Virus record (IMG/VR): IMGVR_UViG_3300025357_000014
Coordinates: 1 to 57,624 of that record
Direction: 5' to 3' (one strand)
Origin: a virus
Taxonomy: Duplodnaviria; Caudoviricetes
Length of the DNA: 57,624 nucleotides
Part shown: one piece after another, positions 1 through 57,624 of the stretch
How positions within the stretch are numbered: position 1 is the first letter of the stretch
How the letters are laid out: every line of letters starts with the position of its first letter
Made by a program: the position numbers and the translations under genes
The notes under the pieces: model-generated
The model's input: only the letters and a program-made list of their open reading frames with translations
The model's database searches: none
Told to the model about the DNA's origin: nothing

Positions 1-297
1 TTCTACTTCCTTGAGGCTGGACGTAAGATTGGTGTCTACCTCTGTGACCAGCGTGCCTACGGTACAGCACTTGCCATGATCAAAGACAATGGTCGTGATG
101 CAGTACTGCCACGTTACTTGGCTACACTTAACACACTCTCAACTGAGCAAGTTGAGCAGTTCAAGACTGAAGCTCAGTCTGGTGCTAAGAAGCGTAACGC
201 AGCTCAGCAAAAGTTGTTCTTATCAGTATTCAAGAACATCAAGAGCACTATCGTAAGCCTCGTGCCTACGAAGTCAGAAGTAGAATCTACTAACTAG
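1..297 (+). CDS. hypothetical protein, 5'-partial
   Basis: Frame is open from base 1 (FYFLEAGRKIGVYLCDQRAYGTALAM...) to TAG at 295-297, so the gene starts upstream of the window. Confidence 0.75.
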   Translation, partial: FYFLEAGRKIGVYLCDQRAYGTALAMIKDNGRDAVLPRYLATLNTLSTEQVEQFKTEAQSGAKKRNAAQQKLFLSVFKNIKSTIVSLVPTKSEVESTN

Positions 298-307
298 TAG
301 ATAAGCA

Positions 308-338
308 TTACATCCTGGGTATGATGTAAAACTGCCCA
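308..338 (+). ncRNA. H-type pseudoknot motif, copy 1
   Basis: Stem TTACATC/GATGTAA with loop CTGGGTAT; loop TGGGTA pairs with downstream TGCCCA. Same architecture at 6793 and 8308 with compensatory stem changes. Confidence 0.75.
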
Positions 339-430
339 CCCACACATCATAGATTTTGTATGTACCCTTCAATGGAACTGTGTGGGGCCATGCTGTGAAG
401 CATTAATTAACCCAAAAGAAAGGAATTATC

Positions 431-703
431 ATGTCAATAGATGAGGCATTCAATGTATTCATAGAAGAGTACAAAGGTATTGAATGTAAGCAACAATTCG
501 TTCTCGGCCCAGTCTTCAAAAATTGGGAGGGAACTATTGAATGGGCTAATAATCTCTATGGTACTACTAATAGTGATTGGATAGTAATGACTGAGGGAGA
601 TAATAATGTTCCCCGCACTACAGGATTAACTGCGACTAAAAGGCGTAAGTTATCTTCTAAGACAGTACGCATTATTATTCAGCCCATGTTTGCAATAGCT
701 TAG
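431..703 (+). CDS. hypothetical protein
   Basis: 90-aa ORF with an AACCCAAAAGAAAGGA leader/SD. Confidence 0.7.
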   Translation: MSIDEAFNVFIEEYKGIECKQQFVLGPVFKNWEGTIEWANNLYGTTNSDWIVMTEGDNNVPRTTGLTATKRRKLSSKTVRIIIQPMFAIA

Positions 704-783
704 GCTTGCTTAGATGCTTATAACTTAGGCTTGTATACGCTAAGCTAAATGCTTTATGTGGAACATATACGAACACTTGTTAG

Positions 784-799
784 TGTTCCACGTGGAACA
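784..799. promoter_or_regulatory. parS-type 16-bp palindrome TGTTCCACGTGGAACA
   Basis: Perfect palindrome matching the bacterial chromosomal parS consensus TGTTNCACGTGNAACA; an extra half-site GTGGAACA lies at ~758-765. Confidence 0.6.
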
Positions 800-819
800 T
801 ATGTATCGATTCGATATAT

Positions 820-863
820 GCCCCTCATGTATAATCATATAGGTTATATGTGGGGGGCTTTAT
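820..863 (+). terminator. long G-U-containing hairpin followed by TTTAT (possible terminator or structured RNA)
   Basis: GCCCCTCATGTATAATC pairs with GGTTATATGTGGGGGGC; short U tail only. Confidence 0.35.
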
Positions 864-958
864 CATAGCCTAAAAAAACTTGCATGTGTTTAGACACACG
901 CATTGCACTCTGTTTTCAGATATATCTGAATTCATATGGTAACTCTAATTTGTATACA

Positions 959-1076
959 TAGTAGGTTGCAATGGCATCCGTACTTATTCACCTTGATGAT
1001 GGTATATACGTCTAACTCTTACCCCCCGGTAAAGACGTATGTATCGAGTGAGTACGGGTGTCATTGGGACATACTA
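959..1076 (+). ncRNA. long rod-like RNA stem-loop
   Basis: 969-989 pairs with 1046-1066 (21 bp, 4 G-U) and 1001-1013 with 1033-1045 (13 bp, 2 G-U); capped by TTACC-CCCC-GGTAA. Confidence 0.65.
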
Positions 1077-1134
1077 TAGACGTGAGTCTAGAGATGTCTT
1101 CATTACCCAAAGTAAGAAAGAAAGTAGGTTAAGT

Positions 1135-1542
1135 ATGCCGAGCGTACTTCAGTTAGATAGATGCTGTTGGAACTATCATTTGCAGGTTAGTGATTATGAG
1201 GGGCTCCCGCCGATGGCTAAGGAGTTAACTCATGTACACATTCACCTTGCATCTGTGGAATACTTTGATGTGGTGGCTATTGCTACCATACAGAGTAACT
1301 TCAATGGTTTGTGGGATTTGCTTACAACGAATCCCCGCGCCAATGAGGCCTCAGCATCTGAGTTATTGAGTCAGTTGAAGAGTAACATTCGTGCTAGCTA
1401 TCGCCAGGAGTTTAAGTCTGGTTTGCTAGTGCCTGTGCATAACTGTTCTCCCCGCCGCGTCCAGAATTCATTCGAGCACATCATGTTCAATCAGGGTGTT
1501 GTTTTGTATGATCCTGAGCGTGACGGCGTACCTCAGTTCTAG
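1135..1542 (+). CDS. hypothetical protein
   Basis: Track start 1039 lies inside the RNA rod; ATG 1135 follows an ACCCAAAGTAAGAAAGAAAGTAGG leader. Confidence 0.65.
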   Translation: MPSVLQLDRCCWNYHLQVSDYEGLPPMAKELTHVHIHLASVEYFDVVAIATIQSNFNGLWDLLTTNPRANEASASELLSQLKSNIRASYRQEFKSGLLVPVHNCSPRRVQNSFEHIMFNQGVVLYDPERDGVPQF

Positions 1543-1550
1543 GATATCTA

Positions 1551-1853
1551 ATGGCTAATACTATTAAATGTACTATGTGCTGGAAAGAGACTCCATTACA
1601 GTTCCCCGACATTGATGGGGCTGAGTCTCAGGTAGAGAATGGTGTTCAGCTCATATTCCAAGTAGGATATGGTATGTTCACTGATGTTGACTTTGGTAGC
1701 GAATGGTCTTCGCCCGAGGCTATCCTTTGTCATGACTGTGTGATTAAAGTCTTGGATTTATTCCCTGAACCATTCAGGAAACGATTCCAAGATGGTCACG
1801 CTGTTGGTACAAAGGGTTGTGATGGGTGCAGCTATTCGTTTCAGATAGACTGA
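1551..1853 (+). CDS. hypothetical Cys-rich (probable Zn-binding) protein
   Basis: CTMC, CHDC and CDGC motifs; AGGA SD. Confidence 0.7.
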   Translation: MANTIKCTMCWKETPLQFPDIDGAESQVENGVQLIFQVGYGMFTDVDFGSEWSSPEAILCHDCVIKVLDLFPEPFRKRFQDGHAVGTKGCDGCSYSFQID

Positions 1854-1910
1854 TTGTTGCACAGTCCTCACCTCGATCATTAAGGTGGGGACGATGGGAT
1901 GATCAGTCCC

Positions 1911-1937
1911 CCACTAGGGATGGTGGTTAAACTATCC
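1911..1937 (+). ncRNA. divergent H-type pseudoknot copy
   Basis: CCAC-TAGGGATG-GTGG-TTAAAC-TATCC: 8-nt loop and TAAAC linker as in the other copies; preceded by a 10-bp hairpin at 1864-1892. Confidence 0.4.
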
Positions 1938-1970
1938 ATGCAGTACAACCCAAAGTAGGAGGTTAGGTAC

Positions 1971-2579
1971 ATGAGTACACTGCGTAAGCTGTGTAGTTGT
2001 GTAGTTCTTGCTGCTACGGCGAGTACGGTACCACAAGCGAGTGCAATTGTGAATCCTGGGCAACCCCAGGTGGAACCAATTACACGTGCTGTTGCTCCCA
2101 CTGATGTGTTGTTTAGTACGGAGGTTATATCTCCCACTATTCTGACATCATACAGTGATAGCCAGCCGCTTGCAGTACCTACAAAGCCATGGTTCAGGTT
2201 TACACCTAGGTATTTACCTGGTGAGAACCCTGAGCTGCAGCAATGGGACACAACAGACACAGATGCAACAGCAACATGGCCTGATGCTGCTGATCCAGTA
2301 CGGCAATTGCCGATGGCGATTCAAGTGAAGTTTGCTTGCATTCGTTATCACGAGAGCCGCAATCACCTACACTCGGTTAACATAACGAGTGGTGCTGGTG
2401 GTTGGTATCAGTTCACCCCGTACATCTGGGGGTATGCAGTAGCACAACTACCTGGATTGCCTGCATCAATTGCGCAAGCAACTGGTGCTCAGCAGTCTGA
2501 AGTAGCTGTGTTTTACTACAAACGTAATGGTAGTCTTTACCCTGAATGGGGTGGGGACGCTGGCGTTTGTAACTTGTAG
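1971..2579 (+). CDS. secreted Rpf-like lytic transglycosylase
   Basis: N-terminal signal peptide; C-terminal CIRYHESRN...GAGGWYQFTPYIW...ATGAQQSEVA...W...C matches the resuscitation-promoting-factor domain with its catalytic Glu (ES motif). Confidence 0.8.
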   Translation: MSTLRKLCSCVVLAATASTVPQASAIVNPGQPQVEPITRAVAPTDVLFSTEVISPTILTSYSDSQPLAVPTKPWFRFTPRYLPGENPELQQWDTTDTDATATWPDAADPVRQLPMAIQVKFACIRYHESRNHLHSVNITSGAGGWYQFTPYIWGYAVAQLPGLPASIAQATGAQQSEVAVFYYKRNGSLYPEWGGDAGVCNL

Positions 2580-2581
2580 TA

Positions 2582-2612
2582 AATGGTATGGGTTCCACCA
2601 TTAACGGGCCCA
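2582..2612 (+). ncRNA. H-type pseudoknot motif, variant copy
   Basis: Stem AATGGT/ACCATT; loop TGGGTTC pairs with downstream GGGCCCA. Confidence 0.6.
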
Positions 2613-2638
2613 CTTACCCAAACAAGAAAGGCAGTAAA

Positions 2639-3070
2639 ATGACAAGTAAGAAAATGAGTGAGATGATTCAAGATACTCTCGAGTTAATCGATAGCATTCT
2701 TAATCGTCCTGCTACTAGGAGTCAGGTACTTTCAGTGATCAAGCACATTGAATCACTAGAATCTAAGTCTGAATCTAAAGCAGCAGTAGCCACTGAGACT
2801 AGGATAGTTAAGCCTAAGCCTAAAAAGCAACGGTCTTACATATCTTGGCGTGACCACACCTTTGAAGGTTGGTTTACCAATGTCTTGGATGGCAATGCAC
2901 ATCTTATCACGTACACTGAGATGACTAACTTAGTACCAGAATGGCGTAAGATTAACCGTTCTAGTATGCGTAACCGATTCCGTACGGAAGCCGAACGTCG
3001 TGGTTACAAATCAGTGACTGTTAGGTTTGACAACGAAGAGAAAATGATTTTCGTTCAAGCTTTAATGTAA
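2639..3070 (+). CDS. hypothetical basic protein, possibly DNA-binding
   Basis: Start moved to ATG 2639 after ACCCAAACAAGAAAGGCAGTAAA; K/R-rich. Confidence 0.7.
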   Translation: MTSKKMSEMIQDTLELIDSILNRPATRSQVLSVIKHIESLESKSESKAAVATETRIVKPKPKKQRSYISWRDHTFEGWFTNVLDGNAHLITYTEMTNLVPEWRKINRSSMRNRFRTEAERRGYKSVTVRFDNEEKMIFVQALM

Positions 3071-3084
3071 CCTAGTTTAACTAG

Positions 3085-3144
3085 GTGGAGTAAGTGGTAT
3101 CACAGATGGGAATCTGGGAGGGGTTCAACTCCCCATACTCCACG
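3085..3144 (+). ncRNA. tRNA-like element 1 (no anticodon loop)
   Basis: Acceptor-like GTGGAGTA/TACTCCAC, D-loop-like AGTGGTA, CAGAT-GGGA-ATCTG hairpin in place of the anticodon arm, T arm GGGG-TTCAACT-CCCC. Confidence 0.6.
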
Positions 3145-3249
3145 ATGGTATCTTACACATACCAGGCAGTAACAGGATGCGGGTGGACGCAGCCCTGACA
3201 CAATACAGAAACCACATACCTAAAACAAGAAGAAAGTAAGGAAAAGATT

Positions 3250-4005
3250 ATGAGTGAAGCAACCTACGAAGGCATGCCTATCCCACAGTGCTACATTGAC
3301 ATTCAAGATGCTTTGGAGTCTGGTACAGATCGTATCATTCTCTACGGTCGTCCTGGTACTGGTAAGACTTACTCCGGCCTCACAGCTGGTGTGTCTGATC
3401 CAAGTCAGTCTGAGCGTCTAGTATGTACTGAGGACATGACATCAGCCGACGTTTCAGGTGCATTCATGCCTAACGTAAGCGGTGGGTTTGAGTTCCTACC
3501 TGGTGCAGCTTTGCGTGCTTGGACCAACGGTACTCGTTTAGTTATTGACGAGATCGATAAAGCTGGCGGTGACGTATTCGCCCAGCTCCTAGCATTCACT
3601 GACACCGTAGACTCAGCATCATTTACACGACCAGACAATGGGGAAGTAGTTCGTCCTAAGCCTGGTTTCTCTGTTGTGATGACCTCTAACATTGAGGATC
3701 CACGTGACCTGCCTACTGCACTTAAGGACCGGTTCCCGTTTGCAATCGAAGTCAATGCAGCACACCCTGCTGCCTTGGTTAAGTTGCCACCACAGCTTCG
3801 TCTGTTGGCTGCAACTATGATTGCTGCAGAGCCTGGTCAACGTGCTAGTTTGCGTGCGTTCTATGAGTTCAATCGTCTACTATCTGGTGGTCGGTTCTCT
3901 CTTGAGCGTGCAGCTAACCTGATCTTCGGACCAGTGTTAGCAACGCAGATCATACGCTGCATGTCTGTTGGCACATTGGAGCCTGAATTCACACTCACGG
4001 TGTAA
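3250..4005 (+). CDS. MoxR/CbbQ-type AAA+ ATPase
   Basis: Walker A GRPGTGKT, Walker B LVIDEID, sensor TSN, arginine finger ALKDRF. Confidence 0.88.
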   Translation: MSEATYEGMPIPQCYIDIQDALESGTDRIILYGRPGTGKTYSGLTAGVSDPSQSERLVCTEDMTSADVSGAFMPNVSGGFEFLPGAALRAWTNGTRLVIDEIDKAGGDVFAQLLAFTDTVDSASFTRPDNGEVVRPKPGFSVVMTSNIEDPRDLPTALKDRFPFAIEVNAAHPAALVKLPPQLRLLAATMIAAEPGQRASLRAFYEFNRLLSGGRFSLERAANLIFGPVLATQIIRCMSVGTLEPEFTLTV

Positions 4006-4008
4006 ATC

Positions 4009-5493
4009 ATGAGTGACGAACTAATGGATCCAATTATTCCACTAGCTGATGTTGTGTCTGCATTTCGTGATGACATAACTACAACAACTAAGTGGCAAGT
4101 GCAAGCAACAGCAGGTGAGTTCGGTGCTGGTGTTGACTTTGCTGCTGGGATTCTAGCTGTCCCCCTCTCGGGTGACAGTTATTCTCAGCAAGTACAGTTA
4201 CGCAAGCTAGTTGAACTACGTTGTTCTCCTACTGATCCAGCTTTATACAAACAAGTAGCTACCTTTTATCAGGAACAAGGTATCACTGAGAGTGTTCTCC
4301 GTGCTGCCGAAGCTGCTCGTATCTCAGCTATCACTGAGAAGTTTGCTGTACAGTTTGGTTTGAAATCAGAACCAGATGGATCAGAGAAGAATCGTGGCAA
4401 GAATCTAGCATCTGCTAAGTCTGCTGCTGCATGGGACCAGGCTGTTGAGTTCACACTTAGACATCATGGTACGAAAGCCTTTGACTCGTTCGCGAGTGGT
4501 GTTCGTGCCGTTAATCCTGAGTGGAGCAAGTCATTGCGTGCTCTCAACAAGCGACTCACTAGTACACTAGCTGGTTCAGCACGTGGTCTCGGTGACACTA
4601 GTCCAATGCAATTTGGCCATGGTGTTACTGGGCCTGCTGGTTTTGCCAACTCTGTGTATGCTGCTAGTGTTGTACGTGACTACTTGTCAGATGGATATAA
4701 AGCTCCTGATGACATGCGAAGAATGCGTCAAGCACTAGAAGAGAAGCGTGCTGAAAACTATGGTGATGTTGATCCTAAAGATTTATCTGAGCGAGGTAAA
4801 TTAACTCCGCAAGAGATGAGTGTTGACGACGATATTCCTGATGGTTTTGAGTTTAGTGACGACTCTGACTTTGGTAAGCTACGTGTTTGTGACACGTTGC
4901 CACTAACAGTTGAGGTTCCAGGTTACATGCATCGTAAACGTAAAGCAATGACATCTGGTCGTCGCATTGCGTATCCATCTCGTATGCTTACTGACCCACA
5001 ACGTCGTGTGTTCGGCACTAAGGTTCGTGTTAAGGGTGGTATCGTAGTCATTGACATCTCAGGTTCTATGAGTCTGAGTCAAGATGACATCGAAGCCATC
5101 GTTAACAACGCACCTGCTGCTGTTATCATTGCGTACAGTGACTGTGGCGATGACCCTGAGCCTAACGCTTGGGTCTTAGCTAATCGTGGCTGGCGTGTTA
5201 GGGAAGTAGGTAACATCGGTGGTCATAACAATGGTGTTGACGGACCAGCTCTTACATGGGCTATTCGTCATCGTCATCGTAATGAGGAAATCATCTGGGT
5301 CACTGACGGTCACGTTACTGGCATCAAAGGTGGTTCCAATGCACAACTAGCTGTTGAGTGTGCTAAGTTAGTTAAGAAACACAAAATCATTATGATTCCT
5401 AGTGTTGAAGAGGCTGTTAAGCAGTTCAAATCTGGTAGGTTTATTAATAAACCTCACGGTTATGTACGCGAAGCCTTGCTTGGCAAACTTTAA
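4009..5493 (+). CDS. vWA-domain protein, partner of the AAA+ ATPase
   Basis: MIDAS motif IDISGSMS and downstream VTDG; adjacent to the MoxR-like ATPase. Confidence 0.82.
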   Translation: MSDELMDPIIPLADVVSAFRDDITTTTKWQVQATAGEFGAGVDFAAGILAVPLSGDSYSQQVQLRKLVELRCSPTDPALYKQVATFYQEQGITESVLRAAEAARISAITEKFAVQFGLKSEPDGSEKNRGKNLASAKSAAAWDQAVEFTLRHHGTKAFDSFASGVRAVNPEWSKSLRALNKRLTSTLAGSARGLGDTSPMQFGHGVTGPAGFANSVYAASVVRDYLSDGYKAPDDMRRMRQALEEKRAENYGDVDPKDLSERGKLTPQEMSVDDDIPDGFEFSDDSDFGKLRVCDTLPLTVEVPGYMHRKRKAMTSGRRIAYPSRMLTDPQRRVFGTKVRVKGGIVVIDISGSMSLSQDDIEAIVNNAPAAVIIAYSDCGDDPEPNAWVLANRGWRVREVGNIGGHNNGVDGPALTWAIRHRHRNEEIIWVTDGHVTGIKGGSNAQLAVECAKLVKKHKIIMIPSVEEAVKQFKSGRFINKPHGYVREALLGKL

Positions 5494-5503
5494 TCACGTG
5501 TTT

Positions 5504-5598
5504 GTTGGTATCTTATAAACCAACAACTGGGGTGTCTATCAAGCGACACCTCAGTACCATGCATTACATTGTAATGCAGTGTATCCAAATGGATACTG
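5504..5598 (+). other. chain of four intergenic hairpins
   Basis: GTTGGT/ACCAAC, ACTGGGGTGTC/GACACCTCAGT, TGCATTAC/GTAATGCA and GTATCCA/TGGATAC. Confidence 0.5.
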
Positions 5599-5622
5599 TA
5601 ACCAAAATAACAAGGAGTAAGT

Positions 5623-6033
5623 ATGTCAGAAGAAGAGTTCAACTTCGGTGATCTCGATCTACAATTGGATGAGAGTACTCAAGCGCGTATTGCACACGCT
5701 GAGTTTCTTGAATCAATTAAAGATTGGGGTTCTACCATGGGATTGATTGCTGTTCCATTCACTCACATGGCTCAGGCTGTTGCTATTGCTGAGGAAGATG
5801 ATACATCAGAAGATGAAAAGCACAAGTTATACAAACGTGTTGCAACTGCAATGCCAACTGGTGTTGCTATTGTTGTTGAGCATATCAATGAGTTGTATAC
5901 TATGTTGCAAGTGGAAGCCGTAAAAATACTCGGTGAACCATTCATGTTCCATGATAGTCATCACCCACATTGTGATGGTACCCGTGAAAACTGCGGTCAC
6001 CAAGATCACTACAAATCCGATACCAATGAGTAA
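5623..6033 (+). CDS. hypothetical acidic protein with His/Cys-rich C-terminus
   Basis: 136-aa ORF, AAGGAG SD, HDSHHPHC...CGHQDH tail. Confidence 0.75.
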   Translation: MSEEEFNFGDLDLQLDESTQARIAHAEFLESIKDWGSTMGLIAVPFTHMAQAVAIAEEDDTSEDEKHKLYKRVATAMPTGVAIVVEHINELYTMLQVEAVKILGEPFMFHDSHHPHCDGTRENCGHQDHYKSDTNE

Positions 6034-6046
6034 GGAAGGAGGAACC

Positions 6047-6205
6047 ATGGAAGAAACACTCAACCGATTGAAAGCAGAGACTCAGCAGATGAGAGAGATG
6101 GTAGCACAATCAACCACTCTTGAAACTGCTCAGGCTATGGCAATACGCATGATCAACCTAGTTGATACAGTTGTGGAATTGCTAGTTAAGCAATCAGTTA
6201 AGTAG
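6047..6205 (+). CDS. small helical hypothetical protein
   Basis: ATG 6047 follows AAGGAGG; MEETLNRLKAETQQMREM... Confidence 0.65.
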   Translation: MEETLNRLKAETQQMREMVAQSTTLETAQAMAIRMINLVDTVVELLVKQSVK

Positions 6206-6792
6206 TTGAGGACAAGAACGTTAAGGCTCTACTAATCTATTAAGTTAGGTTATGTTAGAGTGCTTTTCCTTCTTGTTGTTGCATCTACATAAGCCTATCT
6301 AAACAAGTTAGTGGGCCTTATCTATCCATAGCAGCTTGCAACCTGCTGTGGCGTTAGAACACCACGCGAGTGTGTTCAACCTACATGATTTGTCATGAGT
6401 CATGTAGGTTCTGTTGTGGTACTACCAGTTAATCGCCTTGCCAGTGTGCGCTTTGATAGGCACGAGAGCCACGCAATGATACTTGTACGCCACACACTCA
6501 GCCTGAAGGGAAGTTCAGGTAGGAAGCGCATCCTTAACAGCACTATGAGGTCTAGGCCACTGACCCAAAAAACGTGGCAAGCCTATGCATGCTGTCATGG
6601 TGTGCATAGGCACTCAGCCTAACTTATGTACTGACTACGTCTATGAGATAAGTTAGATGACTCATCATGTGGGGAAGCACATGGAGGTCAGCCTAAACCT
6701 TAATTAGCGACCTGTTGGTGGTGTAGGTGAGCCAACGACCTGAGTGGTGTGAAGGTAACCACTAGCCTTGTGAGTGAGCTTTTGTAACTCTC
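6206..6792 (+). ncRNA. candidate large multidomain structured ncRNA (~590 nt)
   Basis: No credible ORF; more than 10 helices, nested multibranch closure (6307-6321 with 6545-6564), GNRA loop, two GGGAAG loops and long-range pairing 6437-6443/6575-6581. Confidence 0.7.
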
Positions 6793-6820
6793 TGTCCTGG
6801 GTATGACATTAAAGTGCCCA
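6793..6820 (+). ncRNA. H-type pseudoknot motif, copy 2
   Basis: TGTC-CTGGGTAT-GACA-TTAAAG-TGCCCA. Confidence 0.75.
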
Positions 6821-6855
6821 CTTAAACATTACCCAAATAGAAAGGCAGTAAGATT

Positions 6856-7143
6856 ATGCGTATAGAAGGAAGACACAACGATGATAAGACTGAGATTCAA
6901 ATCATTGTTAAAATAGAGGGTGAAGGAGAATTTGAAGCCTTTACTCATTTCTTTCAAGAAATGATTCAGAACATGGCTAGTGCTGCGGATGCTCTTCTCA
7001 TTGATCCAATCAATGAAAAAGTATACAAAGGCGAAGACGTGACTGATGAAATGGTTCTGGATGCAATGAAAGATTTTGCTATTCAGAAAGCAACTGAAGC
7101 CAACCGTGATTCGGATCCAAGTATGCGTATCAATTTCATCTAA
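6856..7143 (+). CDS. hypothetical protein
   Basis: 95-aa ORF with an ACCCAAATAGAAAGGCAGTAAG leader. Confidence 0.75.
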   Translation: MRIEGRHNDDKTEIQIIVKIEGEGEFEAFTHFFQEMIQNMASAADALLIDPINEKVYKGEDVTDEMVLDAMKDFAIQKATEANRDSDPSMRINFI

Positions 7144-7156
7144 AGAAAGGAATAAC

Positions 7157-7540
7157 ATGTCAAGAAGAATATCATGGCGTAAATCGCCTGATGCTGATAT
7201 CTGGCGTGCTAAAGTTCCACAACATTACAAAGTTGAATGTAGACTTGTAATACATGCTGGTGTAGTTAACAGTTCAGTAATGAATAAGAATGCTAGACTA
7301 GAAGTACAAGTACCAACAACAGGTAGGAATTATAAAACCGTAATAATTGTAGAATTTTATAGCAGTTGGTGGGCCAAAGAGTATGTAGATTCTTTACTTC
7401 AAGTAATGTATTTTTATGATTTTGATAGTAAGGATCATGCATTTCAATGGTTCATTGATATTTTAAGTAAAGTACAAAAAATAGATCAACCTGAAACATC
7501 AGAAGGTAGTTGGACTAGTCTAACTGGTTGGTCTAGATAA
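7157..7540 (+). CDS. hypothetical protein
   Basis: Start moved to ATG 7157 after GAAAGGA (MSRRISWRK...). Confidence 0.7.
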   Translation: MSRRISWRKSPDADIWRAKVPQHYKVECRLVIHAGVVNSSVMNKNARLEVQVPTTGRNYKTVIIVEFYSSWWAKEYVDSLLQVMYFYDFDSKDHAFQWFIDILSKVQKIDQPETSEGSWTSLTGWSR

Positions 7541-7546
7541 TAAAAA

Positions 7547-7604
7547 CAGAAAGCCCGGGAGGGCTCTTGGTGGAGTTGACCGTCCCCAACTGATGAAGAG
7601 GTCA
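7547..7604 (+). ncRNA. type II hammerhead ribozyme (predicted cleavage after C7566)
   Basis: GAAA 7549-7552; stem III GCCC-GGGA-GGGC; CUC cleavage triplet; stem I TTGG(T)GGA/TCCCCAA; CTGATGA 7590-7596; loop I TGACC pairs with 3' GGTCA. Stem II is vestigial. Confidence 0.7.
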
Positions 7605-7629
7605 TAACCAAAAGTAAGAAAGGAAACAT

Positions 7630-8298
7630 ATGTCTAAGGACATTTTGTGGATTGCTATGCGCGATGGTAAAGGCTGGGCTTCCAGTCGTACTCGTGACAT
7701 GGTAGACTTAGCCTTTACGGTTAGTAAGTATGACAAGAAAAACGGTGGATCGTTAGTTGTCATTCGTAAACCTAATCGTGATGATGATCCAAAGTCGCGT
7801 GCGACTGTGGTGATTGGCATGGTCTACTATGACTCAGTATCTGAAGCTAAGGCTGCAGTTAAAGCTGCTGTTGACAATGCTAACATGAGTAGTTCAAATA
7901 AGGAGAGTGCTCGCACTACACTATTAGAACAGATGTTAATAACGTCTAACACCAATGCTAATGCAATTATTGTTATTGGTCATAAGGTAAGATCACAAGG
8001 TCATTACAGTTCAACTACTGTTATGAATAGTGTTAATACTACAGTTGAAAGCACAATGCAGGAGGAAGTTGAAGCTGAAATAGAGCGTAGACTAGAAGCT
8101 GCACCAGATGCTATGCAACAATGGTTAGACATGACTAAAGATCTTACTGAGACTTTTAGCATGACCAAAGCTGTAGCAGATGTACAAGCAGTAGTTGAGG
8201 TTGCCTTTGACCCTAGCACATGGCAAGAAGGTCAGCCTTACCCATCAGAGTACATGCTGGTGGGTGGTCGTCTCATGAAGATGGAATGGCCTAAGTAG
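7630..8298 (+). CDS. hypothetical protein
   Basis: 222-aa ORF with an AACCAAAAGTAAGAAAGGA leader. Confidence 0.8.
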   Translation: MSKDILWIAMRDGKGWASSRTRDMVDLAFTVSKYDKKNGGSLVVIRKPNRDDDPKSRATVVIGMVYYDSVSEAKAAVKAAVDNANMSSSNKESARTTLLEQMLITSNTNANAIIVIGHKVRSQGHYSSTTVMNSVNTTVESTMQEEVEAEIERRLEAAPDAMQQWLDMTKDLTETFSMTKAVADVQAVVEVAFDPSTWQEGQPYPSEYMLVGGRLMKMEWPK

Positions 8299-8307
8299 TA
8301 TCGTAGT

Positions 8308-8336
8308 ATCACCTGGGTATGTGATTAAACTGCCCA
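8308..8336 (+). ncRNA. H-type pseudoknot motif, copy 3
   Basis: ATCAC-CTGGGTAT-GTGAT-TAAAC-TGCCCA. Confidence 0.75.
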
Positions 8337-8365
8337 TTCAAACTAAAATAAGTAAGGAATATATA

Positions 8366-8761
8366 ATGAAAACATATTTTATCAAAGCTGGCACCGATGT
8401 TGATATTGATGTTATTCCATGTGATCAAATAAACTCATATGATTTCATCAAAGAAAGCATAGGTGGTGGTACATTTGATTGTATTGCTTTACCTAGTTTA
8501 GGTATAGACATCTGGATTGATGATGATGGTAAGTTAGTTGAGGATCCTAAAATAAATCTGCTTGGTACTGCACTCTGGATGAAAGAGTACGGTCCAACTG
8601 ATACAATTATGGGAAACATCGTTATTACTGGTGGTGTTGATGATGATGGTAATACTATTGGCATGACTGAGGAAAAGGGTAAAGAAATAATTGCCTTAGC
8701 TAAAGTATTTGTTGATGCACTTACCAATCAAATAATGGATGAAATTATACTAGGAAAATAA
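8366..8761 (+). CDS. DUF3846-like protein
   Basis: IGGG.FDCI...IWIDDDGKL...N...T.L...DTIMGNIVITG..D.DG.T pattern; start moved to ATG 8366 after TAAGGA. Confidence 0.7.
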   Translation: MKTYFIKAGTDVDIDVIPCDQINSYDFIKESIGGGTFDCIALPSLGIDIWIDDDGKLVEDPKINLLGTALWMKEYGPTDTIMGNIVITGGVDDDGNTIGMTEEKGKEIIALAKVFVDALTNQIMDEIILGK

Positions 8762-8768
8762 TAAAGCA

Positions 8769-8816
8769 GCCCTAGTCTGGTGATGAAGTAAGCTAGTTCA
8801 ATTCTAGCTTAGGGCG
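8769..8816 (+). ncRNA. tRNA-like element 2 (acceptor + T arm, no anticodon arm)
   Basis: 7-bp GCCCTAG/TTAGGGC stacked on 5-bp GCTAG-TTCAATT-CTAGC; 16-nt connector containing TGGTGATGAAGTA. Confidence 0.7.
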
Positions 8817-8865
8817 CTCCCAAGTAGGGAATGTAGTATAACCAAAAACAATAAGGAGTAAGCAC

Positions 8866-9414
8866 ATGGGTTTAGACCAGATGCTATTTGCAGTAACAAG
8901 CCATCCCGATAACCACGACTTCGGATACGATCCTGATGCTCAGTATCGTCAGTTTGGTAGTTGGCGTAAGCATCCCTATCTTCAAGGTTGGATGGAAAAA
9001 CTATTCAATACTAAGGCAGATGCTCAAGGTTATGTAGGTCATGGTGAATACCATGATGGTATTGAAGTTATGGCGCGTGAAGCTGATGGCAATGAGATGA
9101 CACCTGAGATGATGCAGCAAGCATTAGATTCTGATTCTGAAATGCTTAAGAAGATTAAACAAGAACAGTTTACTTCTAAAGCTATTCATACAACTAAGGA
9201 TCGCATCTTTAATCAGCAATGCGTCAGACTTAACATAGGTGATTTAGATCAACTAGAGATGGCTATTAAGTTAGGTGAGCTACCAGCAACCAAAGGATTC
9301 TTCTTTGGTGATGATGCTAGCGAACACTATAAAGAATACGATTTAAAAGTTATTGAAGCAGCTCGTCAAGCTGTTAAACTAGGTCTAGATGTATACTACG
9401 ATTCATGGTGGTAA
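8866..9414 (+). CDS. conserved phage hypothetical protein (MGLD...WRKH...GFFFG...YYDSWW type)
   Basis: Motif pattern of a widespread uncharacterised phage family; TAAGGAG SD. Confidence 0.75.
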   Translation: MGLDQMLFAVTSHPDNHDFGYDPDAQYRQFGSWRKHPYLQGWMEKLFNTKADAQGYVGHGEYHDGIEVMAREADGNEMTPEMMQQALDSDSEMLKKIKQEQFTSKAIHTTKDRIFNQQCVRLNIGDLDQLEMAIKLGELPATKGFFFGDDASEHYKEYDLKVIEAARQAVKLGLDVYYDSWW

Positions 9415-9447
9415 CATCTAACAAGGTTGCATTTGGGTAATGCATCA

Positions 9448-9498
9448 GTCCCAGCCAGTCGGTGGTGAAGTATGGTGGTTCGACTCCACCTTGGGACG
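9448..9498 (+). ncRNA. tRNA-like element 3 (acceptor + T arm, no anticodon arm)
   Basis: 7-bp GTCCCAG/TTGGGAC, T arm GGTGG-TTCGACT-CCACC, connector containing GGTGGTGAAGTA; followed by the same 17-mer GCTCCCAAGTAGGGAAT as element 2. Confidence 0.72.
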
Positions 9499-9539
9499 CT
9501 CCCAAGTAGGGAATACATAAAACAAGTAAGGAGAATAAC

Positions 9540-9950
9540 ATGGGTGACCGTGGACATGTAGAGATTATCAGTGAGGGAGATCCAACACTGTATTACTACA
9601 CACACTGGGGTGCTTCAGGTTTACCAACAGATGTTGCTGATGCTTTGCATCGTGGCAAAGGACGTTGGGATGACAGTGAGTATCTCAATCGTATCATCTT
9701 CTCAGAAATGATTAAGGATTCTGTTCTATCAGATACTGGGTATGGTATTGGTTTCCACCAGCATGGTGATGTATGGCGTATTGTAACAATAGATCACGTC
9801 AACAAAACTGCTGGTATTAAAGAAATCAACTACGATAAAGTAGATTGGTCTAACTACAATGAAGATGATGTAGTATGGGATTGGAAATTAGAACCAGTAC
9901 CATTTGAAGTGTTTGTTTATCTTAATAGTTTAGTTACAGCAAAGGAATAA
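9540..9950 (+). CDS. conserved phage hypothetical protein
   Basis: MGDRGHV...YYYTHWGA...RWDDSEYLNRIIF; TAAGGAG SD. Confidence 0.75.
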   Translation: MGDRGHVEIISEGDPTLYYYTHWGASGLPTDVADALHRGKGRWDDSEYLNRIIFSEMIKDSVLSDTGYGIGFHQHGDVWRIVTIDHVNKTAGIKEINYDKVDWSNYNEDDVVWDWKLEPVPFEVFVYLNSLVTAKE

Positions 9951-9952
9951 TC

Positions 9953-10117
9953 ATGGGTAAAAAACTAGACAAAGCTTTCTATCAACTGAGCAATGAAACT
10001 CGTCATCACATTAACTTAGCAATGGCTAAGCAAGAAGATTACGAAAATGGATTTGCTCAGGGATTTTCGGAAGCACTACGCATAGTAGCAAAGATAAGAG
10101 AGGAGGAGAATGAGTAA
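9953..10117 (+). CDS. small hypothetical protein (54 aa)
   Basis: Hand-translated MGKKLDKAFYQLSNETRHH...IREEENE; AAGGA SD. Confidence 0.6.
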   Translation: MGKKLDKAFYQLSNETRHHINLAMAKQEDYENGFAQGFSEALRIVAKIREEENE

Positions 10118-10274
10118 AACATTTACATGTCCTCGTTGTGAAGAAACTTGGACGGGCTTTCCAGCCCTATCTAGGCTAGACAACAGGACAGAGATTTGCT
10201 CACCATGTGGCATGCAGGAAGGTCTTGATGATTACTTTCACCAGCCATTAGTAAAATATAAATTAACCAATTAA
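10110..10274 (+). CDS. small zinc-ribbon protein (54 aa)
   Basis: Hand-translated MSKTFTCPRCEETWTGFPALSRLDNRTEICSPCG...; AGGAGGAG SD. Confidence 0.7.
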   Translation: MSKTFTCPRCEETWTGFPALSRLDNRTEICSPCGMQEGLDDYFHQPLVKYKLTN

Positions 10275-10289
10275 AAAAGGAATAAAACA

Positions 10290-10454
10290 ATGAAAACATT
10301 AATCGTAGCAAACGTACTAATGTGCGTAGCCGATGCTGTCCTAGCTATTGCTAGCTTAAATGCTGTCAATGCAGGTCTAGCTATCATGTGTGGGTTCAGT
10401 GCTTGGTACATCAACCAATTGCGAAACCTACGCAAACCAAAGCATAAGGCTTGA
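10290..10454 (+). CDS. small membrane protein (54 aa)
   Basis: Hand-translated MKTLIVANVLMCVADAVLAIASLNAVNAGLAIMCGFSAWY...; hydrophobic with a basic tail. Confidence 0.6.
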   Translation: MKTLIVANVLMCVADAVLAIASLNAVNAGLAIMCGFSAWYINQLRNLRKPKHKA

Positions 10455-10479
10455 CAAACTCATGTAACCGCAGTATAGT
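10451..10479 (+). promoter_or_regulatory. sigma70/SigA-type promoter for a leaderless HNH transcript
   Basis: TTGACA-17 nt-TATAGT with the GTG start 6 nt after the -10 box. Confidence 0.7.
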
Positions 10480-10485
10480 TACATC

Positions 10486-10911
10486 GTGAACCAAGTACGC
10501 CGCAACGCTCTCTATAACTTACAATCCAAGTATGTCGAATCTAACCTATGTTGGGTATGGACTGCTGCCATTAGTTCTGATGGCTACGGAGTATTCCGTA
10601 TGGAGGGTAAGTTATGGAGGGCGCATAGGGCGTCATATACTCTATATAAGGAAGATATACCTAAGGGTTTGCAGATAGATCATTTGTGTAGGAATAAGCT
10701 ATGTGTTAATCCTGAACATTTAGAGGCTGTTACACCTAAAGAGAATAGTAGGAGAGCTGCTGCTTTTAAGACCCATTGCCCCCGCGGACATATCTACACT
10801 ATCTATGGTAGGGTATGGGGAAAGAGATCTAAAGCTAAATACTGTATTCAGTGTAACAGGGATAAGACGAAGGCTCGACGGGCCTCCGCGAAAGTCGATA
10901 AAAATAAGTAA
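10486..10911 (+). CDS. HNH endonuclease
   Basis: CWVW...GYG...AHRASY...IDHLCRNKLCVNPEHLE plus a C-terminal KTHCPRGH...CIQC Zn finger. Confidence 0.88.
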   Translation: MNQVRRNALYNLQSKYVESNLCWVWTAAISSDGYGVFRMEGKLWRAHRASYTLYKEDIPKGLQIDHLCRNKLCVNPEHLEAVTPKENSRRAAAFKTHCPRGHIYTIYGRVWGKRSKAKYCIQCNRDKTKARRASAKVDKNK

Positions 10912-10923
10912 GAAAGGAGGAAT

Positions 10924-11106
10924 ATGGAAGAACATCCATTATGTTGGTGTGAGCATGAATATGAAGCACACCTATGGAATATTAGTCAAAATCCAGAATT
11001 TGAAGACTTAGAATCTGGAGAATGCCGTGAATGTGGGTCTTGGACTCGTAAGAATAAGTTTGAGACATATTGTAGTGAATACAAAGCATATAACCCAGTT
11101 AAGTAA
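10924..11106 (+). CDS. small Cys/His-rich protein
   Basis: CWCEH...H...CRECG...C; GAAAGGAGG SD. Confidence 0.65.
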   Translation: MEEHPLCWCEHEYEAHLWNISQNPEFEDLESGECRECGSWTRKNKFETYCSEYKAYNPVK

Positions 11107-11118
11107 GAAAGGGGTACT

Positions 11119-11367
11119 ATGCCCACAGATAGTGAAGCTAAGCTAGAACTGCTAAACAATGCAGTCAGCGAAATGGCATTGCTTGGATATCGACTAGATA
11201 AGATATTAGTTGGATTTAAGCTATATCATGAGCTTAGAGGTACTCCCGACATTGAACAATATCAAATGGTATTGCAAATGTACGAGGATGGTATGGCAGC
11301 TATGGAAGAACAAATGGTTAGATACCATAGGTTATTTTCATATCTGAAAGATCTGGTTGGTGAGTAA
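11119..11367 (+). CDS. hypothetical protein
   Basis: 82-aa ORF with GAAAGGGG SD. Confidence 0.65.
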   Translation: MPTDSEAKLELLNNAVSEMALLGYRLDKILVGFKLYHELRGTPDIEQYQMVLQMYEDGMAAMEEQMVRYHRLFSYLKDLVGE

Positions 11368-11411
11368 TCACCATCGGAATGTGGTACACTTAACCCAAAG
11401 GAAAGGAAAAT

Positions 11412-12095
11412 ATGAGCAAATTGGCTGATGTTGTTAAGAAAGTTCAAAAACTTCTTAATGTTGCCAACAGGAGTGACAAACCTGGTGAGATTGCAGCAGC
11501 ACAATTGCTAGCCCAACAACTGATAACTAAGTATCAGATTGAAGAAGCTCAGCTCCATGGGAATAGTATGAATGGTGATATTACCTCGGTACATATCGCT
11601 ACGCCAGACCCATATGCCATAGATAAAGCTACACTGCTTAACTCTATCGCTTTACCTAACTTCTGTAAGGTATTGCGCGGTGATGAGTATTGTATCATTT
11701 ATGGCTACGCTAGTGACATTGAACTCTGTGTTGCATTATATGATGTATTATCTATGCACATGATCAGTGAAATGACAGTTAAGCTAAAAGAGTTAAAGAA
11801 ATCTTCAACTGAGAAGATCCGTACTAAAGAATGGGTCAGAGGGTTCTTCGGCGGTTATGCTATCAATATTGGCGAGCGTATTAAGCAAGCTAAGAAAGAT
11901 ACCATCAAAGAAGTAGACAGTAACGGAACATCGCTAGCTCTTGTGTTACGAGATAAGCAACATGTTATTGAAGATTATTGGCAACAACTAGTTAGAAACA
12001 CAGGATCTAAGCGTAAGATTACTTCTATATCAGGCTATAAAGCTGGTAAAGAATCTGCCGCTGCCGCGGATCTCAACAAAAATAAAATAGAATAG
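11412..12095 (+). CDS. DUF2786-domain protein
   Basis: N-terminal KVQKLLNVA...EIAAAQLLAQQLITKYQI and C-terminal GY.AG...A..ADL patterns typical of this family. Confidence 0.75.
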   Translation: MSKLADVVKKVQKLLNVANRSDKPGEIAAAQLLAQQLITKYQIEEAQLHGNSMNGDITSVHIATPDPYAIDKATLLNSIALPNFCKVLRGDEYCIIYGYASDIELCVALYDVLSMHMISEMTVKLKELKKSSTEKIRTKEWVRGFFGGYAINIGERIKQAKKDTIKEVDSNGTSLALVLRDKQHVIEDYWQQLVRNTGSKRKITSISGYKAGKESAAAADLNKNKIE

Positions 12096-12104
12096 GATAA
12101 GTAT

Positions 12105-12416
12105 ATGCGAAGTAGGAAATTAGTATGGAAAGTCAAAGAACTGGCATCTAATCTACCCAATAATAAAGGGCATGATTGGATCTACGATGGCAATTGCCAA
12201 GGTAGTGATACAAACCAGTTTATATATCCTGCACTTACGTTGACTGAAAGCAAGAGGTATTATCTAGAAAAGATATGCAAAGATTGTCCAGTCATGCTAA
12301 CATGTAGGTATGAAGCAGTACGCAACCAAGACGAAGGCTGGTGGGGTGGTATGACACCAGAGGAACGTATGGATTGGGCAATAGAAGAATTATTCAAGGA
12401 AGCGTTAAATGATTAA
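12105..12416 (+). CDS. whiB: WhiB-family Fe-S transcription factor
   Basis: Four Cys (GNC...ICKDCPVMLTC) and the GWWGGMTPEER turn motif. Confidence 0.85.
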   Translation: MRSRKLVWKVKELASNLPNNKGHDWIYDGNCQGSDTNQFIYPALTLTESKRYYLEKICKDCPVMLTCRYEAVRNQDEGWWGGMTPEERMDWAIEELFKEALND

Positions 12417-12606
12417 TTTAGCCTACGCATTGATGTATGACACAGGTTATAACAGCGTAGAGATTTCAGGGCTCTACAGGTCACTTAAAGGGGCAATGGA
12501 GGCAGTTCCTAACAGTGATTGGAAGAAACATGAAACCTTGGCTATGTGGGAATCACTTACTGGCGATCAATACTGGTGCATTACGGTGCATGCTGTATTA
12601 GACTAA
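12409..12606 (+). CDS. hypothetical protein
   Basis: 65-aa ORF; its stop overlaps the convergent terminase stop. Confidence 0.6.
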   Translation: MINLAYALMYDTGYNSVEISGLYRSLKGAMEAVPNSDWKKHETLAMWESLTGDQYWCITVHAVLD

Positions 12607-14594
12607 CGTCCACGCCTTGTCATACCACCGTAGTCTGTCATAGATCGCTGCGCACCAAATCTTTTTAGCTTATCTCTTGCAGATATTCCACCTTCAGGGA
12701 GACTATTAGTGTGGTATCCACCTTGCCCGCCTACATTAAGGTTAGCGTTCCCTAGACGGTCACGCATCTCTAACTTAATAAAATTATCTTCTAACAGCTG
12801 GTCAACAATAACCATGAGGCAGTCTGAAAGGTCAGACGTACGAATAGGTCCAAACTTTTGCTTGTCTACTTTACCGTTAGTCTCTTGAAGGAACTTAAGT
12901 TCTTGTTCTAATAAACTAGATCCATTAGGGCCAAAGATATCACGATACGAGTGAACCCAGTTCATACCAATAGCTGACTTAAATCTTTCAGCTCGGCGCA
13001 TGTTGCTTTCTTTGGTAAACTTATCTTCACGGATCTTTACCTTGTGTGGTGGTCTAACTTGTAGTAGACGTTTTTTTAGTCTAGGTAGGGTGACGAATGC
13101 ACCGTACTGGTCAAACGAGAATACTTTAGTAGTCTTAAACTTACATAGTATATCTACAAGATCTTCTTCAATTTCTTCGTAGTCAATTTGGTTGTCTGGG
13201 TAATTTTCTGGATCCCATACTTTCATCCAGTCTATGACAACGTGATACCATTCTTCGCCATCTTCCTGGTCTGGTATTTTCTCAACGTGACCAATCATCG
13301 CAGCGGTGTTGTTGTTGCTCTTTGAAGGGTCGCAGTGACCATGATAGATTACGCTAAAACGGCCTTCTTCTTGTTCTTCCAGCTCTACAAGCTCGCCTTC
13401 GGCATCTACGTATGGTTCAAACATACGTTCTACCATCTTAGGATTAAGATAGGCGTTAGTAACTTCAGCCCACTGACTCAAACGTTCTACTCTAAAGACA
13501 TCAGGTTCACGCTTTTCAAGCGATACCATTTGTTCGTCATACTTCTGAGGAGAGTTTCGGAATGTATACCCTTGCGTAACGACTGGGTCATCCCAATCTT
13601 CGTAAGGTCCCCACGATGGAAGCTGTGCCATCATCATATTAGGATACGATGGATTACCATTCTCATCTTTTTCCATAGCAGATTCGTATAGGTTATATGC
13701 TTTACCAATCTTTGTGAATGGAGACGTAGGGACATAGATTAAACCGTCCTTACCCATTTGGTCAAGAGCAGGAGTGATAGCATTATATACTTCTTCAGAT
13801 GTTCGTGCACCACCAGTACCAGCTAGCATGTGTGCGAACTCATCAAACATAACAGCAAAGGCCGCAGCACCACGAGATGCTTTAGAGTTACTTGTCACAG
13901 CCATGTTACGCACAGATGCAATTAGTCTAGATGGCATTAGATCTCTAGCTTCAAACGCAGCGATTCTTCTCACGTCAGCAGGAGTACGCAGCGCAAGAAA
14001 GTGTTCTTTAGCGTCAGCAATATATGGTTGAAAACATGGACCATTTAGAATAGTGTTAGCAAGGTCAGCGAACTGATATTTCTTTGCCTGTTCAATATTT
14101 GTAGCAACGCAGAATAAATAAAGATCTTTAGACTTATCGATGTTGTAGTGATATTGTGGGTCATCTAGCATAAGTAGTTGCCAGTTTTTGTATGCACCCA
14201 AGATACCACCGATGTGGCCTTTACCACCACGACGGCCTGTGATGTTTACAATTTCACGAAAGTGTTTATACCCGTTAGCTTTAAGATAAACTATTCGTTC
14301 CATAATGTCTGGGCTTACACCAATACGATCGCCGTTAAGATCAAGTCCCTTAGTCCATTCTTCAACAACAGCGTAGTCATACTCTGTCATGTTCTCTGTT
14401 TCTAACATCATCAATCGAAGAAGAGTTTTCTGACGTGGGAATAGCTTACTACCATTGAGAAAGCTTGCATGTTCAGCGAACGTGACAATATCGGGGATCT
14501 CTTTCACTCCCCGTAAACTGTTCTTAGCAATCTCAAAGAAATCGTTTTGACCCTTTAAGATATTTTGATTACTGTTTTTAGTAATCTTAGGCAT
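12603..14594 (-). CDS. terL: terminase large subunit
   Basis: Walker A-like GRRGGKG, Walker B VMFDEFAH, coupling motif TSP; RNase H-like nuclease domain (HCDPS, FDQYG, SDLSDC). Confidence 0.85.
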   Translation of the reverse strand: MPKITKNSNQNILKGQNDFFEIAKNSLRGVKEIPDIVTFAEHASFLNGSKLFPRQKTLLRLMMLETENMTEYDYAVVEEWTKGLDLNGDRIGVSPDIMERIVYLKANGYKHFREIVNITGRRGGKGHIGGILGAYKNWQLLMLDDPQYHYNIDKSKDLYLFCVATNIEQAKKYQFADLANTILNGPCFQPYIADAKEHFLALRTPADVRRIAAFEARDLMPSRLIASVRNMAVTSNSKASRGAAAFAVMFDEFAHMLAGTGGARTSEEVYNAITPALDQMGKDGLIYVPTSPFTKIGKAYNLYESAMEKDENGNPSYPNMMMAQLPSWGPYEDWDDPVVTQGYTFRNSPQKYDEQMVSLEKREPDVFRVERLSQWAEVTNAYLNPKMVERMFEPYVDAEGELVELEEQEEGRFSVIYHGHCDPSKSNNNTAAMIGHVEKIPDQEDGEEWYHVVIDWMKVWDPENYPDNQIDYEEIEEDLVDILCKFKTTKVFSFDQYGAFVTLPRLKKRLLQVRPPHKVKIREDKFTKESNMRRAERFKSAIGMNWVHSYRDIFGPNGSSLLEQELKFLQETNGKVDKQKFGPIRTSDLSDCLMVIVDQLLEDNFIKLEMRDRLGNANLNVGGQGGYHTNSLPEGGISARDKLKRFGAQRSMTDYGGMTRRGR

Positions 14595-14597
14595 GTA

Positions 14598-15194
14598 TTA
14601 CCAATCTGAATCTAAATTAAAGTAATCGTTGCGCCAGTCGCTGTCATCATAATTTACGTTACCATGTTTGTTAGCCATCATAGCAGCGAAAGATTCTTTT
14701 GCTTTTTCTTCTGAGGCATGGCGACTGAGTACCTTACCTGTACCTTTTTGTAGGATGACCCATTGATCTCCCTGCTTCTTGATGTACTGGTTTGCAGTCT
14801 TTTCGCTAGCATATCTTTCATTGAATTCTACGCTTGCTTCTTTTTCACCACCGCCATGCTTCTTCACGATGCCAGCGGCCCATGATGCTCCAGCATCCCC
14901 ACCCCAAGCTAGCCATGCTACCTTACCTGGGCTGTTGTTGTCCCAATCTTTACCCTTCTTATCTACACGGTGACGTGAGAAATAAGAGTGCATACGCTTC
15001 ACAGTGCTTAGACTAAGAGTTTCACCTGCAGCGAGTTGATGCGCACGTCCACGACCTACGCTAGTAAAACCATCTCCAGCTTTTCCAGCTTCAATTAGTT
15101 CTAGAGCATGCTTAGCAGCTGATTGCACACCTGATGGTGGCTTAAAACCTTTTTCGCTTTTTTCTTCTTTAGCATATCTTTCATTAAATGACAT
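14598..15194 (-). CDS. probable head-associated protein
   Basis: PP...A..ALE...T.VG..RA.QLA...TVKRM.SYFSRH...S.G.VAW.AWGGD.G..WA domain, seen in phage head-morphogenesis proteins; carries the FNERYA motif twice. Confidence 0.65.
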   Translation of the reverse strand: MSFNERYAKEEKSEKGFKPPSGVQSAAKHALELIEAGKAGDGFTSVGRGRAHQLAAGETLSLSTVKRMHSYFSRHRVDKKGKDWDNNSPGKVAWLAWGGDAGASWAAGIVKKHGGGEKEASVEFNERYASEKTANQYIKKQGDQWVILQKGTGKVLSRHASEEKAKESFAAMMANKHGNVNYDDSDWRNDYFNLDSDW

Positions 15195-15202
15195 GATTAT
15201 CC

Positions 15203-15376
15203 TTATTGTTTAGAAGCCCAAGCATTGTCCACCCAATTAGGATATGGACGATCATGCGCTTTTGCACGAGCTTTGGCTTTAGCCTTTTGTTCTGGGGTTA
15301 GTTTGTGATGCTTGCCACCATCTGGATCTTTTTCATCCCATGGTTTTTCTTTAGCATAACGTTCATTAAAATTCAT
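15203..15376 (-). CDS. small basic protein with FNERYA N-terminus (57 aa)
   Basis: Hand-translated MNFNERYAKEKPWDEKDPDGGKHHKLTPEQKAKAKARAKAHDRPYPNWVDNAWASKQ. Confidence 0.75.
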   Translation of the reverse strand: MNFNERYAKEKPWDEKDPDGGKHHKLTPEQKAKAKARAKAHDRPYPNWVDNAWASKQ

Positions 15377-15543
15377 TACTTATCCTCGCGACTGGTTTGA
15401 TTGGCGACTTTGTCTGCGCAATCTTTACAATGGCTAGCACCATCTTCTGGTTTTTTATAGCAATTGGGGGTAGAACATCTATCACCAGCTGTACGAAAGT
15501 TTAAGCTAGTAAATTGTTCTTCAGCTCTAGATACTTTTCTCAT
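15376..15543 (-). CDS. small Cys4 protein (55 aa)
   Basis: Hand-translated MRKVSRAEEQFTSLNFRTAGDRCSTPNC...HCKDC...; translationally coupled on both sides. Confidence 0.65.
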   Translation of the reverse strand: MRKVSRAEEQFTSLNFRTAGDRCSTPNCYKKPEDGASHCKDCADKVANQTSREDK

Positions 15544-15812
15544 TGTTGTTCTCCTTGTTGTTCTGCTGCTGCGGGTATGTGTGTTTTATGAAAGTCAAGT
15601 GCTTGTTGATGGATAGCATCATTATCCTTATCAATAATTTCACCAGTCTCTTCGTCTTTGTTCTCTTTCATGGTTGCATTGATGTGTTTGCACGTTCCAC
15701 AGTCCTTGGTGCCTGTACACGGAGAGAATTGACTATAATCGAGGCCGCTAGCCCCGATTGATGCTGTTTTGCTTATTGTTCTATCTATAATATAGTTTAA
15801 ATCCCAGCTCAT
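15540..15812 (-). CDS. hypothetical Cys/His protein
   Basis: 90-aa ORF with CTGTKDCGTCKH...FHKTH. Confidence 0.7.
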   Translation of the reverse strand: MSWDLNYIIDRTISKTASIGASGLDYSQFSPCTGTKDCGTCKHINATMKENKDEETGEIIDKDNDAIHQQALDFHKTHIPAAAEQQGEQQ

Positions 15813-15813
15813 A

Positions 15814-16731
15814 TTACTTTAACCTTATTGGATTGGGGCGAAATTGCCCGTTATTTGTTAGAATTTGTCTTATAGCAACGTCAATGGAGGCTCTAGCATC
15901 TTCCGCAGCGGTGTGATTACCTTGCTCAATTCCATAGATATCGGATAACGTATCTTTTTGTTTTATCTTGTTAATTTTTGAATCTGATAGTGACCTACGA
16001 AATGGTTGATTCTTAGTGTTAAAAGGTCTACCTTCCATTGCCCATTGATGTTTCATAACGTCAATAATTCTACCTTCGTCGTACATTTTTTGAGGATCAA
16101 AACCAGCAGATTGAATGGTGGAACCAGTTGCTTTTGCAAAGTGGTGTGCTAGCATAGGAATATCAAAGTCTAATAAATTTGCACCAACAAGTGTATCTCC
16201 ATTGCGATAAGCATCTGCAAGCCTATCAACAGCACGCCTCATACCAGTAACTCTATCTATTGCTGGAGGGTATACAATGCCATTGTTTGTTATGTGCAAT
16301 CCACTGTAAGAATTTTCAAGATCTTTTGGAGAAAAATCGTGCGTTCTGTATGCAAATTTTTCAGGGTCTGCCATCATTGTGTCTAGTGCATGTATATCTG
16401 GCTTAACAAGATATGTTTCTGATTCATTTTGAACTTGTTGACCATCTTTATAAGTTGTAAACCCATAACTTATTGGCTCGTGCAAGCTCATGTCTTTACC
16501 AGATTCTTTACCTTCGCCAAATTCTTTGTCTCTTGCTCTAATTGTAGGTGCTATTCTTGGACAATCACGAACAGGTAAACCACCTCGTTCAGTTTGATGA
16601 TCAGAACATGCACAAGTTAACGGTGGTCTCCATATACCAGTAGTTTCTGTATCAAATCCAATCAGTTTACCTGTTGGCATTTCATAAAATTTACCGTCAT
16701 CACGAACGTTTGAAAGCTTACTGTTAAACAT
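15814..16731 (-). CDS. DEDDh 3'-5' exonuclease (DnaQ-like)
   Basis: ExoI FDTETTG, ExoII GANLLDFDIPML, ExoIII HTAAEDA. Confidence 0.85.
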   Translation of the reverse strand: MFNSKLSNVRDDGKFYEMPTGKLIGFDTETTGIWRPPLTCACSDHQTERGGLPVRDCPRIAPTIRARDKEFGEGKESGKDMSLHEPISYGFTTYKDGQQVQNESETYLVKPDIHALDTMMADPEKFAYRTHDFSPKDLENSYSGLHITNNGIVYPPAIDRVTGMRRAVDRLADAYRNGDTLVGANLLDFDIPMLAHHFAKATGSTIQSAGFDPQKMYDEGRIIDVMKHQWAMEGRPFNTKNQPFRRSLSDSKINKIKQKDTLSDIYGIEQGNHTAAEDARASIDVAIRQILTNNGQFRPNPIRLK

Positions 16732-18062
16732 TATGCTTCCTCGTACATGTCAGCGTTGTAATCATGTGGATAGAATCTAGCATTGCCTACGTGAGATAAT
16801 ACTTTCATGATCCTACGTTGTTTTACAAGAGATGCATGATCAGTGGCAGTAGCAAGCAATCCACCGTGGTGTTTAGCTAGATCATTGACTACATCATAGT
16901 AATTATGATTTTGAACACCGTCCATACGTTTAATGTTGTCGCCTTGCAATGTTTCTAAGTTATTAAAATAATCACTTTGAATTTTATCTTTAAACGATGG
17001 ATAAATTTTAGATAACTCGCTTAAAACCCATTCATTGGCTCTACGTCTATCTTGTATGGGAAGGTATGGACCACGAGCATCTGGAGAAAATTCTGGAGCA
17101 TTTCTTAATTGAAGATGATGAACAAACAAAGATTGTGCCAGTTCAGAATGATTTTTTGGTGACAATGAACGTTTTTCATTATAATTTGGAAAAGCATTGA
17201 CTCTCTGTTGATTGGTTGCAATTTGTTCTTTATCGCGGGCACGCATTTTTAATGCTTCTTGTATTGCTGACGTGTGATTACCAGTAGTTTCAAGTGCTCG
17301 TTCGTAATCTTCGTATGGTATTGGACCTTCTTGTTGCTGTGCAACTTCTTTCAATTGAATATGTGATGCACCTTTATTGCGCAGCCTTCTGATTGTAGCC
17401 TTATCATGTGTATCAGGATCTATATCTAGCGTACGCAATTCTTCATATTCTTCTGGTGTAGGTTCAATGTCACCAGCCTTGTCTTCATATAAATATAGAC
17501 TTAAAGGATTTGGTAAAATATTGTCTGCTATACTTTGTGGTGTTTGACGTTGCACTGGCGCTACTGTCAATGGTGTTGGATCTTCTGGTGGTTCTACTGA
17601 TCGAGGGCGTGATTCAAGCATTTTAACAATACGATCTGTGCGAAATTCTTTGTGAATACCAGCATTAGGATCAAATGCTCTCAACGCTGTAACATTAGGC
17701 TGTCTTCCTGGGCCCATTTCTGTAGGAATAATTACGCGTTGTACACCTTGTGTATCACTAGCACCTCGATAAACTAATTCTATTTCATGTTGCTTATCAA
17801 TAGCGTTTTGAATAACTGGATGCCAATTCGATCCAGGACCCTCTGTTGGTGCAACAAATGTAGATTGTGGAACAGATTTAAACGTTGGTGTTGTTGACTC
17901 TGGTGCTGTTTGCTCAACAACAGGTTTCTTTCTTTCATAATTCATCAACGCTTCAGTAGCCCTCTGTAGGTTGGGCATATCATCTGGAGCAGCGGTAATG
18001 ACGTTAGGCGTAACAGGTCTCGTTTTTCTTATAAGATTACCGAAACGTGGACGCCATTGCAT
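16731..18062 (-). CDS. WYL-domain-containing protein
   Basis: IQNAIDKQHEIELVYRG...RVIIP...LRAFD...KEFRTDRI matches the WYL (SH3-like) signature. Confidence 0.7.
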   Translation of the reverse strand: MQWRPRFGNLIRKTRPVTPNVITAAPDDMPNLQRATEALMNYERKKPVVEQTAPESTTPTFKSVPQSTFVAPTEGPGSNWHPVIQNAIDKQHEIELVYRGASDTQGVQRVIIPTEMGPGRQPNVTALRAFDPNAGIHKEFRTDRIVKMLESRPRSVEPPEDPTPLTVAPVQRQTPQSIADNILPNPLSLYLYEDKAGDIEPTPEEYEELRTLDIDPDTHDKATIRRLRNKGASHIQLKEVAQQQEGPIPYEDYERALETTGNHTSAIQEALKMRARDKEQIATNQQRVNAFPNYNEKRSLSPKNHSELAQSLFVHHLQLRNAPEFSPDARGPYLPIQDRRRANEWVLSELSKIYPSFKDKIQSDYFNNLETLQGDNIKRMDGVQNHNYYDVVNDLAKHHGGLLATATDHASLVKQRRIMKVLSHVGNARFYPHDYNADMYEEA

Positions 18063-18065
18063 AGT

Positions 18066-18566
18066 TTATTGACCTGGAAGGATGAGCTTTTTACTGCTCA
18101 TACCCAAAGCTTTACGCTTTGCATCGTAGTAATCATCAGCAACACCAGCACCTGTTTCAAAACGATTTTGTTCGTTGTTGAATTCGCTGTTAACACGACC
18201 TACAATAGTAATTGTTGGTGGTTCTGGTGCATTTCTACCGTTTTTTTGCATAAGACCAGGCATAACCCAGTCGACTACAACAAGAAAGCCTAGCGCAGCA
18301 AACTTTTCTTCAGCTTCTCCACGTAGACTAGTTAAGTTCTCGAAACTACCCTTACGGTTACCGTATTTGTATTGTAGTTCTTGGAGAAGTTTCCAAACAC
18401 CCATAAGTTCACTCTCCATCAATTCGACGGTTTGTTCCTTACCGAGTTCTTCTTCCTCACGCTTTTGTTCAGCAAGATACGCATTGATCTGTGCTTGTTG
18501 TTCTGGGGTTACCTTAACGTCTTCCGGACGGATACCACCAATTTGATTAGGGTCTGTAATGGCCAT
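18066..18566 (-). CDS. hypothetical protein
   Basis: 166-aa ORF in a tightly packed operon. Confidence 0.75.
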   Translation of the reverse strand: MAITDPNQIGGIRPEDVKVTPEQQAQINAYLAEQKREEEELGKEQTVELMESELMGVWKLLQELQYKYGNRKGSFENLTSLRGEAEEKFAALGFLVVVDWVMPGLMQKNGRNAPEPPTITIVGRVNSEFNNEQNRFETGAGVADDYYDAKRKALGMSSKKLILPGQ

Positions 18567-18589
18567 GGTCTTCTTTCTATTGCCTATTA

Positions 18590-20926
18590 TTATTGATCTA
18601 CTCTATCAGATTCATAACGATCTGTAAATGAACTTAAACGCTTTTTAATAGCAAACGGAGCAGCAATTAAAGCAGCATCAGTAAGAGCACCTGGAACATC
18701 TATGCTATTACCAGTGTTCTTATCAATGTATTGATGGAGATTTTGTTCTGCGATAGTTCTTCCCATTCCACCATCTGGTTCGATTGTTTTCAATTGATCA
18801 GCCGTTGTTTGAAGATCTTTAAGGTGGTGTGCGTCACCAGTGAATGGGTGAGTGATTGGGTGAGCCATATCATGTAATGCTCTACCTGCCCAGTCACCAA
18901 CAGTGTGTAAACCGTGCTGAATAGCATGAATTGCTGGCTCAATTAAAGGGAGACTCCAGTGCGCTTCCTTATTGTTGCTTGAATTAAATTTTGACATAGT
19001 GTCCTCTTTCTTAGAGCTTGTACGGTATCTCTCTCTGCGAGATTCTAATCTATTTGTTTCTGTTTGGTGTTCGTTGGCTAAAGCAGTGCGGGCAGCTTCT
19101 TCAGACATGCCTGGGTATGCTGTTTCTAGAGCTTGTTTGTATGATTTAGCGTAATTTCCTACAGCTTCTTCAGCAGATGGTTCAGATAATCTTTGTTCTG
19201 CTGGAATTTCTTGCATTACATTCACTTGGAATGTTTCATGCATTGGATTTCCTTTTTCATCTAGAACAGGTTGAATACCCTTGACAGGGTGTATAGTTGT
19301 AACAGGACGGGTAACTGTTTCTACTTTGCCAGTATCGTAGTGTGTGGGCTGTGATTTGTATGCTCGTACATCTTTTTGATATTTCTTGTGAGCAACAAGA
19401 TCTGGTTGGATGCCAGCTTTTTGGAACAAGAATGCATCCTCACGTGGGATAGAAGCAATGGCTGTCATATCATCTGCATGCCATCCATCACATGAAGCTT
19501 TACCGCAGTGATCACAAGTTCCCTCAGTAGCATGGTTAGTCCACGTTTGTTTAATTTCTGGACGGCCTTCTAGTTCAGTAGAATATTCCACTGGCTTGAG
19601 CAACCAGTTGTGCTTAACACCATAAGATTGTCCACTTCTATCATCTATAGTTAAGTGTTCTGGATCATAAGTTGTTTCAGTATCAAGAGATTTACGTTGC
19701 GTTTGGTAATTCTTGCCTCGTTGGATACCAGTTATATTTTCTGTTTCAATGTATCTTTGCGGTGCATTTACATTGCCTTCTTCATAACCTATTGGTCTAG
19801 GCTCTACAAGCATTTCTTGTTCTTTACCAGTTGGTTTATCTTTAACAATAGCTATTTCCATTGCTTTAGGATCCATGCTACCTTCAGGAAAAATAGCTTT
19901 AGGTGCGTTGCCAATACCATGGAGGGTATATTCTTGCATCTCACCCTCTTGCTTCATAACATCAGCAAGTCCACGAGCTTCTGTTCTTTCTTCTGGTGTA
20001 ATATCTTTAGAGTAACCTTCTTGGTATACATCTTGATATGGGAATAAACTTTCTAGATCTTGTCTAGTTGTTTCACTCATTTCTGGTGCATCTGGTCGAC
20101 GTGTTAGTGACCATCCAGGTGACATACCTTCAAACTTACGATATAAATTATCAAATCTGTTGCCAGTGGAGTCATCAACTACCGGTGTGTTTCTTAAGTG
20201 TGCGTAAGGATCAAGAGATGAGCCGTGTTGTTGTTCACTGTGAGCATTCCAAGCACGAAGAATATCGTTGCCTTGTGCAACAATTGGGTGATCATCATCT
20301 TTGATAGGTTCTTTGTTAGTCCAAGAATGCCATAGTCTATTGAACAAACCTTTGGTGCTCATTTCAGCGTATGGCTTTTGAGATTCAGGTAAATTCTTAG
20401 CACCTTTATTGATTGCTGAATGGAATTTACGAGCTTGATCTTGTAGGTGAGTGAGATACGATGCACATGTACCACAATGTGTAGTATCATAGTCTGTTGG
20501 TTCAGCGGCTCTAGCTGCTTGTCCAGCAAGTTCACGACCTTCAATGTATTCTGAGCTTAGTTCATTGTCATTAAACCCAAGGTCTCTGTGAGTAATGCCA
20601 GCACCATCAAGATGCATGAGAAGGTGACGTTCCCATTCCTCTGCAGGATTTGGTGATGGTTGTGTTCTCTTAATTTTACCTAGAATACTTTTAGCCTCTG
20701 ATCTATCGGGGCTGTTAAACATGATATCTAAAATTTTACCAGCAATGTTTTGATGAAATTGTCTACGATTTCCACCACTATCCAATCCTGCTTTAACTTC
20801 CGCAGCATGGTCTCCCAACAATATATCTGCACAGTTGCAAGCACTGTGATTAGGTATCATTGTTGGATCAAGAGGTTCAGCTGCAAATGCAGCTTGTCTT
20901 GGTCTAAATAATTCAAGAAGTTTCAT
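18590..20926 (-). CDS. large hydrophilic His-rich protein, possible internal head protein
   Basis: 778-aa ORF with several CxxC/His clusters and an N-terminal FRPRQA motif. Confidence 0.7.
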   Translation of the reverse strand: MKLLELFRPRQAAFAAEPLDPTMIPNHSACNCADILLGDHAAEVKAGLDSGGNRRQFHQNIAGKILDIMFNSPDRSEAKSILGKIKRTQPSPNPAEEWERHLLMHLDGAGITHRDLGFNDNELSSEYIEGRELAGQAARAAEPTDYDTTHCGTCASYLTHLQDQARKFHSAINKGAKNLPESQKPYAEMSTKGLFNRLWHSWTNKEPIKDDDHPIVAQGNDILRAWNAHSEQQHGSSLDPYAHLRNTPVVDDSTGNRFDNLYRKFEGMSPGWSLTRRPDAPEMSETTRQDLESLFPYQDVYQEGYSKDITPEERTEARGLADVMKQEGEMQEYTLHGIGNAPKAIFPEGSMDPKAMEIAIVKDKPTGKEQEMLVEPRPIGYEEGNVNAPQRYIETENITGIQRGKNYQTQRKSLDTETTYDPEHLTIDDRSGQSYGVKHNWLLKPVEYSTELEGRPEIKQTWTNHATEGTCDHCGKASCDGWHADDMTAIASIPREDAFLFQKAGIQPDLVAHKKYQKDVRAYKSQPTHYDTGKVETVTRPVTTIHPVKGIQPVLDEKGNPMHETFQVNVMQEIPAEQRLSEPSAEEAVGNYAKSYKQALETAYPGMSEEAARTALANEHQTETNRLESRRERYRTSSKKEDTMSKFNSSNNKEAHWSLPLIEPAIHAIQHGLHTVGDWAGRALHDMAHPITHPFTGDAHHLKDLQTTADQLKTIEPDGGMGRTIAEQNLHQYIDKNTGNSIDVPGALTDAALIAAPFAIKKRLSSFTDRYESDRVDQ

Positions 20927-21807
20927 TAGTATGCACTCATATCATCACCGTAACCAGAAAATCTATCTCTGTGTCTACCACCACCAAGACCACCGGTTGT
21001 TTTGTAATCATCACTATAAGCTAAGTGTAGTCTATGTCCTATCATTCTCAAAGCTGTACCCAATTTTTGATGGGCGCCGCTGCATTCTTGAAATCTTGGA
21101 TCATCTTGAGTGTTGCGGTTACCACCTCTGCTATTTTGATGAACAGACCAGCTATTAAGTACAGTTATAAGATTCTTCATGTGTAAACTACGCATATCTT
21201 TTGGACCACGTGCTATGCCAGTAAGAGCCTTGTGTAGTTCATCTTGATGTACACCACAGTCAATGCAATCCATACATTTTGGTCCAGAACATAGTTGAAG
21301 TGCACGTTTTTGAGTTAAATCTGGTACTTCAACATCTCTAAAATCTGCATTCTTTCTACGACCAGGCAATATCTTTGAAAGCATTGGACTATCTAACATT
21401 GTATTAAAACAAGGTGTTGTTTTTCTATCACCAGGAAGGTAGCGCTCACCAGATTCTTTTGCTAGTGTGTAAAGTGATGGAAAGTATTTATTCAAAATTC
21501 TAGAATAAGCAGGTGAATTATCAATATTAAACTGACCAGTTGTACTGTCAAAATTGCCATCGACGTTAGGGAAAGCAGAAGGTCCTAGTCGAACAACAGA
21601 ATCGCAATTCTTTTGTAAGTTATCATACAATTCAAATAAACTAGAATCAACTGCATCTTTTGCACGTTCTGTTCTTTCCTTAACTTGCTTAGGATTTTTT
21701 GCAGCATTAGCACTATTCTGTAGAAGAAGGACACCATTGCTAAGAGTATCAGATTTATCTTGATACTCTCCTTGCATTTTACGAATTTCGTTTTCGTTCT
21801 CTAACAC
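20926..21807 (-). CDS. hypothetical Cys/His protein
   Basis: 293-aa ORF with CMDCIDCGVH...WSVH. Confidence 0.7.
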   Translation of the reverse strand: MLENENEIRKMQGEYQDKSDTLSNGVLLLQNSANAAKNPKQVKERTERAKDAVDSSLFELYDNLQKNCDSVVRLGPSAFPNVDGNFDSTTGQFNIDNSPAYSRILNKYFPSLYTLAKESGERYLPGDRKTTPCFNTMLDSPMLSKILPGRRKNADFRDVEVPDLTQKRALQLCSGPKCMDCIDCGVHQDELHKALTGIARGPKDMRSLHMKNLITVLNSWSVHQNSRGGNRNTQDDPRFQECSGAHQKLGTALRMIGHRLHLAYSDDYKTTGGLGGGRHRDRFSGYGDDMSAY

Positions 21808-21809
21808 GG

Positions 21810-22298
21810 TTAGCGTCCTCGACCCTTTGGACCAAATTCAGTTCTACTTTGTGTTTCATTACAACCACCATATGCAAATGACTTGTGTTGATAGTCCCAT
21901 CCAGTAGGTGAAGATTCATTCTGTACTAGTTCAGCTTGTGAAACTGCAATAGGCTGATCGCATCTAAAACAGTGTGGTATAGTTTTGCTACCGCCTGCTT
22001 TGTTACCTAAACCAGCCCAAAATAATCTGGCATTCCTAGTAAGAAATTGTCTAGGGGTCTTGTGGTAGTCCATTTCACTGGAAGGGATACCAGCACCACT
22101 CATAGCACCGGAACGGTCTCTTCCACCACGTATACGTTCAATGTCACCAGGTGATACGTCAACAGCACCAGCTGCTTCTCTCATTCGTGGATCAGGGTGA
22201 CCAGGGTCAGCAATCCAATAAATTTCTGCAGGGAAATTTTCTATTTTAATGGGACGACGAGCAGTAGTTTTGTACTCTCTTCTAAACCATTTAGCCAT
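21810..22298 (-). CDS. hypothetical protein with CxxC...H...C motif
   Basis: 162-aa ORF; AGGGG SD. Confidence 0.7.
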   Translation of the reverse strand: MAKWFRREYKTTARRPIKIENFPAEIYWIADPGHPDPRMREAAGAVDVSPGDIERIRGGRDRSGAMSGAGIPSSEMDYHKTPRQFLTRNARLFWAGLGNKAGGSKTIPHCFRCDQPIAVSQAELVQNESSPTGWDYQHKSFAYGGCNETQSRTEFGPKGRGR

Positions 22299-22363
22299 AT
22301 ATACCCCTATGTTTACAATAACTCAAGCGTTTTACAGCATCTTTTACATAAAACTACAGGGTT

Positions 22364-23089
22364 TTATTGGTCTTCCTCGAGGTCTTCATCGACATAATCA
22401 GCGTCTATAATCTCTGCTTCAGGCAAACGCCTAGCCTTTTTCTTGGGAGCAGTGCCCAGTTGAAGTTCCTCAATCTTGTTGAACAAGGCTTCCTTCATGT
22501 CAGCAGGCAGAACTTCACGGATAGCCGTAAGGATCATATCCAACTGGTTAACCAATTCTTCTGGGCGGTAGTCATCTCTACCTTCTTTTTCAAGCTTGGT
22601 AAGCATGTCCATGGCGTACATAGTCTGAGTAAGCGTAGGCTTGTCATACCCCTGGGCAATGCCTTCAAACCCTTTTGCTACAATAACCTCATAAAAAGCT
22701 TCAGCAGTAAGCAAACGTTCACCAGCATCAAGAATGCTGCGATTCTTTTCAGCAGCACGTTTTTCTACAATTTCACGAACCATGAGTTTTTCAAATGGCA
22801 AGTGTCGCTTTTGGTGGTTGCGAATGTTTTCGTAGTTAATACGTTCGCTGCCTTCTATACCTAGCTTGTCTTGAATAGGTTCGATAGCCTTAAGAACTTC
22901 TTTATAAGTTTTAGGGAACAACAGCAACGAATCAATTATATTCTTTAGATCATCACTGGTTGTACAAATCTTACAGTTTGGTGATGACTTGTAAAGGTAG
23001 ATTTCACCATCAATTTCTTCACTCAACAATTCTTGAGTGGTTGGTGTCATTTTCACCAACTCATTGTATTCACGTGTTCTTCGGTCCAT
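22364..23089 (-). CDS. Zn-binding/HTH-like protein (candidate terminase small subunit or regulator)
   Basis: CKIC...NIRNHQKRH C2H2-like motif, helical body and acidic tail; function is a guess. Confidence 0.5.
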   Translation of the reverse strand: MDRRTREYNELVKMTPTTQELLSEEIDGEIYLYKSSPNCKICTTSDDLKNIIDSLLLFPKTYKEVLKAIEPIQDKLGIEGSERINYENIRNHQKRHLPFEKLMVREIVEKRAAEKNRSILDAGERLLTAEAFYEVIVAKGFEGIAQGYDKPTLTQTMYAMDMLTKLEKEGRDDYRPEELVNQLDMILTAIREVLPADMKEALFNKIEELQLGTAPKKKARRLPEAEIIDADYVDEDLEEDQ

Positions 23090-23438
23090 TGTTTTCCTCT
23101 GGGTTGCCTGGTGTTAATAGATTGTTTTTATCGACATAAGTTCTACTGAAAACACCCTGTCGTGGTGGTACATCATCCCAGCTATCTAGCTTAGAATGTA
23201 CTTCTCTACGTCTACGTCGTTCTAACTGGTAGTCGCTGAGAAAGCCACCTTCACGAGCAACATCGTTGCCATACTCTTGACGAATAGATTCACGCTCATC
23301 AAGCAACATACGGTGAGCGAACCATTCCAACTTTTGGCTATAGTTAAGTTCACTCCAGTTTTTTGGTAGCTTGTCCTGGTACTTCTCTTCCAGTTCATTA
23401 AAAACTGATTGAGGGTTTAATCGTTCTCCGCTTTCCAC
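23070..23438 (-). CDS. hypothetical protein
   Basis: Track start 23552 overlaps the upstream gene by 136 nt; GTG at 23438 (VESGERL) is preferred, start uncertain. Confidence 0.6.
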   Translation of the reverse strand: MESGERLNPQSVFNELEEKYQDKLPKNWSELNYSQKLEWFAHRMLLDERESIRQEYGNDVAREGGFLSDYQLERRRRREVHSKLDSWDDVPPRQGVFSRTYVDKNNLLTPGNPEENNGPKNT

Positions 23439-23785
23439 ACGGTTTCGCACAGAGTTTTCAGAGCTTTCCTCTTGTACATCCCCACTTGGCTGCTCCATTT
23501 CGTGAAGCCCATTATCTTTGCTACTTCTACTTCTTTTCGATTTTCTAGGCATGATAGTACAACCGCTTGCTTCTGACGTGGAGGCAAACGATCTATTCCT
23601 TTCAATATGTCATAGATGTTTACAGTGACACCGTTGTTTAGTTTTAAGTCAGAATTACCAGTGGTTAAATAAATTTCATACCATTCCCAATAATTGTTTA
23701 AGAGTCGTTCTAGTATCTGCCAAGTAATCTTGCCAGGTATAACTTCTTGTTTACGACTCTTCCGTTTCGGGGATGGTTCGGTCAT
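23417..23785 (-). CDS. sigma70 region-4-like HTH protein
   Basis: LPPRQKQAVVL...RKEVEVAKIMG...V...KRKALKTL; no region 2 evident. Confidence 0.75.
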   Translation of the reverse strand: MTEPSPKRKSRKQEVIPGKITWQILERLLNNYWEWYEIYLTTGNSDLKLNNGVTVNIYDILKGIDRLPPRQKQAVVLSCLENRKEVEVAKIMGFTKWSSQVGMYKRKALKTLCETVWKAEND

Positions 23786-23786
23786 A

Positions 23787-24341
23787 TTAACTTCTTCGAT
23801 ATATTTGTTGTTGAATGTAACGTTGCGTAGCCTTGAGACTTTGCACCTTATCGTTAATCATTCTCCAAGCTGCGTATTGGACAAAATAAAACTGTCTGTC
23901 TTCACGAGTTTCTAGCTTAGCAACTGCTTCCAGATCCTTCTGAGTACCACCAGTTGGCTTACGCCATGCGTTCCAATACTTATCATCTAACATGTAGTAA
24001 GAGTATTGTGCTTTCAGATACCGTCTGGTAACCTCTTCTTCAATCGCTGTAATAGCACTCTGAAGGTTGAGGAACAGCCTATCTGCTTCATCTGCGTTCA
24101 AACTTTTATCAGTATTGAAACGTGCTATGATTACCTCAGCAGGATCAATATAATCCCTCATAAAATCATCAACCACACGCTCAATAGTTTCAAGCATTTC
24201 AAGATCTTCTGGCTTGGTTTTCCAAGTAAAGGCACGTACAGCAAACTCATGAAGTTCACCGAATTTATCATCGTGGCTGATCCCGAGCTCAGGCTCTGTA
24301 AGACCTTCAAGGCCACGTTTAATACCCTTGTTTAAACTCAT
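23787..24341 (-). CDS. hypothetical coiled-coil protein
   Basis: 184-aa ORF downstream of a consensus promoter. Confidence 0.75.
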   Translation of the reverse strand: MSLNKGIKRGLEGLTEPELGISHDDKFGELHEFAVRAFTWKTKPEDLEMLETIERVVDDFMRDYIDPAEVIIARFNTDKSLNADEADRLFLNLQSAITAIEEEVTRRYLKAQYSYYMLDDKYWNAWRKPTGGTQKDLEAVAKLETREDRQFYFVQYAAWRMINDKVQSLKATQRYIQQQIYRRS

Positions 24342-24366
24342 TTTCCATCCGATCTGGTTAAATGAT

Positions 24367-24396
24367 ATTATACACAGGTATTTTACTTATTTACAA
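24367..24396 (-). promoter_or_regulatory. sigma70-type promoter
   Basis: On the - strand: TTGTAA-18 nt-TATAAT, with TGTG immediately upstream of the -10. Confidence 0.55.
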
Positions 24397-24398
24397 GT

Positions 24399-24749
24399 CT
24401 ATTCAGGTTTTTTATTAACGTAAAATGAATAAAGATCAATCCAATTTTCAAGTGTCATCATAACGTAAGCATCTTTAACATTTTTATTACGACGCTTGAT
24501 GACAGCAATACCAAAACGTTTCTTGGCATTTTTTTGTTCTACTAAAGTTTCGTCCATGATAGTGGCGAGCACAATCTTAGCCCAGTTCTTAGCCTCTACA
24601 ACAGTATCTTTAACACCATTGATGTCACCTTTGTCAAGTGTAGCACCAGCACCATAGCGACGTTCTACTTCTGGAAAACCGCGCTCATTAAAATACTTGG
24701 CTACATCTCTTTCCCATTGAGAACCTTTAGCTTTCTGTGGTGAAGTCAC
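24399..24749 (-). CDS. Holliday junction resolvase (Hjc-like PD-(D/E)XK)
   Basis: KAKGSQWERDVA...GDI...VEAKN. Confidence 0.8.
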   Translation of the reverse strand: MTSPQKAKGSQWERDVAKYFNERGFPEVERRYGAGATLDKGDINGVKDTVVEAKNWAKIVLATIMDETLVEQKNAKKRFGIAVIKRRNKNVKDAYVMMTLENWIDLYSFYVNKKPE

Positions 24750-25102
24750 AATCCCATTTCTTTTCTTTTTTGAGTAGCAGAAATGGATTCAATTTCTGCT
24801 CCTAACTCAACTTTTTCAATCTGATAACCGACATCACGACCATAAACAATGTGTGTAATGTTAGGTAACAACATAATCAAAGTATCGTCACGCTCTCCGA
24901 TGTCAGCAACTATGTAGTTTTTGACTTCTTCAAAAGTTAATGGGTCTTTTTCTGATGTTCCTTGTGTATCTCTAATACCAATAAGAACTTGTTCATTACG
25001 TTTAAGTGCTTCTTCATATAATGCTCTATGACCTTCGTGCCAAGGCTGATACCTGCCAAGCATTAGTGTGGTTGGTTTTTTCCAATCAAATTTATTCATC
25101 AT
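24746..25102 (-). CDS. HIGH-superfamily nucleotidyltransferase
   Basis: GRYQPWHEGH and C-terminal ISATQKR motifs. Confidence 0.8.
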   Translation of the reverse strand: MMNKFDWKKPTTLMLGRYQPWHEGHRALYEEALKRNEQVLIGIRDTQGTSEKDPLTFEEVKNYIVADIGERDDTLIMLLPNITHIVYGRDVGYQIEKVELGAEIESISATQKRKEMGL

Positions 25103-25851
25103 TTATTCCAAAGGTGGCAGATTTTTCTTGCAGGGCATCCAAGGTAAGTCTCATCTGTAGTGCCAGTACAGCAGGGTTCGAGCTCAGACGGATTGGACTT
25201 ACCGATGGCCACTCTAACCTTTGACCACTTGCCGTATAGTTTATCGAGCTCATCTTGATCCTTCTTTACTTCAATCGTCTTTATCTTATGCGGGTAAGAC
25301 TTTTGTATAAATAGAAGTGCCATACGATCAGGAGCATCAGGACAGTTATCCTGATACGTTCTAAGTTGCATGGCATACTGGTAACTAGCTTCTTTAGGTA
25401 GTTGGTTAGTGCTTTTTATATCGACTAAAAACTTCTCGCCATCCGGGGTAGTCAGTTCCAATACGTCGACGGCTCCAGCTATCATGCGTTCTTCGTTTTT
25501 GAATTTCACTTCGACCTTGTCGATGGTAGTGAACCCCAAGTGGATTAGTAAGTTCTGCACCACCGAATGGAAAACCGAACCAACTTGAAACGTCATCGCC
25601 AAGGTTGGGCTTATTCTTTCTTCTTGTAATAGTAATCTCTCCTCTGGATGAAATTTATAGTATAATTGTAATTCTCCAGCTGATACATCGCTGGATGGGT
25701 GATACATATTGTCAAATACACGCTCTTTGTTGAAAACTTTGACCGGATATTCTTCAGGGAAAATATTGCCCTTCATCAATGCTTCTTCAATGTATTTTGT
25801 TATAGGTTCATCATTCTGATACGCAGCTAGTGTACGTTCTAGGAAACTCAT
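25099..25851 (-). CDS. Cas4/RecB-like PD-(D/E)XK exonuclease
   Basis: G..FH, G.VD, VDIKS and QLRTY motifs with C-terminal Cys residues; start uncertain (25851 or 25869). Confidence 0.8.
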   Translation of the reverse strand: MSFLERTLAAYQNDEPITKYIEEALMKGNIFPEEYPVKVFNKERVFDNMYHPSSDVSAGELQLYYKFHPEERLLLQEERISPTLAMTFQVGSVFHSVVQNLLIHLGFTTIDKVEVKFKNEERMIAGAVDVLELTTPDGEKFLVDIKSTNQLPKEASYQYAMQLRTYQDNCPDAPDRMALLFIQKSYPHKIKTIEVKKDQDELDKLYGKWSKVRVAIGKSNPSELEPCCTGTTDETYLGCPARKICHLWNK

Positions 25852-26060
25852 TCTTTGTCTTTCTTCCAATTTAAATAGTTCCTAATGTATGCACCCATGT
25901 ATAAAGCAGAAGCAAATATAAAACCATATTGATGTGTATTTAAAGCATAAGCTACCCAAAGACATTCATTCAAAAATAAAATAATCCATCCATAGATATT
26001 CTTACTACCTATAGTAAAGACACCAAAGCCTCCGACAACTGCCAGTATCCATGACCACAT
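25848..26060 (-). CDS. small membrane protein (PnuC-like half)
   Basis: Three hydrophobic segments; GW...NE.LW.AYA...QYGFI pattern. Confidence 0.6.
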   Translation of the reverse strand: MWSWILAVVGGFGVFTIGSKNIYGWIILFLNECLWVAYALNTHQYGFIFASALYMGAYIRNYLNWKKDKE

Positions 26061-26476
26061 TATTCCTTTTCCTTCAGACGTAGGTAATCATAGTATAGCT
26101 CAAGAAAATCATTCTTGTCCATACATATCAAATCTAATTCTACTGGAAGGGTATCAGGGGTATTTTCTCTTTCTCCACCCCAGTTGGTTTTTTCCATGGT
26201 AGGACCATACAATCTTATAGCCAAGATGGGTCTAGTCAACCAACTGCGATTCTGAGCATGTTCTTTGATCGTATCCCATACTTTTTTGGTAATACTATAC
26301 GATGCCGCTTGAGTAGCTTTAGCTTCTACAAGAAATGATATATTGTATTGTTCTTCTGTTGAGAGGTCACCCTTCTCCCACTTGTTGCCAGAACCTACCG
26401 TACGATGAGCAAGAGGCCATTCAGCCTCAAGTTCTTTTTCCTGTCGTTGACTAAACTTCTGTTGGAATTTACCCAT
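26060..26476 (-). CDS. PD-(D/E)XK nuclease, resolvase-like
   Basis: QEKE...GSGN..EKGDL...LVEAKAT. Confidence 0.7.
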   Translation of the reverse strand: MGKFQQKFSQRQEKELEAEWPLAHRTVGSGNKWEKGDLSTEEQYNISFLVEAKATQAASYSITKKVWDTIKEHAQNRSWLTRPILAIRLYGPTMEKTNWGGERENTPDTLPVELDLICMDKNDFLELYYDYLRLKEKE

Positions 26477-26477
26477 A

Positions 26478-26738
26478 CTACCATTGTCTCATAAAACGTT
26501 CATTCTTTTCAATGTATTCTTCAATGGTATCCCATAAAATTTCAAGACAATGATCACCGGGCTCTACCTGCTTAGCCACCTTGTTAAATATCTTTTTAAG
26601 CAAAAGCTCCTCGGCATGGAATTGTTTTGCTTTTGCAAACTGTTCTTGAGTAACAGTTTTTTCACCAAACGTGATATCTCTGTGAAATTCTAGAAGATCT
26701 TCTGATATAGGGATGTTAAAATAAATTTCTTCGTTCAT
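26478..26738 (-). CDS. hypothetical protein
   Basis: ORF coupled by an ATGA overlap to the upstream gene. Confidence 0.6.
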   Translation of the reverse strand: MNEEIYFNIPISEDLLEFHRDITFGEKTVTQEQFAKAKQFHAEELLLKKIFNKVAKQVEPGDHCLEILWDTIEEYIEKNERFMRQW

Positions 26739-27160
26739 GCTGCTGTTGGCCATACATATTCAAGATCATTGGGAACATCAAAATATTGACCATAGTGTTC
26801 TGGAAATTTACGCATAAGATTGCTCTGATGACTAGTATGAATTTCCATATTACCCATCCAATAAGGTGGAATTATACGTAGCTCACCGCCGTATTCATTT
26901 AACAAAGCAAATGATTTATCAAGACACGTATCTTTGTACCCACGTCCTACCCATTCACTACAGATAGCAGCTTGGTAATCCAACAAAGAAATAATGTGAC
27001 CACGCCACATTTTTACTGCTGGATGATTTTGCCATCCGTATGTTGGATCAAGCAACGCTTTGATGATTTGTAGATTTTCTACGCGTTGTTTGCCAAGTCT
27101 TTGTCTATCTAAAACTTTGGCACTTGCTGCGTAATCTGGGTATGGTAAAAACGTTTGCAT
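26735..27160 (-). CDS. MSMEG_6728-family / pyrimidine-dimer glycosylase-like protein
   Basis: MQTFLPY.D...SA..LD..RLGKQRVE..QI...HPAVKMWRG...HQSNL.RK...YVWP signature. Confidence 0.85.
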   Translation of the reverse strand: MQTFLPYPDYAASAKVLDRQRLGKQRVENLQIIKALLDPTYGWQNHPAVKMWRGHIISLLDYQAAICSEWVGRGYKDTCLDKSFALLNEYGGELRIIPPYWMGNMEIHTSHQSNLMRKFPEHYGQYFDVPNDLEYVWPTAA

Positions 27161-27291
27161 TATTTCTCACTTACTATTGGTTCAATGTTATCATTGTTTA
27201 CAGAAGGGTTACATCGAATATCGTTTGTTTCATCATGCACCCACCATACTTTGCCAAGATGGACAGGTTTCCTGCAATCGCCACAAAACAC
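27160..27291 (-). CDS. CxxC..WVH..C microprotein (43 aa)
   Basis: Hand-translated (GTG)MFCGDCRKPVHLGKVWWVHDETNDIRCNP...; overlaps neighbours by 1 nt on each side. Confidence 0.6.
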   Translation of the reverse strand: MFCGDCRKPVHLGKVWWVHDETNDIRCNPSVNNDNIEPIVSEK

Positions 27292-27545
27292 TATTGATCT
27301 AACTCTCCACAGTGGGAACATGTGTCCCCTGAAATACGATACTTCTTACAGGTAGGACATGTCAAATTGCCTGCGTATTTTTTTACTGCGTTATTGATAA
27401 ATTCATTGCGAGTAATTCCTTCAGTCGCAGCAGCTTGATCTATATAGCTTAATTCATTGTCATCAATATCTAACTCTATACTCCACATGCCATCCATAGC
27501 AAGAAATTCAGTTGGATTAAATAACTGCAATTGTTCTTCATTCAT
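27291..27545 (-). CDS. ribbon-helix-helix-like protein with C-terminal zinc ribbon
   Basis: IELDIDDNELSYIDQAAATEGITRNEFINNAV followed by CPTC...CSHC. Confidence 0.6.
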   Translation of the reverse strand: MNEEQLQLFNPTEFLAMDGMWSIELDIDDNELSYIDQAAATEGITRNEFINNAVKKYAGNLTCPTCKKYRISGDTCSHCGELDQ

Positions 27546-27676
27546 TCTGCCACATTTCTTAGAAAACATTCTGGATTATTAGCTAAATCTGGATCGTCAT
27601 GAATCCAATAAGCATTATTTCCTTCTGTAATTAACAAAAGGTTCTCATTGCATTCAGGGCACTTATTGTATCCCAT
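27542..27676 (-). CDS. CxxC..WIH..C microprotein (44 aa)
   Basis: Hand-translated MGYNKCPECNENLLLITEGNNAYWIHDDPDLANNPECFLRNVAE. Confidence 0.6.
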   Translation of the reverse strand: MGYNKCPECNENLLLITEGNNAYWIHDDPDLANNPECFLRNVAE

Positions 27677-28010
27677 TTTCTTCCCTAAATAAACATAGTG
27701 CAATGATTGTGTAAGTTGCTAGATCAAGCAATGAATCTTCGATGCTTTCATTAACAAGATTTTGTCCACGTGCTGCAGCTTGAAGACGCTTAATTTTGTC
27801 CGTTCCTCTAGTCATGCAACCTATCCAGCCTGGGATACCCCACTCTTCGCTTGCTCTCACATTAGCAAATGGGTCTCCTTTTTTACCATAGTCAGCTTGC
27901 TTTTTATCATGCATAGCTTGTATTTCTTTAAGGATCTGTTGGAATGGAGTTAAAGAAGTTGCTTTATATCCATCAGGTTTACCGTCATCTTTAATTTTAT
28001 GTTCAGCCAT
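27663..28010 (-). CDS. DUF1599 / nucleotide-modification-associated (Nmad1-like) protein
   Basis: KQADYG..DPFAN...R..DKIKRL...ESIEDSLLDLATY motif. Confidence 0.75.
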   Translation of the reverse strand: MAEHKIKDDGKPDGYKATSLTPFQQILKEIQAMHDKKQADYGKKGDPFANVRASEEWGIPGWIGCMTRGTDKIKRLQAAARGQNLVNESIEDSLLDLATYTIIALCLFREENGIQ

Positions 28011-28014
28011 ATTA

Positions 28015-28185
28015 TTATTCTTCCATTGGTTCAGCTACCCATTGTTGGAATGGGTGGCACTTTACGGTATAGTCTAGAAACTGGTGAACCCATTCACCAT
28101 TGGCGCCCTGCAAAATTTCTCTGTTCTCTCCATTTTTACGAAAACAATTTTTGCATTTTGCTTTTTTGGGAATATATTCAGTCAT
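28015..28185 (-). CDS. CxxC..WVH..C microprotein (56 aa)
   Basis: Hand-translated MTEYIPKKAKCKNCFRKNGENREILQGANGEWVHQFLDYTVKCHPFQQWVAEPMEE. Confidence 0.6.
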   Translation of the reverse strand: MTEYIPKKAKCKNCFRKNGENREILQGANGEWVHQFLDYTVKCHPFQQWVAEPMEE

Positions 28186-28255
28186 CTTTTAATGCTCGCG
28201 ATCACAACCATTCCAATTGTCATAATAAGAGTATCAATTATCATAACCCATGAAT

Positions 28256-28405
28256 TCATGATTTAGTTTTCCAATCTGGTTCAGCTTTGTGAGGTCCATG
28301 AGGGCTTGTGTGAACCCATTGGTCATCATCACCCAACCTATCCCAATCAGTAGCATCGGAACTATATTTTACAATTGGCATACCACAATGTTTACATTCG
28401 GTCAT
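28256..28405 (-). CDS. CxxC..WVH..H microprotein (49 aa)
   Basis: Hand-translated MTECKHCGMPIVKY...QWVHTSPHGPHKAEPDWKTKS. Confidence 0.6.
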   Translation of the reverse strand: MTECKHCGMPIVKYSSDATDWDRLGDDDQWVHTSPHGPHKAEPDWKTKS

Positions 28406-28529
28406 TCTTTTCTTCTCCTACAAATTTTTCTACAATAGGTTTAATTTCCTCGTGTTTATGTAAAATAAAATCTATAGCACGTTGAAATTTAACGTTGCAT
28501 ACATGGCAAAAATGCTTAATCGCTGTCAT
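28392..28529 (-). CDS. small C2H2-like zinc-finger protein
   Basis: MTAIKHFCHVCNVKFQRAIDFILHKH; start trimmed from the track. Confidence 0.55.
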   Translation of the reverse strand: MTAIKHFCHVCNVKFQRAIDFILHKHEEIKPIVEKFVGEEKNDRM

Positions 28530-28695
28530 CTTCTTCACCGAACTTCCAAATAGGATCACCGATGATCTTGACTTTACCATTTTCTACATACACTCTTTGT
28601 TCGTGAATCATAACACCAGCTAAATTATTTGGCCAGTCTTCAGAAGCATCTACGTAAAGAGTTACGCCCTCATATTCATCTTCATGTTCAGTCAT
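28516..28695 (-). CDS. small acidic hypothetical protein
   Basis: MTEHEDEYEG...; start trimmed from the track. Confidence 0.55.
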   Translation of the reverse strand: MTEHEDEYEGVTLYVDASEDWPNNLAGVMIHEQRVYVENGKVKIIGDPIWKFGEEDDSD

Positions 28696-28882
28696 TTTTC
28701 TCTTCCTTTTTAGGGTCAAGTTCCTCTGTTGGTGTAGGCATTGTAACAAGGATTAAATCCTCAGCTACAACTTCTTCAAACACTGTATCTTCAGCCCATT
28801 CCACAACAGGGTTGTTTGATGTGCTAACACCTACAATGATGCCAACTGATGTAATGTGTACTACTGTATCTCCAACTTGCAT
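28688..28882 (-). CDS. small SH3/KOW-like protein
   Basis: MQVGDTVVH...G.IVG...VVEW...EDL beta-barrel pattern. Confidence 0.55.
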   Translation of the reverse strand: MQVGDTVVHITSVGIIVGVSTSNNPVVEWAEDTVFEEVVAEDLILVTMPTPTEELDPKKEEKND

Positions 28883-28883
28883 G

Positions 28884-29999
28884 TTATACCTCCGGGTCGT
28901 TTACGTCGTCGCTGTCTGATGTTAATGGTCTGCCAAAGAACTCATCGCCTTCAACCTCTGTAATGCCTGAGCCCTTCTTGATGGCTTCGATAATCTCTGC
29001 CTCAAACTCTTCTGCCTTGCCACTCTTCCAGATTTGCTCAAAGAATGTGTCACGGCCTTGTGCTTTAATGTCACGCCATGTGAACCATGCACCACCACGT
29101 TGTGCTACTCCGAGGAGAATACCCATACGTGCTAGATCTCTGCGTGTATCAATACCAGGATGGTCTAGAAACACACATGGTTGACTGTAGAAATCAGTCC
29201 AACCCTCACGGAAAGGAGGACCATAACTGTTCTTTACAGTTTTAATAACGATAGGATTACCTACCTGAGTATTTTCGCTATTGATTTTATCAAAGTACTT
29301 ATCACTACCAGGACGTAGGTAAATGCGTACGGACATAGCGTGCTTTACTGCGTGACCACCTGGCGTCATAGGACGATTATATCCATCCATGTCAGCACGT
29401 AGCTGGTTTAGGTAGAAACATGTAACACCATAAAGGTTTGCCAATGGAGCAACAGTTTGAACATTGCGTTTCATTACTGCAGCGTTACCACCCATCTTGT
29501 CATTCTTGTCAGTGAGTTGTTGCATGCTGTGCTTAGTTGCTGCAGCACCTACAGAATCCCATACAATGGCACAAATTTCTTGACTCTTAATCAATGCAAC
29601 CATCATGTCAGTACCAGTTTCTGCATCTGGTGGTTGTACAACAATAAGGTTCTCATCAATTTTAAGACCAAGCTTCTCAGCCCATTCAGGGTTGAAACGG
29701 TGTTCAAGATCGATGATAGCTACCATCTTTTCACCCTTGTAATAGTCATAACAATCTTTTAATGCCAGGATAGCAAATGAAGTTTTACCAGAGTGTTCCT
29801 TACCAAAAAACTCAATGAGCTTACCTTCTGGCCATCCACCAATACCTAACAGATATGCCAATGCTGGTGTAAAACATGGGATAGCATTGACTTTTTCAAT
29901 GTTGTTGCCACGCAATACCAAAGGTTTGTTGCTACCCTCTGGTGTAAATTTATTCAGATCAGCGATTAATTTATCAATAGCATCAGTTTTACCGGCCAT
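28884..29999 (-). CDS. recA: RecA-like recombinase
   Basis: GIGGWPEGKLIEFFGKEHSGKTS, IDLEH, WDSV, NQLR, TPGG, KN motifs. Confidence 0.93.
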   Translation of the reverse strand: MAGKTDAIDKLIADLNKFTPEGSNKPLVLRGNNIEKVNAIPCFTPALAYLLGIGGWPEGKLIEFFGKEHSGKTSFAILALKDCYDYYKGEKMVAIIDLEHRFNPEWAEKLGLKIDENLIVVQPPDAETGTDMMVALIKSQEICAIVWDSVGAAATKHSMQQLTDKNDKMGGNAAVMKRNVQTVAPLANLYGVTCFYLNQLRADMDGYNRPMTPGGHAVKHAMSVRIYLRPGSDKYFDKINSENTQVGNPIVIKTVKNSYGPPFREGWTDFYSQPCVFLDHPGIDTRRDLARMGILLGVAQRGGAWFTWRDIKAQGRDTFFEQIWKSGKAEEFEAEIIEAIKKGSGITEVEGDEFFGRPLTSDSDDVNDPEV

Positions 30000-30040
30000 A
30001 TTCTTCCTCCAAGTGATATTCGAGCCATTGCTCTACATCC

Positions 30041-30069
30041 ATTCTATACGACTCAGCCATTCGAGTCAA
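30041..30069 (-). promoter_or_regulatory. sigma70-type promoter upstream of recA
   Basis: TTGACT-17 nt-TAGAAT on the - strand. Confidence 0.6.
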
Positions 30070-30094
30070 GGTATCAAACAGTTTATCATCAATA

Positions 30095-30400
30095 TCAATC
30101 GTTATTTGCATTGTAATCTGGCTCCTCGTCTAAGAATTGGATGCAACAACCATCACAATCGTGTTCTCCATTATCAATGCCGTCAATAATTTTAAAATCA
30201 TCAGGATCTGGATGTTGAACATCATGTGGGCAGGTACGCATCATTAGTTTGCGATCTCCCCTCCAAATTTGTGGGAAACGTCGCATGCTGTGATCAGTGC
30301 GTTGATGAATTGTGCAAATCTCACTCATACAATTCTCAGGTTTATGCACTGCCATTCTGATACTACTGTTTTCCAACTGTTGGTATTCGTAATCTCCCAT
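30095..30400 (-). CDS. conserved Cys/His-rich phage protein
   Basis: C.IH...HSM...R.CPH...HPDPDD...H.CDGCC. Confidence 0.7.
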   Translation of the reverse strand: MGDYEYQQLENSSIRMAVHKPENCMSEICTIHQRTDHSMRRFPQIWRGDRKLMMRTCPHDVQHPDPDDFKIIDGIDNGEHDCDGCCIQFLDEEPDYNANND

Positions 30401-30540
30401 TATTTCTCCTCTACTAATTCCCAGTTAGTGCTGAGATTCTTATTGCTTTTGCATCTGTGAGAGACCTGAAGAGCAAGAGCTTTGATTTCTTCTTTGCATT
30501 TTGGACAACGCCATAACTTCATTTGATTTTTAGTTGACAT
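30400..30540 (-). CDS. small zinc-ribbon protein
   Basis: WRCPKC...VSHRC; ATG 30540 follows AAAGGAG. Confidence 0.6.
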   Translation of the reverse strand: MSTKNQMKLWRCPKCKEEIKALALQVSHRCKSNKNLSTNWELVEEK

Positions 30541-30568
30541 AGCAACTCCTTTCCTACTGGTATTGACC

Positions 30569-33500
30569 CTAGCAGGTCTCAGCCAGCTTGTCAAGACGGA
30601 ATATATTTTTAAGACTAAGACCATCCCTGAGCTTCTCAACTTCCACCAGAACTGGAGTACCTATCTGTATGTCAGCCTTGATACGTTTATACGTATCAGG
30701 GAATGCCACAACCTGCACATTATCATCTTTTGACAAAACTTCAACGTCTTCGTCAATATCCATCTCATCTTCTATACTATCAATAGGAAGCTCAATCCAT
30801 ACTTGACACATTTCTGCACCAGGATTCTTACCCTTCTTAGTAATAAGTTCCTTAATCTGTGATATCATACCACCGATCATAGCTTTCTCACCTTGGAACA
30901 TTTTCTTTTCCCCAGGGAAATTGTGTTCTTCTTCGATCAATGAAAGATAAGCAGCAAGAGGATCAATGCTAACCATAGTTCCCAAAAGCTCGTGCTCGTG
31001 TTGACCCCTCGCCATGATATTTTCTTGTAAATCTGCGTAACAATCAAACTTGCTAAGATGACCCAAACAATGAGTACAATCAGCGCTACAACTATCGTCA
31101 TAATTTTTGTATTCCTTTCGTGCTTTAAGGTACTGCTGTAGGGCACTCTTAGCATCCCCACATATGCTATCAAACACACCACATTTAATCATAGCTATAA
31201 CTGCACGCTTGTTTACTTTCTTGGAAGGAACACGCTCTACAAAGTCATCCATACTAGTGAATGGCCCTAGCTTCTGTAGTTCTTGGGCAGACCCTGAAAT
31301 GTACTTGACACTGTTCAAGCCATAACGGATACTGCCAGCCTTGGTGAGAGTGAAGTTGCCACCACTCTCGTTGATGTCAGGACCTAGTACTTCTATACCC
31401 ATACGTCGAGCTTCACGAGTATAGATAACGTTATCTTTTGGATTTGTACGAAATAGAGCAGTCATGTATTCACGTGGATAATGATGTTTAATCCATGCAG
31501 TCCAATAAGTTAACATAGAATATCCATAACCGTGACTCTTGTTAAATCCATACATACCAAACGCACGCATGTCATCAAAGATTGACTTGGCAGTTTCACG
31601 GTCAACGCCAGACTCAACACACTTACGAACGAATGTATCAGCTTCTTCAACCATATCTTCATAGTTAGATTTTGCCACAGCTTTACGTACACGGTCAGTC
31701 TCAACAATGGTGTAACCAGCTAAAGCAACACAAGTTTCCATGATCTGTTCCTGGTATACAAATGAACCATAGGAAACACCTAAGATGTCACGTAGCTTGG
31801 GGTGCTTGTATGTCACCTTGCGCTTACCCTCACGTTTTTGCATGTACATCTCAAGTAGATTAAGACCAGTCTCACTGTCCACTGAACGGGTAATACCAGG
31901 TCGGTAAATAGCAATCATAGTGCATAGGTCTTCTATGTTACGTGGTTGGAATCGCTTTACAAGATTACGCAGGCTTCCTGTTTCAATCTGGAATAACCCA
32001 ATATTATTGCCAGTGCAAACGTCATCCCATACGTCAGCATCGTTGTAGTACTTATCCCAGTTGTTATTCCATTCATAGAAATGTTCGAACGGCAATACAC
32101 CATGATGGTTTTCTTTAATAAGATTTAGAGTAGCCATGAGTGTACTCAAAGTACGCAGACCAAGAAGGTCGATCTTTACAAATCCCAACTCTTCAACATC
32201 ACTCATATCAAATTGTGTACGGATATCATCATTAACTGGACTGTAACGTAGTGGCATAGCACCTACCAATGGGTCCTTGCTAATAACAATACCTGCAGCG
32301 TGAGCACTAGCATGACGGATGTGGTTCACAACCTCAGGTAAAGTCTCAAACAATTGTGGGTATTTAGTTATCCATGGAGCGTATTCTCTACGGTACTGCT
32401 TTTCGACAGTCTCCCAATCAGCACCACGGTTCTTGATGTTCCAATCGTCATCAATAATATCTGACATTTTAGCAGCATCATCTTTATCAATACCCATACC
32501 ACGGCATAGGTCACGCAATGCCTGACGTATACCAAGTGTGTTTAGAGTACCAATACTAGCAATGTTATGTCTGCCATATTTCTTTTCAAGGTAGTCACGC
32601 ACCAATCCACGCTCTAGCTTTGGCATGTCAATATCAATATCAGGCATACTTACACGTTCAGGGTTTAGGAAACGTTCAAAGATAAGACCAGAAGGTATCG
32701 GATTTACCTCGGTAATGTCCATGCAGTAAGCAAGCAAGCTACCACCCACACTACCGCGACTAGGGCCCACAAGGAATCCTTCATTTTTACTCCAATCGAT
32801 AATGTCTTGTACTGTTAAAAAATAACCTGGGAACCCACGAGTAATGATAACTTCCATTTCATACTCAATACGCTCACGGTAAATAGGTAACATGTCTTCT
32901 GTAACATGGCCTACAATCTTTCGTGCGAAACCTTCTTCAACAGACTCACGCAATTTACGTTCATCCATCTCCGCAGTGTTATAGAACACAGGCATCTTAC
33001 GAGACCCAGGTACACGCGCATCACACATCTGTGCGATTTCGTTTGTACGATTGATCGCTTGATCAACAATACTTTCGGGTAGATAACTTAATCTGCTGCG
33101 GGTTTCTTCTTCAGAAAAAATGCAAAGTTGATTAGGACCATAGCTAAATCGTGTTGGGTCATCCATAGTCTTACCCATTTGCACAGCAGTCATTAGTTCA
33201 TGGGCATACCAGTGCTCAGGCTTAGCGTAGTGTGCATCACTCACAGCAAGAAGTGGAACACTATAGTCAAGAGCTGCCTCTGCTACACGCATGTTCCATT
33301 CATTGCTTTCAGGGTCAAGATAAGTGTGAAGCTCTAAGTGAAAACGATCACCAAAAATAGCTTGATAACGGCTAATGCGTTCTACAGCACGCTGATAAAC
33401 ACCATCATCTTTGAGATGCTTACCAATACAACCACCCATACAACCACCAGTAACAATAAGACCTTCGTTATAACGTTCTAGAAGTTCCCAGTCAAAACGT

Positions 33501-33853
33501 GGGTTGCCATAGTAACTACCTTCAATGTACGCCATGCTAGATAATGACCATAGATTCTCTAAACCTTTGGCATTAAGAGCCATGATAGTCATGTGGTCGT
33601 AGTTCTCACCTTTCTTACCAGTCTTTTCATGACGGTCATCAGTGAAATAACCTTCCATACCGAAGATAGGTTTAATACCAGCTGCATCTGCTGCATGCTG
33701 AAGACGAAGGTGCCCACTGCATTCACCATGATCGGTGATAGCAACGGCTTCTTGGTCTAAAGAAACTACGCGTTCCACTAATTGATCTACTGTTTGAAGT
33801 CCATCAAGGAAACTGTGTTCGGTGTGGACATGAAGGTGGACTAACTTTTCCAT
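30569..33853 (-). CDS. dnaE: DNA polymerase III alpha subunit
   Basis: PHP domain HLHVHTEHSFLDG...AITDHG; RGSVGGS, FERFLNPER.SMPDIDID, KIDLLGL, FNKSH motifs; C-terminal OB fold; no intein seen. Confidence 0.95.
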   Translation of the reverse strand: MEKLVHLHVHTEHSFLDGLQTVDQLVERVVSLDQEAVAITDHGECSGHLRLQHAADAAGIKPIFGMEGYFTDDRHEKTGKKGENYDHMTIMALNAKGLENLWSLSSMAYIEGSYYGNPRFDWELLERYNEGLIVTGGCMGGCIGKHLKDDGVYQRAVERISRYQAIFGDRFHLELHTYLDPESNEWNMRVAEAALDYSVPLLAVSDAHYAKPEHWYAHELMTAVQMGKTMDDPTRFSYGPNQLCIFSEEETRSRLSYLPESIVDQAINRTNEIAQMCDARVPGSRKMPVFYNTAEMDERKLRESVEEGFARKIVGHVTEDMLPIYRERIEYEMEVIITRGFPGYFLTVQDIIDWSKNEGFLVGPSRGSVGGSLLAYCMDITEVNPIPSGLIFERFLNPERVSMPDIDIDMPKLERGLVRDYLEKKYGRHNIASIGTLNTLGIRQALRDLCRGMGIDKDDAAKMSDIIDDDWNIKNRGADWETVEKQYRREYAPWITKYPQLFETLPEVVNHIRHASAHAAGIVISKDPLVGAMPLRYSPVNDDIRTQFDMSDVEELGFVKIDLLGLRTLSTLMATLNLIKENHHGVLPFEHFYEWNNNWDKYYNDADVWDDVCTGNNIGLFQIETGSLRNLVKRFQPRNIEDLCTMIAIYRPGITRSVDSETGLNLLEMYMQKREGKRKVTYKHPKLRDILGVSYGSFVYQEQIMETCVALAGYTIVETDRVRKAVAKSNYEDMVEEADTFVRKCVESGVDRETAKSIFDDMRAFGMYGFNKSHGYGYSMLTYWTAWIKHHYPREYMTALFRTNPKDNVIYTREARRMGIEVLGPDINESGGNFTLTKAGSIRYGLNSVKYISGSAQELQKLGPFTSMDDFVERVPSKKVNKRAVIAMIKCGVFDSICGDAKSALQQYLKARKEYKNYDDSCSADCTHCLGHLSKFDCYADLQENIMARGQHEHELLGTMVSIDPLAAYLSLIEEEHNFPGEKKMFQGEKAMIGGMISQIKELITKKGKNPGAEMCQVWIELPIDSIEDEMDIDEDVEVLSKDDNVQVVAFPDTYKRIKADIQIGTPVLVEVEKLRDGLSLKNIFRLDKLAETC

Positions 33854-33871
33854 AACTCACTCATTATAAGT

Positions 33872-33945
33872 AGAGTAACCAGTGAAGTCAATTCGGTAGC
33901 GGAAAGGGAGGAAGCGATACCTAATTAACTCCACTGGTCTACTCT
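33872..33945 (-). ncRNA. long intergenic hairpin with a pyrimidine-rich (anti-SD-like) loop
   Basis: On the - strand a ~29-bp interrupted stem with G-U pairs encloses CTTCCTCCCTTTC; a TATAAT box (33863-33868) lies between it and the dnaE ATG. Confidence 0.55.
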
Positions 33946-33952
33946 GGTTTGA

Positions 33953-34789
33953 CTACTGACCTGCCATCTTGCGGCGTAGACGGTCTGCAGTAGTCTCTTC
34001 CTCGATACTGACAAACTCTTCTTCTGCGTATTCGTCATCGTCAACAGAGACTGAGGAGGGTGTGGATGCCTTTGGACTGAAGGCTTCCTTCTCTTTGACA
34101 ATTCCGTGTAGCTGTGCATCGTAATACTCTTGGCTACCAATACGGTTTAGGAAAGCTTCAACATCGGGAAGGAACTTTGCGTAACGTGTATCGATGTTCT
34201 CGATCTCCTTCTTGTCAAGAGCAAAAGCCATGTATGTAGTGTCAGTTCCCTGACCTTGACGCATGATTTCAATCTCTCGCTCCTTGAGGCTACCGTACTT
34301 TTCAGTGATGACAGCAATCTGATTCCAGAAGTTACGCATACCCTGAGATACAATTCCCACGTATGGCTTCTTCTTTGTAACAGACTTACCGTCTACGGTC
34401 TCTTCATAGGTAGAAGTTACGTCACGGTATCCAGTTAACTTACGTTGACCATCAACCTCTTCGTACACTTCTTCACGGAGTACAGCAATGCCGTATCCAA
34501 CGTCACGACGGTATGCTCCAGGTGCACCCTTCTCACGAGCACAAAGCTCACAAGAAGCGTCGAACACACTGCGACATACAAACGTCTTCTTCTTCCCATC
34601 ATGTGATGGTACGTTCTCGTGGACAGGAACTACAAAGATGTCATTCGAATCTGTAAGAAAACGAAGTGCCTTTGTTTCTCCTGGTGTCCAATAGAACCAA
34701 TTTGTTTCTGTGTAAGTCTTAGGGGCTGAACCCTTTTGTGACTTTTCAATACTGGCTTTTACGGCAGCCATGCCTTTTTGCAATGCCAT
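33953..34789 (-). CDS. single-stranded DNA-binding protein (gp32-like)
   Basis: LRFL, H...C...CELC Zn motif, R.G.G.DT.Y, acidic C-terminus; lies between primase and dnaE. Confidence 0.75.
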   Translation of the reverse strand: MALQKGMAAVKASIEKSQKGSAPKTYTETNWFYWTPGETKALRFLTDSNDIFVVPVHENVPSHDGKKKTFVCRSVFDASCELCAREKGAPGAYRRDVGYGIAVLREEVYEEVDGQRKLTGYRDVTSTYEETVDGKSVTKKKPYVGIVSQGMRNFWNQIAVITEKYGSLKEREIEIMRQGQGTDTTYMAFALDKKEIENIDTRYAKFLPDVEAFLNRIGSQEYYDAQLHGIVKEKEAFSPKASTPSSVSVDDDEYAEEEFVSIEEETTADRLRRKMAGQ

Positions 34790-34844
34790 TTTAGTGTCTT
34801 TCTTTAGAAGCCCTTGGGCTGTTGGTTTTGGTTACTGCCTCGCA

Positions 34845-34873
34845 AGAGTATCAGTTTAACTTGTACAAGTCAA
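34845..34873 (-). promoter_or_regulatory. sigma70-type promoter for the SSB gene
   Basis: TTGACT-17 nt-TACTCT with a TG extension. Confidence 0.55.
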
Positions 34874-35866
34874 ATGATGCTTTAACTGATATTCAAACGA
34901 ACTTATTGGTGTAGGAATCCCCAACATGGTAGCAGGATCCTCGTCATCTGGTGTAGCAATGATACCAAGTTTTGTATAATTTTGCAATTCTTCGATTAAA
35001 TGCTCAGTGGCCATACGACCAGGTGCATCGCCATCCATAAAAATATTTACCTTACTAAAGTTCCTTAGCAGGTTAATCTGTTGTTTATCAACTTTAGCTC
35101 CAAAGGTAGCTACGATGTTATCAATGCCGCGACTCTTCAATACAAGAACACTCATAGGGCTTTCAACCACATAAATTTCATCATACATCATAGCATTGTC
35201 TAGGTTGTATAGCCAAGATCCACGAGGGAAACCCTTGGAATTGCGATATTTGGGTACCCCCGGGACGTCCTCGAGCTTACGTGCTACCCACCCTATAAGT
35301 TTACCCCTCATAAAATGTGGAAGAACGACCCTGTCTACAGGCACATTTCTTTCACCTTCTGGCGTTTTTTGAATCTCTAACCTACCTGAGTCTACCCCTG
35401 TACGCATCTGCCGTTGTACGGCCTCTGAGACCCCTCTGGAGGTCAAATAATCGCAAGAACTCTCCCATCTTCTAAGGATAGTGTCGCTATATATAGGGAT
35501 ATCGGTATAATCCTGGTGTTTGGAGACAAAAACCCCTTCTAAACGTTCAATAAAATCCTCAACAGATACAACCTTAAGTTCTGCCACCTCATTCTTTAGA
35601 TTAGCAATAGCGTCCTCACGGCTAATATTAAGGCAATTCTGGACTAACCAGATAACACTGCCACCACCACAAGTAAAACAATTGAACAAAAGAGTTTCTT
35701 TGTTGAGACTAGCTGATGGGCTGCTATCACCATTTTTATGCATACCAAACGGCAAAGGACAAGAATGGATTAACTCATCACCATTTTCTATAATTTCTCC
35801 AACTCCCAAGATATCCTGTAAAACTAATCTTGCATCTAAATTGTTAAATATTGCCGAAAGGTCCAT
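34856..35866 (-). CDS. dnaG: DNA primase (CHC2 Zn finger + Toprim)
   Basis: CPLPFGMH...FNCFTCG, KYRNS, VVES, MDGDAPG and DP motifs. Confidence 0.85.
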   Translation of the reverse strand: MDLSAIFNNLDARLVLQDILGVGEIIENGDELIHSCPLPFGMHKNGDSSPSASLNKETLLFNCFTCGGGSVIWLVQNCLNISREDAIANLKNEVAELKVVSVEDFIERLEGVFVSKHQDYTDIPIYSDTILRRWESSCDYLTSRGVSEAVQRQMRTGVDSGRLEIQKTPEGERNVPVDRVVLPHFMRGKLIGWVARKLEDVPGVPKYRNSKGFPRGSWLYNLDNAMMYDEIYVVESPMSVLVLKSRGIDNIVATFGAKVDKQQINLLRNFSKVNIFMDGDAPGRMATEHLIEELQNYTKLGIIATPDDEDPATMLGIPTPISSFEYQLKHHLTCTS

Positions 35867-35986
35867 CGTTCTTCAACTTTTCTAAAAATTCTTTGTTATC
35901 TTTCATAACTTTTTCCAAGAAAGCTTTATCTTCAGGACTTAAATCATTATAAGCTTGTTCAGATAATTTTTTTGGATCATCATTCA

Positions 35987-36190
35987 TCATAGTTTTTCTC
36001 CACAACCATTGCAAAAGTTGAAATGTTTCTTTTGTAAAAATTCATGGCTTTCTAAACATTCTTCTGGTTTAGTCGCATCCAACAATTTAATTACATCACA
36101 AGGATATTGATCAACGCAATGTTTACAAATTAAACTTCTGTCTGATTGTTGGTGTTTGTCTCGTAATGCTTGACGTTCAGTTAGGTTCAT
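35987..36190 (-). CDS. small Cys/His protein
   Basis: H...CKHC..YPC and FCNGCG motifs. Confidence 0.6.
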   Translation of the reverse strand: MNLTERQALRDKHQQSDRSLICKHCVDQYPCDVIKLLDATKPEECLESHEFLQKKHFNFCNGCGEKL

Positions 36191-36333
36191 CGTCCACGCA
36201 ACTTAAATGGATCTGTCTTGTATTCGCCTACAATACGTACTCCACAATCAGGACAAAAGATGCGATTCCAAGGACGTTCTAATTTATCTCCGTCAAGGTT
36301 TTCATATTTTTCAATGTGTGGGCATTCATTCAT
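36187..36333 (-). CDS. small zinc-ribbon protein
   Basis: MNECPH...FCPDCG; start trimmed from the track. Confidence 0.55.
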   Translation of the reverse strand: MNECPHIEKYENLDGDKLERPWNRIFCPDCGVRIVGEYKTDPFKLRGR

Positions 36334-36521
36334 TAGTACAACCACGCAAAAAACAATGAAAGCAAAAGTATCAAACCGAAAAACCCTACAATACAAAATG
36401 GTAGAAGAATAAAATACCAAAGATCTTCTCTATTTTTACCGCCATCAGAAAAAAACCATGCCATACCCATCCATATCATAAAAGGAACTACAAACTCTAA
36501 AATATGCCTAATCATTAGCAT
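36333..36521 (-). CDS. small two-TM membrane protein
   Basis: Two hydrophobic segments. Confidence 0.55.
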   Translation of the reverse strand: MLMIRHILEFVVPFMIWMGMAWFFSDGGKNREDLWYFILLPFCIVGFFGLILLLSLFFAWLY

Positions 36522-37788
36522 CCTCAAATTCTCGTACAACCTTTAACGATGTACGGTCTCTCAATTCAAATCCCATCATCCAAGATTTAAGATCACTACG
36601 TCTACTCTTCATAATATCCATAACAAGAGCTTCCTGTTGTTTCATCTCACGAGTAGCACCAATGCCAATAGCCATGTCTACAATCTGTTCGATCTGTGAG
36701 GATAGACCAATGTTACCTAGACCACCACGACCTTTTTTGTTCTTCATAGCTTCACGGTTGAACTGAGCAAGCCATACAGAAGCCATACCCATTTCACGAT
36801 TGGTACTGGCGATGTCAGTAATAACTTCAGCCATCTGCAAAGATTGCACGTTACTAGCACTACCGTATGACTTCTCTGTAGTAACCCATGACAACTGGTC
36901 ACCAACAACCATCTCCGCACCCCAGTGTTTAGCTTTAGAGTAAAGCTCTAGAACACTACGTTCATTCTTGCGTGCTGGTGAGTCAATCATGAGGTATTCA
37001 CCAAATTCCATAATTTCTTCACGTGCTTCTTTTAGACGACGAAGCTCGTTAGGTGTAAGTTGTCCACGCTCATAACGACTATACGGAACACCACTAGCTA
37101 GGCAGTCAAGGCGCATCAAAGTTAGTTCTTTACGAAGCTCCAACGATGCAAAGTACACTTTGGTCTTGCGACGTGCTGCTTCAAGAGCGATAACTGATCC
37201 TACCCATGACTTACCAACGTTAGGAATACCTACGACAACCGCAAGTTCACCCTTCTGGATACCGTACATGTGGTCGTTAAGTTCATCCCAGCCAAGGTAG
37301 ATACCTTTCTTGTCTCGAGAAGGGTTTGCTACCTCGTCCAAGTAATTGTTAACACGACGATCATAACCTTCACCATAAACTTCAAGACGCTCACGAGTAC
37401 TAGTATCGTTCTGAATCTTAGACAGGCTATTAAGTGCTAAAGCAATACCAATTTCTGGATCTTCTTCTAGTGCAGTTGCAGCCTTGAGCAGAATATTTTG
37501 AGTAGTAGCTTTACGATACTTAGTCATCATCTCTTCAATGAGAACGCATACCAAGTAATCTTTCTCAGGCCATTCGTTGCGTGCAAAATAATCTGCAAAC
37601 TTATTTTCTAGAAGTTCTTGAGTAGCTGTATCCTTGAACTCACTACGAATGTAGTAGTCAAGGCTGTATTCAAACAGTTCACGAACACCATCATCAAAGA
37701 AGTGCTCGCTGCGAACACCTTTGTTCCAAATCTCATTAAAACTATCTAAGTCAGCAAAGTGCCGTACCAAACTCTTTTCAATATCCAT
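36508..37788 (-). CDS. dnaB: DnaB-like replicative helicase
   Basis: GELAVVVGIPNVGKS, SLE, AQFNRE, KSR motifs. Confidence 0.9.
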   Translation of the reverse strand: MDIEKSLVRHFADLDSFNEIWNKGVRSEHFFDDGVRELFEYSLDYYIRSEFKDTATQELLENKFADYFARNEWPEKDYLVCVLIEEMMTKYRKATTQNILLKAATALEEDPEIGIALALNSLSKIQNDTSTRERLEVYGEGYDRRVNNYLDEVANPSRDKKGIYLGWDELNDHMYGIQKGELAVVVGIPNVGKSWVGSVIALEAARRKTKVYFASLELRKELTLMRLDCLASGVPYSRYERGQLTPNELRRLKEAREEIMEFGEYLMIDSPARKNERSVLELYSKAKHWGAEMVVGDQLSWVTTEKSYGSASNVQSLQMAEVITDIASTNREMGMASVWLAQFNREAMKNKKGRGGLGNIGLSSQIEQIVDMAIGIGATREMKQQEALVMDIMKSRRSDLKSWMMGFELRDRTSLKVVREFEDAND

Positions 37789-38588
37789 TACTGAATCTTC
37801 CTTACTGTTCCGTCCTTGATTTCATCAAGTGTACGATTACGTGCGTATTCACGGTAGTCAATTCCATCCATGTTGTGCTCAATTACTCTTTCCTTTAGGA
37901 GAGAAAATATAGCACCACCGTAACCATCCATCAATTCATCAATACCCATGTTGGTAGTAATAAACGTAGGACGATTATCCAACGCACGTTGACGCATTAC
38001 ATGGTCAAACGTTGCTTCACTCAGATTGTTCTTGGTACGGAATTCCTTACCAATGTCATCCAGAAAAAATACATCGCTCTTAACAACTTTGCTCTCAAAA
38101 CGTGCCTTGTCATCATTGCTGCCCCACCCTCTGGTGAACTCATCAACCATCTGAGTGAATGTAGCAAAGTATACACTGTAGCCAAGCTTGACCAACTCTT
38201 TAGCAATAAGACTAGTGAGCAATGTTTTGCCTGTACCCCACGTACCGTGGTAGAGAATTCCCATACCACCTTTTACAAAATCTTTGTGTTGTCCAAGATA
38301 GATCCTAGCTAACGCCAAAGCTTTCTCGTCACCATTAAAGTCTGACCAATTAAGACGTTGGTAGTTAAGACCAATACCTGCACGTGAATAATGTTTATAC
38401 AATTGCAGTTGTAGTTTACAGTCACCACATGAACCATCGGTGCATGTAGGGCATCCCTGCTTTGTAAATTTTTCAAACTGAGGATACTTCTGCTCTAAGT
38501 AATCGATTTCCTCATCATCAAGGAATTCATATTTTAGGTTGACGTAATCCTTTTCCCAATCAAACAGCGAATCGTTCAATGAAGTCAT
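37788..38588 (-). CDS. DnaC/IstB-like helicase loader
   Basis: GTWGTGKT, FFLDDIG, R.LDNRPTFITTN. Confidence 0.88.
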   Translation of the reverse strand: MTSLNDSLFDWEKDYVNLKYEFLDDEEIDYLEQKYPQFEKFTKQGCPTCTDGSCGDCKLQLQLYKHYSRAGIGLNYQRLNWSDFNGDEKALALARIYLGQHKDFVKGGMGILYHGTWGTGKTLLTSLIAKELVKLGYSVYFATFTQMVDEFTRGWGSNDDKARFESKVVKSDVFFLDDIGKEFRTKNNLSEATFDHVMRQRALDNRPTFITTNMGIDELMDGYGGAIFSLLKERVIEHNMDGIDYREYARNRTLDEIKDGTVRKIQ

Positions 38589-39021
38589 TGGTATTCATTA
38601 ATCCTTCCGTACTATTTCTATTCTCGTTCTTAAGTTTTTGTTGTTGTAGTTCAATGTACAAAGTATCCTGAATCCATTTACTACCTTTACTGAATGCTGT
38701 TGCTGTCATCACCAAATCATTGAGCTTGCCTTTGTGATTGTCAAAGAGTAGTGCAACCATGGGACCTGCGTCAAGTCCGTATCGTTCCTTAAAACTCTTA
38801 AAGATAGCTGATTCTTTTACCCATTCAATATTGTAAGTGTAACCATGTGTTTCTTTGAACCGATCAGCAAAGTATATGAGTAAATCACGAGGTTGAGCAT
38901 TTGCTAGATCAATACCAGCTACCAACTCTTCCTTGCTTTCTGCTACTTTTATTACAACAATTTCATCGTAGCTATCACTGTCATAGTTGACAGGTTCACC
39001 ATCAAAACTTTTCTTTTCCAT
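38560..39021 (-). CDS. hypothetical replication-region protein (initiator-like)
   Basis: ATG 39021 follows GAGGAG; directly upstream of the DnaC-like gene. Confidence 0.6.
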   Translation of the reverse strand: MEKKSFDGEPVNYDSDSYDEIVVIKVAESKEELVAGIDLANAQPRDLLIYFADRFKETHGYTYNIEWVKESAIFKSFKERYGLDAGPMVALLFDNHKGKLNDLVMTATAFSKGSKWIQDTLYIELQQQKLKNENRNSTEGLMNTNDFIERFAV

Positions 39022-39373
39022 TTCTCGCTCCTCTGACTGATGCAAACTTATCACAAATGTCTGAGAAGATCTGGATCTTTTTGCTAACCCAATCGCGTGT
39101 CTCAGACTCAAGATCGTTTAGGTTTTTCCCATTAGGGCCAAGCGCTGATATGTTCTTTCGGTTGATCAACAAGAAACGCCACTGTGCATCATAGTCATTC
39201 GAGTCATTCTCTTCATGGCCATAGAGTTGAATCCATTGTTCATCAAGACCACATAGGTAACCTCTGTAAACAAATCCATCGCTGAATACTTGTACCTCTT
39301 GTCGTCTACCAGCAATAATGGCAAGGTTTCTTTCAAATACCATGTCACCAGCTTGTGCTAATTTATTTTCCAT
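39002..39373 (-). CDS. Sm/Hfq-like RNA-binding protein
   Basis: N-terminal helix then VQVFSDGFVYRGYLCGLDEQWIQL (Sm1) and LLINRKNISALGP (Sm2), aligning by eye with Hfq. Confidence 0.6.
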   Translation of the reverse strand: MENKLAQAGDMVFERNLAIIAGRRQEVQVFSDGFVYRGYLCGLDEQWIQLYGHEENDSNDYDAQWRFLLINRKNISALGPNGKNLNDLESETRDWVSKKIQIFSDICDKFASVRGARNGKEKF

Positions 39374-39645
39374 TAATCATTACCCGTTCCTGTATTAAAC
39401 CAATTGTTAAAATCAAGGATAAGATCGTTGACTTTATTGTTGTTGCTTGAATCAAAAATATTGTATTCATACTTCTTTTTCTTTTTTACGGTAAGCATTT
39501 TGGCACACTGCCATGCAAATACAAATGGCAATACAATAATTGCAATTGGCAGCAACATTAAATACGCAATAGAAAGTGGAATAAACAAAAAAAATCTTAA
39601 TAGTTTTGAATCAGGCAAACTTTCCATAAAATTTTTAGATTCCAT
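39373..39645 (-). CDS. membrane protein
   Basis: Long hydrophobic segment followed by KKKKK. Confidence 0.6.
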   Translation of the reverse strand: MESKNFMESLPDSKLLRFFLFIPLSIAYLMLLPIAIIVLPFVFAWQCAKMLTVKKKKKYEYNIFDSSNNNKVNDLILDFNNWFNTGTGND

Positions 39646-39647
39646 TT

Positions 39648-39872
39648 TTATTTAACACCTTTCTTTGTACCATAAAACTTAGACCATTCTTTCTTAGGAG
39701 CATGATCAATTTTAATTGGTTTGTTCTTGTCAATTTCACGTAGTTCATCATAAATCAAGCTCATAGCGTAGTTCAGACCTTCTGCATAACCAGAATTCCA
39801 ATCACCTTTGAAACTGACCATAAGATTCCAACGTTCCATCATTTTCTTACGTAGTTCGTTTAATTCTTTCAT
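39648..39872 (-). CDS. hypothetical protein
   Basis: 74-aa ORF with AAGGAG SD. Confidence 0.65.
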   Translation of the reverse strand: MKELNELRKKMMERWNLMVSFKGDWNSGYAEGLNYAMSLIYDELREIDKNKPIKIDHAPKKEWSKFYGTKKGVK

Positions 39873-39893
39873 ACTTTCTCCTTACTTATATTT

Positions 39894-40946
39894 TTATATA
39901 AGACCATCTGTGCCCATGTCATCACTGACATAGATATTAAAATCATCTAATGTATCGTATTGCTCAAAAAAATCTGGAAATTGCATATCGCCAATGTGGC
40001 ATATACGAGGTATCATGTTATCTTCCATGATATCAATAACATCCTCGTCATCCCAATCGACGGCGACAGTTCCTATGTTTTCTCTCCATTTTTCTACAAA
40101 CTCTTCAATATCATCAAGATTATCAACAAATACTAATCTTACATCACCGTAGAGTGTAGCAAAAAGTTCTTTAGATTTCAAATGAAAAGAACGAACATAT
40201 TTTGCGTAATAAGAAGCACCCAGTACTTCTCGTGTAAGATCACTCTTGCGTGTAAACGGCAACTTGCTCCTGTAAGCTTCTATAAATGGAGCGTAATTAA
40301 CCATTATATTCATAGCAAAACTTTCAATTAAACTAGCTGAATATTCTCCAACAATAAAATAAAATTTTGGTGCCAATCTTCCTTCACCATAATAACAAAA
40401 AAAGTCAAAACATATTTCGTTAATAATTGATTGACCAAGATCTTCCGCCCTAACTACACCAAAACCAAAACTCAAACCGTGTTCCCATATGTGACGATCT
40501 ACGGTTTCGTATTCACGCCATTTTTCTATAGTTTGATCATCACCATAAACAATGATATCGGTAGCTTTTTCAATCTCATCCCTCCAGTCTTTACTTAAAT
40601 TTAAAAAATCAAGGGGATTAGCAAACAATTTAGTTTCTATGTCTTTTGCATAATACTCAAAAACATTCTGTACAAGGAACATTTCATCTAATGTTTGTAC
40701 GTATACACTAACGCTTTCTGGACCAGCCAATTTAATACACAAGTACACGCTTTTAGCTATAAGCCCTGGTCTTTCCTTGCCGCCAGCTATAATAAACCTT
40801 CTATTAGTTTTTTCTGAATATTCATCAAATGAATGAGGAACTCTTAACGATTCAATTAACATACGATAGTCGTCTTCTAAAAATCTACCGTATTGTTCCA
40901 GTACAACTGGCATATCCAATGAAGGATTAATAATCCAATTAGCCAT
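39894..40946 (-). CDS. LuxC/acyl-CoA-reductase-like protein, apparently degenerate
   Basis: ATDIIVYGDDQTI, D...YYGEGRLAPK (family pattern D...DQxGCxSP) and RICHIGDMQ.P resemble LuxC; Arg occupies the catalytic Cys position. Confidence 0.6.
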   Translation of the reverse strand: MANWIINPSLDMPVVLEQYGRFLEDDYRMLIESLRVPHSFDEYSEKTNRRFIIAGGKERPGLIAKSVYLCIKLAGPESVSVYVQTLDEMFLVQNVFEYYAKDIETKLFANPLDFLNLSKDWRDEIEKATDIIVYGDDQTIEKWREYETVDRHIWEHGLSFGFGVVRAEDLGQSIINEICFDFFCYYGEGRLAPKFYFIVGEYSASLIESFAMNIMVNYAPFIEAYRSKLPFTRKSDLTREVLGASYYAKYVRSFHLKSKELFATLYGDVRLVFVDNLDDIEEFVEKWRENIGTVAVDWDDEDVIDIMEDNMIPRICHIGDMQFPDFFEQYDTLDDFNIYVSDDMGTDGLI

Positions 40947-40948
40947 TT

Positions 40949-41902
40949 TTAAGTTAGACTCCTGCCAAAGTTTCTCACATCATTCCAAAGATTGTTGTGA
41001 TACCAGCGACTTCTAATCTGCGTAAAACCAAGGTTAACAAATAATTCATCCAAAGCTCTGGCGTTAGGACCACCATGACGTACTGGTGTAAATTGAAGAT
41101 CACCCAATGGAGGAAATGGCAATTCATCGTCTACATCAAGCTCAATAAGTCGCTTAGCCATTTTTACAACATCAATGTTATCTTTAATTTTTGCATCATC
41201 TAATTTAAGAACAGTATCTAGGTCACCATGCTCGGCAATAAGCTTGGTAGCTTTCTTAGGACCAATACCTGGGATACCTTTGACATTGTCACCTTTGTCA
41301 CCCATAAGTGCCCAGATCTCTGACAATCTTTCTGGTGCTATGCCCCATTCATTTTTTATAGCTTCTGTATCGTATACTTCAGCATCAATATCTTTATAAC
41401 TGATGCTTGGTTTAACAACAATAATATTTTCACGAATTAATTGGTGTAAATCGTGGTCTGCACTAACAATAATAATTTTATCAAAAATGGTGGAATGTTT
41501 AAGTGCTGCAGTAGCAATAATATCATCAGCCTCAACACCTTCCAAACTCATGTAAGGTATACCACTCTTCAAACATAAATTCATAAACGTAGCCATTTGT
41601 GGTTTGAATTCAGTGGCAAATGCATCATCAATAGCAGTACGTGGTTTGTCGCTAGCTTTATGGCGATTAGCTTTATATTGGGGATCAATAGCTAGACGTT
41701 TAGTACTACGACCTTTATCGAATGCAATAAGAACGTGACTAGGTTCATATTTTCTAATCATGCTGGTTATAACGTTGTATGCACCATAAGCGCCCCACGT
41801 ACCTTCTCCATTGGGAGCACTAAGACCATGACGCATTAAACCGCTGAAACTACGGATAAAAATATTATGTCCGTCAATTAATAGTAATGTTTTTTTATTC
41901 AT
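40949..41902 (-). CDS. 5'-3' exonuclease / flap endonuclease (PolA N-terminal-like)
   Basis: LLIDGHN, AFD, YKANR, EADDIIAT, SADHDL, GDKGDNVKGIPGIGPKKA motifs. Confidence 0.92.
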   Translation of the reverse strand: MNKKTLLLIDGHNIFIRSFSGLMRHGLSAPNGEGTWGAYGAYNVITSMIRKYEPSHVLIAFDKGRSTKRLAIDPQYKANRHKASDKPRTAIDDAFATEFKPQMATFMNLCLKSGIPYMSLEGVEADDIIATAALKHSTIFDKIIIVSADHDLHQLIRENIIVVKPSISYKDIDAEVYDTEAIKNEWGIAPERLSEIWALMGDKGDNVKGIPGIGPKKATKLIAEHGDLDTVLKLDDAKIKDNIDVVKMAKRLIELDVDDELPFPPLGDLQFTPVRHGGPNARALDELFVNLGFTQIRSRWYHNNLWNDVRNFGRSLT

Positions 41903-42233
41903 TGTCGTAATTGCCTTTGCGATATCTCTTGCGACTTTTCTTTATAGGTTCTTTAAAGGCATCAACTCTTAAGATGATTAACCGAAGTTGACGGTCTGTC
42001 ATCTTATCCACTTTCCTAAGAAAGTGAGCTATCTTCAGTATATCATTCAAGCTATACATACGTGTGCCTGCAGCACTTCTTTGAATATCTATGTGATTCT
42101 TGTAATGACGTTCTTTAGCACGGAATGCTTCTGGTCGTAAATCAAAGAATGCTGCAGCCATACCCTGTGTGTACATGGGAATGTTATCGCGTATTGATGG
42201 TGTGCGTTGTGGTCTTTTAGAGACTTCTGACAT
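41895..42233 (-). CDS. MerR-like HTH DNA-binding protein
   Basis: YTQGMAAAFF...RSAAGTRMYSLNDILKIA; start trimmed from the track. Confidence 0.65.
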   Translation of the reverse strand: MSEVSKRPQRTPSIRDNIPMYTQGMAAAFFDLRPEAFRAKERHYKNHIDIQRSAAGTRMYSLNDILKIAHFLRKVDKMTDRQLRLIILRVDAFKEPIKKSRKRYRKGNYDNE

Positions 42234-42906
42234 AAAATGCTGAACGCACCTTACCTGGAGTAGTAGCTTGAACGATTTGTTCCATACCAATATTGCCAAG
42301 TTTAAGTTGCTTTTCTAATGCATCTTCGTTAAGTTCATGGACAATAGATGCAACAGTAGTAACTTTGCCATCTGGGGTCTGAGTTTTAGTAATAGTCTCT
42401 ACGACATTAACAACTGACTTAAATTGATCATCATCCAGAATTTTTTCAAGAAGATCAATGTCCACAGCAAGTTTTCCACCAGATACTTCTTTGGAGAGTT
42501 TGATACCATTCTCAGGACTAACAAGGTATCCACTGGTGGAAGCAGGATCATCGCCTTGCATGTTAATTTTAAGGTCAATGACTTCAGTAGCATACTTCTT
42601 AATAGCAGCTTCACGTCCTTCAACAATGTCTTTAGCCGTACGAACTGCTACAAGCTCAGCAGCAAGCATATCAATTTCTACTGGGGCCAATGGTCGAACT
42701 TCACTGAGATCACTTGTATACATAACTTCATTGAGTACACTGAATGCTTCTACGGCTACTACGAGGCCATTCTCGTCAGCACTGTTGCGACGAATGTCAG
42801 CTCTGGTTGGAGCTTTGGCTGATTCCCCATAGGTAGGTTCCGTAACCTCCCGAAGGTTGGTAGTAGTAACTTCCTTCTTCTTGGGCATAATATAATTTTG
42901 TGGCAT
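42217..42906 (-). CDS. hypothetical protein
   Basis: 229-aa ORF with TAAGGAG SD and its own promoter. Confidence 0.75.
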   Translation of the reverse strand: MPQNYIMPKKKEVTTTNLREVTEPTYGESAKAPTRADIRRNSADENGLVVAVEAFSVLNEVMYTSDLSEVRPLAPVEIDMLAAELVAVRTAKDIVEGREAAIKKYATEVIDLKINMQGDDPASTSGYLVSPENGIKLSKEVSGGKLAVDIDLLEKILDDDQFKSVVNVVETITKTQTPDGKVTTVASIVHELNEDALEKQLKLGNIGMEQIVQATTPGKVRSAFYVRSL

Positions 42907-42935
42907 TTCTATTCTCCTTACTTAGGTTTGTACTT

Positions 42936-42964
42936 ATAGTAACATAATAGTTATTAGGAATCAA
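42936..42964 (-). promoter_or_regulatory. sigma70-type promoter
   Basis: TTGATT-17 nt-TACTAT with a TG extension. Confidence 0.5.
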
Positions 42965-42969
42965 ATCGG

Positions 42970-43542
42970 CTACGCCTTTCTGATTTCCATGCTTTTTGTG
43001 GTTACGTAGTAGATATCTCCACCAACACCTAAAGCGGTTTTTGTTGCAACACGAGCAGCTTTAATAACATCTGCTTTAGTCCATGGACCAGTATCACCTA
43101 GACTGCCAAAAGCTTCGCTAGAACCTGATCCCATTGCCCATCTTCCACTAACTGGAATAGTAACTGAAAAGTCTTCATCAATTGAAATCAATGTATTATC
43201 CCAAGCCATAATAATGCCAGCATCGAATGTTTGAATTTTTTTAGAAGTTTCCAAAGCACCGTGTTCATCAAGAGCAGTTCTCATGGACGGAACAACATCT
43301 TTAACAACAAATTGTTCAACATGATCACAATGAAATTCACGAAATTCTGGCCATTCAGTCCAATGTTGTACTACCTGCATTGCTCTAACACTACCACAAC
43401 CACCAAAAATAAACTTACGTTCTTTGTCAATCCACAATTTGCTAGGTCCCTCATCACTCTTAGAATAGTCCCAAGAAAATTGAGAATCAGCAGCTATAAC
43501 AATACCGTCTTGTTTTGTAATTGCAGCAGCCAATACTGTCAT
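42970..43542 (-). CDS. HslV/proteasome-beta-like Ntn protease
   Basis: N-terminal nucleophile Thr (MTV), AADS, conserved K, GxxGS and AMGSGS motifs. Confidence 0.82.
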   Translation of the reverse strand: MTVLAAAITKQDGIVIAADSQFSWDYSKSDEGPSKLWIDKERKFIFGGCGSVRAMQVVQHWTEWPEFREFHCDHVEQFVVKDVVPSMRTALDEHGALETSKKIQTFDAGIIMAWDNTLISIDEDFSVTIPVSGRWAMGSGSSEAFGSLGDTGPWTKADVIKAARVATKTALGVGGDIYYVTTKSMEIRKA

Positions 43543-43544
43543 GA

Positions 43545-43691
43545 TTATCCTTTTTTAAGAGTAGCGTTCACTTGAATCTTTTGAATGTTTACATTCTCAG
43601 GATTCTTAATATTTTTTTTGGCATACTCAGCTTCTGAGTAAACGCCAACTACTTTGTTCTTTTCCTTAGTGGTTACAACCCAAACTTGCAT
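43545..43691 (-). CDS. small hypothetical protein (48 aa)
   Basis: Hand-translated MQVWVVTTKEKNKVVGVYSEAEYAKK... Confidence 0.55.
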   Translation of the reverse strand: MQVWVVTTKEKNKVVGVYSEAEYAKKNIKNPENVNIQKIQVNATLKKG

Positions 43692-44050
43692 TAGTAATAT
43701 TCCTCATCATCATTAACTGTGCTATCTTCCATAATCGATTCAAGCTTTTCAATAAATTCTTCTGACGACACAGCTTCATCAATAATGGTATCATCTTCTG
43801 TTGTTTCTTCAATAGCCTCTTCTTCTTTAGAAGTTTGTTGAGTCAAAAGTTCTACTACTACTGATGCAAACTGAGGACCTACAATTTCATCCCACATAGC
43901 AGCAAATTGTGATGGCATTGTTTCAGCTTTGATTTCACCATCAATCAACTTAACCTCACAACCCACTTCTGGTTTAATCCAGTCCCAGTCACCTTTTTCG
44001 TTTTTTACCTGAAGCGTAGCTCCAATGCTTACACTAAGTTTAATTTCCAT
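43691..44050 (-). CDS. acidic hypothetical protein
   Basis: 119-aa ORF with an acidic C-terminus. Confidence 0.7.
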   Translation of the reverse strand: MEIKLSVSIGATLQVKNEKGDWDWIKPEVGCEVKLIDGEIKAETMPSQFAAMWDEIVGPQFASVVVELLTQQTSKEEEAIEETTEDDTIIDEAVSSEEFIEKLESIMEDSTVNDDEEYY

Positions 44051-44378
44051 TGTTACCCTTTTTCTTCTTATCTTCCATCAAACTTTGCAAACTATTCATT
44101 ATATCTTGAGATTCACTCATCAAGTAAGGATCTACTTCTAAACCATTCCTTAATGTAGCTTCCATGAATGATGATATCACACCCATAATTCTTACCACGG
44201 AACTTTCGTAAAAATGATATTCCAAGCGTGGCGACATAGAATCCTGTGGTATATTTTTGCTACTTTCTTCTAATTCCATCATCTTCCTTTGTTTTATATC
44301 TTTTTCAATTTTACCCAACAAATGTGCTAAATAAAATTGTGACGCAGCTTTTAAATAATACTTCTTATATGTTTGCAT
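44040..44378 (-). CDS. hypothetical protein
   Basis: 112-aa ORF with AAGGA SD. Confidence 0.65.
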   Translation of the reverse strand: MQTYKKYYLKAASQFYLAHLLGKIEKDIKQRKMMELEESSKNIPQDSMSPRLEYHFYESSVVRIMGVISSFMEATLRNGLEVDPYLMSESQDIMNSLQSLMEDKKKKGNNGN

Positions 44379-44400
44379 ACTATTCCTTTACTTTACTATG

Positions 44401-44473
44401 TGCCCCAGGCAAGACTCGAACTTGCAACCTGCGGGTTAGAACTCCGATGCTCTATCCGTTGAGCTACTAGGGC
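44401..44473 (-). tRNA. tRNA-Arg(TCT)
   Basis: GCCCTAG-TA-GCTC AACGGATA GAGC-A-TCGGA GTTCTAA CCCGC-AGGTT-GCAAG TTCGAGT CTTGC-CTGGGGC-A; A20 Arg identity element; no encoded CCA; two anticodon-stem mismatches. Confidence 0.85.
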
Positions 44474-44650
44474 TTAATGTTCGATGTTGTGTTCCTTGTC
44501 AAATTGTTTGTGAATCTTTTGCCAGATCTTCTTGCGTCCTAGATAATACCCAAGAACAAAAATAACTAGTTCTTCTACTATAGTAACAATACTTTCAGCA
44601 ATCAAATGATTAGGATCACTAAGAATATGCCACCATGTTTCGTGATGCAT
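44474..44650 (-). CDS. small membrane protein (58 aa)
   Basis: Hand-translated MHHETWWHILSDPNHLIAE...HKQFDKEHNIEH; the stop abuts the tRNA 5' end. Confidence 0.6.
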   Translation of the reverse strand: MHHETWWHILSDPNHLIAESIVTIVEELVIFVLGYYLGRKKIWQKIHKQFDKEHNIEH

Positions 44651-44662
44651 TTTACTCCCTAC

Positions 44663-44890
44663 TTAGTTGGTATCGTATATATTAACATCAATCCCGTTGT
44701 CGCGCAAAACATTAAGTGCTTCTTCGTAAGCTGGATTAACCATGCTATTAGCTGCTGGTGAAGCAGTTTTAATTACACCTTTGATCCACATACTGTTTGG
44801 TCCAGGGTTACTAAATGCAGCTATTAATTTTGGTTGTGCTGGTATCTTAGCTAGTTCAAGCATAATTTTTGCAGCTTGGTTAAGTGTCAT
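44663..44890 (-). CDS. hypothetical protein
   Basis: 75-aa ORF in operon orientation. Confidence 0.6.
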   Translation of the reverse strand: MTLNQAAKIMLELAKIPAQPKLIAAFSNPGPNSMWIKGVIKTASPAANSMVNPAYEEALNVLRDNGIDVNIYDTN

Positions 44891-45052
44891 TACTTCTTAC
44901 ACTTACAATTGCCATTACACTTAGATGTTTCTTCAGGAGCTTTAGACTTTTGGTAAATACCAGCTTTAACACCTTGTGTAAACATGTGAATAAAAAATCC
45001 AACTCCAATAAAAAATAAAGCTGGAAGTATCAATACTAAAATTACGTGCATA

Positions 45053-45235
45053 TTATTCTCCTATATCCCAATCATCATATGATCCCAAACGCACGACATG
45101 TGCACAAGGATCTCCACCGTCTTCCCATGACTGTTCTTCGCTATCATGCATAGGAAAACCATCGTGGGTACTGCAGAACTGTTCACTGCAATATTGGTGG
45201 TCTACACCGTATTGCAACCATTCTTCGAATGTCAT
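45053..45235 (-). CDS. small Cys/His phage protein
   Basis: FEEWL.YG...C...C.THDG.P...E...GGDPC.HVVRL. Confidence 0.7.
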   Translation of the reverse strand: MTFEEWLQYGVDHQYCSEQFCSTHDGFPMHDSEEQSWEDGGDPCAHVVRLGSYDDWDIGE

Positions 45236-45237
45236 AA

Positions 45238-46533
45238 CTATCCAATCTTTGGTGGCACTGAAGCCAAAATCTTACGTTTATCTTCAAGACTCTTTTTTGC
45301 TTCTGAAAAGAGAAGTTTCCATTGCTTACAAATATTAGTCCATGTGTGCTCTTGGATCCAATCGTAAGCAAGATTAGCCTTAGCTTGTGCTTCTTCAGGA
45401 TTATCCTTAATATATAGAATAGCATCAGCTGCTTGTTCTACACTCATCAAAGGACGCATACGTTCATTGTCGTTGTCCTTAATAATCCAGTGAGAAGGCG
45501 TGTGACCACTATCAACAATCCATCCACGTTCAGCATTCTCTCCAAGGATTTCTGGAACACTGGTATTGCGTGGTGCAACTACTGGTAGCTTTGTAGCCAT
45601 GGCTTCAGTAATACTCAACCCCCAACCTTCACCATGAGTAGTGGTTAGGTATGCATCACTAGCATTGTAGATACCGTTCAGAAATTCAACAGGAAACCCA
45701 CTGTGTGCACCAAATTGACGTGGATCTGGAACTGTGAAGTGTTTATTTGGATCAAGACCCATTGCACGTGCCATTTCTAAAACACTGCCACCAAAGTCTT
45801 TTTCTTGCATGTGCATGTAAAGAAATACATCTTCCACGCCACGGTTTACAATTTCTTTCATAATCATAAGACTACGCGAGATATCCTTGCGACCCTGATT
45901 ACGGTTAACATTGGTAACAATAAATTTATCACGCATTTGTTCTGGAAAAATTTGATTACGTGCTTCAGCTCTTTTTAACTTATCCATAGCAAAAAAGTCT
46001 TTAGTATTAGTTCCATGGTAAATAACATGTTGATCATCTGCAAATTCACCAATAAACTTGCGACTTTCATTCTTAGCGTACTCAGTATAAGCAACAGGGT
46101 AATCAAAATGAGCAACACACTTAGTAACCCATTCTTCGCGTGGACCACAATCAAATGGGTAGTAGTAAATAGTTTTAAAACTACCTGGCTTAGTATTCTG
46201 TAGTTCAGCAATCTGAGTAACGATGTCAAGCACAATAAACGTATCTTGCACAATAAAAACCAAATCGTATGGACGTTGTGCTAACATGTCAAGAAATACT
46301 TGACGACCAAATACGTCACCGTATGGTCCTTGTGTGCGAAGAGCACTAATAGCTGGCCATAGAGTACCAGGCCACTTATTAGTATCGTATGGACCACCAT
46401 CGTAATTAACACCTACTACATCAATTTCATACTGACCTGATTTTTGCAATTCTCCCATAATATTTTTCATTACAGTGCCAAATCCAGTACTGCATGCGTA
46501 GTCACCCCACGCAAGCACTCGAGTCTTATTCAT
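45238..46533 (-). CDS. GT-B (family 4-like) glycosyltransferase
   Basis: TGFG, YHG, NRNQGRKD, YNASD, GEGWGLSITEAMA motifs. Confidence 0.88.
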   Translation of the reverse strand: MNKTRVLAWGDYACSTGFGTVMKNIMGELQKSGQYEIDVVGVNYDGGPYDTNKWPGTLWPAISALRTQGPYGDVFGRQVFLDMLAQRPYDLVFIVQDTFIVLDIVTQIAELQNTKPGSFKTIYYYPFDCGPREEWVTKCVAHFDYPVAYTEYAKNESRKFIGEFADDQHVIYHGTNTKDFFAMDKLKRAEARNQIFPEQMRDKFIVTNVNRNQGRKDISRSLMIMKEIVNRGVEDVFLYMHMQEKDFGGSVLEMARAMGLDPNKHFTVPDPRQFGAHSGFPVEFLNGIYNASDAYLTTTHGEGWGLSITEAMATKLPVVAPRNTSVPEILGENAERGWIVDSGHTPSHWIIKDNDNERMRPLMSVEQAADAILYIKDNPEEAQAKANLAYDWIQEHTWTNICKQWKLLFSEAKKSLEDKRKILASVPPKIG

Positions 46534-46543
46534 CCGCTACTCC

Positions 46544-46945
46544 TTATAGATCTTCATCTAGGATAGTATCATCAGCATAATCTGTTGTCAAGTTCTTGTA
46601 TGGTTTTCTGCCACGACCTTTGATTTTTTGATTAGAAACAGCTTCAGCTTTTTTTAACAATTCTTCTTTGACAATTTTATCAGATTCAAACGTGATATTT
46701 TCTACTTTTATGCCCATGCTTTTACGAAGTTTGACACGTTGCACTGGTGTTGTGCCAGCCCAGTATCCATGTTCTTCATACCTTAAAGCATGCTTTAAAC
46801 ATTCATAACTGACTGGGCAAATCTTGCAAGCTTCAATAGCTTCTTTGGAATATTTTTGTCCATGCGATGGATAGAACATTGAGAGATCTAGTTTAGCACA
46901 TATGGCATCATCTTGCCATTTATAATCTACTGTTAAATTTTCCAT
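46544..46945 (-). CDS. whiB: WhiB-family transcription factor with basic AT-hook-like tail
   Basis: WQDDAIC...CKICPVSYECL...GYWAGTT; KGRGRKP near the C-terminus. Confidence 0.85.
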   Translation of the reverse strand: MENLTVDYKWQDDAICAKLDLSMFYPSHGQKYSKEAIEACKICPVSYECLKHALRYEEHGYWAGTTPVQRVKLRKSMGIKVENITFESDKIVKEELLKKAEAVSNQKIKGRGRKPYKNLTTDYADDTILDEDL

Positions 46946-46956
46946 GTTGTTTTACG

Positions 46957-47051
46957 GAAGGGCCTCGGGAGGAGTCAAGGTAAGAACACCGACTGCAACT
47001 CCCGAGGAAGACCAGGCCCTTCAGGAAGAAGCTTTAGATTAAGCTCTCTTC
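46957..47051 (-). promoter_or_regulatory. GC-rich structured leader upstream of whiB
   Basis: GAAGGGCC/GGCCCTTC and CCTCGGGAG/CTCCCGAGG helices plus a second hairpin at 47025-47051. Confidence 0.45.
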
Positions 47052-47093
47052 ACTATCTAGGACCAGTTTTCCTTCTTTTTTACATCCTTTCAA

Positions 47094-48950
47094 TTAAAAT
47101 AGGAACCCTTTGGGGGTTAAATCAATAGTATCTTCCATGTCGGCGTTTTCGTCTACAACTCCCCTAATGGCTTCCGCCTCTGCTCTTCTTCTAAGAATTT
47201 TTGCATCCACCCGCTCTTCAATAGTTCCCACTGCGACTGGACGGTAGATCCAGGTATGACTAATGCCCTTTGACTTGCTATCGGCACGATTGATACGGTT
47301 TGCCCTTTGTTTGTAGTCTGAGTAAGTCCTAGGAATTTCGATGTTCCAAAGATATGGTGCATATAAATTTAAACCTTCCTGACCTACGTCACTGGTAATA
47401 AGTATAGCAGGTCCTTTGGTCTCGTTGAAAATTTTAATATTTTTGGTTACTTGATCACTGCTCATACCCACTCCCCAAATTGGCAAAATTGGAATACCAG
47501 CAAATTTTGTTTTTAATGCTTCTAGGTATGGGAACAAAGTTCCATGTGTCCAAAAGGTGAACAAAACTGCTTTGTCGCCATTCTCAATATAAGATTCCAA
47601 ATTGTCTTCAATCAATTGATACTTAGAACTATTAAGAATGCTAATGTCTGATCCAAACTCAGCTACAATTTCTTTAGCAAAATTACCATCGCTGTTTTTA
47701 AGGCCTTCCGTAGAATTACAAATCATGCGAAGAGTATCAATATAAGACCAGTTGGCTACAGTGTTATCAGGATTATAACGTTCACGAGCACGTTCTTCAG
47801 CCCAATCATAAATCTCACGATCAATATCTGACAGTTCATACACTAAACGTTTTGGCATGCTTTCTGGGAATTGAGAAGCAATTGTTGGATCACTCTTCAT
47901 TGCAATGTGAGTCCAATCTTCGTGCTTCTTGCCAAGAACGGGCAGTTTATTGCGATCCCATTCCTTGACATACGTTTCCTGGACGAACCCATTGTTGAAA
48001 AAACCAAATTCTTTTCCATACATAGCTTTGAACTTGTCTCTATTCATGTCGCTTACGTCAGGAATGCCAGGTGCCACAACTGCCATAATATTGCGAATGT
48101 TTAAAGGGCTGGTTGTGTAGGGAGTGGCAGTCAGTGCCAGAACTTTAGCGTCAATACCTTCTTGATTGATGAGTTTGAAGAATCCATCGCTCAAAAGGCT
48201 GGTTCCTGTATTAATCTTCTGGGATTCGTCAATTACAACAAGAATGCGTTTACCCTTTACCATTTCCAGTACTTGTTCTAAATCAGTACGGTCATAAGAT
48301 TTAACCCTACGACGTTCTCCTTTGACTTTTTTCATAGACCCATCACGGACTTTTTCATAGTTAAGTACTAACACTTGAGCTTGGGTTTCTTTGTAAAATG
48401 CATGACGTTTAATACGTGTCATTTTTTCATTAACCCGATCAACCGTAAGGTGGGTCATACGTTTGTATTCTTGTTCCCAGTCATATTGTTTGATTTTTTT
48501 GCAGAAAACTAATACCTGATCAATATCGTTATTGTCAAAAAGTTTTTGACTTGTTAAGCAACTGAGTAGAGTTTTACCAGCACCTGTGTCCCATTGCACC
48601 AAAACTCTTGGTTTATCAGAATGCATTTGTTCCCATACGTAATTCAATCCAACATGTTGAAAAGGGAATAATTGGTGATCAACCAGGAAAGGGCTATTAA
48701 CTTCATAAGGGTTCTTACTACAAGCCAAAAGTGTATAATAACGTTCTTTAGCAGATTCGTCTTCAAACGACAATTCATATCCGTTATACCTGATCAAATC
48801 ATCAAACATACTGATTTTGTCACGATTACGAAGAGTACCGTAAGAATCTAAAGAAAATAATTTCTTGACTTCTTGGTCCAAGGAGCTGTATCTTAGTACA
48901 CCATTGAGAGTTTCACTACGTTGAACATATATATTCTTTTCCAAAGACAT
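47094..48950 (-). CDS. SNF2-family (SF2) helicase
   Basis: LFPFQ, DTGAGKT, IDESQ, LTATP, EGLNL, QRANRINR motifs; TGATATGAT -10 box 6 nt before the ATG suggests a leaderless transcript. Confidence 0.88.
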   Translation of the reverse strand: MSLEKNIYVQRSETLNGVLRYSSLDQEVKKLFSLDSYGTLRNRDKISMFDDLIRYNGYELSFEDESAKERYYTLLACSKNPYEVNSPFLVDHQLFPFQHVGLNYVWEQMHSDKPRVLVQWDTGAGKTLLSCLTSQKLFDNNDIDQVLVFCKKIKQYDWEQEYKRMTHLTVDRVNEKMTRIKRHAFYKETQAQVLVLNYEKVRDGSMKKVKGERRRVKSYDRTDLEQVLEMVKGKRILVVIDESQKINTGTSLLSDGFFKLINQEGIDAKVLALTATPYTTSPLNIRNIMAVVAPGIPDVSDMNRDKFKAMYGKEFGFFNNGFVQETYVKEWDRNKLPVLGKKHEDWTHIAMKSDPTIASQFPESMPKRLVYELSDIDREIYDWAEERARERYNPDNTVANWSYIDTLRMICNSTEGLKNSDGNFAKEIVAEFGSDISILNSSKYQLIEDNLESYIENGDKAVLFTFWTHGTLFPYLEALKTKFAGIPILPIWGVGMSSDQVTKNIKIFNETKGPAILITSDVGQEGLNLYAPYLWNIEIPRTYSDYKQRANRINRADSKSKGISHTWIYRPVAVGTIEERVDAKILRRRAEAEAIRGVVDENADMEDTIDLTPKGFLF

Positions 48951-48981
48951 GAGTAAATCATATCAGAAACCAAGAATTAAA

Positions 48982-51900
48982 TCAAATTGAATTATATATA
49001 AACTGAGATGTTACGTAGTAAGTAGATGGTCCAGCAATAATTGGTATTTGAAAACGTTCAGGGAAAGTTAACGATGTATTCTGGAAGTAAGGTTTTTGGT
49101 CTACTACTGTACGTGACTCTAACTCGTTGGTTTTACTATTACCAATATAGTCCATATTCATTTCTGCATAATATGGATTAGATTTATAATAAGGAACAAT
49201 ACTCATTCCAGATATAAAAATGTTTGGGTCCAAAGCAGTCATTCTCATTTGTATGCCGCTTGCTGGTAAACCTGATGTAGTGCTAATAAAGAAGTTAGGA
49301 TTATTGACATTACCAGTTATGTAATGATAGTTATTTGGATACGTTGAACCACTAAATGTAGTATATTCATATCGCAACGGGTAGTAAAATGGTGCATTTG
49401 CAGCTACATAAAATACTTCGTTTACTCCACCATTTAACTGTTCAATTTCGGTAAAAAATTGCGTATAGTTTTTAGCAGTAAATCCTGTTAATTCAACATC
49501 GTACCATGTATTAAGTGGAACCATCATTGGTGCAAAATCGTGAAATACTAGAACATTTTTGTTTCCTGCATCATCAAGAGCATTTAAAGAAAAACGATAT
49601 GCACCGTTATTAGTAAACGGCAATAAAATTCTCATAAGTGCACTAATACGCATATTGGCACGATCTTGTGGGGTAATCCATGAATTTGATGGTGTTGGGA
49701 ATACACCAAGTTGAAATAGTTTATATTTTGGCAAATTATTGCCACTAATAACTAATTGAATGGTGCCAGCTGGAATACCGCTAATAGTGTAGTTGGTAGC
49801 TGCTAAAGAACCAATATTACTGCTTGTTCCACTAATATATGTTAACGTATTACCACTAACAGTAGTTCCAGATATAATTGTGTTAGATACTGGATTATAA
49901 AAACGAGTACTTGCTGAAAGAGTTCCGTTTACTTTTGAAATACCAGATGCTGTACCAGAAACTTGTGAATTTACTGTAAAATAATAATTAGTACCAGAGG
50001 TTAATTGATTGTATTCACCAAAACCAACATTACCAAGTCCAGGTGCAGCAAATTGTAGCTTCCATGGCTCTGCTCCACCGTAACCAACGCCTGGAATTGT
50101 CCATGTATAAATAGCAGTAAACGATCCACCACTAACGGTTATGCCACTTGCTGTTCCAGAAACCTGTTGGTTGATTGTATTTCCATTAACCCATTGGACA
50201 GTTGTTGGTGTGATTGTTGTTCCGCTACCTGCACTCCAATTTGAATTATCAATAAAATTAGCATAGTCATAATAAAGCAAGTTTCTTGATCCAGAATATG
50301 TAGGAGAAGAAATGCTGTATCCAACACCAGGTATATTTTGTGTTACAGAAATAATAGAACTAGTTCCAAGATTGCCAACTTTTTGTCCTACAGCATTATA
50401 AAAATAATTGCTATTGAGGTTGTTTGGATCATTCATTAATACTTGATCATCAGTAAGGAAACTTGACCAGTCACTATCAATTGAACCAAAGTTAAAACTA
50501 TTAAATGTTTCAATGGTTGGAAACCATGGCGTGGATGCTTGGTCATCAGGATTCATTACAATATAACCAGTACCTGATGCCACAAATCCATCAGGTTGAT
50601 TTGGTATTAAATTTTGAGGAGTAATACGAATATCATCGTATAGTTGTTCATAGAAAGCAGTTAAGTATTGAATACCAGTAAAATATGCTTGGTGCCAAAC
50701 TTGATTAAAAGTTGTTTGCGTATAATTGTGAACTTGAACATTTGGGAATCGACGTTGCAAAAATTGATTGTATGCAACACCATTATAATTACCATTTGCA
50801 TCAACTGTTTTGTAACTTACAGTTGGATCAAAAACATAAGAATTGGTATTGTTGCCTACAGTTGTTGTGTTCCCACCAAGTTGAGAATCGTTAAGAGCAC
50901 TAAGTTGTGGCCAAGAATTTTTGTTAGCAACTGTGTTAGATGAAAGACCAAACAATGTTGATGAATTAATATTAGTATTGGTAATAGTTTGTGGATTGTT
51001 GTTGTTTCCAATGTAAGAATATTGCACTGAATTACCATCAATAATTTGATTTTCAAGATTGTAATAATATTCTTCAACATCAGCAGGAAAAACATTAATT
51101 GTTCGTGGTACACTATCAAATGGCAAATCGTACGCCTCAGCGACAAGTTTTACAAATTCAAATTTTAAATATGTAGCTGTAGTTTGTGGTATTTCATAAG
51201 TACCTTTACGAAGCGTAAAATCGTTTGGAATAGGTGTCCATGTAAATGTATTTGGATCTATTGTTCCGCTATTGGTAGATTGTGTTGTAAAATAAATATT
51301 AAAACGACAACCGCTGTAAAGTGGATCAATATATAAACGATTGATAGTTTTTGGATTTAATGAGTCATCAGTTAAACATGCATAAAAATAAACAATAGAA
51401 TCACTAGTAGGTTGTGGTCCAGATTTCCAATATAAATTATCATTGGTAAACATATTATTTACTGGATAATTTGCAAAAGAATAATTTTCTAGAAATCCAA
51501 AACGATTTTGAGTATTAATTGATGCTGGCATCATACCCATTGTTGGTGCAGATGTATTTGACGGAATATCAGAATATTGCAAAACTAACAATCTGACTGA
51601 GAATGCTTGAACACCAACTGAATAAGCTACGTTAGTAGCAATACCGTTAGTGACAGTTTGAATTGCTATGGTTCTCGTAATTTTTAATTGCAATTGCAAA
51701 GTTGAAAAAGTTTGAGGCGCTATATATGTTAAACGAGTAAATTCATTTGTTGTAAATATATTAGAACCACCATTTACTACAAACGTAGAAGATCCTGGTG
51801 CTGGAATTATGTTGCCGCTATTTGCATCAAGATATAATATTTCTACAAAACAAGGAACATTCAATATATCAAAAGTGATATAATTAAGATCTGTTTCAAT

Positions 51901-52206
51901 AGCTAGATCATAAGTTAATATTACTGGTGTGCTATTTGGACCACCAAAATCTTGAGTCGAAATCCAATTTGTTTCTAATGATTGATTAAATGCAATAGCA
52001 TTATTGTGTCCATTAATAATATTGGTATTTGGATCGGTGTAACCAGTTTTATTAGTGAGGCTACGACCAATGGTATCAATAACACCTGTTTGTGCATAAA
52101 CTTTGTTATATACTAATCCATCTAATGTCAATGGTGGCAAAGAACCAATTGGACCATTTGCTACATAATCTTTTAATGGATCTGTATGGTTAGGTAGAAC
52201 TGACAT
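48982..52206 (-). CDS. large baseplate/tail structural protein
   Basis: 1074 aa, N/T/S/G-rich and beta-strand-like; in an operon with baseplate genes. Confidence 0.7.
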   Translation of the reverse strand: MSVLPNHTDPLKDYVANGPIGSLPPLTLDGLVYNKVYAQTGVIDTIGRSLTNKTGYTDPNTNIINGHNNAIAFNQSLETNWISTQDFGGPNSTPVILTYDLAIETDLNYITFDILNVPCFVEILYLDANSGNIIPAPGSSTFVVNGGSNIFTTNEFTRLTYIAPQTFSTLQLQLKITRTIAIQTVTNGIATNVAYSVGVQAFSVRLLVLQYSDIPSNTSAPTMGMMPASINTQNRFGFLENYSFANYPVNNMFTNDNLYWKSGPQPTSDSIVYFYACLTDDSLNPKTINRLYIDPLYSGCRFNIYFTTQSTNSGTIDPNTFTWTPIPNDFTLRKGTYEIPQTTATYLKFEFVKLVAEAYDLPFDSVPRTINVFPADVEEYYYNLENQIIDGNSVQYSYIGNNNNPQTITNTNINSSTLFGLSSNTVANKNSWPQLSALNDSQLGGNTTTVGNNTNSYVFDPTVSYKTVDANGNYNGVAYNQFLQRRFPNVQVHNYTQTTFNQVWHQAYFTGIQYLTAFYEQLYDDIRITPQNLIPNQPDGFVASGTGYIVMNPDDQASTPWFPTIETFNSFNFGSIDSDWSSFLTDDQVLMNDPNNLNSNYFYNAVGQKVGNLGTSSIISVTQNIPGVGYSISSPTYSGSRNLLYYDYANFIDNSNWSAGSGTTITPTTVQWVNGNTINQQVSGTASGITVSGGSFTAIYTWTIPGVGYGGAEPWKLQFAAPGLGNVGFGEYNQLTSGTNYYFTVNSQVSGTASGISKVNGTLSASTRFYNPVSNTIISGTTVSGNTLTYISGTSSNIGSLAATNYTISGIPAGTIQLVISGNNLPKYKLFQLGVFPTPSNSWITPQDRANMRISALMRILLPFTNNGAYRFSLNALDDAGNKNVLVFHDFAPMMVPLNTWYDVELTGFTAKNYTQFFTEIEQLNGGVNEVFYVAANAPFYYPLRYEYTTFSGSTYPNNYHYITGNVNNPNFFISTTSGLPASGIQMRMTALDPNIFISGMSIVPYYKSNPYYAEMNMDYIGNSKTNELESRTVVDQKPYFQNTSLTFPERFQIPIIAGPSTYYVTSQFIYNSI

Positions 52207-53195
52207 TATTGTGCACCATACATCGTTGAAGTAACTTGCAAAGTTGGTTGAGCAACACTTTGACCAGGGCCATTTATACCATTATTATCGGTAGAAGTAA
52301 CGTTGGCAATATTCCCAGTAGCATCTATAGATATTTCTTGGGTTTGTAGGTGAGCAAAATAAGGTGCATTAATTGGCATTCCATTCATCAACCAATAACG
52401 TGTTGAAGCACCAATTGGAATATTTATTGGAGTTACAATGTTGTTAGCAGTTACTGACGGTTGAAGGTAAAAATATTCAGAATAACCAGCTGGTTCCATT
52501 GTAGTTGGGTTTCCATTCATATCCATTCCAGATATAGCTACAGAAGTAAGTGGGATTTGATTTAATGTGTTTTGGACTGGACCAAAACTAATAATAAAAT
52601 TAGAAGGTATAATACTTTGAATAACTTGTAGAATTGCTTGTGCTTTTCCTTGATCCCAAGTAAAGAAAGAACCATCACTTATTGGAAGAAGAACAATTTC
52701 TTGATCACTGTTTACACCTGATCTACCATAACCTTTTGTTCTCCAACCTTCTACAGCATAGAATCTAATACCGCATGATGCTTCACATAACGTTAAAATT
52801 GCCCATAGAGTAGCACCGGTTTGGTAAGCTTCTGCTGCACCCAACAAACGTTCTCTATAATTAGCATCTTTGCGAACAATTTCTTGCCATTGAATTTGTT
52901 GCAATTGGTCAATGAATGGATTAGTGGCAAAACTATAAATTTCTGATGATAGTCGTTTCATATTGAAAATTTGACCAAGGATATTGTCCAAATTATCAAA
53001 TTCAATAGTTTCTTGACCTAATCTAGCTACAGTTTGAATATTTTTTAATTGACCAGTTCCACTATTGCCTAACAAAATTGTCATCAAAGTAGTTAAATAA
53101 TCACCTTCATTAAAATTATAAACTGTTTCAGGAAAATTTAAAACTTTAGAAGCTAAAGTTGAATGCGGTGATATTGAAAAAATATTACCAGCCAT
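52206..53195 (-). CDS. baseplate wedge protein (gpI-like)
   Basis: LDNILGQIFNMKR...D..YRERL...G.T; follows the baseplate J gene. Confidence 0.65.
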   Translation of the reverse strand: MAGNIFSISPHSTLASKVLNFPETVYNFNEGDYLTTLMTILLGNSGTGQLKNIQTVARLGQETIEFDNLDNILGQIFNMKRLSSEIYSFATNPFIDQLQQIQWQEIVRKDANYRERLLGAAEAYQTGATLWAILTLCEASCGIRFYAVEGWRTKGYGRSGVNSDQEIVLLPISDGSFFTWDQGKAQAILQVIQSIIPSNFIISFGPVQNTLNQIPLTSVAISGMDMNGNPTTMEPAGYSEYFYLQPSVTANNIVTPINIPIGASTRYWLMNGMPINAPYFAHLQTQEISIDATGNIANVTSTDNNGINGPGQSVAQPTLQVTSTMYGAQ

Positions 53196-55714
53196 TAGAA
53201 TGTACTCGATCCTACAACGTTATAAACAATATTATAAAGTTTTGGCAATTGATTGCTGGCAAGAATAAAATCAGACGAGTATGAATTAAGTATTGTACCA
53301 TCAAGTGCTACTGTGCTAACATTGGTAATTCTTGCATTAGCAACACCAGCAACGCCAAGTATTTGTGTTTGTAGGTTTGCAAATGAAATATTTCCAAGAT
53401 AATTAAAGTTTGAAAAATATTGATTTAGTTGATTTGTAACGTTGGCTTGAACAGTTGTTAAACTGTAACCCGGCAAAAGAACAATTCTTACATTTATAAT
53501 AAGGTTTTGAAAACTTGCTTGGTGCACCAACGTGTTAACACCTAGTGGTCGACTTTGTTGCACAAGTCCCTCAACGTCGACAACATCACTATTGTAATCA
53601 TGATTGTAAAGAATTGATGAGTTACCAGTATTAGGAAGTGCAGGCCATCCACCATAAGCAGAAGGTGGAGTAGCTGTATCAAAAGCTAAACCAGTCATTG
53701 ATTTTACACTATTGCTATTATCAGTAATATCGTAAAGTGAATATACCAATGCTTTACCACTTGTTACAACAGTTCCACTATTAGCAACCATTTGGTTTAA
53801 CATAATTCCACTGCTCATTACTTGCATAATGTGATATGGTTGTCCAGAAAGAACAACACCATCATTTTGTAGACATAATCCTGGATACAAGAAAGTGTTT
53901 GCATTGTTAATTTGTATAAAATTAACACCAGAAACAGTTGTTCCGGAAACAATAACACCTGAAGAATTAGTATATGTATAAGGAGTTGGCACAACTGTGC
54001 CAGTAAAAGTAATGTATGGATAAGGGTTTAAACAAATACCATACGTAATGCCACTGCTAATTACATCGTTGTAAAGAACAACCATATCAGCCATGCCACT
54101 TTGTGAAGTACCGATTTGTGACGGGAAGTTAATAAGTGGTTGACGATCCATGGAAACATAGATGTCACCACTAGTAGCAGTATTGGTTGATGCAATACTA
54201 CCATTGCCTAAAACATAATTGTTTGTATTTAGATATGGTGTTGGATTTCCCGAAGTAAGTATGTTGTTGGGATTAAAAACGGATTGTTCGCTAGCATTAA
54301 GTGCTATTGTACCATTAACAAATATATCAACAAAATTACCACTTGCTACAGATGTTACTCTGCTACAAGCAGGATTATATTCAGAAATTACTTCAACAGT
54401 ATTGCCAATAAATAAATTTGCATAATCAGTTGGATTAGCAATTCGTAGATAAAGTTGTGGTGAATAGGTTCCACTTACGGTAGATGAACCAATAAAATAA
54501 TAGTAATCAGAATTTGGTGTATAAATAGTTTCGCTAGCAGAATTAAGATTAGAACCAACTAGTTCATTGCCTTGAGGATAAACAAATCCACTGTATGTTC
54601 CATTGTATGATTGTGTACCTAAGGCACCAATATCTGGATTAAGACTTGTTACATACTCTGTGTATGTAGATCCACTAATAGTGACAAGACCACTGACAGT
54701 AGTATTGTTAAGGGTACTACCACTACCAATTGTTAAACGGTAAGGGCTTGGACCTCCAAAAGTAATGTTTAATCCACTAGCAATTGTATTTCCTGTGGGA
54801 ACTGCGGAAACGTTTAAATAACCAAATGGGTATACTCCACTAACCATAGCTTGTAAACCGGATGCTAATGCTGTACCGGTTGTTGAAGAAGGAAATCCAC
54901 TATATGCAACTAATGTTGTACCACTATAGGTAGTTCCATTAATTACATTGGTCATACCACTATAAGCAACCAGTTGGAATGTAACATTGCTAGATCCACC
55001 ACTAATAGTAGCTTGAATAGCAAGTTGTTCATCATAAAAATTTTGAGCACCAACAGCATTAGCAGTTGTTACATTAGGATCTTGATATGCCGTAAGAATA
55101 TATTTACCATTTGTTCCAGTGGTATTGTTGAAAGCTGTAGCTTGCCATCTTGCACGGAATTGTGAATCTGCTTCAGGGTCAGCACCGTTGGCAATTGGTG
55201 ATAAATTAGTAACACTAGTTACTCCAAGCAATGTTGTTGCTAGTGCGGTAACTGTATTAGCAGGAACATTACCATAAATTCCAGGCAATGATGCTATAAT
55301 TGGTACACTAGCTGATGTTAATCCAATTGGAATAATTGCTGGGGCTGTTGTTGAATAGTAAATTGGCGTTGTGTACGTTGCATTTACTGGAACCGCTACT
55401 TGTGTTCCGATAGGAATATTGATAATACTTGTAGCAGGTGCATTAGTTGTAAATGTTACTAATCCAATAGCTCTTTTACCAAGTTGACGGTATACACCAA
55501 ATAAGTTACAAAAATTATCTAGATCGCTACCCGATTTAGTGTTAATATCATAACTATAAGTTTGTAGAACAGAATTGTTGTTTGCATTAGCAATTTCTTG
55601 AGCTACTGATTCTAGAATTTTGTAAGTAGCACTACCAACACTTACGTCCCATGTTGGGTCATAAGTAGATAGAGCCGCCTGCAATCTTGATAATACTCCT
55701 GTTGTATCAGCCAT
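53195..55714 (-). CDS. baseplate J-like wedge protein
   Basis: G.DLD....FG.YR...A.G.VTF, IP.GT, G..GNV.A, G.D.E.D..FRAR motifs. Confidence 0.85.
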   Translation of the reverse strand: MADTTGVLSRLQAALSTYDPTWDVSVGSATYKILESVAQEIANANNNSVLQTYSYDINTKSGSDLDNFCNLFGVYRQLGKRAIGLVTFTTNAPATSIINIPIGTQVAVPVNATYTTPIYYSTTAPAIIPIGLTSASVPIIASLPGIYGNVPANTVTALATTLLGVTSVTNLSPIANGADPEADSQFRARWQATAFNNTTGTNGKYILTAYQDPNVTTANAVGAQNFYDEQLAIQATISGGSSNVTFQLVAYSGMTNVINGTTYSGTTLVAYSGFPSSTTGTALASGLQAMVSGVYPFGYLNVSAVPTGNTIASGLNITFGGPSPYRLTIGSGSTLNNTTVSGLVTISGSTYTEYVTSLNPDIGALGTQSYNGTYSGFVYPQGNELVGSNLNSASETIYTPNSDYYYFIGSSTVSGTYSPQLYLRIANPTDYANLFIGNTVEVISEYNPACSRVTSVASGNFVDIFVNGTIALNASEQSVFNPNNILTSGNPTPYLNTNNYVLGNGSIASTNTATSGDIYVSMDRQPLINFPSQIGTSQSGMADMVVLYNDVISSGITYGICLNPYPYITFTGTVVPTPYTYTNSSGVIVSGTTVSGVNFIQINNANTFLYPGLCLQNDGVVLSGQPYHIMQVMSSGIMLNQMVANSGTVVTSGKALVYSLYDITDNSNSVKSMTGLAFDTATPPSAYGGWPALPNTGNSSILYNHDYNSDVVDVEGLVQQSRPLGVNTLVHQASFQNLIINVRIVLLPGYSLTTVQANVTNQLNQYFSNFNYLGNISFANLQTQILGVAGVANARITNVSTVALDGTILNSYSSDFILASNQLPKLYNIVYNVVGSSTF

Positions 55715-56168
55715 TTTGAACACTAACTCCGTTTGCGTTTATTGATGTAAGCAAGGTAACTAAATTACCTGTAAGCGTTTGTAAAACAATTGTGGCATCT
55801 ATTTCTGTGCCATTGTTTTTGTTAATTTGCGTTGTAACTGAAACAATTTTTTCAATAATTTCGTTTCTGTTCCAGTTAGACAATTGTGCAGAATTTTGAG
55901 ATTTTTGTAATGATAGAATTTGTTGACCCTGGTATAATTGTAATACTCTAAGTATTTCATTTTCAACGGTACTAGTACTATTAACTGCTTGTGACGTTCC
56001 AATCATTCCAGGTAAAAGGCTACCAAAACCAGGCGTAGTAAACCCTATTCCTAATGGTTCTTTAAGCCATAGGGCAATGTCTTGAGCTAATTTATTTGAA
56101 CCGTAGGAAAATTGCAGTTTCCCACCATTAAGTTGAATATCTCCATTGCTAACTGTGATCGTCTTCAT
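55707..56168 (-). CDS. baseplate wedge subunit (gp25/GpW-like)
   Basis: L.EPLG....PGFGSLL..MIG motif; directly upstream of the J gene. Confidence 0.75.
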   Translation of the reverse strand: MKTITVSNGDIQLNGGKLQFSYGSNKLAQDIALWLKEPLGIGFTTPGFGSLLPGMIGTSQAVNSTSTVENEILRVLQLYQGQQILSLQKSQNSAQLSNWNRNEIIEKIVSVTTQINKNNGTEIDATIVLQTLTGNLVTLLTSINANGVSVQNG

Positions 56169-56200
56169 AATATCTTAGGCAAAATAAGGGGTTTTATACA

Positions 56201-57622
56201 TTAGTACTTGATAATCTTGGTAACCACGGCATATGGTTGCATGTTATTGTGACCAGAAGCTGTTGTAGCGGTGTTTCCGCTGGTTGTAAGCCCCGTTTGG
56301 GCAGGCACTGTAAAACCAAGACCAGGAATGGCTACACTACCTGTAACTGCTTGTGAGGCAATAGAAAGAGATGGAATAGAAAGAGATGGAATGGAAAGTC
56401 CTGGAATGGAAAGTCCTGGAATGGAAGCAGAATTAACAGTGAGTGAAGGGATGCTAACACTAACTCCAGATAGACTGTGGGAGTGACCAGAATCACTGGC
56501 ACTGACAGTAATACTTGGTGTTTGAGAGTCAGTAGATTCTGAACTAATACGTGCTGACTTAACACCACCAGTTACTGTACCTGTACCAATATTATAAGAA
56601 CCGGTAAGATTGCTCGATACTTCCCAAAAAGGACCAGCTGTAGGAGTTATACTGTGGCTGTGAGAACTTTGGGAAGCACTTGCACCAATATTAGCATTAC
56701 CGGTTGCAGTATTCCCAGAACTAATACTAGCACTACCTGCTGAAGTTGTGGTTGTACCAGTGTTTCCTGTACCGGTAGTACCCGTACCAGTGGTACCTCC
56801 ACCTGTAGCACCGGTACCAGTAGAACCGCCAGATGTATTTAAACTTACGCTAGAACTTGTACCTGTGTTGGTTGTTCCTGTAGAACTTGGTACTGTAAAC
56901 GTGTGGGTGTGAGTTGCTAAAGGTGTTTCTGCAGTAACAAGAGTGTGGTTTTCTTCACCACTAACTGCTGCTAAAGTTCTATTTGTAAGACCAGTTCCAG
57001 AACCTGCGCCGATAGATACTCTTCCTCGCATATCCGGTACATTAAAATTAGTGCCTGATCCACCCCATGCATAGCCAATTGCGGCAAATAGGGCAGCATA
57101 AGTAGTAGTAGAATAGTTAGAACCGTCGCAAAGCAAATATCCACTTGGAGCTGTTGCTCCAGCATAATCAAGCATTACTCCTGGAGGAGTTGAAACGCTA
57201 ACAGGGTGTGGTTGAAATGATGCTTCAATTGGGCTTGTAGCAGTTAATACATAACCAGTTGTAGTTTGACCACCACTTATAGCAATGTTGCCAATGCTTA
57301 ATGATCCATTAATTAATATTCCACTAGCAACTGTTACATTGTTAAGACTGCTAGTCGCTGGTGCTGGCAGTGAGGCAGTGCTATTAATTTGACGAGTATT
57401 AGGATCAAACAAACCGGCATATAGATATAGTCTATAAAGAGTAGTACGTTTTTCTACCCACCAGACTTGGTACTGTTGAATTTGATCAAGAACTACACCA
57501 GCTGGCAATGCTTGTAGGTCAATTTGATATTGAAAACCATTTTGATCAAAACCAAGACAATAGTAATTTTGGGAAGCACCAGCTGTATTGCTAAGGGGAT
57601 TAATTTGTGGATTAGACGTTAG
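56201..57622 (-). CDS. tail fibre with collar domain, 5'-partial
   Basis: Collar motif PPG....YAG..APSGYLLCDG...Y..LFAAIG...FNVPDMRGR; HxH motifs; HNNMQPY...IIKY end. The frame stays open to the window edge. Confidence 0.85.
   Translation of the reverse strand, partial: LTSNPQINPLSNTAGASQNYYCLGFDQNGFQYQIDLQALPAGVVLDQIQQYQVWWVEKRTTLYRLYLYAGLFDPNTRQINSTASLPAPATSSLNNVTVASGILINGSLSIGNIAISGGQTTTGYVLTATSPIEASFQPHPVSVSTPPGVMLDYAGATAPSGYLLCDGSNYSTTTYAALFAAIGYAWGGSGTNFNVPDMRGRVSIGAGSGTGLTNRTLAAVSGEENHTLVTAETPLATHTHTFTVPSSTGTTNTGTSSSVSLNTSGGSTGTGATGGGTTGTGTTGTGNTGTTTTSAGSASISSGNTATGNANIGASASQSSHSHSITPTAGPFWEVSSNLTGSYNIGTGTVTGGVKSARISSESTDSQTPSITVSASDSGHSHSLSGVSVSIPSLTVNSASIPGLSIPGLSIPSLSIPSLSIASQAVTGSVAIPGLGFTVPAQTGLTTSGNTATTASGHNNMQPYAVVTKIIKY
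56361..56420. repeat. 15-bp tandem repeats in the tail fibre gene
   Basis: ATAGAAAGAGATGGA x2 then ATGGAAAGTCCTGGA x2, encoding (SIPGL)2(SIPSL)2. Confidence 0.85.
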
Positions 57623-57624
57623 GG

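Follow-up and report, generated by a model that had tools for sequence, protein, structure and literature searches.

The stretch of DNA analysed here, referred to below as the window, is a linear viral record of 57.6 kb with an estimated completeness of approximately 40%. Within it, an intergenic gap of 89 nt separates the end of a + strand gene at 7540 from the start of a 222-aa gene at 7630, and this gap contains an RNA element with the layout of a hammerhead ribozyme. The genes and the untranslated region that frame the element are:

7076 to 7540, + strand: upstream gene, with its stop codon TAA at 7538–7540, 6 nt before the ACA that opens the element; comparison with relatives places its true start probably near 7157
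7605 to 7629, + strand: remaining 5' UTR of the 222-aa gene, with the Shine-Dalgarno region AAAGGAAA at 7619–7626
7630 to 8298, + strand: downstream gene of 222 aa, encoding a putative product without assigned function

The 222-aa protein matched no family in Pfam or PHROG, and every one of its 15 homologues, which occur in metagenomes, is unnamed or annotated as 'hypothetical'. A Foldseek search of its AlphaFold2 model (mean pLDDT 68.7) against the PDB gave no match at E up to 0.001, and the best wide match by VIA-align, PsiB (3nct_A; Z 5.8, rmsd 3.4, 91 aligned), lies below the level that is meaningful for this tool. At the nucleotide level, BLASTN of positions 7000–8400 against GenBank phage records returned no match. 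Among relatives of the locus, the AAGTAAGAAAGGAA stretch upstream of the 222-aa gene is conserved in most cases.

The element itself occupies positions 7546–7604 and consists of the following parts, given in hammerhead numbering where applicable:

7546 to 7548, + strand: ACA, positions 11.3 to 11.1, corresponding to the 5' strand of stem II in relatives; only C7547 is paired, with G7598
7549 to 7551, + strand: core G12 A13 A14, read from the sequence
7552 to 7565, + strand: stem III, composed of A15.1–U16.1 (A7552–U7565) and GCCC/GGGC, with the GNRA loop GGGA at 7557–7560
7566 to 7567, + strand: predicted cleavage site between C17 (7566) and U1.1 (7567), from hammerhead numbering applied to the sequence
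7567 to 7589, + strand: stem I with a 10-nt loop I; 7567–7573 pairs with 7584–7589 (UUGG-U-GG/CCCCAA)
7577 to 7581, + strand: pseudoknot strand UGACC, within loop I
7590 to 7596, + strand: core C3 to A9, CUGAUGA, the consensus core of the class (PMC3088659)
7597 to 7599, + strand: AGA, positions 10.1 to 10.3; A7597 lies opposite A7548, and G7598 pairs with C7547
7600 to 7604, + strand: pseudoknot strand GGUCA, in the 3' tail, forming five Watson-Crick pairs with 7577–7581

Stem I comprises six pairs, with U7571 bulged. Following the chemistry of the class, in which the upstream product carries a 2',3'-cyclic phosphate and the downstream product a 5'-OH (PMC6765202), cleavage would create a new 5' end at 7567, 63 nt ahead of the ATG at 7630. 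The initial annotation of this DNA had described a catalytic core in type II order, a GNRA-capped stem III, a 5-bp pseudoknot between loop I and the 3' tail (TGACC 7577–7581 with GGTCA 7600–7604) and this same 63-nt distance to the start codon, all of which are borne out by the letters read directly at these coordinates. Its background statement, that a pseudoknot and a short stem II are common in such hammerheads, agrees with the description of the class by Perreault et al. (PMC3088659).

The departure from the class lies in stem II. Among the features required of a type II hammerhead, the CUGANGA core, the GAA, the A15.1–U16.1 pair, a non-G at H17 (C7566) and a pseudoknot of at least 4 bp are all present in the window, and a stem II of at least two pairs beginning with G10.1–C11.1 is absent. 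G7598–C7547 is the sole Watson-Crick pair of this 'stem II', the position that follows it (7599/7546) being again A/A. The A-A at 10.1/11.1 with a single G-C pair beyond it had been singled out as unusual, and it proves to be the only such case among the 20 distinct copies of the element that we aligned: the 10.1/11.1 pair is C-G in 17 of them and U-U in one, and A-A occurs in the window type only. Where the window has ACA, relatives have GUC, AUC or GCC, and where it has AGA they have GAC, GAU or GGC; both triplets are identical in two of the related loci, L004 and L111. The GA..A of the core is present in every distinct copy (20/20), four of which carry an inserted U (GAUAA).

A more distal stem II was considered and rejected. 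The candidate strands in the window (GGUU 7527–7530 and AACC 7607–7610) and in L004 (GUAA and UUAC) differ in position and spacing, with no in-register covariation. The minimum-free-energy fold of 7540–7632 had a z-score of -1.19, and in it the pseudoknot strands formed a simple hairpin in competition with stem I; the folding program cannot draw pseudoknots, and this fold is therefore uninformative.

To what extent such a layout arises by chance can be gauged from shuffled sequence. A descriptor of the window layout, without any requirement for stem II, matched once in the window, and it also matched 18 of 300 Markov shuffles and 111 of 2000 shuffled windows (5.6%). Demanding a pseudoknot of at least 5 bp reduced the shuffled matches to 13/2000, and adding a stem III of at least 5 bp reduced them to 4/2000. 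The motif by itself is suggestive, not decisive, and the reason for not ascribing it to chance is its conservation and covariation in relatives, described below.

Rfam searches were of little help in this respect. No hammerhead family was matched in the whole window, either at the gathering score or at E up to 10, or in positions 7450–7700 at E up to 10. A single search of the window with Hammerhead_II (RF02276, gathering score 37 bits), the check that had been recommended at the outset, came back empty, and RAGATH-1-hammerhead (RF03152, gathering score 56.3 bits) gave no window match at E up to 10. This negative result carries no weight, since these searches were equally blind to L016, L020, L021 and L011, canonical relatives in which the type II layout is of textbook form and stem II has 3 bp. 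Within 7450–7700, the only Rfam match is to the DUF2815 RNA motif, and it is weak (15.1 bits, E 3.2).

We reached related loci via homologues of the 222-aa protein. A search pattern made of the features common to the window and L011 identified 8 viral contigs; the full type II layout is present in 5 of these, including three new ones (L016, L020 and L021). The pattern also matched 72 prokaryote contigs, none of which (0/72) had the layout, and no prophage copies were found among them. We then used a covariance model, R1, that was built exclusively from four hammerheads of other contigs and from which the pseudoknot was left out, and ran it unfiltered against the whole window on both strands. 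R1 finds positions 7545–7607 at 27.0 bits (E ~2e-5), with the next window match at 11.2 bits. It further detects two additional copies in L011 and, in contigs to which another gene of the block had led, 24 matches, of which 12 are distinct.

In a model-guided alignment of the 20 distinct copies, the fraction of paired cells is 94.1%, compared to 69.7% in shuffles, with no shuffle as high (0/500). Fifteen of the 19 pairs change on both sides, which again no shuffle reaches (0/500), and the covariation score is 0.648, compared to at most 0.077 with slid partners; an alignment of 8 rows gives the same covariation picture. When the stems are fitted to R1, a procedure that favours them, all modelled pairs covary in stem III (4/4, with 97% of cells paired) and in stem I (6/6, with 100% paired). 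For the pseudoknot, which is absent from the model, 3 of 6 pairs change on both sides. Core variants occur in relatives, namely a U inserted in GAAA, a U3-A8 and a U15.1-A16.1 (the latter in all three L011 copies), each of which was described and partly tested by Perreault et al. 2011 (PMC3088659); further variants are C at position 4 and an additional U following A9.

All hammerhead copies lie on the coding strand, beginning a few bases from the upstream stop codon and ending 9–23 nt before the next start. On this comparative evidence, the element is a type II hammerhead, by descent a member of a family that fills the gaps between stop codons and Shine-Dalgarno regions in the early-gene blocks of a group of uncultured phages. 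The type II identity first proposed from the letters of the window is upheld by this membership, as the family covaries and shares the pseudoknot between loop I and the 3' tail.

The stem-II-poor form, with ACA and AGA in place of the two strands of stem II, recurs among the relatives. The entire intergenic region is unchanged in contigs with 95% and 87% protein identity, and the window, L002 and L004 have all core letters (11/11), the A15.1–U16.1 pair and C17 intact. In L004, where the protein is 55% identical and the upstream gene is a different one, the element is identical at 58 of 59 positions, the single change converting the loop GGGA to GUGA and retaining the GNRA pattern. The surroundings are considerably diverged, with 64% identity in the gene DNA, 21/26 matches in the remaining UTR and an unrelated upstream flank. 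This near-identity of the window and L004 could reflect a recent cassette transfer rather than long selection, and L111 argues against transfer as the sole cause.

L111, in which the neighbouring protein is 28% identical, retains the ACA, the GAAA, the AGA and the pseudoknot. Its stem III shows a compensatory change from GCCC/GGGC to GUCC/GGAC and its stem I also carries compensatory changes, the bulged U of the window having a partner there. The L111 core contains one extra A (CUGAAUGA), and the copy scores 9.8 bits with R1 and is missed at E up to 0.1. In the more canonical L011 (protein 31% identical), the stems and pseudoknot are paired with different letters throughout; the GAA and CUGAUGA of the core are retained, stem II reads GAC/GUC, and A9 is followed by an additional U. 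Two further copies at the same junction, L101:2306 and L102:2672, have a 3-pair stem II (GAC/GUC and GAU/AUC, respectively). The UGACC/GGUCA pseudoknot is common to all six positional orthologues, L101 and L102 among them.

Because the orthologues L101 and L102 share the pseudoknot but have a normal stem II, the ACA/AGA form is derived; because L111 keeps the same form with compensatory changes, it is not fresh decay. A pattern search of viral contigs for more ACA/AGA copies yielded 81 matches, in which the core was found only in the window's relatives and the L111 contig. Judging from these alignments, the ACA/AGA form is maintained in three lineages, in the most distant of which the neighbouring protein is only 28% identical.

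A different fate is seen in L008. Stems I and III and the pseudoknot are kept there, stem I with compensatory changes, and the core has drifted, with CUAA for GAAA and GAUAUAAUAA for CUGAUGAAGA, amounting to at least 6 changed core letters. L008 shows what the loss of core constraint would look like at the sequence level, and core decay of this kind is not seen in the window lineage. As the scaffold persists in L008 without the core, it may have a use of its own.

Published biochemistry bears in both directions on whether the stem-II-poor form cleaves. Fast cleavage (kobs > 1.2 per min) has been measured for a type II hammerhead whose stem II has one pair and which requires its pseudoknot; its rate fell when stem II was made longer (PMC3088659). 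At 10.1/11.1, a U-U mismatch is compatible with activity, more so than any other mismatch (PMC3088659). The same study describes 10.1/11.1 as the best-conserved pair of the class after 15.1/16.1, and reports that the pseudoknot of the one-pair ribozyme has 6 pairs, whose trimming to 4 pairs entails an approximately 20-fold loss of activity (PMC3088659). Since U-U is the most active mismatch, the A-A of the window should be worse, and the 5 pairs of its pseudoknot, as opposed to 6 in the published one-pair ribozyme, likewise count against cleavage. The perfect and maintained core of the window hammerhead favours it. Weighing these points, we predict that the window hammerhead probably cleaves. 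An insertion after A6 was reported to result in low activity (PMC3088659), which bears on the core insertion in L111.

The alternative that fares best, which we consider unlikely on balance, is that the element is a hammerhead by descent that now cleaves too slowly or not at all, and is retained for its structural role in the message. Stem III would then act as the 3' hairpin of the upstream gene, stem I and the pseudoknot would form a folded 5' UTR affecting translation or decay of the 222-aa message, and a protein might bind the fold, as happens with autoregulated phage genes. The reduction of stem II to one pair amid A-A mismatches, compared to three pairs in L101:2306 and L102:2672, would be in line with such a role, as would the core insertion in L111 and the persistence of both stems and the pseudoknot in L008 after its core was gone. 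Further support could come from the weak resemblance of positions 7572–7632 to the DUF2815 RNA motif (RF03084), a pseudoknot-like leader which, like the window element, lies directly upstream of the ribosome-binding site of a phage gene. The similarity covers loop I, the CCCC-A-CUGA stretch and the Shine-Dalgarno region. However, its 15.1 bits are far under the gathering score of 41.2 bits, the alignment leaves the stem of the model deleted, and no Pfam match links the 222-aa protein to DUF2815, whose members are phage single-strand DNA-binding proteins (PMC5686142); we treat the resemblance as a lead only. A more general difficulty is that a purely structural role leaves the conserved CUGAUGA and GAA unexplained. 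The core letters, A15.1–U16.1 and C17 are all intact in the window, L002 and L004, whereas L008, in which the core is clearly dispensable, has lost at least 6 core letters.

Far less probable is an intrinsic terminator or simple hairpin with coincidental hammerhead-like letters. GCCC-GGGA-GGGC does form a strong small hairpin right after the stop codon, and on the minus strand, where CTGTTTTTAT comes after the hairpin, a scan flagged a terminator-like site. Nevertheless, on the + strand, which carries all genes here, the hairpin is followed by UCUUGG with no U run and was not flagged, the minus-strand T run is not conserved in L004, and a terminator would leave the conserved core, stem I and the covarying pseudoknot unexplained. 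A functionless chance match to the hammerhead descriptor, for which the shuffle frequency and the lack of matches to Rfam models might speak, is already refuted by the comparative data, namely the independent R1 score, the identity with L004 between diverged flanks, the compensatory changes in L111, the 20 covarying family members and the 72 prokaryote matches devoid of the layout.

We therefore favour, with a probability of roughly 0.65, the explanation that the hammerhead is a self-cleaving processing site. Transcript processing by hammerheads in prophages was previously proposed by Perreault et al. (PMC3088659), and a 2019 review describes the biological role of bacterial and phage hammerheads as still unproven (PMC6765202).

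Under the processing explanation, stem III and stem I would fold during synthesis of a polycistronic + strand transcript, and the GGUCA of the 3' tail would then pair with the UGACC of loop I. The pseudoknot would replace both a real stem II and the loop contacts, keeping the strands with CUGAUGA and GAA positioned for catalysis, such that the RNA would cleave itself after C7566. As a result, the upstream message would end in the GNRA-capped hairpin of stem III with a cyclic phosphate, and the 222-aa message would start, 63 nt ahead of its AUG, with a 5'-OH enclosed in the compact fold of stem I and the pseudoknot. A 5'-OH buried in this manner should shield the message from nucleases that sense 5' ends. 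The likely purpose would be to split the message of the 222-aa gene from that of its neighbour, allowing for separate stability and translation of the two.

Compared with known RNAs, the window element is closest to the type II pseudoknot hammerheads (PMC3088659; RF02276), with which it shares the order of GAA, stem III, cleavage site, stem I and CUGANGA. It further resembles them in having capped stems I and III with an open stem II, and a pseudoknot of at least 4 bp that connects loop I to the nucleotides right after stem II (PMC3088659). Its position between phage genes is also that of these hammerheads, which flank genes in prophages and were proposed to cut polycistronic transcripts (PMC3088659). 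It is unlike them in the A-A at 10.1/11.1, in the single G-C pair of its stem II and in the failure of RF02276 to match, a failure shared by its canonical relatives. The one-pair-stem-II ribozyme (Perreault et al. 2011, Figure 4; PMC3088659) is similar in its minimal stem II and in that the pseudoknot carries activity there, and it differs in having a pseudoknot of 6 bp instead of 5, a comparison drawn from the published description rather than from that ribozyme's sequence. In the window, the single pair sits at 10.2/11.2 between two A-A mismatches, a form kept in three lineages. Unlike RAGATH-1-hammerhead, the window element is not recognised by RF03152 at E up to 10.

The hammerhead is not the only structured element at the junctions of this gene block. 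Two additional kinds of element were detected in the window, each in two copies:

6797 to 6820, + strand: second copy of a hairpin-plus-pseudoknot element, upstream of the gene at 6856
8313 to 8336, + strand: hairpin-plus-pseudoknot element, at the junction of the 222-aa gene with the DUF3846 gene
8765 to 8833, + strand: tRNA-like minihelix (7-bp acceptor stem and 5-bp T arm) plus a small hairpin, at the next-but-one gene junction; 87.1 bits with model R2
9444 to 9515, + strand: second tRNA-like minihelix (acceptor stem of 7 bp, T arm of 5 bp) followed by a hairpin, ahead of the gene at 9540; 77.6 bits with model R2

The recurrent hairpin-plus-pseudoknot junction element matched no Rfam family. 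Among 26 distinct copies of the tRNA-like minihelix, 11 of the 12 pairs covary, and ARAGORN called no gene in six tRNA-like loci. The minihelix at 8765–8833 has a weak Rfam match on the opposite strand.

Comparing orthologous junctions across lineages, we found that the hammerhead and the tRNA-like element alternate. At the junction before the 222-aa gene, examined in 11 lineages, a hammerhead is present in 6 (the window group, L004, L111, L011, L101 and L102), the core-less scaffold in one (L008) and the tRNA-like element in four (L007, L009, L107 and L109). Conversely, the junction before the gene at 9540 contains the tRNA-like element in nine lineages and a hammerhead in L011. A minihelix of acceptor stem and T arm is the minimal substrate of RNase P. 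The replacement of the hammerhead by a tRNA-like element at one and the same junction points to transcript processing, and this pattern of sequence exchange suggests that the two have a shared role in marking a cut site on the transcript, which is their simplest common denominator. If the tRNA-like element is indeed cut by RNase P, the swap would argue that the job of the junction is simply to cut the transcript.

A related principle operates in organelles, where tRNA-shaped intergenic structures, including the tRNA-like 't-elements' and the tRNAs of tRNA punctuation, serve as cutting signals. The phage minihelices, which take the place of the hammerhead at the same junction, are reminiscent of this arrangement. 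They are unlike organelle tRNA punctuation, which relies on host tRNA-processing enzymes, in that they reside in phage genomes, alternate with a self-cutting RNA and are only putative cut sites.

Taken jointly, these observations allow for a broader and tentative reading, which we consider doubtful at present. The ACA/AGA form would constitute a distinct and maintained class of hammerhead, in which a fixed purine-rich motif stands in for stem II, the pseudoknot is the sole scaffold and activity is possibly gated, and it would belong to a set of three interchangeable 'punctuation cassettes' at gene junctions. Gating may involve pairing of AGA 7597–7599 with UCU 7565–7567 across the cleavage site, or a partner molecule. 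The three cassettes may be the self-cutting hammerhead, the tRNA-like minihelix cut by host tRNA enzymes, and the small hairpin-pseudoknot, to which no action is assigned. If this cassette reading is true, the exchange at orthologous junctions would be direct comparative evidence that phage hammerheads have the processing role long suspected of them.

Parts of this picture are already in print, namely a one-pair stem II and a U-U mismatch at 10.1/11.1 (PMC3088659). A literature search on 10.1/11.1 mismatches returned nothing relevant beyond PMC3088659 and PMC6765202, and one on the alternation of phage hammerheads with tRNA-like elements found none, with the proviso that similar variants may sit in the supplements of PMC3088659. 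The novelty here is limited but real, and comprises the stem-II-poor ACA/AGA form in three lineages, the alternation of hammerhead and tRNA-like element at orthologous junctions, a third recurrent junction element without an Rfam family, and a subfamily of phage hammerheads that is missed by Rfam models. Because the current hammerhead models miss this whole subfamily, such elements are under-annotated. Across the phage group, a single junction is filled in three ways, with a hammerhead, a tRNA-shaped element or a scaffold with a decayed core, and the ACA/AGA form, as a natural hammerhead with a long-kept perfect core and no real stem II, tests how far a pseudoknot alone can carry the fold.

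The gene junctions of the window and of related phages contain a tRNA-like minihelix, which occupies orthologous junctions in place of the hammerhead. Named here is a partial list of its loci, with further copies in other loci:

window 8765-8833, + strand, tRNA-like minihelix in a gene junction
window 9444-9515, + strand, tRNA-like minihelix in a gene junction
related-phage locus L004, 2665-2733 and 3341-3412, tRNA-like minihelix
related-phage locus L007, 54-122 and 1339-1407, tRNA-like minihelix
related-phage locus L009, 1405-1473, 3144-3212 and 3675-3743, tRNA-like minihelix
related-phage contig L011, 2087-2150, tRNA-like minihelix

The minihelix combines a 7-bp acceptor stem with a 5-bp T arm closed by a loop of the UUCGAUU type, while the D and anticodon arms are replaced by about 16 nt. 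On its 3' side there is usually a small hairpin. Across 26 distinct copies, 11 of the 12 pairs covary and 98.1% of cells are paired. ARAGORN made no tRNA call for the minihelices in the six loci on which it was run, and the Rfam tRNA model scored only 22.6 bits. The window also carries an ordinary tRNA gene, whose first seven bases match the minihelix acceptor strand at window position 8769:

window 44401-44473, - strand, ordinary tRNA gene (59.1 bits)

Another element recurs in the junctions, for which a window search of Rfam matched no family at E-values up to 10:

window 6797-6820, + strand, third recurrent junction element
window 8313-8336, + strand, third recurrent junction element
L004 about 2220, L007 about 890 and L011 about 212, same element
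related-phage loci L107, L109 and L111, same element

Here a hairpin of 4 bp, whose loop reads CUGGGUAU, is followed by a WUAAAS linker and then by UGCCCA, which can pair with the hairpin loop as an H-type pseudoknot. In the eight copies, three of the four hairpin pairs covary and the letters of the putative pseudoknot are invariant.

Hammerheads of the related phages depart from the usual core in several ways, and on a single contig three of them flank consecutive genes:

L011 948-1024, 1413-1478 and 2566-2631, hammerheads
L008 820-880, hammerhead scaffold at the orthologous junction

All three L011 copies carry U15.1-A16.1 instead of A-U, a variant for which PMC3088659 reports weak activity, and one has U-U at 10.1/11.1. 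Among the hammerheads of L101, L102, L104 and L109, we found GAUAA (GAAA with an inserted U) in four copies, CCGAUGA, in which position 4 is C, in three, UUGAUAA (a U3-A8 swap) in one, and an additional U 3' of A9 in several. In the L008 scaffold the core has decayed, but the same pseudoknot and both stem I and stem III are retained; either the ribozyme is dead or its fold serves a separate purpose.

The AGA 3' of the core (window 7597-7599) is complementary, in the window and likewise in L004 and L111, to the UCU spanning the predicted cleavage site (7565-7567), and could form an alternative, inactive pairing of the hammerhead. On the opposite strand a site is flagged as terminator-like, but its T run is absent from L004:

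window 7550-7567, - strand, stem III complement, then CTGTTTTTAT

One further gene of the window encodes a protein without a family match in a Pfam search:

window 4009-5493, + strand, 494-aa protein, phrog_33218 (unknown function)

It includes the stretch VVIDISGSMS, which looks by eye like the metal-site motif of a von Willebrand A domain.
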